Of a stretch of DNA of 64,000 nucleotides, positions 1 to 64,000 are shown piece by piece. The first letter of the stretch is position 1. Each line of letters starts with the position of its first letter. The notes beneath the pieces were generated by a model. That model was not told the DNA's origin, did no database searches, and saw only the letters and a list, made by a program, of their open reading frames with translations. Position numbers and translations under genes: made by a program. Origin of the DNA: Azolla caroliniana (Eukaryota > Plantae > Polypodiophyta); the NCBI GenBank assembly GCA_043228905.1, contig JBHGNT010000103.1, positions 1-64,000 of the forward strand, in the 5' to 3' direction.

Positions 1-597
1 GTTGTTTTTCTTAAGAGATTGTAAGGCTAGTGATAAGTGAGGTGCAATCCTAGTGGGTTTTAATTTGAGTGTATGAAGTGTGTCCCTAAAGATAGTTTGG
101 TGTTTAGATATAATGTTTTCTAAGGGAGTGTACTTAGTAGGAGGTTGCCAACTAGGGTTAGGTAGCTTAAAGGGATTTTGGGGCAAATTATCCACATCTT
201 TAAAAAAATGTTTAAGTCGAAGGGTCCTACTTAGGCTATCAAATTCTTTAAGTAGGGTAGGGGATGATGGTGGAGAAGATGGGAGGATGTGTTTCAAACC
301 TAGGCTAAGGAGTTGTGTCTCATGTTTAGAGAGGGAATAATTAGAGTGGTTGTGGATCCTACTAATTCTAGGTTTATTAAGGAGAGGTGTCCAAAATTTA
401 TTACGGGGTTTCCTACTATGGGTCTTTTTCACATATGGGGAGAAGGGAAAATTAGGTGTATGACGTCCTAACCACATGAAAGTATCTAAAGTAGAAGTAG
501 GTCTATCGAGAAGGTAAAAGAGACGTTTCGCGGGATGTATGGCGTGCCGAAACTGTTTACTATCGCGTTTGGCACGCCTAGCTACACGTTTTTTGTC
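1..597 (-). CDS. N-terminal part of the PLE protein (open frame running off the window edge; absent from the ORF track)
   Basis: Manual translation: ...RIHNHSNYSLSKHETQLLSLGLKHILP...KEFDSLSRTLRLKHFF...PFKLPNPSWQPP...LALQSLKKNN. This matches the conserved PLE pre-RT motifs (NLS..LS..E..LLSLGL; RxLRLK.FF; WQPP). In-frame ATG at 477; the frame opens just after a TGTTAG possible splice acceptor (AG at 599-598). Confidence 0.8.
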
Positions 598-1288
598 CTA
601 ACATTATTACATGGGAAAGTTTGTAGTTTTGTGGGAAGGGGCCGATTATTGTGAGTACGGATAGGTTGTTTTCTATGAGGGATTTCATATAAGTGTGGGG
701 GAAATTTTGAGGGTGCGGTAGAATATTGAAATCTACTAGAAGTAGAAGGGGAGTTATGAGTAAAGAAGGGGGGGGTATGTGTAGGAAATGCATGAAAAGG
801 GGGAGGGGTATAGTTTGGAAATAGGGAAACGTTGTGGGGGTTATTAGGGGGAAATGCATAGGGGCATGGTTAAAAAATGGGGGAGGGGTATGAGGGGGGT
901 TTATAGAAAATAAAGGGGGGGCATGCATCCAATTTGTAGGAAGTAAGGAGGGGGGGGGAGGGGCGTGATTAGGGTTAAACGAATATGGGAAGTGAGAGGG
1001 TATGTTTGAAATTGTCTGCAGGGATGGGGTGGGGAGGAGAGGAGGAGGAGGAGGGCCGCGAGGGAAAGACGGAAGGTCGTTCGTGCCATGGCTTGCATGA
1101 TCTCCTGCACAGCCGCCATGGGGATACACTTCTTGTCTTATGTTGGCACGTGTGCCGCTTCCAAAAGATGTACGGCCTTCGCATTTGATGGACCTCCCGT
1201 ATCGACCCGTAGGATAATCACCGCCACAGCTCATGTAGCCGCCGTTATGGTGTGACAATCGTCCACCATCGCCGCACGTGTAGCCGCT

Positions 1289-2671
1289 ATCGAAGTAAGA
1301 TCTTCTGACAAGAATGTTGGAGTGTGTGTTCTTGATAAGGACACGTACTATAACAAAGCTATAGAACACCTTTCTGATACTAATACATATAAAAAAGTCT
1401 CCCACTATCCACTTGAGGAATTATCCTATAGATTGAAAAACATTGTTAATAACCATCTTGGTACCCTATCCAACATAGAAGCCAATTACATACTACATAA
1501 ACCCTCAAAAGGGTACAAAGTATGCAATATCTATTTCCTCCCAAAACTCCATAAAAACCCAATAGGTTTTAGACCTATTTGCTCATACAATAACTCCCTT
1601 TTTGAACAAACATCAAAATGGCTTCACCACCAACTCATGCCTATCCTTCTCCTTCAAAAGCAATATTTGAAAGACTCACATTCCCTTGTCCAGACTTTAA
1701 AACATCTCAACCCACCCCCTAATAGCTTTATCTTCACCTTTGATGTTGAATCTCTATATCCCAGCATACCCCCTAGGTTAGGACTCCAAGCTTTACGAAA
1801 AATGATTACCCCACATTTTTCATCTTCTAAAACTAACCTTATCTATACACTTAGCGCACTCACATTAGAATATCACTTTCTATCCTTTGATGACATGATC
1901 TATCAACAAGTCAAGGGTACAGCCATGGGTAGTAATTTTTCTGTAGTTTATGCATGCCTATTCTTAGATCACTTAGAGAACTCCCAGCCATCACACCCTA
2001 ATCTTTTTTATTTCACTAGATATATAGATGATGCATTCGGGATATGGACAGGTACTAAACCCGAATTAGAAAATTACCTCCAGTTCTATAACACCTCCAC
2101 TAATAATTGCATCAAAATTACCATCACCACTTCTCCCTTTAGATTACCGTTCTTAGATTTATGGATTAACCTAAAGAATTCACATTTCTCCTTTAATTGC
2201 TACCAAAAGCCCCAAAATGCCTACCAATATCTCTCATTCTCGTCAGTTCACCCCCTTCACTTAAAACGTCATTTTATTATTAATGAACTAAAAAGATACC
2301 TAATTAGAGAAAGTACCCCCTTAGGTTTCCTTCGAATGAAAAAACTATTTTTTAGTAGATTAGTTAAGAGAGGGTATCCCCTTTCTTTTATATTAGAGAA
2401 TTATAAAAAGGTGCCATTTAACGCTAGGAAATCACTAGTATTTAGTAGAAAACCTAAAAGTACCCTTATACCTGTCATCTTCAAACTTAGGTATACGAAA
2501 GATACCCCTAGATTAGGAATTCACGACATGCTAGAAAACCTCCACGTAGATTTAGCCACACATCCCCAACTATCCGAACTACCACGACCCTTCATATGTT
2601 GGACTAAGTCTAAGTCCATTCATTCCCTTCTCGTCAAAACTAAATATAAATCCATAAAAACTCCCACTTAA
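1289..2671 (+). CDS. PLE reverse transcriptase (RT plus thumb), no C-terminal GIY-YIG domain
   Basis: Motifs IEVRSSDKNVGVCVLDK, YFLPKLHK..RPI, FDVESLYPSIP, QVKGTAMGS, RYIDD, LPFLD, YQKP...YLSFSSVHP and RGYP. The ORF stops after PFICWTKSKSIHSLLVKTKY, where the linker and endonuclease normally follow. Confidence 0.9.
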   Translation: MEVRSSDKNVGVCVLDKDTYYNKAIEHLSDTNTYKKVSHYPLEELSYRLKNIVNNHLGTLSNIEANYILHKPSKGYKVCNIYFLPKLHKNPIGFRPICSYNNSLFEQTSKWLHHQLMPILLLQKQYLKDSHSLVQTLKHLNPPPNSFIFTFDVESLYPSIPPRLGLQALRKMITPHFSSSKTNLIYTLSALTLEYHFLSFDDMIYQQVKGTAMGSNFSVVYACLFLDHLENSQPSHPNLFYFTRYIDDAFGIWTGTKPELENYLQFYNTSTNNCIKITITTSPFRLPFLDLWINLKNSHFSFNCYQKPQNAYQYLSFSSVHPLHLKRHFIINELKRYLIRESTPLGFLRMKKLFFSRLVKRGYPLSFILENYKKVPFNARKSLVFSRKPKSTLIPVIFKLRYTKDTPRLGIHDMLENLHVDLATHPQLSELPRPFICWTKSKSIHSLLVKTKYKSIKTPT

Positions 2672-2821
2672 TACTATATGCCTTTTATATCCCACCCCCA
2701 CACCCACCCCCACCTATCACTTATCATGTACATACATATAACCCCCCTCTAACCCACTTTCACTAACCAATCCATTACCTATCACAATTCCCCGTTTCCC
2801 TCTCTCCCATCATTAAACTCC

Positions 2822-2824
<3 letters not shown>

Positions 2825-2860
<36 letters not shown>

Positions 2861-2874
2861 TCCCCCTATATAAA
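2825..2874 (+). promoter_or_regulatory. (CT)n tract followed by TATATAAA box upstream of the hammerhead
   Basis: (CT)n at ~2825-2858 and TATATAAA at 2867-2874. The same arrangement recurs at 39302-39345. Confidence 0.5.
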
Positions 2875-2894
2875 CCTACCCTCTTGTTGTAAAT

Positions 2895-2946
2895 GACCTT
2901 GGCACTGATGAGCTCTACCTAGAGCGAAACTAGTTTGCACAAGGTC
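2895..2946 (+). ncRNA. Minimal type I hammerhead ribozyme
   Basis: Stem I GACCUUG-GCA / UGC-A-CAAGGUC; core CUGAUGA at 2905-2911; stem II GCUCU-ACCU-AGAGC; GAAA; palindromic stem III AC-UA-GU; predicted cleavage after GUU. Confidence 0.9.
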
Positions 2947-3215
2947 TTTCTAATGAAAATTTCTTAAGCTTTTCTCTTTTCTCTTTTCTCACTCACTCTT
3001 CTCTTCTTCTCTTCTTCTTTCATCTCATTCTCTCATTCTCTTTTACTCTTGGTCACCTCTAATCCTACTCACCTTAGTTTCACTTGCATCATTGCTTTAT
3101 TTCTTTTCTTACTCTTCCCATATCATCTCAATAGTTGTGCTAGTTCGCTCGCACTCCTTGTCACGATCCTACGGTCATAGCAAAAATCACAGAATTCTTG
3201 GCCACGTAACAAATT

Positions 3216-3605
3216 TGTTGGCCGGTCAGAAGAGCAAGGACAAGTGGGAAGGCGGAATCGGATCGGATAATAGGAAATAAATAATAGTAGAATTATTATT
3301 TGGAGGGACGGATCCGGTACAGTTGTACCGATCCGGATCCGGACCGATTCGGATGTCGGTTGCCTAAGCGCACCGATTGTAACCTTGCCGGATGCCTATA
3401 AAAGGATCCGATGATTTGTAAAGGGTTTTCACGGAAGTAATACAATAGTAATTATTGCGTGTTTATCTGTATCTCGTATTGTTTACCGTCTGTGCTTAAT
3501 TGTAATCATCTTACGTGTGTAACCTAGCATCCGATCCTTACCACCCCTTTGGAGAAGTGTCGGATAGACACCTGTGTTGAGGCTAGTCCGGCCAGACAGA
3601 CAACA
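3216..3605 (+). repeat. 5' LTR (390 bp)
   Basis: TGTTGG...CAACA, nearly identical to 12730-13119; TATAAAA at ~3397. Confidence 0.92.
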
Positions 3606-3611
3606 CTATTT

Positions 3612-3621
3612 TGGCGACCAC
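3612..3621 (+). promoter_or_regulatory. Primer binding site, probably tRNA-Arg
   Basis: TGGCGACCAC 6 nt after the LTR, complementary to a ...GUGGUCGCCA tRNA 3' end (as I recall for plant tRNA-Arg(UCG)). Confidence 0.6.
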
Positions 3622-3657
3622 GATTCCTGCAAAGTGCAGAGGACAACCGGGGGATGG

Positions 3658-6132
3658 ATGTCTAGACCAAACGACGACGACATCACCGAACGAGGGAGAC
3701 GATACACCGAACGCGAGCAACGACGGGAAGCCCTGCAGCAAGCCGTCGACGAGATCCGGCGGGATCGGTCATTCTCCAAAACTCTTCAGAGAGTCGCAGA
3801 AGAAGCACTGCAGTTCCGGGTTCTGCAAATCCCCGACGAAGGCAGTAGCATAACAAGCCTGCAAGAGGCAGAAACGATACCGCAGACGCTCGCCGGGGGC
3901 AACGGGGACTCGGAAGCATTCGCAACACTTGAGGCGGAGTCGGAAAGTGACGGAAGCGTTGCGTCCCGGTATAAAAGCAGCCACGACACACCAAACGACC
4001 GGGAGGACGAGGGGTCGGAAGACTCAGTAACATCGGCGCCAGAGGAAGAAATAACCCTGGAATTCGGTGACCGGCAATCGCCGAGGGAAGCTGACCGGAT
4101 ACCGACAACAACCGCGAAGGAACCGAAGGAGCGGATACCGACAACACCCGCGGAGGAACCAAAGGACCGGACACCGGCAACACCCGCGGAGGAACCAAAG
4201 GTTCTCACACCAACGCCAACAACGGACAGAGAGCGGAGGAAACAGGAGAGTCAATTGGACGACACGATGCCGTACCCATACCCAAAGTACCGGGATGAGG
4301 CCGACGCAGAGGCACACGTGTACGCATTCCTCCAAACATGGGAAGCCAACCATGTCTCCCAAAGACTGACGGAGCCCGAAGCCGAACGATCCAAAGTCGC
4401 CGAATTCGGCATAACCTTGGAAGGTCCGGCGGCCCGATGGCACGCAAAGCACTTACCGGGCAGCTTTGCCACATTCGATGCCTTGAAGGCCAGATTCCTC
4501 AGGCTTTTTCACAGACAATTTGAGCAAAGGGAATTGGTCGGGCAGTTCTACACCACCCGGCAGGAAGAGAACGAGACGGTGCCACAATTCATCATTCGGT
4601 TTCAGACCCTGCACAGCCAACTAACAAGAGCACCACCCGAAGACGAAGCCAAAGCAGTCTTTTTGGCCGCACTGAAAGAGCCACTTCGAACAATGTGCGG
4701 AGTCCTTGATTTCCAAACCAGCACAATGGACCAAGTTATTGATCGGGTTTTAGAAATGGACAAGACTAGCCCCTTCTTGTCGATGGGGATGTTACACCGG
4801 GCACTCCCAAAGGAGGAAGACCTGAGGTTCTGACAGGCCTTACAATGTACAACATGCCTAAATTCGGGGCACTCAACAGTAGACTGCACCCTGCGGACAC
4901 AATGTATGATCTGCAACTCTCGAGCCCATACAACGGACCGATGCGAATATAACCTGTTAAATCGGCAGGCAGCACCGGTTCGACACATAGAACCGCGCAA
5001 TCAGAACCCGGACGAGGATCGATTCCGGAGAGACGACCGCTACCAACGCGAACGCGGTAACAGATACGTTGATAGAAGACGCGACAACTATGACCGAGAG
5101 GAGAGACGCAGAGATAGCTACCCCTGGGACCCGTACGACCGAGACGAATCCCCGGAATACGACCGACGCAGAGAAGAGAGGCGACAAGGGAACCGAAATT
5201 TCCGACGGAATCAGAAGCGTGGATTTTTCCGAAGAGAGGAACGTCGGGAGGCAGCGAGGAATGACAACCCGGTATCGGTACCGGATAACCGAAAAACCGA
5301 AGACGACCGCTGGAGCATACCCACCCTCCAAACCGGGGACAAAGGAGAAACGAGCAACAGTCACAAGGTGTACTGTTATTACTGCCGTAAGGAAGGCCAC
5401 TATAGTAACCAATGCCCAAGCAAAACCAATGACAAGCAGCCGGAAGTCAACATGGTTACAGCCGAAATAACAGAAGTACAGCAGGTCACAACCCGGTCAA
5501 AGGGAAAGACCGCCGAGTGGGAAGCCCAGGAGGCAATCAGAAAACAAGCGGCACAATGGATCAAGGAGGCCAATGAACAGAATGCAGCAGAAGTAAGAGA
5601 CCAAAATATGCCAAAAGACGAAGAAATCATACAGCCAGGAGAAAACCCGACGTGGCAAGCGCTACAGGACTGTCAAATCGTGCTGCCATTAGCACGACTA
5701 CTACAGTTAGTGCCACGGTTTACGGCAGACCTACAGGCATCCGTCAGCAAACCGAAGCCAACGCCAGCACCGACATTCTTCTCCAACCCGGAGGAAGGAC
5801 CAGCGGTGGTCGATACAAGTAGCCCGGCGATCACGGCAATCGTGAAAGGAAAGGAAATTGCTGGAATGATTATTGACGAAGGCTCCGGGGTAAATGTCAT
5901 CAGCCAACAGATATGCAATGACCTGGGCATCCGGAAATGGGAACCATGCCCCTTCTGGTTACGCATGGCGGATACCAGCTTAGTCCGACCGATCGGGCTT
6001 ATCCGGGATTTGGAAGTAACGATCGGAGGCCACGTATTCCGGATATCGGCCGTGGTGCTGCAGCTGAATGTACAAGGCGCGTACCCCCTACTGCTAGGAC
6101 GACCATGGCTGCGAACGGCGCATATCAAGTAG
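3658..6132 (+). pseudogene. Gypsy gag-protease with in-frame stops
   Basis: Retrotrans_gag-like region, CCHC knuckles (CMICNSRAHTTDRC, CYYCRKEGHYSNQC), protease IIDEGSGVN...LLLGRPWL; stops at 4831 (TGA) and 6130 (TAG). Confidence 0.85.
4093..4202 (+). repeat. ~39-bp tandem repeat (about 3 copies) inside gag
   Basis: Encodes RIPTTTAKEPKE / RIPTTPAEEPKD / RTPATPAEEPK. Confidence 0.75.
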
Positions 6133-6147
6133 AGCTGGCAAAAGAAC

Positions 6148-9100
6148 ATGATCACATTCCGGCGAGGGAAAACAAAGGTACGAGTAACGACGCAACCACG
6201 GGTGATCACCAGTAAGGAAGCAACTCCATTGTATGCGGAAAGCATTAACATGTTGGAGGGATTACCGGACGAGGAAGTCGAGCGGTACCTCGAGGAACAC
6301 CCACGAATCGTCCCACTATTTGAGGTGGATATCACGGCGGCAGTAGAACCGTACATTACGACGCCGGATGAACCGGACCAAGCGGCGATCCGGGAACTGC
6401 GACAAGCGCAGGAATCCCTAGAGAGGGAAATGGCGATATCCCAGAGGGTAAAAGCATCCCAACTCGAGGAGGTGGACCTCGACACGGCAGACAAGCCCCG
6501 ACCGGTAAATGTTGCAAAGGAATTGCCGAAGGAAGAAAAGAAGGCAATGGTAGCATTATTAACAGACTTCAAGGATGTGTTTGCGTGGTCGTATGAAGAC
6601 ATGCGAGGGCTGGACCCCCAGCTCTATCAGCACCAAATTCACCTAAGTACGGACGCGAAACCGATCGCTCAACGCAGGTACCGGATGAATCCGAATTATG
6701 CGGCAAAGGTGAAGGAGGAAATTGATAAGCTCCTCCGGGTCGGATTTATCCGACCGGTCAAGCAGGCAACCTGGCTGAGTCCGATAGTGGTGGTCCCGAA
6801 AAAGAACGGCAAAATCCGGGTATGCGTGGACTACCGAAAACTAAATGCCGCAACAGTGACCGATGCGTTTCCACTACCATTTACGGACGGGGTGTTAGAT
6901 GCGGTAGCCGGCCACGAAGTTTACAGCTTCCTGGATGGATTTAGCGGCTACAACCAAATACGAATGAACCCGGCCGACCAGGAGAAGACAGCGTTCGTGA
7001 CGGAATGGGGAGTGTTCGTCGCGGTCGTGATGATGTTCGGACTAAAGACGGCTCCAACGACCTTTCAAAGGATAATAATGGAAATTTTCGGGGAATATAT
7101 CCCCGGTTTTATGCAGGTCTTCCTTGACGATTTCGCGGTCTACAGCCGGAACGGAGAGCATCTCGATCACCCCCGGCTGTGCTTGGAGAAGTGCCGCGAG
7201 TACCGATTGAGCCTGAACCCGGCCAAGTGCGTCTTCGGAGTGGCAAGCGGCAACTTACTAGGGCACGTGGTGAGTAAATAAGGTGGCATAGCCGGATGAT
7301 ACGGCACCTCGCAGACTTCGCTACACCGTTACATACCACCGTACATAGGGTACCCTTCCTATGGGCGGAGACGGAGGAGGAATCCTACAAAGCGTTGAAG
7401 GTTATGCTGTTGCAAGCTCCGGTGGTGCAACCGCCGGATTGGAGTAAAAGCTTTCACGTCTTAGTCGACGCGTCGGACGTAGCAATCGGCAGCGTTCTGA
7501 TGCAACTCACGGAGCCGAAATGGTACCGACCGGTGTACTACGCAAGCCGGAAACTCTCAAAAGCCGAACGGAATTACTCTACGACGGAACGCGAGGCATT
7601 GGGAATGGTGTATAGTGTCACAAAGTACAGGCACTATCTGCTCGGAAGGAAGTTTTCCTTCCATGTCGACCATTCGGCACTACTCTACCTGGTCTCGAAG
7701 GCATCCCTGACGGGAAAAATTGCACGGTGGACACTGCTGCTACAGGAATTTGAATTCGACATTTTCCATCGACCCGGGGCGCAGCATGCGGTAGCGGACT
7801 ACCTAAGCAGACTCGAATCCGGAGAAGCAGGGGACGGCGTCCAGGATGAGTTTCCCGACGCCGAATTGTTCCAGATCACGACGAAACCGGCAACGGATAC
7901 AACGGTAGCCGATGAAGACACATGGCTAACTGAGATGCATCAGTTCCTGAGCACCGGAGTTCCCCCGGAGAACATGGACCGCGATGAAAGGAAAAGGGTA
8001 GCAGTAAGAAGCAGACATTTCTGCTTGGTTGGAGACACCCTCTATCACAAGGGGGCAGATGGCATCTGGAGACGAGCAGTGCGGAGCGATGAGAAGGATC
8101 TAATCCTCAGGGAAGCCCACTGTGGAATTGCCGGCGGGCATTATGCCGGCGACGCAACCGCTCGGAAAATATGGCAGAGCGGACTATGGTGGCCGACCAC
8201 CCTAAAAGATGCCGTGAAGTATAGCAGAGAATGCGATTTGTGTCAACGACTGGGCCAACCCACAGAGCAGGCCCGGATGCCACACCACCCGGTCTTGCCC
8301 TTGGAACTGTTTCAAAAGTGGGGGTTGGACTTTGTCGGCCCCTTTAAACCACCGGCAATGCGAACCGGAAATCGGTATGTCATAGTGGCAACCGACTATT
8401 GCACCAAATGGCTAGAAGCAAAGGCCTTACGGGACAACACGGCCGCGTCCACGGAAAAGTTCCTGTACGAGTGCATATGGTGCCGGTATGGTTGCCCGAT
8501 CGAGCTTATAAGTGACCAAGGAGGGCATTTTCTCGGGCAGGTAGTAGAAAGCCTGACGTCATTTTACGCGGTGGTACATAAAAAGAGTACACCCTACTAC
8601 CCTCAAGCCAATGGACTAGCGGAATCAACGAACAAAACTCTGCAGAACATCCTACGAAAAATCGTCAACGAGAACCGGACCGACTGGGATACGAAATTGC
8701 AAAGCGCGCTATGGGCGTACCGAACAACGTACAAAACCAGCATCCGGACAACCCCGTTCCGACTAGCATTCGGGTTAGAAGCGGTCATGCCGGTAGAGTT
8801 CCAGATCCCAAGCTTACGGATTCAGGTGAAGGAGCGCTTAAGTGAGAACGAGTCCGAACGAATCCGGCTGGCGACGTTGTTGGAATTAGAAGAAAACCGA
8901 ATAGCCAGCTTACTACAACTCGAACTGGAGCAAAGGAGGAGAAAAGCTTTCGTAGACCGACACCGGCGTGGCAATGAAAAGGAGTTCGAAGTCGGGAAAC
9001 CGGTGCTACTATTCCAGACACGGATGGGGAACATGCCGGGAAAGTTACGGTTTCGATGGACCGGACCGTTCTGGATCACCAAGGAGTACAATGGGTCGTA

Positions 9101-9371
9101 TCAGCTCGGCACGTTATCTGGAGATGTCATCGGCAAGTGGGCAAATGGATTTCGGCTAAAGCCGTATAAGGGAAATATGCCAGCCAACCCGTTCAAGCAA
9201 AACCCGAAAATCCGGCAAGATGAGGAACTGACACCGACAGACGCTGCTGAAGATATTCGGACCGAGGAAGAACCGACACCGATACTGACAAAGACTATCT
9301 CGGAAAACCGACAGAAGGATCCGGTATCCACACAAACCGACCCGAACAAATCGGGGGGGACAAGCAAATGA
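6148..9371 (+). pseudogene. Gypsy pol (RT, RNase H, integrase) broken near 7280
   Basis: WLSPIVVVPKK..RVCVDYRKLN, LDGFSGYNQI, FLDD, VDASD, EREAL, HHCC zinc finger, WGLDFVGP, SDQG, GPF. A stop and an apparent deletion/frameshift lie at 7279-7296. Confidence 0.9.
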
Positions 9372-9785
9372 CGTGGTCCAAACAAAGGAAAAAATAAAAA
9401 ATAAAAAATAAAAATAAAAAAATCGACGCGAATCATAGTAATGATGGGGAGATCACAAGAGGTGGGAGCGCCACCATGCAACGAAGAGGCGCCATGCATT
9501 AAAGAAGGAAGTGCGCGTACTTGCTATTTAAAGCATGGAACGTGGGCACTCACACGCGGCAAACAAGAAAGGACTTACTAATTATGGCGGGAGAGGAACA
9601 TGCGCGGGAAACGAAAAAAGGGCGGCTCGAGGCAAAAGCCACTATATAAGACACAGGCCTGCGAAGGGCTCACTTTTTACGAATTTTCCTACATACAGGC
9701 GCAGAAGCACAGAAGAGCGATCCGACGCACAGAGCACACACAACGCGATCCCGAACAACAGGCAGCAGAAGAAGAATTCGAAACA

Positions 9786-12729
9786 ATGGTACTGTCGGAA
9801 GAGGCACGCCAATGGATGAGGGAGAACGGGTTAAAAGGATTGCTGCAGATCGCCGACGCTCCACCACACGCAGAACCAGAGCAGGCGGCAGCATTGATCG
9901 ATATATCAGAAGTCACGGAAGGAGCGGTGCAGGCGCTCACGGGGATAAAAGCAGGAGGACTTCAAACAATCGAAAACCCTTCAAGTGAAATCCTGTTCGA
10001 ATATTTCGGGGAGTACTCTATCAGCAGCAAGGCGTACCGAACGCAGGGCGGAGAGAACCTGTTGTTCGGAGAAGTGGCCCACGCCATGATGGAATACAGA
10101 TTCGTGAATCCCCGTCCCCCGGCCATAGCCAAGTACCGGGCAGCGTTCTTAATAGCAGCGTACGAAGGCTTACAAATAGACTGGCTCCATTTCATAACCG
10201 AAGGATTGAAGGAGGCCATCAAAAATCTTGTGGAAGGAAAAAAGCCATGGGCTGGGATAGCACAATGGCTAACGGTGTTAGTCCCACCGGTGCTCCCCAT
10301 CACACAAAAGAAAAGAGGTCGGCAGGAGACGACGCCGAAAAAGGTCACAAAGCGCCGACAGATCTTGGAGAAACACACCCCCGGATGGACCCAGCAAGAA
10401 GCAGAACAGCAGGGGGAAGGACCATCCCGACATCAACAGGAACTGGCAACAAAGGCAAAACCGGCAGGTAAAGGCAAAGGGAAATCGGCCGAGGAGGAAC
10501 CGGTAGCGCGCAAACCAATCCATATAACGCTACGACGGCCGGAACCGGAACCAGAGGTCTTTATACAAAAGGTCTGTCTGGTAACCGCACCGGAGGAGGA
10601 AGCTGAAACAGAAGACTCATCCGAACCACTGGAAAGACTCCCAGCAAGACAAGGTCGGGAGAAACGGGCGAAAGGACCGGCTCCACCAGTGGACAGAACT
10701 CAGCAGAGGGCGCAAGGACCATCTCCAGTAGGCGAGGCGGAAACAGCACCGGAACCCGTACCGAGGGAAGCAGCACCGACACTGGTTGTGCCGGACTTCA
10801 GAGAACCGGTCATCCCAGAGAAGAAGAAGGAACAAGCGCCGGAGCCAGAGAAAAGGCCGGAAAAACAGCCTGAGTTAAGTGAGCAAGGCCACCCCGACAC
10901 AGGAAGAACAAAGCCACAATGGCTGAGATGGCTTTCGGAGCAGTTATCGGGAGTAGCGGACCAGTTAGAAAAAGAAGAAACGTGTAGGCAATAGTTGACG
11001 CATACAACAACTCAGGAGTTGGTCGCGCTCCGAACACAGATCGAGGAAATGCAAGGGGCGTTGTTGCAGGCAAGGGAAGGAATTCAACAAGCACAAGTTG
11101 TCACCGAGCCAGTCGGGACAACAAGGAAGCAACCAGAACCGGAACCGAAACCGGTAGCCTTGCAAACCGGCCCTGAGACCGAAAAAATAATAGAAACCTT
11201 ACGAGAGGAGTTAAAAGCTCAGGAGGCATTAAGTGAAAGAGAAAGGGAGCAACGGAAAGCGGTGGAGGACGACAGACGAAAAATGGAAGAAGGCCTCCGG
11301 AAAGGTCGAGCTGCTAATGACGAACTGCAAGAAGAAAAAGAGAAGCTGCAAAAGGAGAAGGACCGACTACGTCGACATGCCGAGCAAGAGATAGAATGAC
11401 TGCAGGAAGAACTCCGACAACAGAAGGACCGGGACGATCGGTTAAGAGCTCAGGCCAACCGACGCCTGAAGTAGAAGACGGAGGACTTCGACCGTCTCTA
11501 CCGAGATCACAAGCAGGCCGAGTCGGACAACAAGAAACGGGCAGCAGACTACGATCGGCAAATAGAGAAGCTGAAAGAACAGCTCAAAGAGACCCGATTA
11601 GACCTGGCTAAGGCAATGGATGAGGTCAGTGCCAACAAGGAAGCATTGTCGGCGGAAATAGCCCAAGCGACGGAGAGAAGGAAGGAATTAGAGGCGCTAA
11701 GGCGGAAAAGCTGGACCTGACCAAGATCAGGAATGAAGAAAAGGAAAAATCGACCTTCACGATCAGCAAACTGCAAAGTACCTATGAAAGGCAGAAAGCG
11801 GATTACGAGGCCCAGGCTCAGATAATGGCCGACATTATAAAACGGGCAAGGAAGGAAAAGCAGGAAGCTTATGCGCATGCTAAGGCAGGGGTTGACCGGA
11901 TCAAGCTCATCATGTCAGGATGGAGTACCCGAGCTCAGGCAAGCATCAACGAAAGTACGGAAAAGCTATGGAAGGAGTGGTCACAATAGGCAGCCGAGCT
12001 GCAGACACTCCGAGCGGATGCCGAGAATCGGAGGAAGACCGGTGACAAGTTCTACAAGATGGATGAAGAAAGTATCGTCGCCATTCGGGAAGAATTGTCG
12101 GAGGATTTTCTACACTTTAGCAGAAGAACACCTCAAAGAAATCCGAGGGTTGGTAGAGAGGTTGGATGACGGGCAGCTCGCAACTCAGTTGGAGTTGGAG
12201 AGATACGAGCAGGACCGGTTACGACAGGAAGCTAAGGGAAGAACGACGCCAATCACGATAAGTGAGGGAGAGCGACCGGCTGAAGATGAACCAACCGACA
12301 CCGAACAACCCCGACGAGGAATACCCGACGACGAACTTGAAGAAGAGCAGGAGCAGACCGATGCCGGAGAAGAAGAAGAGCTGAGACCGGAAGACACCAG
12401 AGCAGAGGAAGGAGGCATATCGAGTCGACCAGTCGAGACCGGAGAAAGCGACACTGGTAACAGAACAGAGCCAGGAACGGAGGGAGAACAGGAAGAACCC
12501 GGACGAAGCGGTGAGGAAGCACCGGCACCACAGAATCAAGCAGAGCCGGAGCAGCAAATTTTTACGGAACAGCCCACCCAACCGGAGGTCGGAGACCAGG
12601 CAGGCAAGGAACAGGAACAGGAGGAAGAAGCACCACTTGACACCATCGAGCAGAGTGTGCTCGATATTTTGAAGACTGAGGCCGGGAGTGGATTTGAAGT
12701 GCAAGGCACTTTCCCACGCGCGTGCCATG
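9786..12729 (+). pseudogene. Extra ORF downstream of pol (globular N-terminus, Pro/Glu-rich linker, long coiled coil, acidic tail), interrupted by stops and frameshifts
   Basis: ORF pieces 9600-10994, 10995-11399 and 11871-12794 on the plus strand, between pol and the LTR; TATATAAG at 9643 upstream of ATG 9786. Confidence 0.65.
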
Positions 12730-13119
12730 TGTTGGCCGGTCAGAAGAGCAAGGACAAGTGGGAAGGCGGAATCGGATCGGATAATAGGAAGTAAATAATA
12801 GTAGAATTATTATTCGGAGGGACGGATCCGGTACAGTTGTACCGATCCGGATCCGGACCGATTCGGATGTCGGTTGCCTAAGCGCACCGATTGTAACCTT
12901 GTCGGATGCCTATAAAAGGATCCGATGATTTGTAAAGGGTTTTGACGGAAGTAATACAATAGTAATTATTGTGTGTTTATCTGTATCTCGTATTATTTAC
13001 CGTCTGTGCTTAATTGTAATCATCTTACGCGTGTAACCTAGCATCCAATCCTTACCACCCCTTTGGAGAAGTGTCGGATAGACACCTGTGTTGAGGCTAG
13101 TCCGGCCAGACAGACAACA
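12730..13119 (+). repeat. Full LTR copy
   Basis: Matches 3216-3605 with about 8 substitutions; followed by CTA, like the 5' LTR. Confidence 0.9.
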
Positions 13120-13122
13120 CTA

Positions 13123-13345
13123 CCTTGCCGGATGCCTATAAAAGGATCCGATGATTTGTAAAGGGTTTTGACGGAAGTAATACAATAGTAATTATTGCGT
13201 GTTTATCTGTATCTCGTATTGTTTACCGTCTGTGCTTAATTGTAATCATCTTACGCGTGTAACCTAGCATCCAATCCTTACCACCCCTTTGGAGAAGTGT
13301 CGGATAGACACCTGTGTTGAGGCTAGTCCGTCCAGACAGACAACA
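13123..13345 (+). repeat. Partial LTR copy (3' ~220 bp) carrying the TSD
   Basis: Repeats LTR sequence from CCTTGCCGGATGCC to CAACA, followed by AAATT. Confidence 0.9.
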
Positions 13346-13365
13346 AAATTTAAGTCTCGCAACGC

Positions 13366-14330
13366 ATGGAGGAGGAGCACGCAGAACAACAAATGATCGA
13401 GCATGCTTTGGTTGGAATAGTAGAAAGAGAGGAAGAATGCGCTCTAAGCAAGATCGGTCGAATGCAAAACGTAGATGAGGGTCGTATGGGAATCGAGCTG
13501 CCCGCATTAAACATCACCTTAGTCGGAGCTAGCCACAATGCGGAACGGAGCGAAGGATATGGTTCGTAAGAACAAGACGACGAAGAAGGCCGAAAAGTAC
13601 ACAAAGCAACAACTTGAGAAGGCCCAAAAGACAATCGCAGAATTGGAGCACTGCCTTACAAGAAGCCACAACCTCAACCACCACCGCAGCCTCCCCCACA
13701 CCCAAACTACGGAAACTCCATGAGAAGGTCAAAGCTCAGACAGCGATAGCGGCCAAGAAGAAAAAAGCTCCGGAAATCGCCAACATTGAGATCGAGAGAC
13801 TCCGCTCTGAACTCCGATAATTGTCGGATCGTGAGATGGATATCCGGGCCAAGGGATGTAAGTTCGTGAAGATGATCCAATAGAAATTAGACGCTGAAAT
13901 CACGACTCACACAAAGACAACCAAAGAGCTCAATAAGAAAAGGTAAGAAGTCAGTCGAGCTGAAGGGATCATTGCGGCACTATAGGAGGCTGCATAGAAA
14001 AAACGCCAATGGTACGACGAGAAAATCGAGATCAAGCAACAAATAACAAGAGAGGTCAAAGTACGATTAAACAATGAAATGGGTCGACTCGAAGCATTGC
14101 ACAATAAAGAATCAAAATTGTGGCAGGAGGTAAAGTCGCAATACGAAAAAAACACAGCCTCCAATGCAAGCAAAATTTCAAACCTCAAGACAGCTCTCAA
14201 GGAGATGCGAACGCACATAAAGCTTCTTTTGCCGTGTCGAACGCAACTACATATTCCGCTTTGGTCGTTGAGGTGGTTGTGCACTCCTAAAGTTTTGACT
14301 TCCACGAGATTGCTCCATTGCCGAATTTGA
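13366..14330 (+). pseudogene. Degenerate coiled-coil coding sequence, probably TE-derived (interrupted by the Gypsy)
   Basis: Short Glu/Lys-rich plus-strand ORF fragments separated by stops; no diagnostic motif. Confidence 0.3.
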
Positions 14331-14399
14331 AACAATATTCGGTTGTTGATTTCTGACTGTCCACACAACCAGCGAAGTCTGAGTCGGTGTAACCGACTA

Positions 14400-17300
14400 C
14401 GCCTGAGGTTGAGTTCGGGCCGAAAAGAATGTTCTGGTCTTTTCTGCCAGCTAGATATCTGAACACATGCTTGACTGCATTCTAGTGCGATCGTCCAGGG
14501 TTGTGCATGAATCTGCTGACGACTCCTACGGCGTGAGAAATATCAAGCCGTGTTGCGACCATCGCGTACATGAGGGAGCCGACTGCCAGTGCATATGGTA
14601 CCGACTTCATATCTTCCCCCTCCGGACCGGATGTCGGACAGTCTTGCTGAGACAGTCGAAGGTTAATGGGGAGCGGGGTCAAAGAAGACTTGGCCGATTG
14701 CATGTTAAAGCATTCTAAGACACGTCCGATGTAGTCGGTTTGAGACAAGAAAAGTTGTCGTGTATCGCGATACCGACTAATCTCCATACCAAGTATGTGT
14801 CTTGCCGGACCGAGGTCCTTCATGGAAAACTTCAACCGCAGTTGCCGAACGAGTTCGGTGAGCTCTCCGGCATGCCGACCGAAAAGTAGCATGTCATTCA
14901 CGTAGATGATGAGGAAGATGGGAGAGCTGTCTTGAGTTGTTTTGGTGAAGAGACAGTGGTCCTCATCGCTCTTTGAGAAGCCGACCGATTGGATGAAGTC
15001 GTCGAACTTCTTGTACCACTGTTGGGGTGCCTGTTTCAGGCCGTAGAGACTAGATGTTCTTGGCCGGATGTCACAAAGCCTTTCGGCTGCTCCATATAGA
15101 TTTCCTCCTGTAGGTCACCGTGGAGGAATGTCATTTTTACATCTAGCGAAATCAGCTCCAAGTTGTCGGCGGCCACGACGCCGAGCATGAAACGAAGGGT
15201 CGTCATTTTCACCACTGGTGAAAAGATTTCGTCGAAGTCGACGCCATATTCTTATCGAAATCCCTTCGCAACTAATCTGGCCTTGTACTTTGGGGTGGTC
15301 GATTCAGACGTCTCTTTTAGTCAATAGACCCACTTACACGGAAAGAGCACGTCGATTCTTTGGTAATTCGACCAAGTCCCAAGTCTTGTTTGCCCGAATG
15401 GAGTGCATTTCCGACTCCATCGCCAGATGCCATGTGGCTGAATCGGCAGATGCTGATGCTTCTTCGTAAGATGTCGGTTCGTTGACGTCGGTAAAGAAAA
15501 TTCTGGGAGAGTACCTCTCCAGAGGTTGCGATAGTCTCTCGGATCTGCGAGGTATGACTGGACCAATCGCATCGGGTGTCAATGTCAGATGGTCGGGAGC
15601 CGAGCCATTCGGCTGTGCCGAATTAGTGGATTCGGTGTGAGAGTTGTCGGTTACCCGTGAAACCGATCTCATGTCTTGGGTTGGGCCGTCATGAAGGGTT
15701 GGCACTTCAGAAAATATTACCCTTCGGACTTCAATAGGCCTTTCGGCCGTTTTATGCATAGCCGACTTGTTGAACACGACGTCCGAACTTCGGATGATTT
15801 GTCTGTGCTCGGGGTCCCAGAGTCGGTATCCGATCTCGTCGTCGGGTCCATATCCAAGAAAAACACATTTCCTTGACCTTGGTTCGAGTTTCCGGCGGTC
15901 GTCTTTCGGTATGAGAGCATACGCCCAACCGAAGATCCTCAGCTTGTCATAATTCGGCTTACTGCCAATCTATATTTCCTGAGGTATTTGAAGTCCTAGA
16001 GGTCTACTTGGCGACATATTTATTATGTGTACTGCCGTAAGTAGAGCCTCCACCCAGAAGCCATCTAACAGTCTGGAATGTTGGAGCATGGATACTACGC
16101 GTTCTTGAATCGTCTGATTCATGCGTTCAGCAATTCCGTTCTGCTCCAGACTATAGGGTGCCGTATATTCACGTCGAATGCCGTGTTCCCAGCTGAATTT
16201 GACGAATTGTTAAGACTTGAATTCTCCTCCATTGTCGGTTCAGAGACATTTGAGTTTTCGACCAGTCTGATTTTCGACCATTGCAAGCCATTTAGAGAAG
16301 ATCGAGAACACCCGATCTTTGGTTCTGATGGGGTAAGCCCACACCTTCCGAGTCGAGTCGTCAATAAAACTGACGAAGTACGAAGCACCGCCGAGAGATT
16401 GATGTGGCATCGGGCCACAAATGTCTTAGTGGACCAAATCGAGGGGACTCGATTCTCTTGGTGCTGATGTCGGGTGTGATGTGGCTACCTGTTTGCCTTA
16501 CTGGCAATGCTCGCAGAATTGGTGATCCGAGAAGGAGATTTTGGGGATGTAACTGGGTCTGGATAGGTGCGTTATGCCGGCCTTGCTGAGGTATCCAAGT
16601 CGTCTGTGCCATAATGATGACACGGGGATATCAACCAAAAATAAGTCACCCTCTTAAATTGAGTGTGACATATAAAGGATACAAGGAATGTACCTTTGGT
16701 CCTCGAGCAAGCAGGAGGTTCCCTTTGTGGAGTGTCCACCCTCCTGATGAGAATCCGTCACGGATGCCGGCTTCGTCAAGTTGTCCAACTGAGATCAAGG
16801 GTCTTGAAAGCTCAGGAATGTGTCGAACGTTGTGTAGTACGAGTGTAGAGCCTCTCGGAAGATTGAGCTCTATGGTGCCGATTCCGATTATAGCACAATG
16901 CTGCGAGTTTCCGACTCGAACTAAGTCGGAGTGCCGGTCTGAGTATTGTCAAAACTGAGATCGGTTAGGTGTCACATGATATGATGCGTCTGAGTCCAGG
17001 AGCCATGTGCTCGATTCCTCAGTTGTAAGAAGAACTTCTAATTCGACTGGGTTCTCTATGGACAATATGTTCGGGTCGGTCGTCAAAATTTCGGTTGAAG
17101 AGCCGATGTAGTTGACCTCCTCATGCTGGCTACTCTTCTGATCCGCTCTCTGAGCTTTGTTGGTTTTTGCTTTGAGTGCCCGGTAGTCGGCTTTGATGTG
17201 TCCCGGTTTCTTGCAGTAGTTGCAGATTCGGTTGTCCTGGGACTTGCTCTCGCTTCGCTGATTGTTCGGCAGTTGGGAAGAACTTCTTCCTCGGTTGTTC

Positions 17301-18989
17301 GATCGGTCGGTCGAACCTTGTACTACGTAAGCTTCATCTGCTGAGTCTTTCGCCAAAGACTTTCTTCGAGCTGCTTCCGTCAGGATTGCGCTCGTGACTT
17401 CGGAGTACTTAACGACAACTGTTGAAGCATTGCACACGGTTGTAACAAAAGTTTCCCATGAAGAGGGGAGACTACTCATGAGTATCATTGCTCTGAGTTC
17501 ATCCTCGATTGCCATCCCCTGAGATGAGATTTGGGAGCTTATGCTTTCATACTCGTTGAGGTGTACCTGAACCGAATCAGATTCTTTCATCCGCAAGTTG
17601 TTGAGGCGCCGGATTAGATACATCTTTGTTGCGGCAACCTTCTTTTCATAAGTTTCCGACAGTGTTTTCCAAAGTTCAAACGTTTTCGTGCATGATTGCA
17701 CTGTGAAGTATACTGACTCCGACAAGTGCATCCGAATCATGCCGCGGACGATTCTATCCAGCTTTAGCCACTTGTTTGCCTTGTATGCTTCTGGAGGATT
17801 TTCATTCTCAATCGGGTCTATTTGACCCTTGACTATGAGATAGTCCTGCATTTGTTCCTTCTAGAAGTTGAAGTTCGAACCGTCGAACCTCCTTAGACTC
17901 ATCTCCGATGAGCCGGATGGTTATGCCATCTGCTTCGGTTTCAGTTGGTAAGGCTCGGTTCGGAGTTGACTACGAACCTTAGTGGGGTGCGGCCGGTCGG
18001 CTCACCCGATATCGTTCTAGTCGATTTTGAACCCGAGTCAGTTTGGTTTCGGATACTTGTTGCTGAACTTGCTCGGAGTGACTCCGGTAACTTGAGGGAC
18101 AGAACCGGTTGGTCTTCCCGAATGTTTTCGAGTCGGAGTGAGCCCGGTTAGCTTCCGATTGTATGCCGAATACCGATTACACGAAACCGATTGTTTGGGC
18201 CGATTCTGCTTCGGATGACTACAACGATGAGAGGGACGGATCCAACTGATCCACCCGAATGTCGATCAGCCGAGTGAACCACGAAGTGGTTGTTGCCAGG
18301 AGACCAATCTGCAGCGGGTGGTTACAACAAGCAGGTGAATAGCGTCTAGTGACCTATTCGGATGTTGTTTAACCGAATGAAGCACGATTGGCTCGGTTGT
18401 TGCTCAAGGAGCTCCCCTCAAGCGGTTACAATCACAGGAACAAAGTACAACCGACTGGCTTACTCCAATTTGTGATTTAACACAGTGAGATGCAAGCTTT
18501 TTGTTTTTCTTCTCCCTTCTCTGTTCTTCAAAGAAAACGAAAACAGAATGTTGTGTTGTGCAATGACGGCCGGCAGCGGGTTGAAGAACCTCCACCGCTC
18601 TGATACCAAATGTTGGGGACAAGGCCGTCAATGCGGAAGTGCAAGCACCATTCGTGATGAAGAAGAACCTGTGTATGCATGAGCAAGATAGACACAAAGG
18701 GAGAGAGAGAGAGAGAGAGAGGCACAAAGGAAACGTTATGTTCCAATAGCAACAGTTACAAATGACAAACAACCTTCACTAAAGGTTACAAAGTCACTTT
18801 ATTTGGTGACTATCCTAGGGCAACTGCCCTTTATGCTATTTACAGAAATAGCCCGAACTTGGGCTGTCCAAAGGGACAGTGTGAATACGGCCATTATACA
18901 CTCGTATTCGACAAGAAGGACCGCAAGAAGAACAAACGCAAGAGGCTAAACTGGAGCCGATAGAACCCACCAGCTCCCCCGCACCAATA
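14400..18989 (-). mobile_element. Ty1/Copia element, 3'-truncated and decayed
   Basis: gag 16949-17851 (CNYCKKPGHIKADY, WLLDSDASYHVT), integrase (~16000-16600), RT (TWDLVELP, FSMKDLG, VGSLMYAMVATR); PBS TGGTATCAGAGC (tRNA-iMet) at 18597-18608; probable 5' LTR 18611-18989. Confidence 0.88.
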
Positions 18990-19364
18990 CTGATGGAATA
19001 AATTGCCCCCCCCCCCCCCCCCCCGTCCACTTTCCGGTCCACAGTCTTGTATTCCGTGTTGATTCGGGCAGTCTGACCCGACCCGACCATCCGTCTGAAC
19101 TTCTCTATTTCCTCGTACATTTTGATTGAATTGACCGGTATCATCCTGTCTTCGCTCAAGCTTTCCTCAACCACCTTCTTGATCTCCCCAAGAGTGTCGT
19201 CGAACGAGATTGCCTCCATGGCAACATTGATCGAGTCGTCGGGGTCCAAGGCTCCACATGATTTCCAATGCCTTTTGACTTGTTGTTTTTCTTGGCCGAC
19301 AACGTCGATTATTGTACAACCTTCGTTTCTAGAGACCCAAAACTTCCTACTTAGTGTACAAGTG

Positions 19365-19429
19365 TGGGGATTGTTCCGGTCGTCCGGACTATCGCAGCCC
19401 CATGCCTCGATAGCCCTCTCTAAAAATCC
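19365..19429 (-). promoter_or_regulatory. Predicted -1 ribosomal frameshift signal (GGAUUUU plus pseudoknot)
   Basis: GAG GAU UUU UAG; stem GGGCUAUCG/CGAUAGUCC; loop UGGGG can pair with downstream CCCCA. Confidence 0.65.
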
Positions 19430-21411
19430 TCTCGGCACTTGGTGACGAGGGAGTCTCGATACTTCTCATGGTTCGGCTGAACCATTAGGAATTGGACGGA
19501 GTGGCGACCATCCTGGCTCTTCATTCACGCATAGGCTGAACCGTTGTCCATCACCTTTGTCTCCATAACATCCATCGTGATGTATGGTTCGCTGAGTATG
19601 ACAAGGTGAGAGGACGAACGAAGAAGTGATGATTTATTTCCATGTCTCCAACCTTCACCCTCACATTCGAGCATGCCCCGTGAAGCTCCTCCATAATGCG
19701 GGTCGCCTTGCATATCTTCCAGCCATGTTTTGTGTTAATCGGTCACTTACCCTTCTTATAGAAGTCCATCGACATGAGGTTGATTTATGATCCATGGTTG
19801 ATCAACGCTACCACTAGCTCCTTGACGTTGCCGATCCGAACCGGTGTCTCGGTCATCGCTCTTGCCCAGTGTGGCTTCATGTAGTGGTTGTTGGCATATT
19901 CGTCTTCTACTGCCACTTTGTCGATCAACGTCGTCCTCACCTCGACTAATTTTCCCCCTTCTGGCTCTATCAACAACTACTTCCTCCTCACTAGGCCAAT
20001 GATATTGTCATGAAACTCTTTCTTCGCTATCCCCAACTCTTCTCGCAACGTGAGTTCCACCCGGCTATCGAGGATCCGCTCCTCTAAGACCTTTCGTAGG
20101 TTTGTCGTCTTTTCGAATTCGGAGCTCAGTAGGAAGCTCAGAAACTTCCCGCTTTCCTTCTCTTGTTGACCAGCCGAACCGACATCCTCCTTCCTCAGTC
20201 CCTTCAGGGTCTCGTACTGGTTCCAAGATTCAGCCCCTCCGGCCTTTCCGACCCGTTTGTCTTCCACCAGAACCTCGTAGTTCTGGCAAGTGGCCTCCAC
20301 AAAGCCAATGCTTTCTTCTATAGGATTGCCCCACCAGTGACTTCTCAGATCCGCTTCTCCATGCGATATGCTTCCTCCTTGACCAATTTCTTTCCGGATA
20401 ACCCTTCCAACACAACCGGCCAGAATCTAGCGTCCTTCCCCATCTTGGCGTTCTCCCCTCTGACACCGAGTAGTGGGCGGTCTCCGCATGTTGCACCGCA
20501 GCTTCCTCCATCAACATTTTCATCCCGCCTCGGTCGGTGTTTATTTCCAGGGGCCTACATGTCTCGCTTGCATGTACCCGACTATTCCAAAGGTACAACA
20601 TGTTGTTCTTAAGCACGACGGCAAAGTCAGCGCAGTCCCTCCGGATATGGCCGACCCCGTCGCACCACATACATTTGAGGTCATTCGGCATGCGCCAGTC
20701 ACATGATTGACCCCCGCCATGTCTTCCAGCCTATGCGATCTGCAGATCACATACCATCTTCGTCAACTCTTCCAAAGTTACGCCCTGGATAATCCGTCAA
20801 CCACATTTGTCTGCGTTAGGCCCGACTCGAACCTTTCACTTGTCTCACCCGACCGAATCGGTACCTCCCCGGTTGTCCTTCCGGCAGTCGGGTCGGCCGA
20901 CGACGTGCTCGCGTTGTTCAATTCACGTCCTTTGTCGAAACGGCTACAGACTCTTTTGACCAAAACCCAATCAGTCGTGAGGCAATAAGAGACTAATCTT
21001 CTCCCTATCGAGTGGATCGACCGACTTGATGAAAAAGAGGATCTTTCTCGTGTTGAGCAGTGTCCGGTCTAGCGCCGACAACCGTGCAAATCGCTTCTCG
21101 AATTCCTGGAGAAGCACCAAAGTGTTCCATCCTTTACTAGGGAGCTCGACCCACTCCATCAGCTCCCTCTTCGAAAACCGGAGTGAGTCCTCGATGTCGT
21201 ACCTCTGGAGGAGTCACTCCTCGAGCTCCAACCAATTTTGGTAGTGGGCCTGAATCTCAAGCACCTCCACGTGGATGCTTGGTGTGACGACTCGCGGAAA
21301 TCCGGACAGACGTTCATCCTCTGGGATGTCCCGCATCAGCATTTTGGCCTTATAGGCGTCCAAATAGGTCGAGACATCTTTAACATTGAATCGGCCCATT
21401 GTGTCGACTAT

Positions 21412-21905
21412 TAACAATCGGCAACGGTTCGGTTCGATTTGAGAGGGTCCAAACCAAACCGGTTTGGAACCAAACCGGTTTGGAACCAAACCGTGAAACC
21501 TTTAAAACGAACCGTTAAACATTTTTCAAACCGTAAAACCGTAAAAACTGCGGTTTCGTGGTTCGGTTTCGATTTTCAACATAGGTCAAATTTATTTTAT
21601 TTTATTTTTTAAATTTATAATATTTCATTATTTAGAATTTTTAAAATTTTTAAGATGTTCCTAAAATGTGAGAATAAGAGTAAAAATGAAAAGATTGTTT
21701 AAAAACAATTTTTAGATTTTTTAGAATTTGTTTCAAATTTTTTAAATTTTTTTTAAAAAATTAAAAAAAAATTAAAAATTAAAAACCGTTAAACCATTTA
21801 AACCACGGTTTTTGACTGATGAAACCGAACCGTTGAAACCATTAAGCCGTTAAACCGCGGTTTCGCAGTTTGGTTCGGTTCAAACCGAACCGTTGCCGAT
21901 TGTTA
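21412..21905. mobile_element. Non-autonomous hAT element (MITE), 494 bp
   Basis: 23-bp TIR TAACAATCGGCAACGGTTCGGTT / AACCGAACCGTTGCCGATTGTTA; 8-bp TSD TCGACTAT/CCGACTAT; many subterminal AAACCG motifs; AT-rich core. Confidence 0.9.
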
Positions 21906-22185
21906 CCGACTATCATCTCTATGGCCCTGTCGAAGCCACTCACGCCCTCTCGACCATTCACTAAATGGTCAACAGCCACCGCCATTGCCTCCGCAAGCTC
22001 GCTTCCCCTCATCTTTAACTCCTTTGCCGCCCCTTTCAAGTCGGGTTCAGCAAAGATGTCGCAGAATTCCACGGGTATGTGTCGAAATGGGGCAAGACCA
22101 CCGAGGTCTCAAACGAAGGAGCCGATAAGAGAAGATGACAGAGAGATGTAGTGAATATTTGGATCGGTTTCCGGATGTCTTTGCC

Positions 22186-25100
22186 GTTACACGTTCGTAC
22201 ACGTGTGCAAAAACCAAGAACTAGTACACAAACAAAACAACGTGAAGACATAGAGACCCCGATATTTTACGTGGAAAACCTGAAATGGGAAAAAAACATT
22301 GGGGTTCACAAACCCCGAGAAAATGGATCACTATAGTAGAGAGGAAGCACAAATACAGAACTCGGAGGCAACGACCTCAAGTTCTCCTTCGTCTAACAGA
22401 CGGCTATAGAGTTACACTCTCACTCACGTTATAGAGGCAACTACCTGGTTCTAACTTTACAGTAATGATCAACTCTCTTCATAAAGTTTGCCCTAGTTGC
22501 TTATAAACAAAAGCAACTTTCTAGCTATTTACAAGTATAGCCCCCCAAGAGGCATTTTAGACTATTTACAATTATAGTCTTCCAAAACGATTTTGATTTT
22601 GATTTTGATTTTGATCTCGATCTCGGCCGAGTTACTCACCAACTTGGTTCTTCTGTTCCCATCCGGAGGGACTTGTTTCCCAACAAACTCCCCCTTCACT
22701 CCGGCATGGGGTACTTCACCAAACTGACTCTCTGTCGGCACGCGTTTAGCTTTTCGGCTGACAGCACCATCGCCAGCATATCCGATCCATTTTCGGCCGT
22801 GTGGATCTTCACTAGAGCAAACTCCTTTTCTTCTACTCACTCTCGGAGCCAATGATATCTTCTCTGTATGTGTTTGGTCCTGGAGTGGTAGGCGGCATTT
22901 TTCGCAAGGTGAATGACACTCTGGTTATCACAATGGAGTTGGAATTCCTCCTGCCGAATTCCCAACTCACTAATAAACTCCTTCATCCATATGATTTCCT
23001 TGCCAGCTTCCACTACGGTCATATATTCGGCTTCCGTGGTCGACAGCGCCACGGCCTTCTGCAACCTCGACTGCCACGAAACAGCTCCCCCTGCATAAGT
23101 TATTATGTACTTGGACGTGGATCAGTTGGTATCCATATCAGCCGACATGTCTGAGTCAGTACCTGAACCGAAACGAAGACACACGTTCGAGGTGCCTTTT
23201 AGGTACCGAAGTATCCACTTCCCGGCAACCCAATGTTCTCTTCCGGGGTTGCTCATAGATCAGCTAACCACGCCGACTGCGTATCCTATGTCTGGGTTGG
23301 TACATATCATCGCGTACATTAGGCTTCCAACTGCCGAGGCATAAGGAACTTTTGACATCTCGGCCTTCTCGATTTTTGATTTCGGACATTGTTTTTTGCT
23401 TAGTTTGCAGCTCATCGGCAGTGTCGAGTCAACCGGTTTCACATTTTCCATGCCGAATCTCTGGAGCACCTTTGTCACATATTTTTCTTGTGATAGCCAC
23501 AACAATTTCTTTGTTCAATCCCGAACAATGTGCATCCCCAAGATTTGCTTTGCTGGACCCATATCCTTCATCGAGAACGATCTGCTCAAGGCGTTCTTCA
23601 ACAGTCGGATCTTCGTATAGTCCCATCTAACAATCAACATGTCGTCCACATACAACAGGAGGATGAGGAAATCTCCTCTGTCAAACTTCTTCACAAATAC
23701 ACAGTGATTGGCTTGCGTTTTGTGGTACCCGATGTCGATCATGAAGGATTCGAATTTTCTGTACCACTGCCGAGGAGCTTGCTTCAACCCGTACAAGCTC
23801 TTCCTTAATCGGCATACGAGATTTTCTTTACCTTTTTCCACAAATCCTTTTGGCTAGTGCATGTATATCTCTTCCTCCAAATCTCCATGGAGGAAGGCAC
23901 TCTTGACGTCCAGTTGTTCGACTTTGAGATTCATGTTGGCTGCAATGCTCAGCACGGTTCGGATAGATGTCAGCTTTACGACCGGGGCAAATATTTCGTC
24001 GAAATCGACACCCTTCTTCTATTGAAAACCTTTCACGATAATTCGTACTTTGTACTTGGGTTGATTCCCCCCATCTCCCGATTTCAACTTGTATACCCAT
24101 TTATTCCGAAGTGCCTTCTTTCCTCTTGGTAGTTCGGTCAGTTCATATATGTGGTTCTCATGCAAGGAATCCATCGCCTCTTGCATGGCACTCAACCACT
24201 TTCGGTTGTGGGTATCTTCCTTAGCTTCTTCAAAACTTTTTGGCTCCCCCTCATCGGTTAGCAGTACATGCTCTTCATCAGGAAATCTTCGGGGGCCCTC
24301 CTTTCTCTTAGGGGGTATCTTCAACCTCCATTCGGCACGATCGGTTCTTCTTCGACTTCTTCGGCCGATTCAAATTTAGTTCCTTGTTCGGTCGTTTCCC
24401 CTTGTTCTTTAGTCAGTTCTCGATTTTGCCGAGTATTAAATCGACCGATTGGCTTGGATTTGATTTTGATCAAATCGGCTTCTACTCGATTCGGCCGAGT
24501 GTCGACTCGGTTCGATTCGGTAGTTGGAGACTTATTCGCAATCTCCTAGTCGACTATTGTCTTTTCCTCCATGAAGACAATGTCACGGCTCCTAATGACT
24601 TTCTTCTCAACTAAGTCCGATAGCCGATAGCCAAATTCATCATTGTCATAGCTGAGAAATATACTTGGCCGAGATTTCGGGTCTAGTTTTCCCCTTTGGT
24701 CTTTTGCCACATGCACATTGGCAAGATAGCCGAACACCCTCAGATGTCGGTACGAACCATCGTTGCCGCTCCACACCCTTTGTGGGATATCACCTTCCAG
24801 GGCTACTGAGGGTGATCGGTTTATCACGTACACTGCCGTCATCAGAGCCTCAACCCAAAACGTCTTTGGTAACTTAGCATGTGCAAGCATACTTCAGACC
24901 CTTTCCATTACAGTCTGGTTCATTCTCTCGGCCAGCCCATTAAGCTCTAGTACCTTCGGCACGGTATACTCAAGCCAAATTCCTTGATTTCGGCAATATT
25001 CCTCGAACAATCCACGGTACTCTCTGCCATTGTCCGCTCGGACTGCCTTCAGTGTTTGGCCGGTTTCTCTCTTGGCCCTCACTTGGAACTCTTTGAAGAC

Positions 25101-27228
25101 AGATAACACTTGATCCTTCGTCTTCAGCACGGAAGCCCATAACTTCCGGCTACAGTCATCAATGAAGGTCACAAAATATTGTGAACCACCATGCGACTTC
25201 GTGTCCACATAGCATATGTCCGTATGCACGAGTTCCAATGACATTTTCTTCCTCATCAGGGGCCTCATTTGGAAGGATGTTCGATTCTATTTACCGGCCA
25301 AGCAATCAGTGCACTTCTCAAGTTGCACGTTCTTTACTTCCGGAATGAGGTTGTCCTCGGCAAGCTTTCGCATCCCCTTCTGGCTCATATGGCACAACCT
25401 CATATGCCACAGTTCACCGACAGTGTCGGCTGCCACGTTTGCTTCCCCTCAGCATATTCAAGCATTCATTATGTACAGTGTGTTGGTTTTCCGGGCTCGA
25501 GCCACGATCAGACTTCCCTTGCAGAACTTCCTGACCCCGTTCTAGATGCTACCCGTGTAGCCTTCGTCATCTAGCCAACCGGCTAATATTAGGTTCAATC
25601 AAACCTTTGGAACGTGTCGTACATCTCTCAACACGACTCTGCACCCGGTTGAGGTTTCCAAACACACATCTCCAATGCCGACAATTCAACATGCTCCTTC
25701 ATTTCCCATCTTTACAGATCCCACATCTCCAGCTCTGTAGGATGAGAAGCACATTTGATCAAGGGTTAGGTGAAATGACGCACTTGACCACCTATGTCGA
25801 TTCTTCGCCTGCGAGATTCACTTCGTTTTGCTCACTAATGAGCAACAACTCCTCCTCACTCGCGGCGATTGCTGAGGTGTTCTTCCTGTTCGGGATTTTC
25901 TTTGACTCTACACCATCAACTCCCCCTTTCTCCTTTCGAAAGTGTTGGCAGTTTTTCTGTATGTGCCCCAGCTTCCCATAGTAGAAGCACATGGGTCTCC
26001 CCGTTGACTTTGTCCTGGTCTTTGACTTATCTCGATTCTAGGGACTTTGATTTCGGCTTCTTCCCCGAATCGTGTCACCTTCCGGGACTAAGGCCTTCTG
26101 GTCGGTGCTTGACTCTCGGTCCTTCCGATGAGCTTCTTCATTCAGCAAGCTCGACTTCACTTGCTCTATGGATAGGTGTTTCCCTTCCGGTCCCGCGTTA
26201 CCCAACATGACAACCAACGTTTCCCAACTGTCTGGAAGAGATCCCAGCAACAACAATGCTAATACCTCATCAGCTAGAGGTACTTCTAGAGAGTTGGTTT
26301 GGTTCATCAATCCTTGGAAGGCATTGATGTGCTCCGCCATACTGGAGCCATCCTAATACCGAAGCCTCACGATTTTTCGAAATACTGAGACTCTATTCAC
26401 GATGTTCTTGTTTTCGAACATGACACTAATCTTCTTCCATAGGACGTATGCTTATGTTTCTTCACCGAAGTTGTTGTATAGACTCATGCCTATAAAACAC
26501 CTTATATATGCGGCCGCCTTTAGATGCAACACTTCCCAAGTCGTTGCATTGATCTTCTCTGGTCTTTTATCTCCAAACTGCACCGGCAGCCAAAGGTCTT
26601 TGCACACGAGCATGTCTCTCATCTTCGACTTCCACATTAAGTACTTGGATCCGGTTAGCTTAAACATGCCGCCGAATCAGTCTTCCATCGCTCTGATACC
26701 ACTTTGTTAGGAATCGACCGGCCACAACTGGTTACAGTTCGTATTCGTGTGTAGAAACCAAGAATTAGTACACAGACAGAAAAACGTGAAGACACGGAGA
26801 CACCGATATTTTACGTGGAAAACCCGAAATGGGAAAAGAACACAGGGGTCCACAAACCCCGAGAAAACAGATCACTATAGTAGAGAGGAAGTACAAATAC
26901 GAAACTTAGAGGCAACGACCTCGAGTTCTCCTTCGTCTGACAGACGGCTACAAAGTTACACTCTCACTCTCTCACTCACAGTTACAGAGGCAACTACTTG
27001 GTTCTAACTTTACAATAATGATCAACTCTCTTCATAAAGTTTTCCCTAGTTGCTTATAAACGAAAGAAACTTTCTAGCTATTTACAAGTATAGCCCCCCA
27101 AGAGGCATTTTAGACTATTTACAATTATAGTCTTCCGAAACGATTTCAATTTCAATTTCTTCTCACCAATTTGGTTCTCGGCCAACTTGTTTCTTCTCTT
27201 CCCATCTTGAGGGACCTATTTCCCAACA
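22186..27228 (-). mobile_element. Full-length but decayed Ty1/Copia element
   Basis: LTRs ~22186-22685 and 26705-27228 (diverged); PBS TGGTATCAGAGCG near 26689-26701; PPT GAAGGGGGAG next to 22685; gag, IN (ELVHTDIC), RT (KSLYGLKQAPRQW, LLLYVDDM) and RH (ALSTTEAEY, CDNQS) fragments. Confidence 0.9.
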
Positions 27229-27239
27229 CAACGAGACAA

Positions 27240-27905
27240 TCAATTAACTTGTAATAAGAGAAATACAATCGGACTCGGCTAGTAACAGAGCTTTGAGATC
27301 TCCACACTCACACACATATACCCAAGCATCTAGTTGTGGACACACGAGGCATGGCAATACAAGACTCAGCTTGTTGCTGGCTCCCAAGATGGGACCTCTT
27401 TGTGTGTCAAATCCAATGTTGCATCGTTGGCTCCTTCGACGTAGCTCCAGTACCCATTTTTGAGCAGGCACTGGTGCATCTTGTATGACCAAGATGCGTA
27501 GTTGTTTCTCCGTTGGAAGTGAGCCACCCATACCTCTATCCATGTTCTTGTTGTTTGAGGAAGAAAATTCTTCAAATCTATGTTAATTTGCTTTGATGGC
27601 AACAGAGGATTCTTCTGGCCCTCGCACTCTGATATCATGTAAAGAATTATGTACGCAGAAACTTGTACACAAATACAGTCAGTTGAACCAAACAATAACA
27701 ATAGTTAGGTAAACACAAAGAATGGAAAATACACAGTATGAGAGAGAGACATAGTGAACATACAACAAACTTAGATTCAAAATGAATATACTCTGTACAT
27801 AGAAATGTGCTCAAAGAGCAATTTAAATACAAGCCCTGACAATGGGTTGACAAGTACTGACAAGTACTTGAGTGCTCATTAAATGACCGTCTAACACTAA
27901 CACCC
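27240..27905 (-). mobile_element. Copia 5' fragment (LTR remnant, degenerate PBS, gag start)
   Basis: NNYASWSYKMHQCLLKNGYWSYVEG gag N-terminus; TGATATCAGAG PBS-like site at ~27627-27637. Confidence 0.6.
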
Positions 27906-28109
27906 AAGTTATTCCTTCGTGGAATATCGGTCCAAACGGCCTGCCGATCTAGCTCTCGGCTTCTTCAGCCAATCCAGACCTAAGCAATCAGTTTCCATCA
28001 GATCTAGTTCTTGGCTTCTACAACCGACCTGTCCCAAGTTGACCCTGCTCGCTCAATAAAGTAATTCGGACTCCAACCGGCATTATGATCTCCCAACAAC
28101 ATTACATCC

Positions 28110-29434
28110 TCAACTTATTATATAAGTTCGAGATGACTGAGTATAAGTCTATGGCAACCCCACTTGATTGAAACCTAAAGCTAATTGCGACTCTGGCATA
28201 GAAGAGTGTGAACCGACTCAGTATCGACAACTAATTGGAAGCCGCATCTATCTCACGATCACTCGACCCAGCCTCAACTATCCGGTCGGCCTCCTTAGCC
28301 AATTCATGCAAACTCCACGCAATATTCATTTAGATTGTGCTAAGTGAGTATATTATGATACGTGAGTGGAACAATGGACTACGGAATTCTCTACAAATCG
28401 GCCACATCAATTCGACTCAAAGGATATATAGATGTCAATCGGGTAGGCTACAGAGCTGACCAATGATTGACCTCAGGGTTCTTCTTCTCTCTAGGAAGTG
28501 GAGCCATCTCCTGGAATAGCAAGAAGCAACCGACCATCGCACTTTCGAGCCAAAGGCCGAATACAGGGGCACTGTTATGGTTGCATGTGACGTTGTTTGG
28601 TTGAAGAGAATATTGAGGGATCTAGGCATTTCCATCAAGTAACTGGCTCAAAACCCGGTGTTCAATGTGAGCACGAAGCATATAGAAGTGCACTATCACT
28701 TCATCTGAGAGTGCATTCAAGTTGGAGATGTCGACCTTCAACACATCAACACGAATCTTCAGACAGTCGACATCTTCACCAAAGTCATAGGAGCTGACAA
28801 GCCTCAGCAATTCATGTCAGACCTTGGATTGACGATCTATGACTTGCCAAGCTTGATGGGGAGTACAAGAGAGAACCAGATACCAGCCAAAGCGGACATT
28901 AGTTGAGATGGACACTATAGGAAGGCCGAAAGTCGAAAGCCAACCAAAGTTGAGTTTGAGGGTGCGTGTTGAGAATCAAGCTCAACCTAGTCTAGTGTGT
29001 GAACACATCTTTTGAGAATCTATGAGCACTCAAAGGTCAAAGGTCACCACTACCTTCTACACATTAACTATGTGTCAAAGAATCATGTTCTATGTATGAC
29101 ACATAACTAATGAGTTTCATATTCCCCATGACTAATGAGTGTCCACATTCCCCAAGGATTTAGAGAGAGAGTGTATATTTTAGTGAGATAATGTAGAAAG
29201 AGGTTGACCTTATATAAAGCACCCTCCTAATTTGTAATGTGTTGGTTAACCTCCTTTGTAATATTCATATTGTTGTAGTTATTCTCCATTTCTAATACGT
29301 ACATCTTCTTGAGTATTTCATTTTCCTATCTATCTTGCGTCTCTCTTCTCTCCTCTTCCACACACACACAACACACATCTCTAAACTATTCTGCTGCATA
29401 GAATCACACTTGATTCTTTATATGGTATCAGAGC
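28110..29434 (+). mobile_element. Copia RT/RNase H remnant followed by an LTR (28967-29422) and a Met PBS
   Basis: YRQLIGS..YLTITRP, AISWNSKKQPTIALS, KHIEVHYHF and DIFTK motifs in broken frames; LTR termini TGTTGAGAATCAAG / CTTGATTCTTTATA; TGGTATCAGAGC at 29423. Confidence 0.75.
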
Positions 29435-29469
29435 GATTTGGTAGCTTGATCTAGCCCATCCTCATGTCA

Positions 29470-30030
29470 CTGTGGACCCATTGAACACTACATCCGAACT
29501 TCAAACGATTTGTGTGTGCTCTAGGGTTCCAAAGTCAGTATCCGATCTCTTTGTTTGGTCCATAGCCAAGGAAAATGCATTTCTTGGACCTCGGTTCAAG
29601 TTTGCGGCAATCGTCCTTCGATATGAGGACGTATGCTTCACATCCGAAAATCCGCAGCTTGTCGTAATTCGACTTAGTGCTCGTCCATAATTCCAAAGGT
29701 ATTTGAAGTCCTAAAGGCCTACTCAGTGACATAATGATTATGTGCACTATCATAAATAGAGCCTCTGTCCAGAATCCATCCGACAACCTAGAGTGTTGGA
29801 GCATGGACACTATTCGTTCTTGAATTGTCTGATTCATCCGCTCAGCAGATCCATTCTACTCCGAACTATGAGGTTTCGTGTATTCACGTCGAATGTCGCT
29901 TTATCGGCAAAATTCGACGAATTCTTCAGACTTAAACTCTCCCCCATTGTCAGTTCAAAGGCATTTTAGCTTTCAACCGTATTGGTTCTCTTCTATGGCG
30001 AGCAATTCTTGGAAGATCGAGAAAACCTGA
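29470..30030 (-). pseudogene. Copia integrase fragment related to 14400-18989
   Basis: MNQTIQERIVSML...LRIFGCEAYV...KKCIFLGY. Confidence 0.8.
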
Positions 30031-33000
30031 GTCGTACCTGGTATTGGCGCATTCGCTACAAGAGTTGAATCACCACAAGCATAGAGTCTCAATGTAGTTG
30101 AATCATGTCCTAATGATGGTAGCTAGCCCTCATATTTATAGCCACACCTTAGGCCCCTAAACAAGTTCACACTTGGCCCTTATGGGTTGTCCCAATTCCT
30201 AGGATTAAAAGTAATCCTTCCTTCTTTACACTCTCGTTGAACCCTCACACTTTATCCACGTGTATAGAATACTACGGTATAATCTTACCATGGGATAATT
30301 TATGGTCATGCACGTAACAAAGATGCTTGTAATACCTCTTCAAGTGTTTGTTAAATGTATACAATGTCAGATGGCTACACAAGGAATGTATGTACTACCT
30401 CCCCGAGTGTTTGTTAGATGTACATGAAATTCACAAGCATGCGTGTGAAAAACAACACGACTACTGGGAACCTGGACCAAAGAAGATTGTGTCCTTGATG
30501 AAGAATTACGTTTAAAAAAAACTCCACTTGGTATGTGTTAAATCACTTAGAGTTTCCTCATTTTGAGAATGTAGCTTGCAAGTGAATGATAGCCTTCAAG
30601 GGTACTAATTTGTATCATTGTATGCGGGTTAGTGTAAATATGTGTACGTATATATGTGTGTGTGTGTGTGTGTGTGTGAATGTGTAAATAAGTTTTGTAT
30701 TATATGTGTAATATTTCATGAGTTTATTTAGGTGTATTTGTATATGTGGCCAAAACTTTACTATTTGTATGTGTATCAGTGCTAGTGGCCAACAAGACTA
30801 GGGCCAATTTTAAGGTTGTGAATCTATGAACCCCTCCATAACCATAAATTCGTAACATTCATCATCATCTATCCTATTGACATGAACCTCATCAAACATA
30901 TATTATTTGAGCCATAGATGACTTGACAATAATTAATTGGTGGAATCTTAGCATATGACAGATTTAAGACAATATCATTAGTTAGGTTAATAAGAAATGG
31001 GAAATTTGTATATGTTCTACAATTTTCTATATTGATGGTTCAATTGTGAAACTTTACAAAGTAGTTAGATAAAAAAAATTAATTCCTTCTTGTTACAAAT
31101 GACATGTATAGTAATAGGAAAATGGCTGATCCGGAATTTCTTATTAGGGTCAAAAAGTTTGCCCAACACTACCTTCAAGTATAAATCTAGTTTTTATCGA
31201 AGATGTGATTCAAAACAACCTTCAATCATTTGCTCTGTTTGTGTAAAGAGGAACACCATTAACTTTTGATCTTGTGGAAAAGAGAAAAGATTGCATATTA
31301 TTGTTGCTAATGTAAAATAATAATAAACCTTAATCTACTTATTATGTTTCCTTGAGATTGTGATCATCTTACTCATTTAATTCTTCACGATGGTGTAAAT
31401 TTTTTTCTTCAATAATTTGTGTCCATGATTATTACTATTGTGTAAATACTCAAACTTCTCAAACTAAGGTCAAATCTGTATTAGGCAAAGAAACCCAAAT
31501 TGCCGAACCCACTAGAAAACTTTGCCATGTGCTTTTATCTTATTGCTTGCCACCGTCATGACAACTTTCTAGTGCTTCCACTTACAAGAATTTCGTGCAT
31601 TATTTTATGTATTCCCTTTCAAATCAGCTTAGCTATCAATGTACTATATTGATCAAGATGTAGATCTCATCCGCACAAGCTATAGTTAAACATATAATTT
31701 CCTTGCTTTTCATATGTCCTTGTAAGCCATAGAATTTAATAAATATTCAATTTGTGAGATATACATAGCAATGATACAAAATAGTTTAACCATTCTTATC
31801 AACAATTTTTATTATGAAAATAGGAATAGTGAAGGACGGCACACACCTAAATATTTTCTCTTTATTTATTATTCCAAGGTTATTTGGCCTCGCTTCTTCT
31901 ATGTAGTAAGGATCTAATGTGCTGCATTAAGAGTTGCGGGGTCTGAATGAGATTAAATTTAGTTGTGATCATTCCCTCGTATTTCGTAGATGTGTATTGT
32001 GGCCTCATTGTTAGACTGGATGCGAAGGGTTATATATGAAAAGGGAAAAAACGCTATCTTGTGAATCAAGTGCTTGGCTACAATTAGAGTTGTTTAACAA
32101 TTTAGCAACAAACTTCAAGAGAGTAGTTGTTGTGTCCTTCAATTACATCCCCGGGAAACTCCAAACGATGAAATAATATGATGAGGCTCACAAACTACTT
32201 TGACCTTCAAAGAATACCACAATTTTCTCTATGCGCATGGCCATATATAGATCATGGCAATGAAATTGCATGTAAATTAGAGATAAAGTACTACAAAAAA
32301 TAATACAATTGATTATCAAAGCCTACTTGAGTGCACTCTTGTAGAATGGTATGTGTGCATGCAATAATTATACAAAAATGTTGACACTTGGCTGTTGGTG
32401 TTAGATGAGGGCACATCGAGAACCCCGCTTACTATTGTCATGATTTAAAAGTTTGTCCTAAGCAAGGAAAAAGACATGAGCCATATATTTTGTATGATAT
32501 GGGCACACGGAAATCCTTTACCATCCCCAAATTTAGCCTTCTAGGCACCAAAATCTTTAGGTATTAGGGTACTTGATGAGTGGTTTAACAAGCTTGTCAC
32601 ATTTAGTCGTGGACACAATCATACATGAACATGCCCCTCAATTGATTCAAGTCAAAAGACTTTATTTAAATAGGCTTTGTTATTATGGTGATATCAAAAG
32701 ATAAACACGGTCAAGTTATCATAGTTCGATGAGTCTTTTTCTTTGTTCAATTGGAAACAAAACACCACCACGTGAAGATGAAGGAAATTAGAATTTTGAG
32801 TCAAGTGCAAACATGAAGATGAAGGAAATTTGAAAATTAGAGCATCTAATTATTCTTATTAATGTCTAACTCTCCATCTGGTAAAAATAGCGTGTTGAAG
32901 GAACTTTAATCTAATGAGGTTAAGAATGAGTATTGGATATCATGTTGCCAAATGGTCTTCAATCAACCCACTCTAAATGATTTCTTCTTAATGCATTCTC

Positions 33001-33616
33001 TCAAGCAAGTCATTGTATGATTGTCTCTTGCTTCCTTGATTTTTCCCTTGACAACTTTTAGATTTTTTGTAAAGCAAAATATATCCCAATGAATATCCAA
33101 AGAACTTTCATTGCTCTTTAATTTAACAGTATCTTTTATCACCCATACATATAGCATATAAATTACAAGTCATAAGAAATATTAGGAGCGTTATGACAAG
33201 TCTCTTGTCTTAATTGGTGGATGTCCTCTTTTGGTTTGACCTTTTTTTCTATATTTAATTAGTTGATTAACACGTGGTTAAATATACATGGTTGGATGAA
33301 AGGTACGTCATGTTTTGCTTTAAGAGCAATGGAATGATATTTCTATTAAGTAAGTAGCTTTTTGCATGTGCAATGGGATAAGATGTTTCCATCAATTTTG
33401 TCCTTTCTATGCTCTGTAGGAGAATCAAGTGAATTGAAGTAATAACTTGTATATAATAAACTGTGAACCTCTCGACTTTTACTTACTCTGGGGAATCAAT
33501 GCAATTTAGGTCTTCGAGTCTTAATGGTTGAGTTTGGGCCCTGGGGTGTATTCATATATTTTCGGTGCTAACACCCATAAGGCCCCCATTTCATTATAGA
33601 AATAGTAGTGGGAGCA

Positions 33617-33777
33617 TTACTACTCACCACCAACACATGCGAATACGATTACAACTCACCACGATAACATATATCTATGTATACAATTACAACTCACCAC
33701 GACAACATATATCTATGTATACCATTACAACTCACCAAGACAAAATATATCTATAGCATTACAACTCATCAATGACA
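33617..33777. repeat. Tandem repeat, about 5 units of 31-38 bp, downstream of PAL
   Basis: Recurrent ATTACAACTCACCA(C/A)GA...ATATATCTAT. Confidence 0.8.
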
Positions 33778-34024
33778 TGTAAAAGAAAAGAAGATAAAAG
33801 TTCACATTGTAAAGAAACAGAATGTGTAAATGTAGGTAGGGTATTTGTCAATTGTCATTTATTATTGTTAATTATTGTTGTGCCCTTAGCTTAGTAACGA
33901 TAGAGGGGCATTGTTTCGAATTTAGGCAAAAGTAGAGAGATAACTTGCAAAAAGTAGAGAGAGGGAAACTGAGTGATAGAAGAAGAGAAGGGAAGAGAAG
34001 GTTTGGATGCTTCCCCAGTCCTGT

Positions 34025-36349
34025 TTACACTCCAAGGGACCAATAGCCTTTCCCGGCAGTGGCGGACGGAGACCGGACATTGTCGAACCATGCCCAATAA
34101 GTAGGGTTAAACACTGCCGGCGAGGCCGGCACGGTCCGAGGAGTGAATGGTCCAGCCGACCGGCGCCACCCTTCTAAGCATTTCAGCAAAGGTATTAGGA
34201 GCTTGCCCTCGAGGAACGTGATGAAAACCTTCTCAATGTCCTCCCCTGGGCTCCTTGTCGCGGTACCCCTAAGGAGATCGGTACCTAGTTCGGTCCTCAC
34301 TAGCTTGTACAAGGGGTAGGTTCGGCACTTTTTGATCCGGTTTGGAACGGCGTAGTCGCCCGAATCATAGCGTTCCCTAGCCTTGGGGATCTCCTCATCA
34401 AGGAGCGCTTTTAGGTTTGCCTCGAAGGTCGGGATCTTCTTGAATAGCTCGGGCACCGATGTTTCGTCATTCGATGATGCTTGTGACTTTAGGGCTTGCT
34501 CGACCAACACCTCTCGGAGTTGTAGCATTAGAGAATAGGCAGGATTGGACGCATTGTCGATGTAGGAGAACACGGGCTGGTGCTCGACAACTTGCAAGAG
34601 CTCCTTCTCCGAGAATTTGGTCGGGAAGGGCGAGCCCTTGTCGGTGGCATTGAGATCATCATGGAAAGTGGATGTGATGGCCTTCTCCACAAGCTTCTTC
34701 ACCACTTCCTTCATGTTCTCTTCCAAGTGTCGGAGATCCACGGCTTGGCAGAGTGCGATCAAGTAGGTGGACGACATGAGCTTGAGGATCTCGACCGCCT
34801 CGGCTGACTTCCGGGCCGAGATGAGGCCGAGGGAGTTCACATCTTGGTTGTGTTGTTCCGCACTTTGGACGTGAGTTGTCACGGGGTTAGCAAGGTATTG
34901 GAGCTCGGAGCAATATGCGGCCATTGCGATCTCCGCACCCTTCATGCCATAGTCGAGGCTCGGGTTGGGCCCCCCTGAGAGGTTGGAGGGTAGGCCGGAG
35001 TTGTAGTAGTCGCAAACGAGCTCCGAGAATTGGGCGAACATGAGCTTACCGATGGCCGCGAGCGCGATCCGGATGTTGTCCATGGACACCCCGATGGGAG
35101 TCCCTTGGAAGTTCCCGCCGTGGAGGGCCATGTCCCGTGACACATCGATGAGAGGGTTGTCGTTCACCGAGTTGATCTCTCGCTCGATCGCGTGTGTAGC
35201 GAACCTTATCACCTCCACCTGGGGGCCGAGCCACTGGGGCGAGGTACGCAACGCGTACCGGTCTTGCTTCGGCTTCGACAAGGGGTCATTCTCATGGAGC
35301 TTTGCGGCTGCCTTCATGTAGGAGCTCCCTTCGAGCAAGAACTCCATGACCGCGGCGGCCTCGATCTGCCCCGGGTGATGCTTGAGCTGGTGCGTGAGTG
35401 GATCAGTGAACTCGGGCTTCCCTTGCATGACCTCGCAGAAGAGGGCCGACAAGACCTCGGCCAGGAGGACCAGGACATTGGAGTCGAAGCAAACGTGGGA
35501 TGCGACCGCGGCCCCAACCGAGGTCCCATTGACTAGGGCCAATCCTTCCTTGGGTTGGATCTCGAAGGGCTCCTCGATCCCCGCCAGCTTTAGGGCCTCG
35601 ATCGCCTTGAGCTCGCGGCCATCGGGCACCACAGCCACCGAATTCGGCCTCGCGGTGATGAGCCCGGCAATGTAAGAGAGCGGCACAAGGTCCCCGGATG
35701 CTGTGATCGTACCGCGGAGCGGGATCTTCGGTATCACATTGGCGCAGATCAGCTTCCTCATTGCATCCAGGATCGCCCACCGGATGCCCGAGTAGCCTTG
35801 CATCAATGTGTTCGTCCGGACGAGCATGGCCGCACGCGCGTACTTGATGGGCAAAGTGCAGCCGTCCGACGGGCGGGCGATGACCCCTGCGTTGAGGAAG
35901 CGTATCAGCTCCTTTTGTAGATCAGTGGCTTGTGTTGTCCGGCGGTGTGAAGTGGCCCCGAACCCCGTCGTGACCCCGTAAGTGTCGGTCCCCTTTAGAA
36001 TGTTGTTGAGGACCCAGTTGGAGCTCTCGTCCACACGAGCCTTGGCTTCGGCTTCATCGAGCTCGACCACCACGGATGCGCGTTGCGTGATGGCCGTGAC
36101 TTGGCCGACCGTGAGGCTACTCCCCCGTAGGACCACTGACTCGGTCTCCAGGAACTGGCGAACCATGCCTCGCACCTCATCGAAGTGGCTCGACTGGAGT
36201 GCCTCCGCGGCCTTCACCCAATGGGGGGGCTTCGCCACAGGGCCATCGATGAAGAGCGCATTCACACCGGCCACAGGCAACGGCAATGTGGGCGGGCGAC
36301 GGAGCTCAGACAGCTTGGACTCCGCGGTAGAGTTGTTAGTGGTGGCCAT
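34025..36349 (-). CDS. PAL: Phenylalanine ammonia-lyase, intronless, 774 aa
   Basis: [20 protein letters not shown] (Phe-specific F), MIO signature [56 protein letters not shown] at 36349 in ACAACCATGG context; the longer ORF start reads through a CT/CA microsatellite. Confidence 0.97.
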
Positions 36350-36409
36350 GGTTGTCCAAAACAAACAAATTGAGGCTAGATGATGGAAGAAATGGTTCAA
36401 TGATGTATA

Positions 36410-36443
<34 letters not shown>

Positions 36444-37620
36444 AAGGAGAGATTCACAAGACAAGGTGAGCACTTCACAAGTGTTCCCCATTGTTTTTCT
36501 TTTTAAGGAGGTTCTTTGCTTGGACTAGTCTCATGGAGGACCCGGTCCAAGGCACAAATGGTATTCACAAGATCTTATGTGTTCGTTCTTTCACACACTT
36601 CTAATACAAACAAAACGTTATACCCCCAAGGCCCACACCCCCTTTACACTTTCTAATCCAAAGCAAGACTAGTCCTAGTCTTCCATTTGAACACATTGGT
36701 GCTACCACTTGCTCTTTCCCTTTGTACCCATCATCAATTTGTGTTTTTGTTGCTTGAATGCTACGGTTGATGTGATTCTCCACATGCCTCTCATCATCCA
36801 ATTATTTGCACCATTGCAATTCCCGTTCGATGTTGCCTCGTTGTTAGAAACCTCCACCTTCAAAATGCCCCTCTCACTTGGTCTCAAACCTAAACCCATT
36901 CTCTGTCGTGGCAATGAATAGAACCTTGTGAGAGCACAAGGAATGGTCATCCTACAATTGTTGACATGAAAATACATCCCAATGGAGAATTGTGTGTTGA
37001 GTATGCAAAAATCATCGTGAACATCCCATAAGGCAACATGAGGAAAGGTCTTCCTTCACTTCCAAATTGTGTTTATTAAGCGTACATTTCTCCGGGAATG
37101 ATTAATAGGTGGTTATGCTATATCATTAACGTGGGGATAGGAAAATGTAAACTTGGTCTCGTGACTTGTCAACTTACAAAATTCTTTTGCACATGGAATG
37201 TTGTTATGCGATTTCAAATTTCACATGTCACCATCCTTTCTTAGAAACTCCGTCTCTCTCTCTCTCTTGATTATTTGTCAATGTCCTAGTTAAAGTATGT
37301 TTCTTGACACTCAAAGACTGTAGCAACAAAGAGAGGTGTCACCACCCTTGAAATATAAGTGAACCATGGATGTTATCTTTAAGATTGAATCTATAAATCT
37401 TTGATGTAGGATGTCCAAACAAATAAAACTTACAAAGATCTAGAAGTAAGTTATCCAAAGATCTTACTCATTTTATAGATCAAATGACATTCCATGAACC
37501 ATCTCTTGATATAATTTAGAGTCAAATTAGTGTGATGGGACTCATGCATATAAAAGCATTTACATCTAGTGATAAATCAATTAATTGTGACTTCCACATG
37601 TTACCAAATACATAGAATAC

Positions 37621-37722
37621 TTGAAGAAGAAGATTATTCGTATTGAATCCCTAAAACATGTGAGGGATAATATTTGAAGAAGAAGAATATTCATATTGAA
37701 TCCCTATAACATGTGGGGGATA
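37621..37722. repeat. Direct repeat, two ~50-bp copies
   Basis: TTGAAGAAGAAGA.TATTC.TATTGAATCCCTA.AACATGTG.GGGATA occurs twice. Confidence 0.7.
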
Positions 37723-38114
37723 TCAATGACTAATTATAGAGTATTTAGGTATAAATAATTTTTACATGAAGATAACTAAATGTTCACATTGAAGCACTTT
37801 CATTTTTCTGTGATACCATGGTATTTTCTTGGCAACTTCTTTACAATGTATCATTTCATTTTGAGAATCCTAGAATTGAAAGTTTTATTTAAGGTTATAT
37901 TTGAGGAGCATTTGCAAGCATAATTGGAAGGCTTTTTTTATGTTTACAACAATTTGGATGTTTTAACTTTTAACTATGCTTTAGTAACTCATGTCTCTTC
38001 CATTTTGTATAATATACACTAATTAATTTATAGAACACAATAGGTCACATTGTGCTTTGCAAGAATGAGTACTAATACTCTATATGTATATGTTCGACAA
38101 ATTGTTAAAATGCT

Positions 38115-39300
38115 TCCCTCCCTCTATTTTTGTTTAATGTCTTTTTTAATCCCTCCACCTTCCACTTAATTTTCATTCTACCCCTCCTTATTTAGTACTA
38201 ATTCTCCCGCTACCCTTCCCCTTTTCCCTTCTATTTTGTCTCACTCTAACCTCCTATTTCTCCCCCTGTGTTTTAATTCATTTAGTTACTTTTTCACTCT
38301 ATCCCTCCCTTTTCCTTTCAAAATTTTCCTCCTACCCTTCCCCCTTGCTTATCTAATTTTTCACTTCACCCCTCCCCCCTATTGATTTCTAAAATTCACT
38401 CTACCCCTCTTTTTCTAAAATTCATTCTACCCTCCTTTGACTTCTACCTTTTTACGTTCTACCCTTCCTTTCTCTTTTCTAAATTGTACTCTACCCCTCT
38501 CTCTCTCTTTCACTAATTTCCCTCTACCCCTACCCACTTGACATCTAACTCCTATTTCAACTCCCTCTCCCTTTTCAATTTTTTAATTTTCTCGTTTTAC
38601 CCACCCTCCCGCTAGTTTTCCTATTCCCACTCTACGCCTCCCTCTTTCACTAACTCTATTCTACCCCCTCGCCCCTTATTTCTAATTTTTACCCCTCCTC
38701 CTTTGTTTCTTCTAAATGTCACTTTAACCTCCCCTCTTTAACTTTAATTTCATTCTACCCCTCAAACTTCTCTAAATTTTTCTTCCTACTCTTGCCCCTT
38801 TTTCTAAATTTCAATCTACCCCTCCCCCTTCTTTTTTCTAGATTTTCACTTATACCCATCCCTCCTATTTTTCTGTGATCACCCTACCCCTCCCACCTCG
38901 TTCCCAATTATTACTTTACCCCTCCCTCTTTCAGTAATTTTATTCTACCCATCGCAACTTATTTCTAATTTTTGTTTCCTACCCTTCCCTACTTATTTCT
39001 AATTTTATTTCCTAACCCTCCCCCTTTCATTCTTCTAAATCTCACTCTACCCTTTCCTCCAATTTAATTTCCATGTCACTTCCTACCCCTCCCCCCTTAC
39101 TTCTAAATGCATGCTCTCTGCCCCTCCCCTCTCATACCCCATCCTTTTTTCAAAGATCTCTATAAAATCTTTCCCTACCCACCACTATACATCACCCTCC
39201 CTAACTCCCACATCACACATTTTCAAATAACCCCATAAAATGTTTTACCCCCCCACCAAATCCATCACCCCCGTGAACTCCCACATCATAAAATTTGAAA
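38115..39300. repeat. C/T-rich degenerate tandem array (~30-bp units like TTTCTAAATTTCACTCTACCCTCCC)
   Basis: Dozens of TACCC(C)TC cores at roughly 25-35 nt spacing; almost no G on the plus strand. Confidence 0.75.
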
Positions 39301-39362
39301 CCTCTCTCTCTCTCTCTCTCTTATCCCTTATATTCCCTATATAAACCCCTCAAATTCTACAC

Positions 39363-39416
39363 GGTCGTGTGCACTGATGAATTCCTTAGGAGCGAAACTA
39401 GTTTGCCACATTGACC
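39363..39416 (+). ncRNA. Second minimal type I hammerhead ribozyme, stem II partly degenerate
   Basis: GGUCGUGUGCA-CUGAUGA(39374)-AUUCC UUA GGAGC-GAAA-C UA G UU-UGCCACAUUGACC; preceded by (CT)n and TATATAAA at 39338. Confidence 0.8.
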
Positions 39417-39518
39417 ATTTATTTGTATTACCTTTTAAGTTTCTTAATATGAATTGGTTTTTAGTGTATCTCTCTCTCTCTCTAAACTTTGTATATATAT
39501 TTCTCTCTCATCTTTGTA

Positions 39519-39552
<34 letters not shown>

Positions 39553-40235
39553 TTGTGTTCTTTAGCTAACACTCTCCCTCTCACATACACCCACCGATTG
39601 TATACAACTCGCACTTCTTGCATCATCCTCATGGTCTAAAACTCGCAATGCATGTAATCCATGTAATGTATGATAGTTGTTTGGTGCACGTGTGCTACAT
39701 GTGATGCATGATATCCTGTACTGGTTTTCGAGGGTATTGTCCAGTACCAACACCAAGTCTCCTTCTTGGATCTTTCATGAATGTAGTCTTTTCAGTTTGT
39801 CAAATCTTGCTTTGTTCTTGACCCAAGCTTCCTTAAGCTTCTTAGTGCTCAACCTTTTCTACATGTTCTATTTGACATTGTAGTTGTTGGATTCAAATAG
39901 CCAGCAAGTCTTCTCTACTCATTTCTGACTTCCATGAGAGCACCGCACATGTAGAGATTTTCTCTTCAATTGGCCAATTGTATGTGGTCTTGTCAGCCCA
40001 CAACCCATATTGGAAGACCTTCGGTACTCTACCTTTGCATGCCTTTGCAAGTGCCTTGACTATTGGGCCATGTCCTCTTTCTATCTTCCCATTCATCTTA
40101 GGATTATATGAAATTGTCAATGATAGCCGAATTCCAATCTTTCGGCTTCGTCAGAATTGGGCTCGCCACTATCGGCCATTATCTTTCCTATACACCCACA
40201 CCTATACACTATATCCTCAAGTATAAATGACATAT

Positions 40236-42819
40236 TGTTGACGTGGCCTTTGATCTTAGTGTTGTCAGGAACAGTACTAAGACAGAGAAGGAATTAGTAC
40301 TAAACGAAGGATTAGTACTATGAGAGGTGTAGAACTTCTTTGAGAGAAGGAAGAAGTGAGCGAGACGGAGAGAAAGAGAGAGATCGAGAGAGGGAGAGAG
40401 TGATGATAAGAAAGATATGTATTATGTGAAGAGAATATACAATGGTGGCTAAAAGGCTTAAGACTGGCATTGAACCAATTTGGTTCAACATAATGCCTAG
40501 TGCCCTCTTTTATAGTGTTTTCAGGAGTAATCCTAAAGCTTCTAGAATGTTCCAGAGAAATCTGGAATATACATTAATTTCCTATAGTAAAATGTAAATG
40601 AAAATAATATCCTACGTATTACAATAGATGATCTAATGGTCAAGAGCTCGACCCATATACCTAAGGTCATGGGTTCGAGTCTTGCCATATCATGACACTA
40701 TCTTCCCTTTAAAACAACGAGTGTCACGAGTCGTCTTGGATTGAGGACCCGGTTTGTGTGGATATTAACGATGGAAGTCTTCAAGAAGAGCACGAGCATT
40801 CGTCACATTCTCAATCGGTTCCCAAGTACGTTCGTTGGGACTATAGCCTAGCCAATCGACTAGATAGCAGAGCTTGTTGCGAACAATCTTGGAATCAAGG
40901 ATGGCGGCAACCTCGTACTCCGGCCCATCTTCAAGCTCGATCGGGGGTGGAGGTTGTATAAGACGTCCTGGGATGGTGCTCTCGTGATAGGGTTCAAGGA
41001 GAGAACTATGAAACACCGGATGTATCCGAAGTTGAGGAGGTAGATCGAGACGAAAAGCGACATCATTAATCTTTTTGATAATACGGAAAGGACCTAATCA
41101 CCGATAATCCAACTTCTCACATGGGCAAGTAGTCTTGATGTGTCGTCCTAGCAGCCACACCCGATCTCCAATATTAAAACTGGATGGAAGTCGATGACGA
41201 TCCGCGTAGACCTTGTGTGTTTGTTGAGCTTGTTGGAGATGAGTAGATAAATCCGCTTGTATCTTGCGTAACCGCTCCAAACGATCCTCCGCGCATGGAT
41301 TTGTGGACACCTCTAGGTTTTCAAGTACACTCCACCAGGGGTGACATCCCGTATAAGCATAAAATGGCGTAACTTTAGTGGATGCGTGGATAGAGTTGTT
41401 ATAGGCAAATTCGGCGAACTGGAGAATATTTGCCCAGTCATCCTGATGATAGTTGAGAAAGCACCGCAGATACTGCTCCAACGTTTGATTTGTTCGTTCA
41501 GCTTGGCCATCGGTTTGTGGGTGGTAGCCGGAGGAGAGGTTACAAGTGACCTTGAGCATGTTAAAAAGGTGCTTCCAGAATTTTGACACGAACTGGGGTC
41601 CACGGTCACTGATGATACTATCGGGAAGTCCATGATGCCGACATACTTCACACATGGCAATTTCGGCAGTGTCTTCACTGGAGATCTCCTTAGTACATGG
41701 CAAGAAATGAGCCATCTTCGTATATCGATCGACCACCATTAGAATCGCATTGAACCCCTTAGAGACTGGAAGATCTGTGATGAAGTCTAGAGCAATGGAT
41801 AGCCTTGGCATATGGATGATGCCTTGGCATTTTCGCTTTGCAGCATGTATCACAAGTCCGAACAAAATCCTCGACAAATTGTCGCATACAAGGTCACCAG
41901 AATGATCGTTGTACTAAATCTAATGTTTTAGTACTACCAAAATGCCCAGTTGTATATGTGTCATGACAGTTTTGTACTACTCGAAGGTGGCAAGAACCAT
42001 TAGGAACATACAAAAGTTCTTTAAAGAAGAGTTGTATTTTCATTTCTGACTTCCATGAGAGCACCGCACATGTAGAGATTTTCTCTTCAATTGGCCAATT
42101 GTATGTGGTCTTGTCAGCCCACAACCCATATTGGAAGACCTTCGGTACTCTACCTTTGCATGCCTTTGCAAGTGCCTTGACTATTGGACCATGTCCTCTT
42201 TCTATCTTCCCATTCATCTTAGGATTATATGAAATTGTCAATGATAGCCGAATTCCAATCTTTCGGCTTCGTCAGAATTGGGCTCGTCTCTATCGGCCAT
42301 TATCTTTCCTACACACCCACACCTATACACTATATCCTCAAGTATAAATGACATATTGTTGACGTGGCCTTTGATCTTAGTGTTGTCAGGAATAGTACTA
42401 AGACAGAGAAGGAATTAGTACTAAACAAAGGATTAGTACTATGAGAGGTGTAGAACTTCTTTGAGAGAAGGAAGAAGTGAGCGAGACGGAGAGAAAGAGA
42501 GAGATCGAGAGAGGGAGAGAGTGATGATAAGAAAGATATGTATTATGTGAAGAGAATATACAATGGTGGCTAAAAGGCTTAAGACTGGCGTGGAACCAAT
42601 TTGGTTCAACATAATGCCTAGTGCCCTCTTTTATAGTGTTTTCAGGAGTAATCCTAAAGCTTCTAGAATGTTCCAGAGAAATCTGGAATATACATTAATT
42701 TCCTATAGTAAAATGTAAATGAAAATAATATCCTACGTATTACAATAGATGATCTAATGGTCAAGAGCTTTACCCATATAACCTAAGGTCATGGGTTCGA
42801 GTCTTGCCATATCATGACA
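40236..42819 (-). mobile_element. Chromovirus (Gypsy with chromodomain), internally deleted; LTRs 40236-40697 and 42357-42819
   Basis: TG...CA LTRs of ~462 bp, nearly identical; PPT AAAGGGAAGATAG beside 40697; integrase (IALDFITDLP, SDRGPQF, HPQTDGQAER) and chromodomain (EYEVAAILDS...YLVDWLGY...TWEP). Confidence 0.9.
40622..40690 (+). other. tRNA-like A-box/B-box cassette in the chromovirus LTR (second copy ~42743-42812)
   Basis: TGATCTAATGG (A-box-like, 40629) and GGTTCGAGTC (B box, 40672), spaced 43 nt as in tRNA genes, with AAGGTCATGGGTTCGA variable/T-arm context. Confidence 0.6.
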
Positions 42820-45685
42820 AGTGCTCCCCCTTCTACCTGATTTGTAAGTCTTCTTTGGCTAGCACAAAGAACCTCTTCTAACTTGCCCCCATCGGCATTG
42901 CTATTATATCCACAATCCACTTGTAGTGTACACCCGACAAGTAAGTTGGGTGCAACTCATGCCTATACTTAATATTGGAGTAGAATTGACACATTGGGTG
43001 TGTTTCCACATACCTCTTGATTTCATTGCAGAATCTCGGCCACCGATATCTTTCCTTTATTTTGCTAAATGTTGCCCAGACTCCACGATGTCCAACCCAC
43101 TCCCTATCATGCAACTACTTTAATATCTGCTCCCGTTGCACTTGGTCATAGATAACCTGCTGGATTTCCCATTTTACACTTAGGGTGCTCACACAGATAT
43201 CCATCATGTAAGAAGAATTGGTGAGCCTTCCTTCAAAAGTTCAAGATGTTCCTCCCACTCCACGTTCCTTCTTTCCATGGTGCTTGTAGATACTTCATCA
43301 CATTTTTCTTCCTTAAACTCTTGTTCTTCATGTGGCTCACCCCTTCTAATTGTGTTTATGGCTAAATTTCAATGCTCTTCTTCTTCATTATCTGATTCTG
43401 CTACTTGCTCTAGACACCATATCAACTATTGCATTCTTTTCTCTAGATATATGTCGAAACTCGAGGTTGATGGATTTTATGTAGAAACACCACCTAAGCA
43501 TCGCTTGATTTGGAATATCCTAAATTGCAATAATTCTGAGAACTAGTAAAAAATCTATCTCTACAATCACTCTTGCACCAATTAGATAGTCCATATCTGT
43601 CTTGATGGCAGTTACTATCTCCCAAAGATTTCTCTTCACTTGCACATACTTTCGCTGACACCCAATGAGCACTTTTCCACCGAATCAAATTGGATGTCTT
43701 CCGCCTTTCTCATCTTGCTAACTTATCATCCACCCGATCCCAATTGGACTGGAATAGACCGTGACGATTAGTGGTTGGGTGTAGTCGGGTTGTTTGAAAG
43801 CAAGAGCTTTAGCTAGACTCTCCTTCAATCTTCTAACTACATAGGAGTGTTCTTTTGTCCACTCAAACACTTCACCTTTTCTTAATAGTTGGTACCTGGA
43901 TATGATATGTAGGCCTAGTGTGGAATCCACCTACAATAGAAGACACATGCACCCAAGAACCTCCAAACCTCAGATCCCAATGAGACTCGAATCAACTGTG
44001 ACGATCAATATTTGGGTGTAGTTTGGTTGTTTGAAAGCAAGAGCTTTAGCTAGATTCTCCTTCAGTCTTCTAACTGCATTGGAGTGTTCTTTTGTCCACT
44101 CAAACACTTCACCTTTTCTTAATAGTTGGTACACTATATATGATATGTGGGCATAGTGTGGAATAAACCTACAATAGAAGACACAAGCGCCCAAGAACCT
44201 CCAAACCTCACATACAGAATTGCAATCCTCCTTTGTATTCTGTATTGCATTGATCTTTGCTAGTGTCGGTTTTCTTCCGTATGGCTTATACACATGCCCT
44301 ACCGCTAGTACCTACCGAACCCCAAACATTGATTTTGGAGCCGAAATTGTCATGTGTACTTCCTCTAGTCTCAAAAGCACCTTATCACAATCCTATATGT
44401 GATACCTAATGAACTTCTGACATCCAACACTATCCAACTCTTCATTCTTCATTCTTTCCTCACATCCTTTGATTTGAATATTATCCAAGACAGGCATGGT
44501 TATGTGAGGGATAAAATCTTGGAGAACTTTGTGCATATTGTTTATCATGTGAGCAACCCAGTTGGTCTCATCTTGAGGTAAGGTGCACATCTGAAGTAAT
44601 CCGATTGGAGTCCTAATGGAGGTGATATCTTAGCTACTAACCGCAAATTGGAATTTATCGTAGCCAAAGTCGAGATCACCCATCGAGTAGATCGCCCTCC
44701 CAACAAACATCTCAGCAAAGTCATCTACTATCGGCTCCATTGTTGAATTTTGGATGATGACTCGATTCACTGAATGCATGTCTTGGATGAATTGAAGCTG
44801 CCCATCCTTCTTCTACACCGTAAACCATATACTTGAGTATGGAGCATTAGATGGTTTCAAGATGCCCATTTTCACATTTTCCTTTAGAAACTCAATTAGT
44901 TGCAGTATCCTCACTCTTGGCACTGAATCAACTTTGAATTCCACTGAACGTGTGGGATTACGAAGATGATCATCAGTTCAACCACTTTCAGATCCACACA
45001 TCCAATTTTTTGGGATTGAAGGAGAATGCTTTCTCGTGTTGCCCTAGAATCTTCTTGAATTTTGCTTCTTCCATAGACGATAGACAATCATCCCCTCTAT
45101 TGGCCGCCTCAGACGACCAAGTGGGAAAGGACGAAGCAGAGCGGGTAACACTTTTGGCACCTTCGAACTAGGAATCCTAGCTGGAGAAATTTTGCGACAA
45201 AAGGACAACGGATTTTGACTAAACCCTTACTCGGGACCCACGCCCCCGAATCCATTCAGAAACTCCACGGAGTTAGTGGTTAAAGACATCGACCTCCCTG
45301 CCAAATCAACCTCTGGCAGCGGACCCACCCTCCATTAATATGGACCTCATTGTTCAATATTGTAATATTAGTGTAAACTATTAATAGCCATTACCATTAT
45401 GTATGAAAAAAAAATTGAAAAAGAAAAAGAAAAAGGTAGAGCTATATTTAAGGTTTTGCATGCAGGCACATAAACCAAGATAACAAGTACTCTCTGACTT
45501 CCCACATGTGGATGACATGGCTCGAAGGATCTTGGACACTACTGTTCCCTCAGCACAAAAAGTAACCTAAGTCATCTCTCCAACCCTGCACAACATAGAA
45601 GCTCTCCCCGCTCTTCTCTCCGCACAGGTAGCTCCTCTGCCCAGCCTGACCCTGAGTCAGCCATGACTATCGACATCTCTCGACT

Positions 45686-48042
45686 CTACTTTAGCTTTCT
45701 GATTTCAGTTTGATTGCTCCTTGCAATCAACATGTCATCGAAGTATAGGAACAGATAGATCCGGGACTCGTCCGCCAGTTGCCGAGTATATAAACATGGG
45801 TCGGAGTCGGACCGGTTGTAGCCGAGTTGTCGGATGTAGGAATCGAACTTCTGGTACCACAACCTCGACGCTTGTTTTAAGCCGTATAGGCTTTTCTTCA
45901 ATCGATATACGAGGTGACTTTCCTCCCCCGTCGCCGAGAAGCCTGTTGGTTGAGACATGTAAATGTCTTCATTCAGATCTCCATGTAGGAATGTCGTTTT
46001 TACGTCTAGTTGCTTGAGAGAGGTCATCTTGACTACTGGCAATAATATTTCGTTGTAGTCAATCCCATGTTCTTGCTTGAATCCCTTCGCGACGAGCCGA
46101 GCTTTGTATTTGGGCTTTTCCGAGTCAGATCCATATTTGTGTCTAAATACTCACTTGCAAAGCAACGACTTTCTTCCAACTGGTAGTTCGACTAGCTCCC
46201 ATGTATTGTTTTGATGGATCGAGTCCATCTTGGATCTCATGGCTTGTATCCATGTATTGGCGTCTGGTGCGGCTATAGCTTCTTCATATGTGATTGGTTC
46301 ACCTGCATCAGTGTAGTTGACGTAGTCAAGGCCCAATTGATGGAACTCTGTTGGACTTCAGGCTCGTCCACATCTCCTGAGTGCCGATTTATTCGGTTCA
46401 ATTCCTTCATGTTGGTTTGACAGTCTTCAGGAGTCCTGTTGGATGACTCGTCCTTGTGATAGGATCTTGATGATGTCGAGTCGTCCTCCCCTGTTTTGGG
46501 ATTGATTGACTTGGAGGTAGGGGATTTAGATGACTTGGATTTGTTTTTCCCTTTGGTGTTTCAGTCGGGTCAACTCTGTCTCTTTTGACTCTGTCATTTC
46601 TGGCTCGCACCTTGTTTACTTTTCCTTTGTCGACTCTTGTCTATTCGACTTTGTCTTCGAGTTTGACTAGTGGACCTACTACCGATTCGGAGTCGACAAG
46701 TGTATTGTTGGCTTGGTCGAGTTCAACTGTTTGTCAAATCTCTAATTCGGTTTGGTGGGTCGGTCTTTCTACGATATCTCTATGGATTTCGAAGGAGACC
46801 TTTTTACCAACTATTTTCTACTAGTTCCTCTTCGAGAGAATGGAGTCTTCATTGAAGACTATGTCACTACTCCGGATCAATTTCTGGATCTTTGGGTCCC
46901 ATAGCTTGTTGCCGAATTCCCCATCGGTTCCATAACCGAGAAATATGCATTTCGTTGCATGGGGTGCCAACTTGGTCCTTTTCTCCCTCGGGATGAATGT
47001 GTAGGCTTCGCATCCGAATATATGGAGCCTATCATAGGTTGGCTGTTTGGCTGACCATAGTGCTTGTGGCACTTCGAGCCTGATTTCTTTTGACGACGAT
47101 AGATTGATCAAATATACTTTCGCCTGCAATGCTTCGGCACAAAATTCCAACTTTAGTCTGTCTTGTTGGAGCATTGCCATCACCCTCTCCTGGATCGTTC
47201 GGTTGATCCATTCTACATGGGTGTGTATGGAACGGTCTTTTGATGTTTGATTCCTTTGTCGAACAGGTATTGTTTGAAGGCTCGGGAGGTGTATTCACCT
47301 CCGTTGTCGGATCAGAGTGTCTTCACTTTGTGTCCTGACTGGTTCTCCACTTCAGCTATGCACCGAATAAAGAATTCGAGCGCTTCATCTTTGGACCTAA
47401 TTGAGTAGGCCCAGACCTTCCGTGTACAGTCATCTACAAATGTGACGAAGTACCAGGAGTCACCTAGTGATCGCTCAGGCATAAGCCCACATATATCTGT
47501 GTGAACGAGCTCTAGGGGTTGTCGCACCATCTCATAGTGGAGAGAGTGCGAACTTCATGTATGTTTCCCATATCGACAATGCTTGCAGAAGTCCGTCTTT
47601 GCTTGGAGTTTCGGAATGTAGTCAACCGCCATCAGCCGATTGAGTCCGTCTTGAGACATATGGCCGAGTCAGCCATGCCATAGGTTCGGGTCGGTCTTTT
47701 CGGCCACGTTCACGGCCCCTTCTAGATTGATCACCATCATTGGATACAAGGTGTTGTACTTGCATGTGCTTCCTATTTTCAGATTTCCACGATTGATCAT
47801 CCATGTTGACTCATTGAGAGTCGTTCAATACCCTTCTTCGGCTAACATGCCGATGGAGACCAGACTCCTTTTTAGTGCCAATACATGTCAAACTTGGTGC
47901 AGGATTATCGTGTTGCCATTCAACAATTGGATTGGTACATCGCCAACTCCAACAATTTTGCATTCCTACTCATTGCCTAGTCGAACTGTGCCGCTGGCTC
48001 CGACCGAATAGTTCAAAAACCATTCAATATTAGGGGTCACGT
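45686..48042 (-). mobile_element. Decayed Copia (GAG-pre-IN, IN, partial RT); its protease/gag part continues at 55444-55785
   Basis: PLELVHTDICG, KCIFLGY, NNTWELVELP, QLDVKTTFLHG, KSLYGLKQA. DSGATFHVTP is restored when the nested Gypsy is removed. Confidence 0.88.
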
Positions 48043-48367
48043 TGTCGGGGTAGTTGTGGTTCGTGCGGCAAAGTCGCGGGGACTAAGGTTAAGGGGAGTT
48101 GAAGGAACTTAACTTTTAATAAGGCTTGTATGGTGATGATAGAATGGTTAAGGATAGTAAGAAGAAGAGTTACGAGTAATGTGTGTGTGTGTGAGAGAGA
48201 GAGACAAGCATAGATAAAAGATAGAGACAATGTATGATTCAAGAAAGAAGATTGAGACAAAGTATGATTCAAGGAACAAGAGTATATGATATAAACATGA
48301 TGTATATTAAAAATATAATATTTTACCAACTTTACAATCCTTGACCGCAAACTGAACACATTCTCTA

Positions 48368-48438
48368 TCGACCCTTGATTTGAACCCACGACCTCAACTT
48401 CGAAACGAGAGGTTCTCCACCCAATGAGCTAGTCTTCT
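48368..48438 (-). other. tRNA-like cassette in the LTR, sense to the element (copy at 54866-54936)
   Basis: Minus strand TAGCTCATTGG...TTTCGAA...GAGGTCGTGGGTTCAAATC; A-B spacing 45 nt. Confidence 0.65.
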
Positions 48439-48679
48439 TTAATTGATTGTATTATTTTCTCACTCTCTCTTGATTCCCCCCCTTGTTTACCCTTTCCCCT
48501 CTTTATATAAGTGTTGCCATGCATATGGTAATGTATGGGAGCATGGCATGCATGCAATGCATGAGTTACATGTAATGCATGATCGCCATTTGGCACACAT
48601 GCATTGCATGTGATGAATGATGGCTATGTATGAAAATAAATATGGGATAAGTATAATGATGAAAATGCATTCTAAAATA

Positions 48680-48882
48680 ACTAACCTAGCTTAGTGGTGT
48701 ATGCTTGGTGCTTGGTATACAAGGTTGAGGGTTCAAGTCCCTCAATTTTACTTAATACAATATATAGCTTCATTCTTATATCATGAAGCACATTTATTAC
48801 ACACTTTTACAAATAAATAGCCTAGCCTAGTGGTATGTACATTGTATATTGTATATAAGGATGTGCGTTCAAGTCTCTCAAA
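48680..48882 (+). other. Two tandem tRNA-like cassettes at the LTR 5' edge, antisense to the element (copies at 55178-55380)
   Basis: TAGCTTAGTGG (48687) with GGTTCAAGTCC (48730) in the hairpin TTGAGGG-TTCAAGT-CCCTCAA, then TTTT; TAGCCTAGTGG (48823; TGGCCTAGTGG in the other LTR) with CGTTCAAGTC (48866). Both lie in a ~136-bp tandem duplication. Confidence 0.7.
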
Positions 48883-48979
48883 TATTATTAAATACAACAT
48901 TTAAGCTCATTTTTATATCGTGAAGCACATTCTTCACGACACCCACCCCCTCTGAACTTGCACATTGGTTGTGTAGAGT

Positions 48980-51900
48980 TCATCCAACACTTCTTCCGAT
49001 TTTTAGTTCTTCTACTTCTTCATAAAATTCAGGCTCTAATGACTCCCTCCTTTTAAATATTTTAATCCTTTTTCCTGCAATTGGGATACGAATTTCTGTC
49101 CCATCTAATTCATTGAGGAAATATGTGGCTTTATCTGTTATTTTCCTAACTTCATAAGGTCCAAACCATCTTTTTGCAAACTTCCGAATAGTACTGTATT
49201 GATTATCTAGGCTATTATCATATACTAATACCCAATCTCCCTCTTGCACCTTTCTTGGTCGTATTCTTTTCATCTTGTCAAATCTGTCCTTATTCTTGAT
49301 TCTTGCCTCTTTCAATCTAGTAGCTGCTTTTTCTATGTCTTCTATCCTTGATTGAAGTTGTCGTATTCGAACCGCAAGTAAATCTTCCCTACTCATTTCC
49401 GATTCCCAAGGCAACACAGCCCATGTAGTTATCTTTTCTTCAATTGGCATTATTGGCTTCTGTCCTGTGATTAATTCTGCAGGCATATATCCAGTAACAG
49501 TGCTGTGAGTTGTCCTATCAGCCCATAGTGCATAGGGTAAGGTTTTTGGCCAATCACTAACCCGTCCTCTACATGCCTTTGCCAAAGCTTTGACTATTGG
49601 CCCATGTCCCCTTTCTACCTTTCCATTAGCTTCTGGATTGTACGCCGTTGTCAAAGAAAGCCGAATTCCTATTTTGTCGAAAAAATCTTGAGCTTCCGCA
49701 GAATTGAGTTCTCCCCTATCTGCCACTATCTTCCCGACACATCCATATCTACAAACAATGTCCTCCAAGATGAATTGACATACTCCTAATGTCCTTTTTG
49801 TTCTCAATGAACGACCTTCCACTTGATTTGTTAGATCTTCTCTAGCAAGAACCAAGTATCTCTTTTGTCCTACTCCAAGTGGCATTGTTACCAAATCTAT
49901 CATCCACTTGTAATGCACCCCCGGTGAGTATGTTGGGTGTAATTCATCACAAAATTTTACATTTGAATAATATTGACAAGTGGGACAAGTTTCCACATAC
50001 TTTTTTATTTGCTCATAGTATCGAGGCCACCAAAATCGTTCTTTAATCTTACTGAAAGTGGCCCACACTCCTCGATGACCAGCCCATTCTTTGTCATGCA
50101 GCTCTTTGATTATCTCCTTTCTTTGCCCTTCAGAACCTATTACTCTTTGCGGGTTTCCAGTCTTGGTTTTCGGATGTCGCCATAGATATCCTTCATGCAG
50201 GAAGAACTTATGGGCTTTCTTGCGAAACTGTGAGAACTCTTTTCCAGATCGACCTTTGTACTTGTCAGGGGTTTGTAGGTATTTCCCTATTTCCTTGAAT
50301 TCTTCTTCATACTCCTCTTCTAGAAACTGCATTCCTCCTTCCCGAGTAATGCTTGTGGTAAGGACTGTTTGTTCTTTGTCCTCATCGTCCGAGTCTGGAA
50401 TCTCCTCTTCCTCATACCTTGCTCTTGATAACATATCTGCTACTGCATTTCTATTCCCAGAGATATGTCGAACTTCAGGGTTGATTGATCTAATATAGAT
50501 ACACCATCTTAACATGGCTTGATCTGGAATATCACAATTAGCTATGATACCCAGAATAGGCAAACAATCTGTTTCTATTATTACTTCAGCACCAATTAAG
50601 TAATCTCTGTCTGTCTTTACAGCTGTTACTATCCCCCATAGCTCTCTTTTCACCTGTGCATATTTTCTTTGTCGACCACTAAGAACCTTTGCCCCGAATC
50701 GGACTGGATACCTTTCTTCCCTATCTTGTTGGCTTATCACCCATCCAATTCCAATGGGACTAGAGTCTACTGTGAGATATATGGGCCGGGTGTAGTCTGG
50801 TTGCTTTAATGGTGGAGCTTGTGCCAAGTAGTACTTCAATTTCTTCATTGCCTCGGAATGCTCTTCACTCCATTCAAATGTCTCTCCTTTTCTTTGGAGT
50901 CTATATAAAGGTTCAGATAAATGGGCATAATGCGGAATCCATTTACAGTAAAAAACACATACCCCCAAAAACCTTCGTACTTCTGAGATGGATGTACATT
51001 CCTCTTGCATATTTTGAATTGCATTGACCTTGGTTGGGGATGGCTTTCTCCCATATGGGCCACACATATGACCAACTATTAATATCTCTTTTGCCCCAAA
51101 TATTGACTTCGCCCCTGATAAGGTCAAATGCACTTCTTCCATCCTTGATAGCACCTTCTCACAATCCTTGATATGATCAGCAACGAATTGACGGCAACCA
51201 CTTTCGTCCAATTCCTCGTTCTTCTCTTCCTCCTTGCATCCCTTAATTGGAACATCATCTAGAAAAGGCATTGTAATATGAGGAACAAAATCACGAAGTA
51301 CCTTGTTCATTCCATTCATCATATGCGCCACTGAGTTGGTCGCTCCTTGCGGCAAGGTGCACATCCGTACTAACCCTATAGGTGTCTTGATAGAAGTTAT
51401 ATCTCGACTTTTGATAGCAAGTTGAAATTGATCATACCCGGAATAAAGGTCTCCCATTGAATATATAGCTCTTCCTGCAAACATCTCAGCAAACTCATCC
51501 ACAATTGGCCCTACTCCCGAGTTTCGGATTGTTACCTTATTCACGGGTTGCATATCTTGGATAAATCGGAGTCGCCCATCTTTCTTTAACACAGTGAACC
51601 ATCGACTCGAGTAAGGAGCGTTCGATGGTTCCAAGATACCCATCCTTATCTTTTCTTTCAAAAGTTCTAATAGTTGAGGGATTCTAGCCCTAGGCATGGG
51701 TATTGGCTTAAAGTTCCATGGAATATGAGGGATAGTGAATATAACCATGGGCTCCACAATTTCTGGATCCACACACCCTATTTCCTCCGGTTGGAATGCG
51801 AACGCCTTTCCATGCCTTTTTAACATCTCCCTGAACTGCTTTTCTTCAGCGGGTAATAGGAAGTCACCCCCTCCTATTTTCATCCCTTGTATTGTTTCCG

Positions 51901-52396
51901 GAGTAAACACATGTCCTACCTTTCGTGGGTCTCTGATCATTGGCTCTGTGGCTGCTTCTTTGATTGCCTTTTCACTATCCCCTGGAAGTGGAGCAGCAAT
52001 AGGACGAACCTTCTTCTCCACTGTCTTGTACTTTGTTAGTACATGAGCTTCATGATCCTTTCGAGCAACTTCTTCAATGACCTCATACATCTTGATTGAA
52101 TGGACAGGAACTTGGATTTCGTTGTCTTCTTCCATTGCTTCCAAATGAGTTATTGTATCTTCAAAACTTAATTCTTCAAACATATCCTGAATTTCTTCAT
52201 CATCATCTATTAATCCAGAACACTTAAAGTACTCGAAAGCATTTTGTATTTTATTATTATTTACTTTTAGTATAAAAGTAGCACCATTAGATGAGATTGT
52301 ACAAGGAATATCTTTATTTACATTATTATTTATGGGGTTTTCTTTTATGCTCGGGCTATCACAGCCCCTACCTGTAAAAGCCCTATCTAAAAATCC
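48980..52396 (-). CDS. Gypsy pol (RT-RNase H-integrase), reached by a predicted -1 frameshift
   Basis: ORF 48980-52183 (YSSRWFTV, DLYSGYDQF, FLDD, VDSS, VKREL, HHCC, ADRG, GPY). The frame stays open upstream to the gag stop (GFLDRAFTGRGCDSPS...IQDMF). Confidence 0.92.
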   Translation of the reverse strand, partial: GFLDRAFTGRGCDSPSIKENPINNNVNKDIPCTISSNGATFILKVNNNKIQNAFEYFKCSGLIDDDEEIQDMFEELSFEDTITHLEAMEEDNEIQVPVHSIKMYEVIEEVARKDHEAHVLTKYKTVEKKVRPIAAPLPGDSEKAIKEAATEPMIRDPRKVGHVFTPETIQGMKIGGGDFLLPAEEKQFREMLKRHGKAFAFQPEEIGCVDPEIVEPMVIFTIPHIPWNFKPIPMPRARIPQLLELLKEKIRMGILEPSNAPYSSRWFTVLKKDGRLRFIQDMQPVNKVTIRNSGVGPIVDEFAEMFAGRAIYSMGDLYSGYDQFQLAIKSRDITSIKTPIGLVRMCTLPQGATNSVAHMMNGMNKVLRDFVPHITMPFLDDVPIKGCKEEEKNEELDESGCRQFVADHIKDCEKVLSRMEEVHLTLSGAKSIFGAKEILIVGHMCGPYGRKPSPTKVNAIQNMQEECTSISEVRRFLGVCVFYCKWIPHYAHLSEPLYRLQRKGETFEWSEEHSEAMKKLKYYLAQAPPLKQPDYTRPIYLTVDSSPIGIGWVISQQDREERYPVRFGAKVLSGRQRKYAQVKRELWGIVTAVKTDRDYLIGAEVIIETDCLPILGIIANCDIPDQAMLRWCIYIRSINPEVRHISGNRNAVADMLSRARYEEEEIPDSDDEDKEQTVLTTSITREGGMQFLEEEYEEEFKEIGKYLQTPDKYKGRSGKEFSQFRKKAHKFFLHEGYLWRHPKTKTGNPQRVIGSEGQRKEIIKELHDKEWAGHRGVWATFSKIKERFWWPRYYEQIKKYVETCPTCQYYSNVKFCDELHPTYSPGVHYKWMIDLVTMPLGVGQKRYLVLAREDLTNQVEGRSLRTKRTLGVCQFILEDIVCRYGCVGKIVADRGELNSAEAQDFFDKIGIRLSLTTAYNPEANGKVERGHGPIVKALAKACRGRVSDWPKTLPYALWADRTTHSTVTGYMPAELITGQKPIMPIEEKITTWAVLPWESEMSREDLLAVRIRQLQSRIEDIEKAATRLKEARIKNKDRFDKMKRIRPRKVQEGDWVLVYDNSLDNQYSTIRKFAKRWFGPYEVRKITDKATYFLNELDGTEIRIPIAGKRIKIFKRRESLEPEFYEEVEELKIGRSVG
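52333..52396 (-). promoter_or_regulatory. Predicted -1 frameshift signal (GGAUUUU plus pseudoknot)
   Basis: CAG GAU UUU UAG; 6-nt spacer; stem GGGCUUUUACA/UGUGAUAGCCC; loop GGGG can pair with downstream CCCC. Confidence 0.7.
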
Positions 52397-54501
52397 TGGG
52401 AAAACTCTTCATCCATCTCTTGAATTGGATGTTCCCTCAAGCATTCTTTGTTTCTTTCATGGTTGGGCCTCACGGTTAAGAATTGGACAGTCTTTCTTCC
52501 ATCTTGACTCTTGATTCTCGCGAAAGCCGAACCATCATCAATAACCTTTGTTTCCATCCTCACTGCGGTGATGTAGGGCTGGCCAAGGATGACGGGGTAG
52601 GTTGATCGATCCTGCACAAAGAAATTTTGATTCACCGAGACATCACCAATTGTTACCTTCACACTAGGACATGCTCCGAATAGATCCTCCGTAGTTTCTG
52701 TGGCAGCTCTTATTTTCCACCCATGATTCTTGTCAATCGGCCATCGTCCTCGAGCGTAAAATTCCGATGACATCATGTTAATCTCTGATCCATGATCGAT
52801 CAAAGCAATACATGGAATTTGCTGCTCCCCAATTTTTGCAGGTGCCTCCGTTGTTGCTCGAGCCCAATGGTCCCTTGTATAGTGACTCCTATCCCCTTCA
52901 TGGACACCAACATCATTCTGGTTTTTTACACTTGCAGCATTGATGGTGCCACCATACAAATCTTGGAGTGTTGCTGCACACCCTCCCGTAATTTCCTCCG
53001 TCACCTGTCTCTTCCTTCTAATAATATCTATGATAACTTCATGAAATTCTTTCTTTGCTATACCCAACACTTCTCTTAAAGTAAATTCTACCTTACTATT
53101 TAATATTCTTGTTTCTAGTACCTTTTTTATATCCGTCGTTTTTTCTATGTCTGAGGCAAGCTTGAAAGATGGGCCTGTCTTTCCTTTTACTTTATCAGCT
53201 TCCTTCGGCTCAATAGCACCCTTTTCCATCTCCCTTCTCTTTTGTTCTCGTGTCTCATGTCTCTTTGTCGGATCAGCTTCCTCAGCTCTCTTCCGCTTCT
53301 CTTCCACTAGCACATCTTGTGCATTCACTTGGGCGAATGTTGATAGCGCGTCTACTGGATCATTCCATCCAGTGAAGTTTCGTATTTCATCTCCCGCTCT
53401 TTTTAATTCATCCACTCGAACCTTCCCTTTTCTTGCATAATCCATCACATCTTGCCAAAAGCCAGATCCACCATATGAGTCTTCTACGCGCAATCCTAAG
53501 GTTGCCACGGATTGTATCGCTTGAGTCGTTTCTCTCTCGGCATCTTCCATTAGCCTTTTCATTCCTCCTCGCCCGAAGTTGAGTTGAAGTGGTTGTCGAG
53601 TCTCAGTTGAGTGAATCTTGCCATCTTGATAATAGATTTTATTATGATTAAGAGCATCCCTATGCTCTTGACAATCTTTCTTCTGGTGGTCGATACTATC
53701 ACACCACATACACCTTCGGACCATTCCACCTCCCTGCCTTGATGAAGTCGAGCTTTGTCCCGATTCTAGCTTCGTCACTTTGATCGACAAGTCTTTCATG
53801 CCTTTCACTAATTCGTGTAAGAGTGATTCTTCTACTTTCTTTTCTCCCGACTCGTTCCCCGTTTCTTCATCATTTCTGTCGGGCAACTCCATAAACCATA
53901 ACTTTCTTTTGCAGAAATGGGCGCACGCCCTTTTCACCTCCTCCCAATCTTCGGTAAGTCCACTTGGACTATTCTGATCTTCTAAAAGCATTCCCAAGTC
54001 CTTCCTGTCCTTAATATTAGTAGCTTGTAGAAACAATATTACTTTATCTGGCACTATTATATTTCTATCTCTAACATTTAGTTGCTCAAATATTTCAGAA
54101 AACTCTTTTAATACTTCCAAAACACTTAAATGTTTATTAGACTCTACCCAATCCATGAAAGCTCGCCTTGTCATCCTTGACATATCGTTGAGGTTGTATT
54201 CATTGAGTAATGCTCTTTCGAACGTTGTCCATGTCTGATTCTCCCTTTGTAGCTCCTGGATCCTTTCTTGTAGCCCAATCGCAACGACTCGACTAAAGCT
54301 ATTAATTTTTGCAGCTTCGTCGACACCGCGTTTAAGCATTTCTTCATTATAAATCTTCAGAAATCTTGTTAAATTTATACCTTCGAAGATTCCTACTCGT
54401 GCGGGAATATTGTCGACGGCTTTGTCGATGCTTGCCATCATCCCTTGTTCCCGCATCACTCGTTCCATCATCGTACACATAAGCCTCATTTGCTCCTCCA
54501 T
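52387..54501 (-). CDS. Gypsy gag-protease, 704 aa
   Basis: CMWCDSIDHQKKDC knuckle; ALIDHGSEIN...VILGQPY aspartic protease. Confidence 0.9.
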   Translation of the reverse strand: MEEQMRLMCTMMERVMREQGMMASIDKAVDNIPARVGIFEGINLTRFLKIYNEEMLKRGVDEAAKINSFSRVVAIGLQERIQELQRENQTWTTFERALLNEYNLNDMSRMTRRAFMDWVESNKHLSVLEVLKEFSEIFEQLNVRDRNIIVPDKVILFLQATNIKDRKDLGMLLEDQNSPSGLTEDWEEVKRACAHFCKRKLWFMELPDRNDEETGNESGEKKVEESLLHELVKGMKDLSIKVTKLESGQSSTSSRQGGGMVRRCMWCDSIDHQKKDCQEHRDALNHNKIYYQDGKIHSTETRQPLQLNFGRGGMKRLMEDAERETTQAIQSVATLGLRVEDSYGGSGFWQDVMDYARKGKVRVDELKRAGDEIRNFTGWNDPVDALSTFAQVNAQDVLVEEKRKRAEEADPTKRHETREQKRREMEKGAIEPKEADKVKGKTGPSFKLASDIEKTTDIKKVLETRILNSKVEFTLREVLGIAKKEFHEVIIDIIRRKRQVTEEITGGCAATLQDLYGGTINAASVKNQNDVGVHEGDRSHYTRDHWARATTEAPAKIGEQQIPCIALIDHGSEINMMSSEFYARGRWPIDKNHGWKIRAATETTEDLFGACPSVKVTIGDVSVNQNFFVQDRSTYPVILGQPYITAVRMETKVIDDGSAFARIKSQDGRKTVQFLTVRPNHERNKECLREHPIQEMDEEFSQDF

Positions 54502-54519
54502 TTCTCCTCGTCGTCGCCT

Positions 54520-54536
54520 TCACGTCGGGTTCACCA
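54520..54536 (-). promoter_or_regulatory. Primer binding site for tRNA-Trp
   Basis: TGGTGAACCCGACGTGA, 4 nt after the 5' LTR, complementary to the plant tRNA-Trp 3' end UCACGUCGGGUUCACCA. Confidence 0.85.
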
Positions 54537-55443
54537 AATGTGTCGGGGTAGTTGTGGTTCGTGCGGCGAAGTCGCGGGGACTAAGGTTAAGGGGAGTTGA
54601 AGGAACTTAACTTTTAATAAGGCTTGTATGGTGATGATAGAATGGTTAAGGATAGTAAGAAGAAGAGTTACGAGTAATGTGTGTGTGTGTGTGAGAGAGA
54701 GACAAGCATAGATAAAAGATAGAGACAATGTATGATTCAAGAAAGAAGATTGAGACAAAGTATGATTCAAGGAACAAGAGTATATGATATAAACATGATG
54801 TATATTAAAAATATAATATTTTACCAACTTTACAATCCTTGACCGCAAACTGAACACATTCTCTATCGACCCTTGATTTGAACCCACGACCTCAACTTCG
54901 AAACGAGAGGTTCTCCACCCAATGAGCTAGTCTTCTTTAATTGATTGTATTATTTTCTCACTCTCTCTTGATTCCCCCCCTTGTTTACCCTTTCCCCTCT
55001 TTATATAAGTGTTGCCATGCATATGGTAATGTATGGGAGCATGGCATGCATGCAATGCATGAGTTACATGTAATGCATGATCGCCATTTGGCGCACATGC
55101 ATTGCATGTGATGAATGATGGCTATGTATGAAAATAGATATGGGATAAGTATAATGATGAAAATGCATTCTAAAATAACTAACCTAGCTTAGTGGTGTAT
55201 GCTTGGTGCTTGGTATACAAGGTTGAGGGTTCAAGTCCCTCAATTTTACTTAATACAATATATAGCTTCATTCTTATATCATGAAGCACATTTATTACAC
55301 ACTTTTACAAATAAATAGCCTGGCCTAGTGGTATGTACATTGTATATTGTATATAAGGATGTGCGTTCAAGTCTCTCAAATATTATTAAATACAACATTT
55401 AAGCTCATTTTTATATCGTGAAGCACATTCTTCACGACAACGT

Positions 55444-55785
55444 GGAATGTGGCGCCAGAATCCAGTAACCACATGTGTGTATCTTGTGCACTATAGAGGA
55501 CTTCTCTGATCACCGAGTCCTCTAAGGAGAGGATTTCTCCCGTTCAGGTGTTGACAATGTTGACTTAGTTGCATACTAGACAGTTATTCGAGTCGGATCG
55601 TCCTCGATTCCGCTCAGATTGTCGACCACTCTCTTTCCTCTTGATCGACCAACAATCGGAAATGTTGTGACCGGCTTTGTTACAGTGTGTGTAGAAGTCC
55701 CCTTGTCGCCTTTTTCTCGACTTCGACCGTTGTCGGTCTCCCCTCGTTCTTGACCGATTGGTATTCCGACCGGTTCTATCCAGAG
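55444..55785 (-). pseudogene. Copia gag zinc knuckle and protease fragment (host of the nested Gypsy)
   Basis: YTHCNKAGHNISDC and WLLDSGATFH. Confidence 0.8.
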
Positions 55786-55789
55786 TCAG

Positions 55790-58700
55790 AGATGTAGTAG
55801 TCATTGATGGTCGTCCAACCTCTGTTGTCATTGATGGTCGTCCCATTGCTTCCGGAAATATCATAGAAGAGTTAGAGCCCATTAATATTGTCCTAGATAA
55901 TCTAGTGTGTGTAGTATCATTTAATATAATTAGTATCCCAGAACATCCCATTGTTTTAGGATTACCATGGTTCAAATTACATAACCCAAACATAGATTGG
56001 AGAACAAGAGAAATCCGGTATCGCTAAGCTTGAGGATCTACTCATAAGATTGCAACCATTTCGCTACATCAGTTGCGGGAAGAAGGGTGCAAGGAAGAAA
56101 TGTTTCTCTTCGCAATATCAGTAAAACCCTCCGACGCCACTAAAGAGGAGTCCACCGTTCAACTTCCAAAGAAGTATCATCAATATGCCGATGTGTTCGA
56201 TAAAGTACAAGCCAATACACTTCCTCACCATCAACTGTATAATTGCCCCATCGATTTACAACCGGGAAAAGAGCCACCATGGGGACCGATCTACAATTTG
56301 TCACCAACCGAGCTAGAGGTCCTTTGAGCCTATATAGAGGAGAATTTGGAAAATGGTTTCATTCGGCATTCGAAATCTCCAACTAGCGCACCCATTTTCT
56401 TCGTAAAAAAGGATGGATCACTTTGTCTCGTTGTAGATTACCATGGCTTGAATAAGGTCACCATCAGAAATAGGTATGCACTTCCCCTTATCTCAAGTCT
56501 TTTAGAATGGATCAATAGTGCAAGGTTCTTCATGAAGATCGACTTACGGGGAGCATATAACCTCGTAGGGATATGACCAGGAGATGAATGGAAGACCGCG
56601 TTTCGCATCAGATATGGGCACTTCGAGTACACGGTCATGCCGTTTGGCCTCACTAATGCACCACTCCATCACATGGCAAATGATATATTCCGAGATCTCT
56701 TGGATGCTTTTTTTATCATCTATTTGGATGATCTACTGGTTTATTCGAATACCCAAGAAGAGCATGATTCTCATGTACTATTAGTACTAAAACGACTTTG
56801 AGAACATGGTATTTATGCAAAGCTAGAAAAATGTAGTTTCGGGTACAACCAGGTGGAATTTCTGGGTTATGTCATCTCCTAGGAAGGCATCTCCATGGAT
56901 CCAGCTAAGGTCAAAACGGTGGTAGAGTGGCAAACTCGTTCGTTGAGAGATGTGCAATGCTTTTTAGGCTTTGCCAATTTCTACCGCAAGTTTATACTGG
57001 ATTACTCAAAGCTTGTTCTGCCTCTCACACAACTTACTAAGAAGGGACAATCATTCGTTTGGTCTGAAGAAGTGGACAGGGCTTTTGAGAACCTTAAGAA
57101 GGCATTTACATCGGCTCCTATTCTAGCTCATGTTGATCCGGAAAAACCATTCATCATGGAAGCGAACGCGTCGGATTTTGCATTGGGTAGCATTCTGTCA
57201 CAACAAGGTAATGATGAAAACCTACATCCTGTGGCTTTCCACTCACGCAAGTTTGACGCCGCCGAAATCAACTATGAAATTCATGATAAGGAGCTATTAG
57301 CAATAGTGGACTCTTTTATGCAATGGAGGCATTTTCTAGAGGGATCCTCTCATCAAGTCACCATATTCAGTGATCACAAAAACCTTGCCTACTTTCAGAG
57401 TGCTCATGTGTTGAATCAACGTCAAGCTTGGTGGGCCCAATTCCTCACGTGTTTCGACTACAAAATTACATATCATCCGGGGAAGCACCAAGGGAAGACA
57501 GATGCATTATCACGACGTTCGTATCTAGCACCGCGTCTCGGCGAGCCAGCTTTCGATAACCAAAAGCAAGTAATCTTGGGACCGGCACGACTGCAATCAA
57601 CACAGGTCTTCGGCATGCCCTTGGATTCCCATGTTATCGATACCATACGTGAGGACTTGAAGACATATTCTTTCGCCCAAGCCATTCTAGCACAAATTGA
57701 TCCCTCTCGAGCATCTTGTTCACAATCGCCACAACCAGGTACAGAGTATCGACAATTCGAATGTCATGATGGATTACTATTCTTTAAGAAACTCTTGGAT
57801 GTTCCTAATGGTTCTTGCCGCCTTCGAGTAGTCCAAAACTGTCATGACACATATACAACTGGGCATTTTGGTAGTACTAAGACATTAGATTTAGTACAAG
57901 GATCATTCTGGTGGTCCTCTATGCGACAATTTGTCGAAGATTTTGTTCGGACTTGTGATACATGTTGCAGAGCAAAAATGCCAAGGCATCATCCATATGG
58001 TTTATTAGAACCATTACCAATTCCAAGCAAGCCATGGCAATCCATTGCTCTAGATTTCATCATAGATCTTCTAGTTTCTAAGGGATTCAATGCGATTTTA
58101 ACAGTAGTAGATCGATATACGAAGATGACTCATTTCCTGCCATGTACTAAGGAAATCTCCAATGAAGAAACCGTCGAAATTGTCATGTGTGAAGTATGTC
58201 GGCATCATGGCCTTTCTGATAATATCATCAGCGACCGTGGACCCTAGTTTATCTCGAAATTCTGGAAGCACCTTTTTAAAATGCTCAAGGTCACTTGTAG
58301 GTAACCCGCAAACCAACGGCCAAGCAGAACGAACAAATCAAATGTTGGAGCAGTATCTTCGGTGCTTTCTAAGCTATCATCAGGATGACTGGGCAGATAT
58401 TCTCCACTTCGCCGAATTTGCCTATAATAACTCTGTCCAGTCATCGAGTAAAGTTATGCCATTTTATGCTTATACGGGTTGTCACCCCCAGTGGTGTATA
58501 TTTGAAAACCCTAGAGTTACCCACAAATCATTGCGCAGAGGATCATTTGGAGCGGTTACACAAGATACAAGCAAATTTATCTACTTATCTATAGTAAGCT
58601 CAACAAACACACAAGGTTTACGCGGATCTTCATCAGCTTCCATCCAGTTTTAACATTGCAGATTGGGTATAACTACTACGACGACACATCAAGACTACTC

Positions 58701-59024
58701 GCCCATGAGAGAAGTTGGATTATCGACGATTAGGTCCTTTCCGTATTATCAGAAAGATTAATGATGTCACCTTTCGTCTCAATCTACCCCCCAACTTCGC
58801 ATACATCCGGTGTTTCATAGTTATATCCTCGAACCCTATCAAGACAACACCATCCCAGGACGTATTCCACAACCTCCACCCCTGATCGAACTTGAAGATG
58901 GACCCAAGTACGAGGTTGCCGCCATCCTCAATTCCAAGATTGTTCGCAACAAGCTTTACTATTTAGTCAATTGGCTAGGATATAGTCCTAGCGAGCATAC
59001 TTGGGAACCAATAGAGAATGTGAC
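55790..59024 (+). mobile_element. Chromovirus pol remnant (PR end, RT, RH, IN, chromodomain), same family as 40236-42819
   Basis: [48 protein letters not shown], chromodomain YEVAAILNS...TWEP; many frameshifts; 27-bp duplication at the left junction. Confidence 0.9.
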
Positions 59025-61900
59025 CAATGTTGGGCAAAGTTTGTAGCCCCTACCGGAAATTTTCCTGCTTCTCATGAACCTAACCGGAAATTTAAAATTT
59101 TGGCCGGCCACGTTCCTACCAACAACAATGTCAACTGGAACATGTTGAAATTTTTTTTGGCCGCATGACCAAAAAAAAATCTAATGCAATACCAAATCAA
59201 ATCAATTACAAAATTTTGGAACCCAAAAACTAAAGATATATATTTTCCAAAAAAAATTCTAACTTTATAAACATATGTAAAGTAGCATTAACAACATATT
59301 AGATCAAATTAGATGTAATATATAGAAAGTTCCAAAACAAAATCGATCACATTTATAAAGTTTTAATCTATATCTTCTATGAAGTCCTCGATCTCATCAT
59401 CATGCTCATGAGAAGTTCTTGTAAAAATATGACGATATGCCTTGCTTTCTCGCCACAACAAAATGCTAGCATTGAAGTCATGTTCTTCTAGTTCAGGTCC
59501 TTCAATAGAGATTCGTATCAATGCATCAATCGCATTGTTTTTCAGCCTATTTCTAAACTTATTTTTTATTAGATTTAGGCGACTAAAGCCTCTCTCACAC
59601 GCTGCTATAGAAGAACATTGGATTAAACCTATCAATGCAATCTTTAGAAGTTCGGGTAGCTTTTCTTTCCACACATCATTACAATTTATCATACCCCAAA
59701 CATCTAAGAAATCTCTTCCAAGCCATTCTGTGGTAGCTTGCCTTTTGAAAATTGCATATTCATCATACAATTTATCATTATCAATTATGGGAGAAAACGC
59801 TCTCCCATCTACCATTTTTTGAATGCCATAAAAATTTCCAAGTGTTTTCAACTCATTAAGACCCATAGTTTTTCGTGCTAAAATGCTTGTAGATCCGGCA
59901 GACATGTTCATTGGTGATAACATTTTCAATGCGCAAAGAGTTACCGGATCTTGAAGCCTCTTTTTTATTGTCTCTATTAATGCCTTAGAAAACAAAGTTT
60001 GGAATTGTATGGCTTCAATCAAGTCCTCACCATCAATACATCTATCCATGAGGATGCTTTTATACATATTACCGTTAATAGCATCTCTTAAAACTGAAAG
60101 CATTCCTTTTTCTCTACCATATTCTGGAATAATTAGATAACTATAGCTATCCTTCTCAAAACCATTTAGATCCATCATAACATGATGGAGAAATTGTTCT
60201 TCGATCTCCCCAATGGCTATCATAGCCAAACCTCCAATGCATGTCACATCCACATATTCCTTTTGGAATTCCATACTTAACGTTGACATGATCTTAAGTA
60301 CATCTGCAAGAAAGTGAAGCATATACACTACTTTGAAGTTTCATAAACTTACGAATACATTGTATGCATCACTTTGCGATTGTAAAGTCTTCATCAAGGG
60401 TTCATACACCTCACATACCCTCATGATAGCACCATGCCGACTAAGCCATCGTGTTTTCACAATCCCAAGAATATGCAAATGTGTGTATTCTAGTGCATCT
60501 TGCATCTTAGTTAATTCACCTTGGCGCAGTGAGCTCCTCGAGAAATGTGCAGCCACCCGATTCACAAGGGCATCTAACTGCTTACATGTTTCTTTGACTT
60601 CAATGTTCTTTGAAGCCTCTTGCACACACAAGTTTGTTCGATGTGCACAACAATGTAAGGACGTCATAAATGGGTTATATGACTTCAATCTTGTAGCAAC
60701 ACCTGTAGACATACCTACCATAACAAATGCTCCATCACTTCCGAATCCTATCATTTTTCTAACATCTAAGTTCTACTTTTTTAATAATGCTAAAATGCTT
60801 TCTGTTATTGTGTTTGATGTACCATCCTCTACTTGAAGTAACCCCAAATAAGAGGTTCTTACTTTCCTTCCTTCCACAAATGTAGCATAAAGAATCAAGT
60901 TCTAGTTACGCTTACATCGGTAGCTTCATCTACCATAAGCCCAAACCAAGGACTTTTCCTTAACCTATCATAGATCTCAGCTTCAAGAGCCTTGCTAATG
61001 TGCAAGATAAAGCTTGCACAAGCCTTATTATCGTTATACATTCGTGGAAGGCCTTCCACACCACATTCTCTTAACAATTGTAAGAGGCTTTCCAATTTTC
61101 TAAATGCTAAATCCTCTTTAGCTATAAAATATGCACATTTAAACAATTTTTCAATTGCTACATCCACACTTGCTTCTTTTTTTTATGCACATTTTTCAAG
61201 ACCATTCTTGTCACGTTCTTGTAACAAAATGGCATCTTAATGGGCCACACTTCTTGCATGTTCTTCTAATGCGGAAGTCTTAAAGTTTTTGGCACCTGTT
61301 TTGCCAAATGAAGACTTACTATGAGGATCACTCCTACAATAACTACACCATAAAAGACCAGTTTCTAAATCCTCTTGAAGCCACTTAAATTTAGTAAGCC
61401 AATCTGCTTGAAATTTTAGTTTGGCCTTACTAATTCTATTCATCTCATGAAGTAATTCTTCGAAGTGTTGATGGTCCTTTATAGGCTCTTCTAGAGACAC
61501 ATCTTCTTTAGATGGCAAGTTTTTCCTAAAGCTGGGCATTGTAAAGAGGCTAATTTGCTTTCCGTTGCCTTTCATATTCTTGTTTTGGGACATACTGTAA
61601 GTCTGTAACAATAATGCAGAGAATGTTTGACTAACATAATATATGGATTCTATTTACAAGAAGGCGAAACCTACATACACAATCCATGTTTCCAAAAAGA
61701 AAAAGAAAATTAAGATACCTGGGATATTTGAAGTTTCCGAGGCAATAAAGGATCAATTTTCCACTATGGACCTTCCAATCTATCAGAAAATAAAGAAGAA
61801 AGAGGATGGCTCACATTAGCTTACCCACATTAAATAAGCTCTAGTTTAGAACACTGAGATTTTGAGATACACTTTAGAGATCACAAAAACTTAAGATATA
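59025..61900 (-). mobile_element. hAT DNA transposon with decayed ZNF862/DUF4371-like transposase
   Basis: ORF pieces 61237-61611 (WL...LWCSYC), 60895-61167 (VDEATD), 60341-60754 (SDGA, HCCAHR, TRWLS) and 59363-60328 (ACERGFSRLNLIK hATC motif). A candidate TIR CAATGTTGGG at 59025 truncates the chromodomain; GT/AG sites near 61718/61603 suggest an intron. The other end is not visible. Confidence 0.85.
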
Positions 61901-62429
61901 AATTAGAATTGATTTACAAATGGGAGTAATGGACAGAAATTGATTTGCAACGGCCAAGAAAGACATCATATTCAACACATAGAATCACATGCTGCTAATG
62001 TAAATTTCCAAACAAGAAATATGTCAAAAAGAAGGAAATCATAGCTAAAATCATTTCAAATATGTCAAGAAATTCGTTTTCCCACAAAATGCATCTAGTA
62101 GGAAAGATTTTGAGATACACTTTAGAGATCACAAACAAGATGACAATACGAATGCGAGGTAGTAATAGAATATACATGCCTCCTTGTGATTTATTCTTGT
62201 CTATTCCCATCATCTTTCTATGCTTTTCTTGTGCTAAGATAATTTGTTGTACATAATTCCCTCCCAATTTTCAACCTATCGTCCACTACATGTGTTTGAA
62301 TTACATGATGATTCTCATCTCAAATTTGTTGGTTCATCTAGTTATATTGTAATAAGCAAATAGTATTTCAGATTCGTTAATTTGTTTATCATAGTAGCCC
62401 CTTGATGATGATGAAGAAGAAGAGCAAAT

Positions 62430-62729
62430 CTCTTTCCACACCTCGTTCCATTACATCTTCACAAGTTCATGTTCACCCACTAAAAAGAAGCATGAAGATG
62501 TAATCCTCTTCTCCAATGCACATACTTTGCAATGATCCCACATCTTTGCCTTACAATGTTCAAGAGACATTTAAAAACTCTTTCCACACCTAGTTCCCTT
62601 ACATCTTGAACACAACTTCATGTTCACCCACTAAAAAGAAGCATGAAGATGTGACCCTCTTCCCCAAATGCACATACTTTGCAATGATATCACATCCTTT
62701 CCTTACAATGTTCAAGAGACGTTTAAAAA
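62430..62729. repeat. ~150-bp tandem duplication
   Basis: CTCTTTCCACACCT...TTCATGTTCACCCACTAAAAAGAAGCATGAAGATG...TTCAAGAGAC.TTTAAAAA occurs twice. Confidence 0.85.
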
Positions 62730-64000
62730 GTGATCAAATCACTTGATAATAGAAAATGTCATACATGAGTGTTTGATTGAAAGCCAACATTGCAATGTAT
62801 TGCAAAATGAATCTCTTCATTATTATTACATTTTATGATTGATCTTAAGGTCTTATTGTCATCAAACTACGTACATGAAGACTACGCACGGACACAAAAT
62901 GAGATATCTTTCATTATGCCCCATGGGTGGGGTTTATATAGTACAAAAGGGAACCGTTACAAATAAAGAATAAGACAACTAGGGAGTTACATTACTTACC
63001 CACTTTCCCACCTTTGTACACATGCACACAAATGTGCATGTGTTCATACACATACACATACTCATCCTCACACACTCATTCATATTATATATACACATCA
63101 ACCACATCATTACACATACCCTTATGCATCCCCATATATTCTTACGGGTAACACATGGCACGCCTGTGGGACAGTGCATTGCACGGTGTACCCACTCACC
63201 ATGGCAACTCTTCTCGACCGGAACTCCATCGGTCGTCTGAACGGTCAAAAATCCCTCGACCGGATCACTGGTCTACGATCAATAACTTTGATCGGAGCAT
63301 TGCTTGACTCGAACCTTCTCGTTCGGTCAACACAAGTCGCGATTGGATCATACACCAATCGGCTAGTTCAATGTGGCATGGCTCGTGAAATCGTGTTGTG
63401 CGTTTGTGTATTCTTTCTTTCATCATGTGAGTTGTGTTTTCGAACATGATTTGTACAACTTATCTTTTGAAATTCTAGTTTTTACCCTCATGTTTTTAAA
63501 TTTTTATTTTCTGCCCTCCATTTTCTAAACTTTTCTCATCTGCACTCAAGCTTCTGAAATTCAATGGTATGCCCTCGAATTATTGAAATTTTCCTCTCCA
63601 CCCATTTCTCTTTCTCTCTTGCTTTCTTATTTTCTTGTTCTTTCTTTGTTCTCCTCTCTGTCTGTCGATTTCGTTTTCTTCTTTATCTTCTTCATCGTCT
63701 TCTCTTCTTGTTGCTTCTTCATTTTTCTCCTTCTTCTCCTTCTTTGTTGTTGTCCTCCTCTGATTTCTTCCTTTCTATCTGTTGCTTCTGTCTTTCTCTT
63801 CTTCCATTGGTCATCTATGGCCATTTCCATCTATGGTCATCCTTCTGTCTCGGCCAGCTGTGGTTGTCAAACGCTCTCTACTCTACAGTCGTCGCCATCG
63901 GCTCGGCCGCCACTGTTTGGCGGTTGTTCGAATAGTAGGCTCTCGATTCGGTCGTGTCTTTCCGGACACCTGTCAGATTTCGGCCATCTCTCGACGGTCG

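Follow-up and report, generated by a model that had tools for sequence, protein, structure and literature searches.

The question raised by this locus is why the long terminal repeat (LTR) of a retrotransposon should hold tRNA-like A and B boxes beside a predicted Pol II promoter, and whether such boxes are kept for a use or are functionless remnants.

Structure and lineage of the retrotransposon

Within the window (the whole 64,000-nt stretch of DNA that was analysed), the interval 48043–48941 forms the 3′ LTR of a minus-strand retrotransposon that spans 48043–55439 (7,397 bp). Judged by its sequence, this is an intact, young and autonomous non-chromovirus Ty3/gypsy element of Phygy type, with the following features.

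48043–48941, minus strand: 3′ LTR, 899 bp, TGTCG...CGACA
54541–55439, minus strand: 5′ LTR, 899 bp, differing from the 3′ LTR by 5 mismatches in 899 columns
48039–48042, second copy 55440–55443, minus strand: 4-bp target duplication ACGT, fitting NCGN
54520–54536, minus strand: 17-nt primer-binding site after the 5′ LTR, the same site across related families, which we take to be of tRNA-Trp type, in agreement with the REXdb Phygy majority
48942–48953, minus strand: polypurine tract before the 3′ LTR
52387–54519, minus strand: ORF1, gag (DUF4100), free of stops; a D-H-G-S-E motif of protease-like type was read by eye close to its end
48980–52408, minus strand: ORF2, RT–RNase H–integrase, sharing 22 nt with ORF1 in the −1 frame

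The domain order RT–RNase H–integrase, an interior filled by the coding region and the ACGT flanking both ends all correspond to Phygy, and no chromodomain match was found in ORF2. The passages on Phygy in the REXdb paper give a 4-bp NCGN target duplication for 100 % of elements and a tRNA-Trp primer for 81 % (PMC6317226). The element shares with that description the duplication, the compact coding region, the lack of a chromodomain and, probably, the primer-site type, whilst its length falls slightly below the 7,656–9,968 bp listed there; the main text of the same source has zero occurrences of ‘tRNA-like’. The element is treated here as Phygy-type on these sequence hallmarks rather than on the REXdb reference tree. 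The closest named proteins were from Riccia, with identity of up to 65 %. The 22-nt overlap of ORF1 and ORF2 (52387–52408, −1 frame) adjoins a T-run and is a likely frameshift site. The element itself sits inside what appears by eye to be a Copia-type protease region (47500–48042 and 55440–55700), and elsewhere in the window a long open frame for a PAL-like aromatic amino acid lyase (34025–36502) was present among retrotransposons.

A/B-box cassettes in the LTRs

Three A/B-box pairs at tRNA spacing were found in each of the two 899-bp LTRs, confirming the original prediction. Across 1000 dinucleotide shuffles of the LTR no such pair arose, with either 0 or 1 A-box mismatch allowed. The cassettes and the neighbouring Pol II motifs are arranged as follows, with twins referring to the 5′ LTR.

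48680–48752, plus strand: cassette 1, in U3 and antisense to the element; A box 48687–48697, B box 48730–48739, 7-bp hairpin, TTTT at 48746–48749; twin A box 55185
48816–48888, plus strand: cassette 2, in U3 and antisense; A box 48823–48833, B box 48866–48875, T5 near 48910; twin A box 55321
48365–48438, minus strand: cassette 3, sense and downstream of the TATA box; A box 48431–48420, B box 48386–48377; twin A box 54929
48501–48510, minus strand: predicted Pol II TATA box TTATATAAAG, a motif call, starting at 48510; twin starting at 55008
48510–48621, minus strand: block rich in CATGCA (RY-like), 8 matches, between cassette 1 and the TATA box; also in the LTRs of families 5 and 10 (below)

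On the plus strand, the boxes of cassette 1 read TAGCTTAGTGG (A, 48687) and GGTTCAAGTCC (B, 48731), and those of cassette 2 TRGCCTAGTGG (A, 48823) and CGTTCAAGTCT (B, 48867); on the minus strand, cassette 3 has TAGCTCATTGG (A, 48431) and GGTTCAAATCA (B, 48385). The distance from T8 to G53 is 44, 44 and 46 nt in cassettes 1, 2 and 3, respectively, so the spacing of 43 nt first reported, which ran to G52, becomes 44 nt. The hairpin and TTTT described behind the first cassette were both present in the sequence, and the TATA-like motif of the Pol II promoter noted near 48505 starts at 48510; the nearer antisense A box is 177 bp away from this motif and the sense A box 79 bp. No T-run was found within 45 nt behind cassette 3. 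The two antisense cassettes are not separate captures; cassette 2 is a tandem duplicate of the unit containing cassette 1, comprising the first ~136 bp of the LTR (101 of 138 columns identical).

The acceptor and anticodon stems are decayed, as had been noted, with 2/7 and 3/5, 4/7 and 3/5, and 4/7 and 2/5 paired positions in the three cassettes. ARAGORN identified no tRNA, the Rfam tRNA model reached only 17.4 bits (E 1.8), short of its cut-off of 29, and eight cassette-bearing loci returned no Rfam tRNA at E values up to 5. We therefore rejected the cassettes as tRNA genes: a cloverleaf with paired stems is absent, and cassettes 2 and 3 do not form a cloverleaf fold. What they do retain is intact A and B boxes at a workable spacing, the sequence requirement of a tDNA/TFIIIC barrier. 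One further A/B-like pair in the window (63314–63365), situated upstream of a TATA-like motif, was dismissed as chance on account of its 51-nt spacing and a matrix score below 10 bits.

Recurrence across related families

Words of the element were detected in sequencing runs of six organism labels, two of which contained only a small share, and contigs from four runs covered 30 of 30 LTR bins. The element family, a young one, reaches high copy number in four organism labels. Integrase alignment supplied the relatives, namely the top 80 among 197 metagenome loci plus three genome-contig loci; the integrase end was present in 72 of these 83 loci and in the window element, yielding 30 families at 85 % identity, 28 of them with LTR sequence. 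A generic A/B pattern produced 30 matches in 77 LTR segments (69,643 bases, window LTR included); the counts were 0–3 for 20 shuffles and 1 for 245,004 coding bases. A leave-family-out matrix, in which families 7, 13 and 20 were not left out jointly despite common U3 blocks, produced 40 LTR matches of at least 15 bits and none in either shuffles or coding DNA. The generic match in L068 at 347 was excluded from matrix training, the matrix matches in L041 at 332 and L043 at 155 were dropped as partial B-box duplicates, and the L071 match (family 18) was dropped from the family count as it belonged to a nested, inverted LTR of family-1/10 type. In L041 (3326–3440) and L043 (4267–4339), partial duplications add a second B box directly behind the cassette.

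At 18 bits, 11 of the 28 families were positive, 16 negative (two of these with less than 500 nt of LTR examined) and one borderline; family 2 contained a decayed cassette only. The cassettes are, on sequence grounds, a real feature across the lineage and a variant of LTR Pol III promoters, and the idea of a SINE insertion private to one copy fails. The original prediction held that the cassettes bracket the Pol II promoter. This full arrangement, antisense upstream and sense downstream of the TATA box, does recur, in families 1, 9, 10 and 14 (three independent groups), but not in the other seven positive families, of which 5, 7, 13, 20 and 21 have an antisense cassette only and 3 and 23 a sense cassette in U3. 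Overall, 20 of 30 cassettes are antisense, and families 1 and 9 contain a duplicated cassette. Measured from the predicted TATA box, the proximal upstream A box lies at 147–190 bp in families 1, 9, 10, 13, 14, 20 and 21, at 187 bp in family 23, and at 215 and 242 bp in families 3 and 7. Cassette-positive families are scattered over a quick, midpoint-drawn tree of 71 rows, which cannot tell loss from exchange. No cassette was found in L024, L027, L057, L062 or L081, the only LTR loci outside the main sample series, which together make up most of one clade. Three loci (L081–L083) are Phygy-type integrase contigs in cyanobacterial and Streptomyces assemblies, likely plant contamination.

Dense CATGCA/TGCATG (RY-like) repeats upstream of the TATA box were seen not only in the window (48510–48621) but also in LTRs of families 4, 5, 9, 10 and 22. 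The window block is likely a Pol II enhancer. RY elements bind B3 factors such as ABI3, and the repeats could by this route link expression of the element to drying or spores.

A cassette in a chromovirus and probable exchange of U3 regions

The matrix also detected a cassette in both LTRs of a chromodomain-bearing element at 40262–42819 that is unrelated to the Phygy element, and in none of the other repeats of the window.

42383–42819, minus strand: chromovirus 5′ LTR with one antisense cassette, A box at 42750 on the plus strand, 31 bits
40262–40697, minus strand: chromovirus 3′ LTR with an antisense cassette, A box at 40629 on the plus strand, 35 bits

The upstream A box is 114 bp from the predicted TATA box, and no T-run was found behind the cassette inside the LTR. 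Viral contigs contained no relatives of the Phygy pol or of the chromovirus integrase, and the chromovirus case for this reason stands as one element. This chromovirus is truncated, with 437-bp LTRs that differ at 7 positions, and lies inside a decayed Phygy pol (39919–42819), ~340 bp of which is repeated behind both LTRs (39919–40261 and 42040–42382), a structure that perhaps arose by template switching or recombination.

Families 5 and 10 both comprise LTR variants with and without a cassette that have little in common beyond the LTR ends. One family-5 variant contains a family-1-type LTR start at +128, and in L009 (7015–7330) and L020 (3420–3840) the family-5 LTR has at this position a purine-tract-like stretch together with the family-1 LTR start. 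The mosaic, which is likely the capture of another family's U3 judging from these junctions, was seen in two assemblies (L009 and L020), although the loci are collapsed metagenome contigs and possibly chimeric. Blocks of 200–280 nt of U3 are common to families 1, 5 and 10 and to families 7, 13 and 20, leaving about eight distinct cassette lineages, chromovirus included. Because 16 of 28 families lack a cassette and families 5 and 10 have both variants, the cassette module is accessory, and it appears to move between families by U3 exchange.

The same patchiness would also suit another history, in which a few U3 regions received SINE heads or tRNA fragments that then spread passively by U3 exchange as functionless neutral relics. 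The common U3 blocks cut the number of origins that this would need, and Kojima remarks that tRNA-like pieces occur in quite a number of Repbase LTRs, a SINE insertion being the origin proposed for Helenus in the relevant passages (PMC10886601). Against such a history, no cassette was found free of LTRs in the 64-kb window, where 8 of 8 matches were inside LTRs, and a single unassigned match occurred in 428 kb of mostly coding loci; by eye, neither a SINE tail nor a separate target duplication was seen. At position 12069 of L044, a cassette of 26.7 bits lies far from the Phygy LTR.

Conservation of boxes, spacers and fold

Several tRNA-typical positions are preserved outside the search pattern, supporting the proposed tRNA origin: pyrimidine 33 was kept in 26 of 26 cassettes, and A-G-G-T at positions 44–47 in 23, 23, 26 and 22 of 26. 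Positions 56–57 were CA in 17, CG in 9 and TG in 1 among 30 cassettes, and box spacing was 44–46 nt in all 30. Taken on their sequence, the LTR cassettes are tRNA-derived, with boxes and spacing kept and the tRNA fold lost.

The p-values of the conservation tests that follow are overstated, the samples being related, and the tests overlap in sequences and are not independent; all except the four-run contig test are also biased, because cassettes were found by their boxes. Within families, 14 alignment-defined pairs from four families differed at 37 of 297 box positions versus 106 of 389 spacer positions (p 2e-6), with A boxes contributing 24/157, B boxes 13/140 and flanks 236/1058. Restricting the comparison to one pair per family and strand left 15/128 box and 41/168 spacer differences (p 0.007). 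Indel openings were about threefold rarer inside cassettes (6 in 585 nt) than outside (36 in 1264 nt, p 0.017). In the unbiased test, contigs of four runs from two studies contained 28 sites in 261 nt that vary at no less than 20 %. The 64 spacer positions accounted for 13 of these sites, degenerate or edge box positions for three and the 22 invariant box positions for none; the result is weak, with p 0.033 for invariant box versus spacer and p 0.14 against all other positions. Neutral evolution of the boxes, raised beforehand as the counter-case, did not hold, since boxes differed within families at about half the spacer rate. This rate, the depletion of indels and the uniform spacing make neutral relics an unlikely account of the cassettes.

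Stem covariation beyond permuted columns was not detected in the D (p 0.96), anticodon (p 0.68) or T stem (p 0.84), and the acceptor stem displayed a slight pairing signal (p 0.09, or 0.04 with Watson–Crick pairs only). A conserved RNA fold was rejected on this basis, the slight acceptor signal aside, in line with the claim that selection acts on the boxes and not on the tRNA fold. Of the 20 antisense cassettes, 14 were followed by a T4 run within 45 nt, with 6.7 expected, as were 3 of 4 U3-sense and 1 of 6 post-TATA cassettes. The CAA upstream motif was not enriched (7/30 against a background of 17 %). AT content upstream was 0.76 versus 0.62, an excess partly mirrored downstream (0.70).

The boxes, spacing and T-runs are constrained and the fold is not, and protein binding on DNA is therefore indicated. 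On this sequence evidence, the cassettes are quite probably selected Pol III-type elements of some kind. They might instead be actively transcribed by Pol III and regulate the element through the short RNA produced or through antisense transcription itself, as a decoy or small-RNA trigger. The complete promoter and T-run of the U3 cassettes would suit such a role, as would the perfect T-arm hairpin of cassette 1, yet the stems pair no better than permutation beyond the acceptor signal, the spacer changes fast and two of the three window cassettes have lost the cloverleaf. These same features weaken the earlier suggestion of a source of tRNA-like small RNAs, and regulation by RNA appears a little less credible than neutral descent.

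A possible role at the Pol II promoter

Cassettes in the common layout are oriented so that their upstream side looks towards the Pol II enhancer and TATA box. Passages of PMC13578239 describe TFIIIC binding to A and B boxes, placement of TFIIIB on the AT-rich upstream region and termination at T-runs, and according to the relevant parts of PMC2040200, the barrier that tDNAs pose to heterochromatin in fission yeast requires TFIIIC and Pol III and works whichever way the tDNA points. The cassettes resemble these yeast tDNA/TFIIIC barriers, as set out in those parts of both sources, in having A and B boxes beside a Pol II region in either orientation. By this analogy and the sequence evidence, the leading reading, to which we give somewhat less than an even chance, is that the cassettes serve as TFIIIC/Pol III docking sites on DNA that hold chromatin open around the Pol II promoter. 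TFIIIC would bind the A and B boxes and place TFIIIB on the AT-rich side facing the Pol II enhancer; U3 cassettes would give short outward transcripts ending at the T-runs, and the bound complex might act like yeast tDNAs in restricting how far silent chromatin spreads.

The effect of a bound complex could also be the reverse, with Pol III factors dampening the neighbouring Pol II promoter rather than protecting it. A parallel exists in tRNA-gene-mediated silencing in yeast. Such self-restraint shares its sequence evidence with the open-chromatin reading, and TFIIIC on cassette 3, which is part of the transcribed leader, could slow Pol II. The youth and high copy number of the family in four organism labels speak against it, and the fact that families 1 and 9 have duplicated the cassette is more easily seen as a gain for the element, though this is an argument only; we consider dampening improbable, slightly more so than regulation by RNA.

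A broader form of the open-chromatin reading, that of a portable insulator module, is offered tentatively and as a good deal less likely than docking itself. Autonomous elements of at least two Ty3/gypsy lineages would have repeatedly captured tRNA promoters and deployed them as TFIIIC/Pol III sites that point outwards, roughly a nucleosome's length upstream of the TATA box and, in some families, downstream of it as well, with exchange occurring together with U3. If true, plants would have a first chromatin barrier of tDNA type, and the elements would be spreading a cis-acting anti-silencing device in many copies. The near-identical pol genes accompanied by LTR variants with and without a cassette offer a natural test of tDNA-type barriers in plants. 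If the cassettes are active, many TFIIIC sites would be scattered through host genomes and tRNA-pseudogene counts would be inflated.

Comparison with known LTR promoters of Pol III type

Cassettes of this kind in autonomous plant elements were not described in the literature searched, which did not extend to Repbase or most subscription journals, and the Helenus supplements may list further plant cases. In the relevant parts of 10.1101/827881 and PMC3286476, tRNA-like sequences appear in unrelated contexts only. The precedent initially put forward was Cassandra, which is apt in that a Pol III promoter lies in the LTR, but Helenus is closer, having tRNA-derived boxes in TRIM LTRs in the account of Kojima (PMC10886601).

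The passages on Cassandra describe an internal Pol III promoter with conserved boxes in a plant LTR (10.1101/2023.07.14.548913; PMC10886601). That promoter is 5S-derived, replaces the Pol II promoter of a non-autonomous element and serves to make that element's own RNA. Kojima (2024) described tRNA-derived boxes in the LTRs of the non-autonomous Helenus (TRIMp3), following only TRIMs in the relevant sections, and expected autonomous Helenus partners to use Pol II and to have no long LTR stretches in common with Helenus (PMC10886601). The likeness, within those sections, lies in tRNA-derived LTR sequence that is conserved around the A and B boxes and non-functional as tRNA; Helenus elements measure 311–1263 bp, include one plant case there, from Selaginella, and are proposed to use the Pol III promoter for their own RNA (PMC10886601). 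The present element also has A and B boxes in its LTRs but, unlike Helenus, which stays below ~1.3 kb, is 7.4 kb long and autonomous, with two open frames, a retained TATA box and up to three cassettes, mostly antisense.

A use of the Helenus or Cassandra type, with a sense cassette driving transcription of the element itself or of short derivatives that are non-autonomous, would agree with the Helenus-like pattern of box conservation (TRGCY, YGG, GGTTC) and with the scarcity of near T-runs behind post-TATA cassettes. It is nonetheless the least probable of the alternatives, and very unlikely, because 26 sense-strand runs of T4 or longer break up the path from cassette 3 to the element end, the first after 125 nt. 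The antisense majority and the retained TATA box likewise argue, at the level of sequence, against a Pol III promoter for the element's own RNA, and no TRIM derivative was seen. In sum, Pol III promoters in LTRs have been described in short non-autonomous elements in which they replace the Pol II promoter; here, autonomous elements that keep their Pol II promoter intact carry conserved and mostly antisense cassettes next to it, which points to another use.
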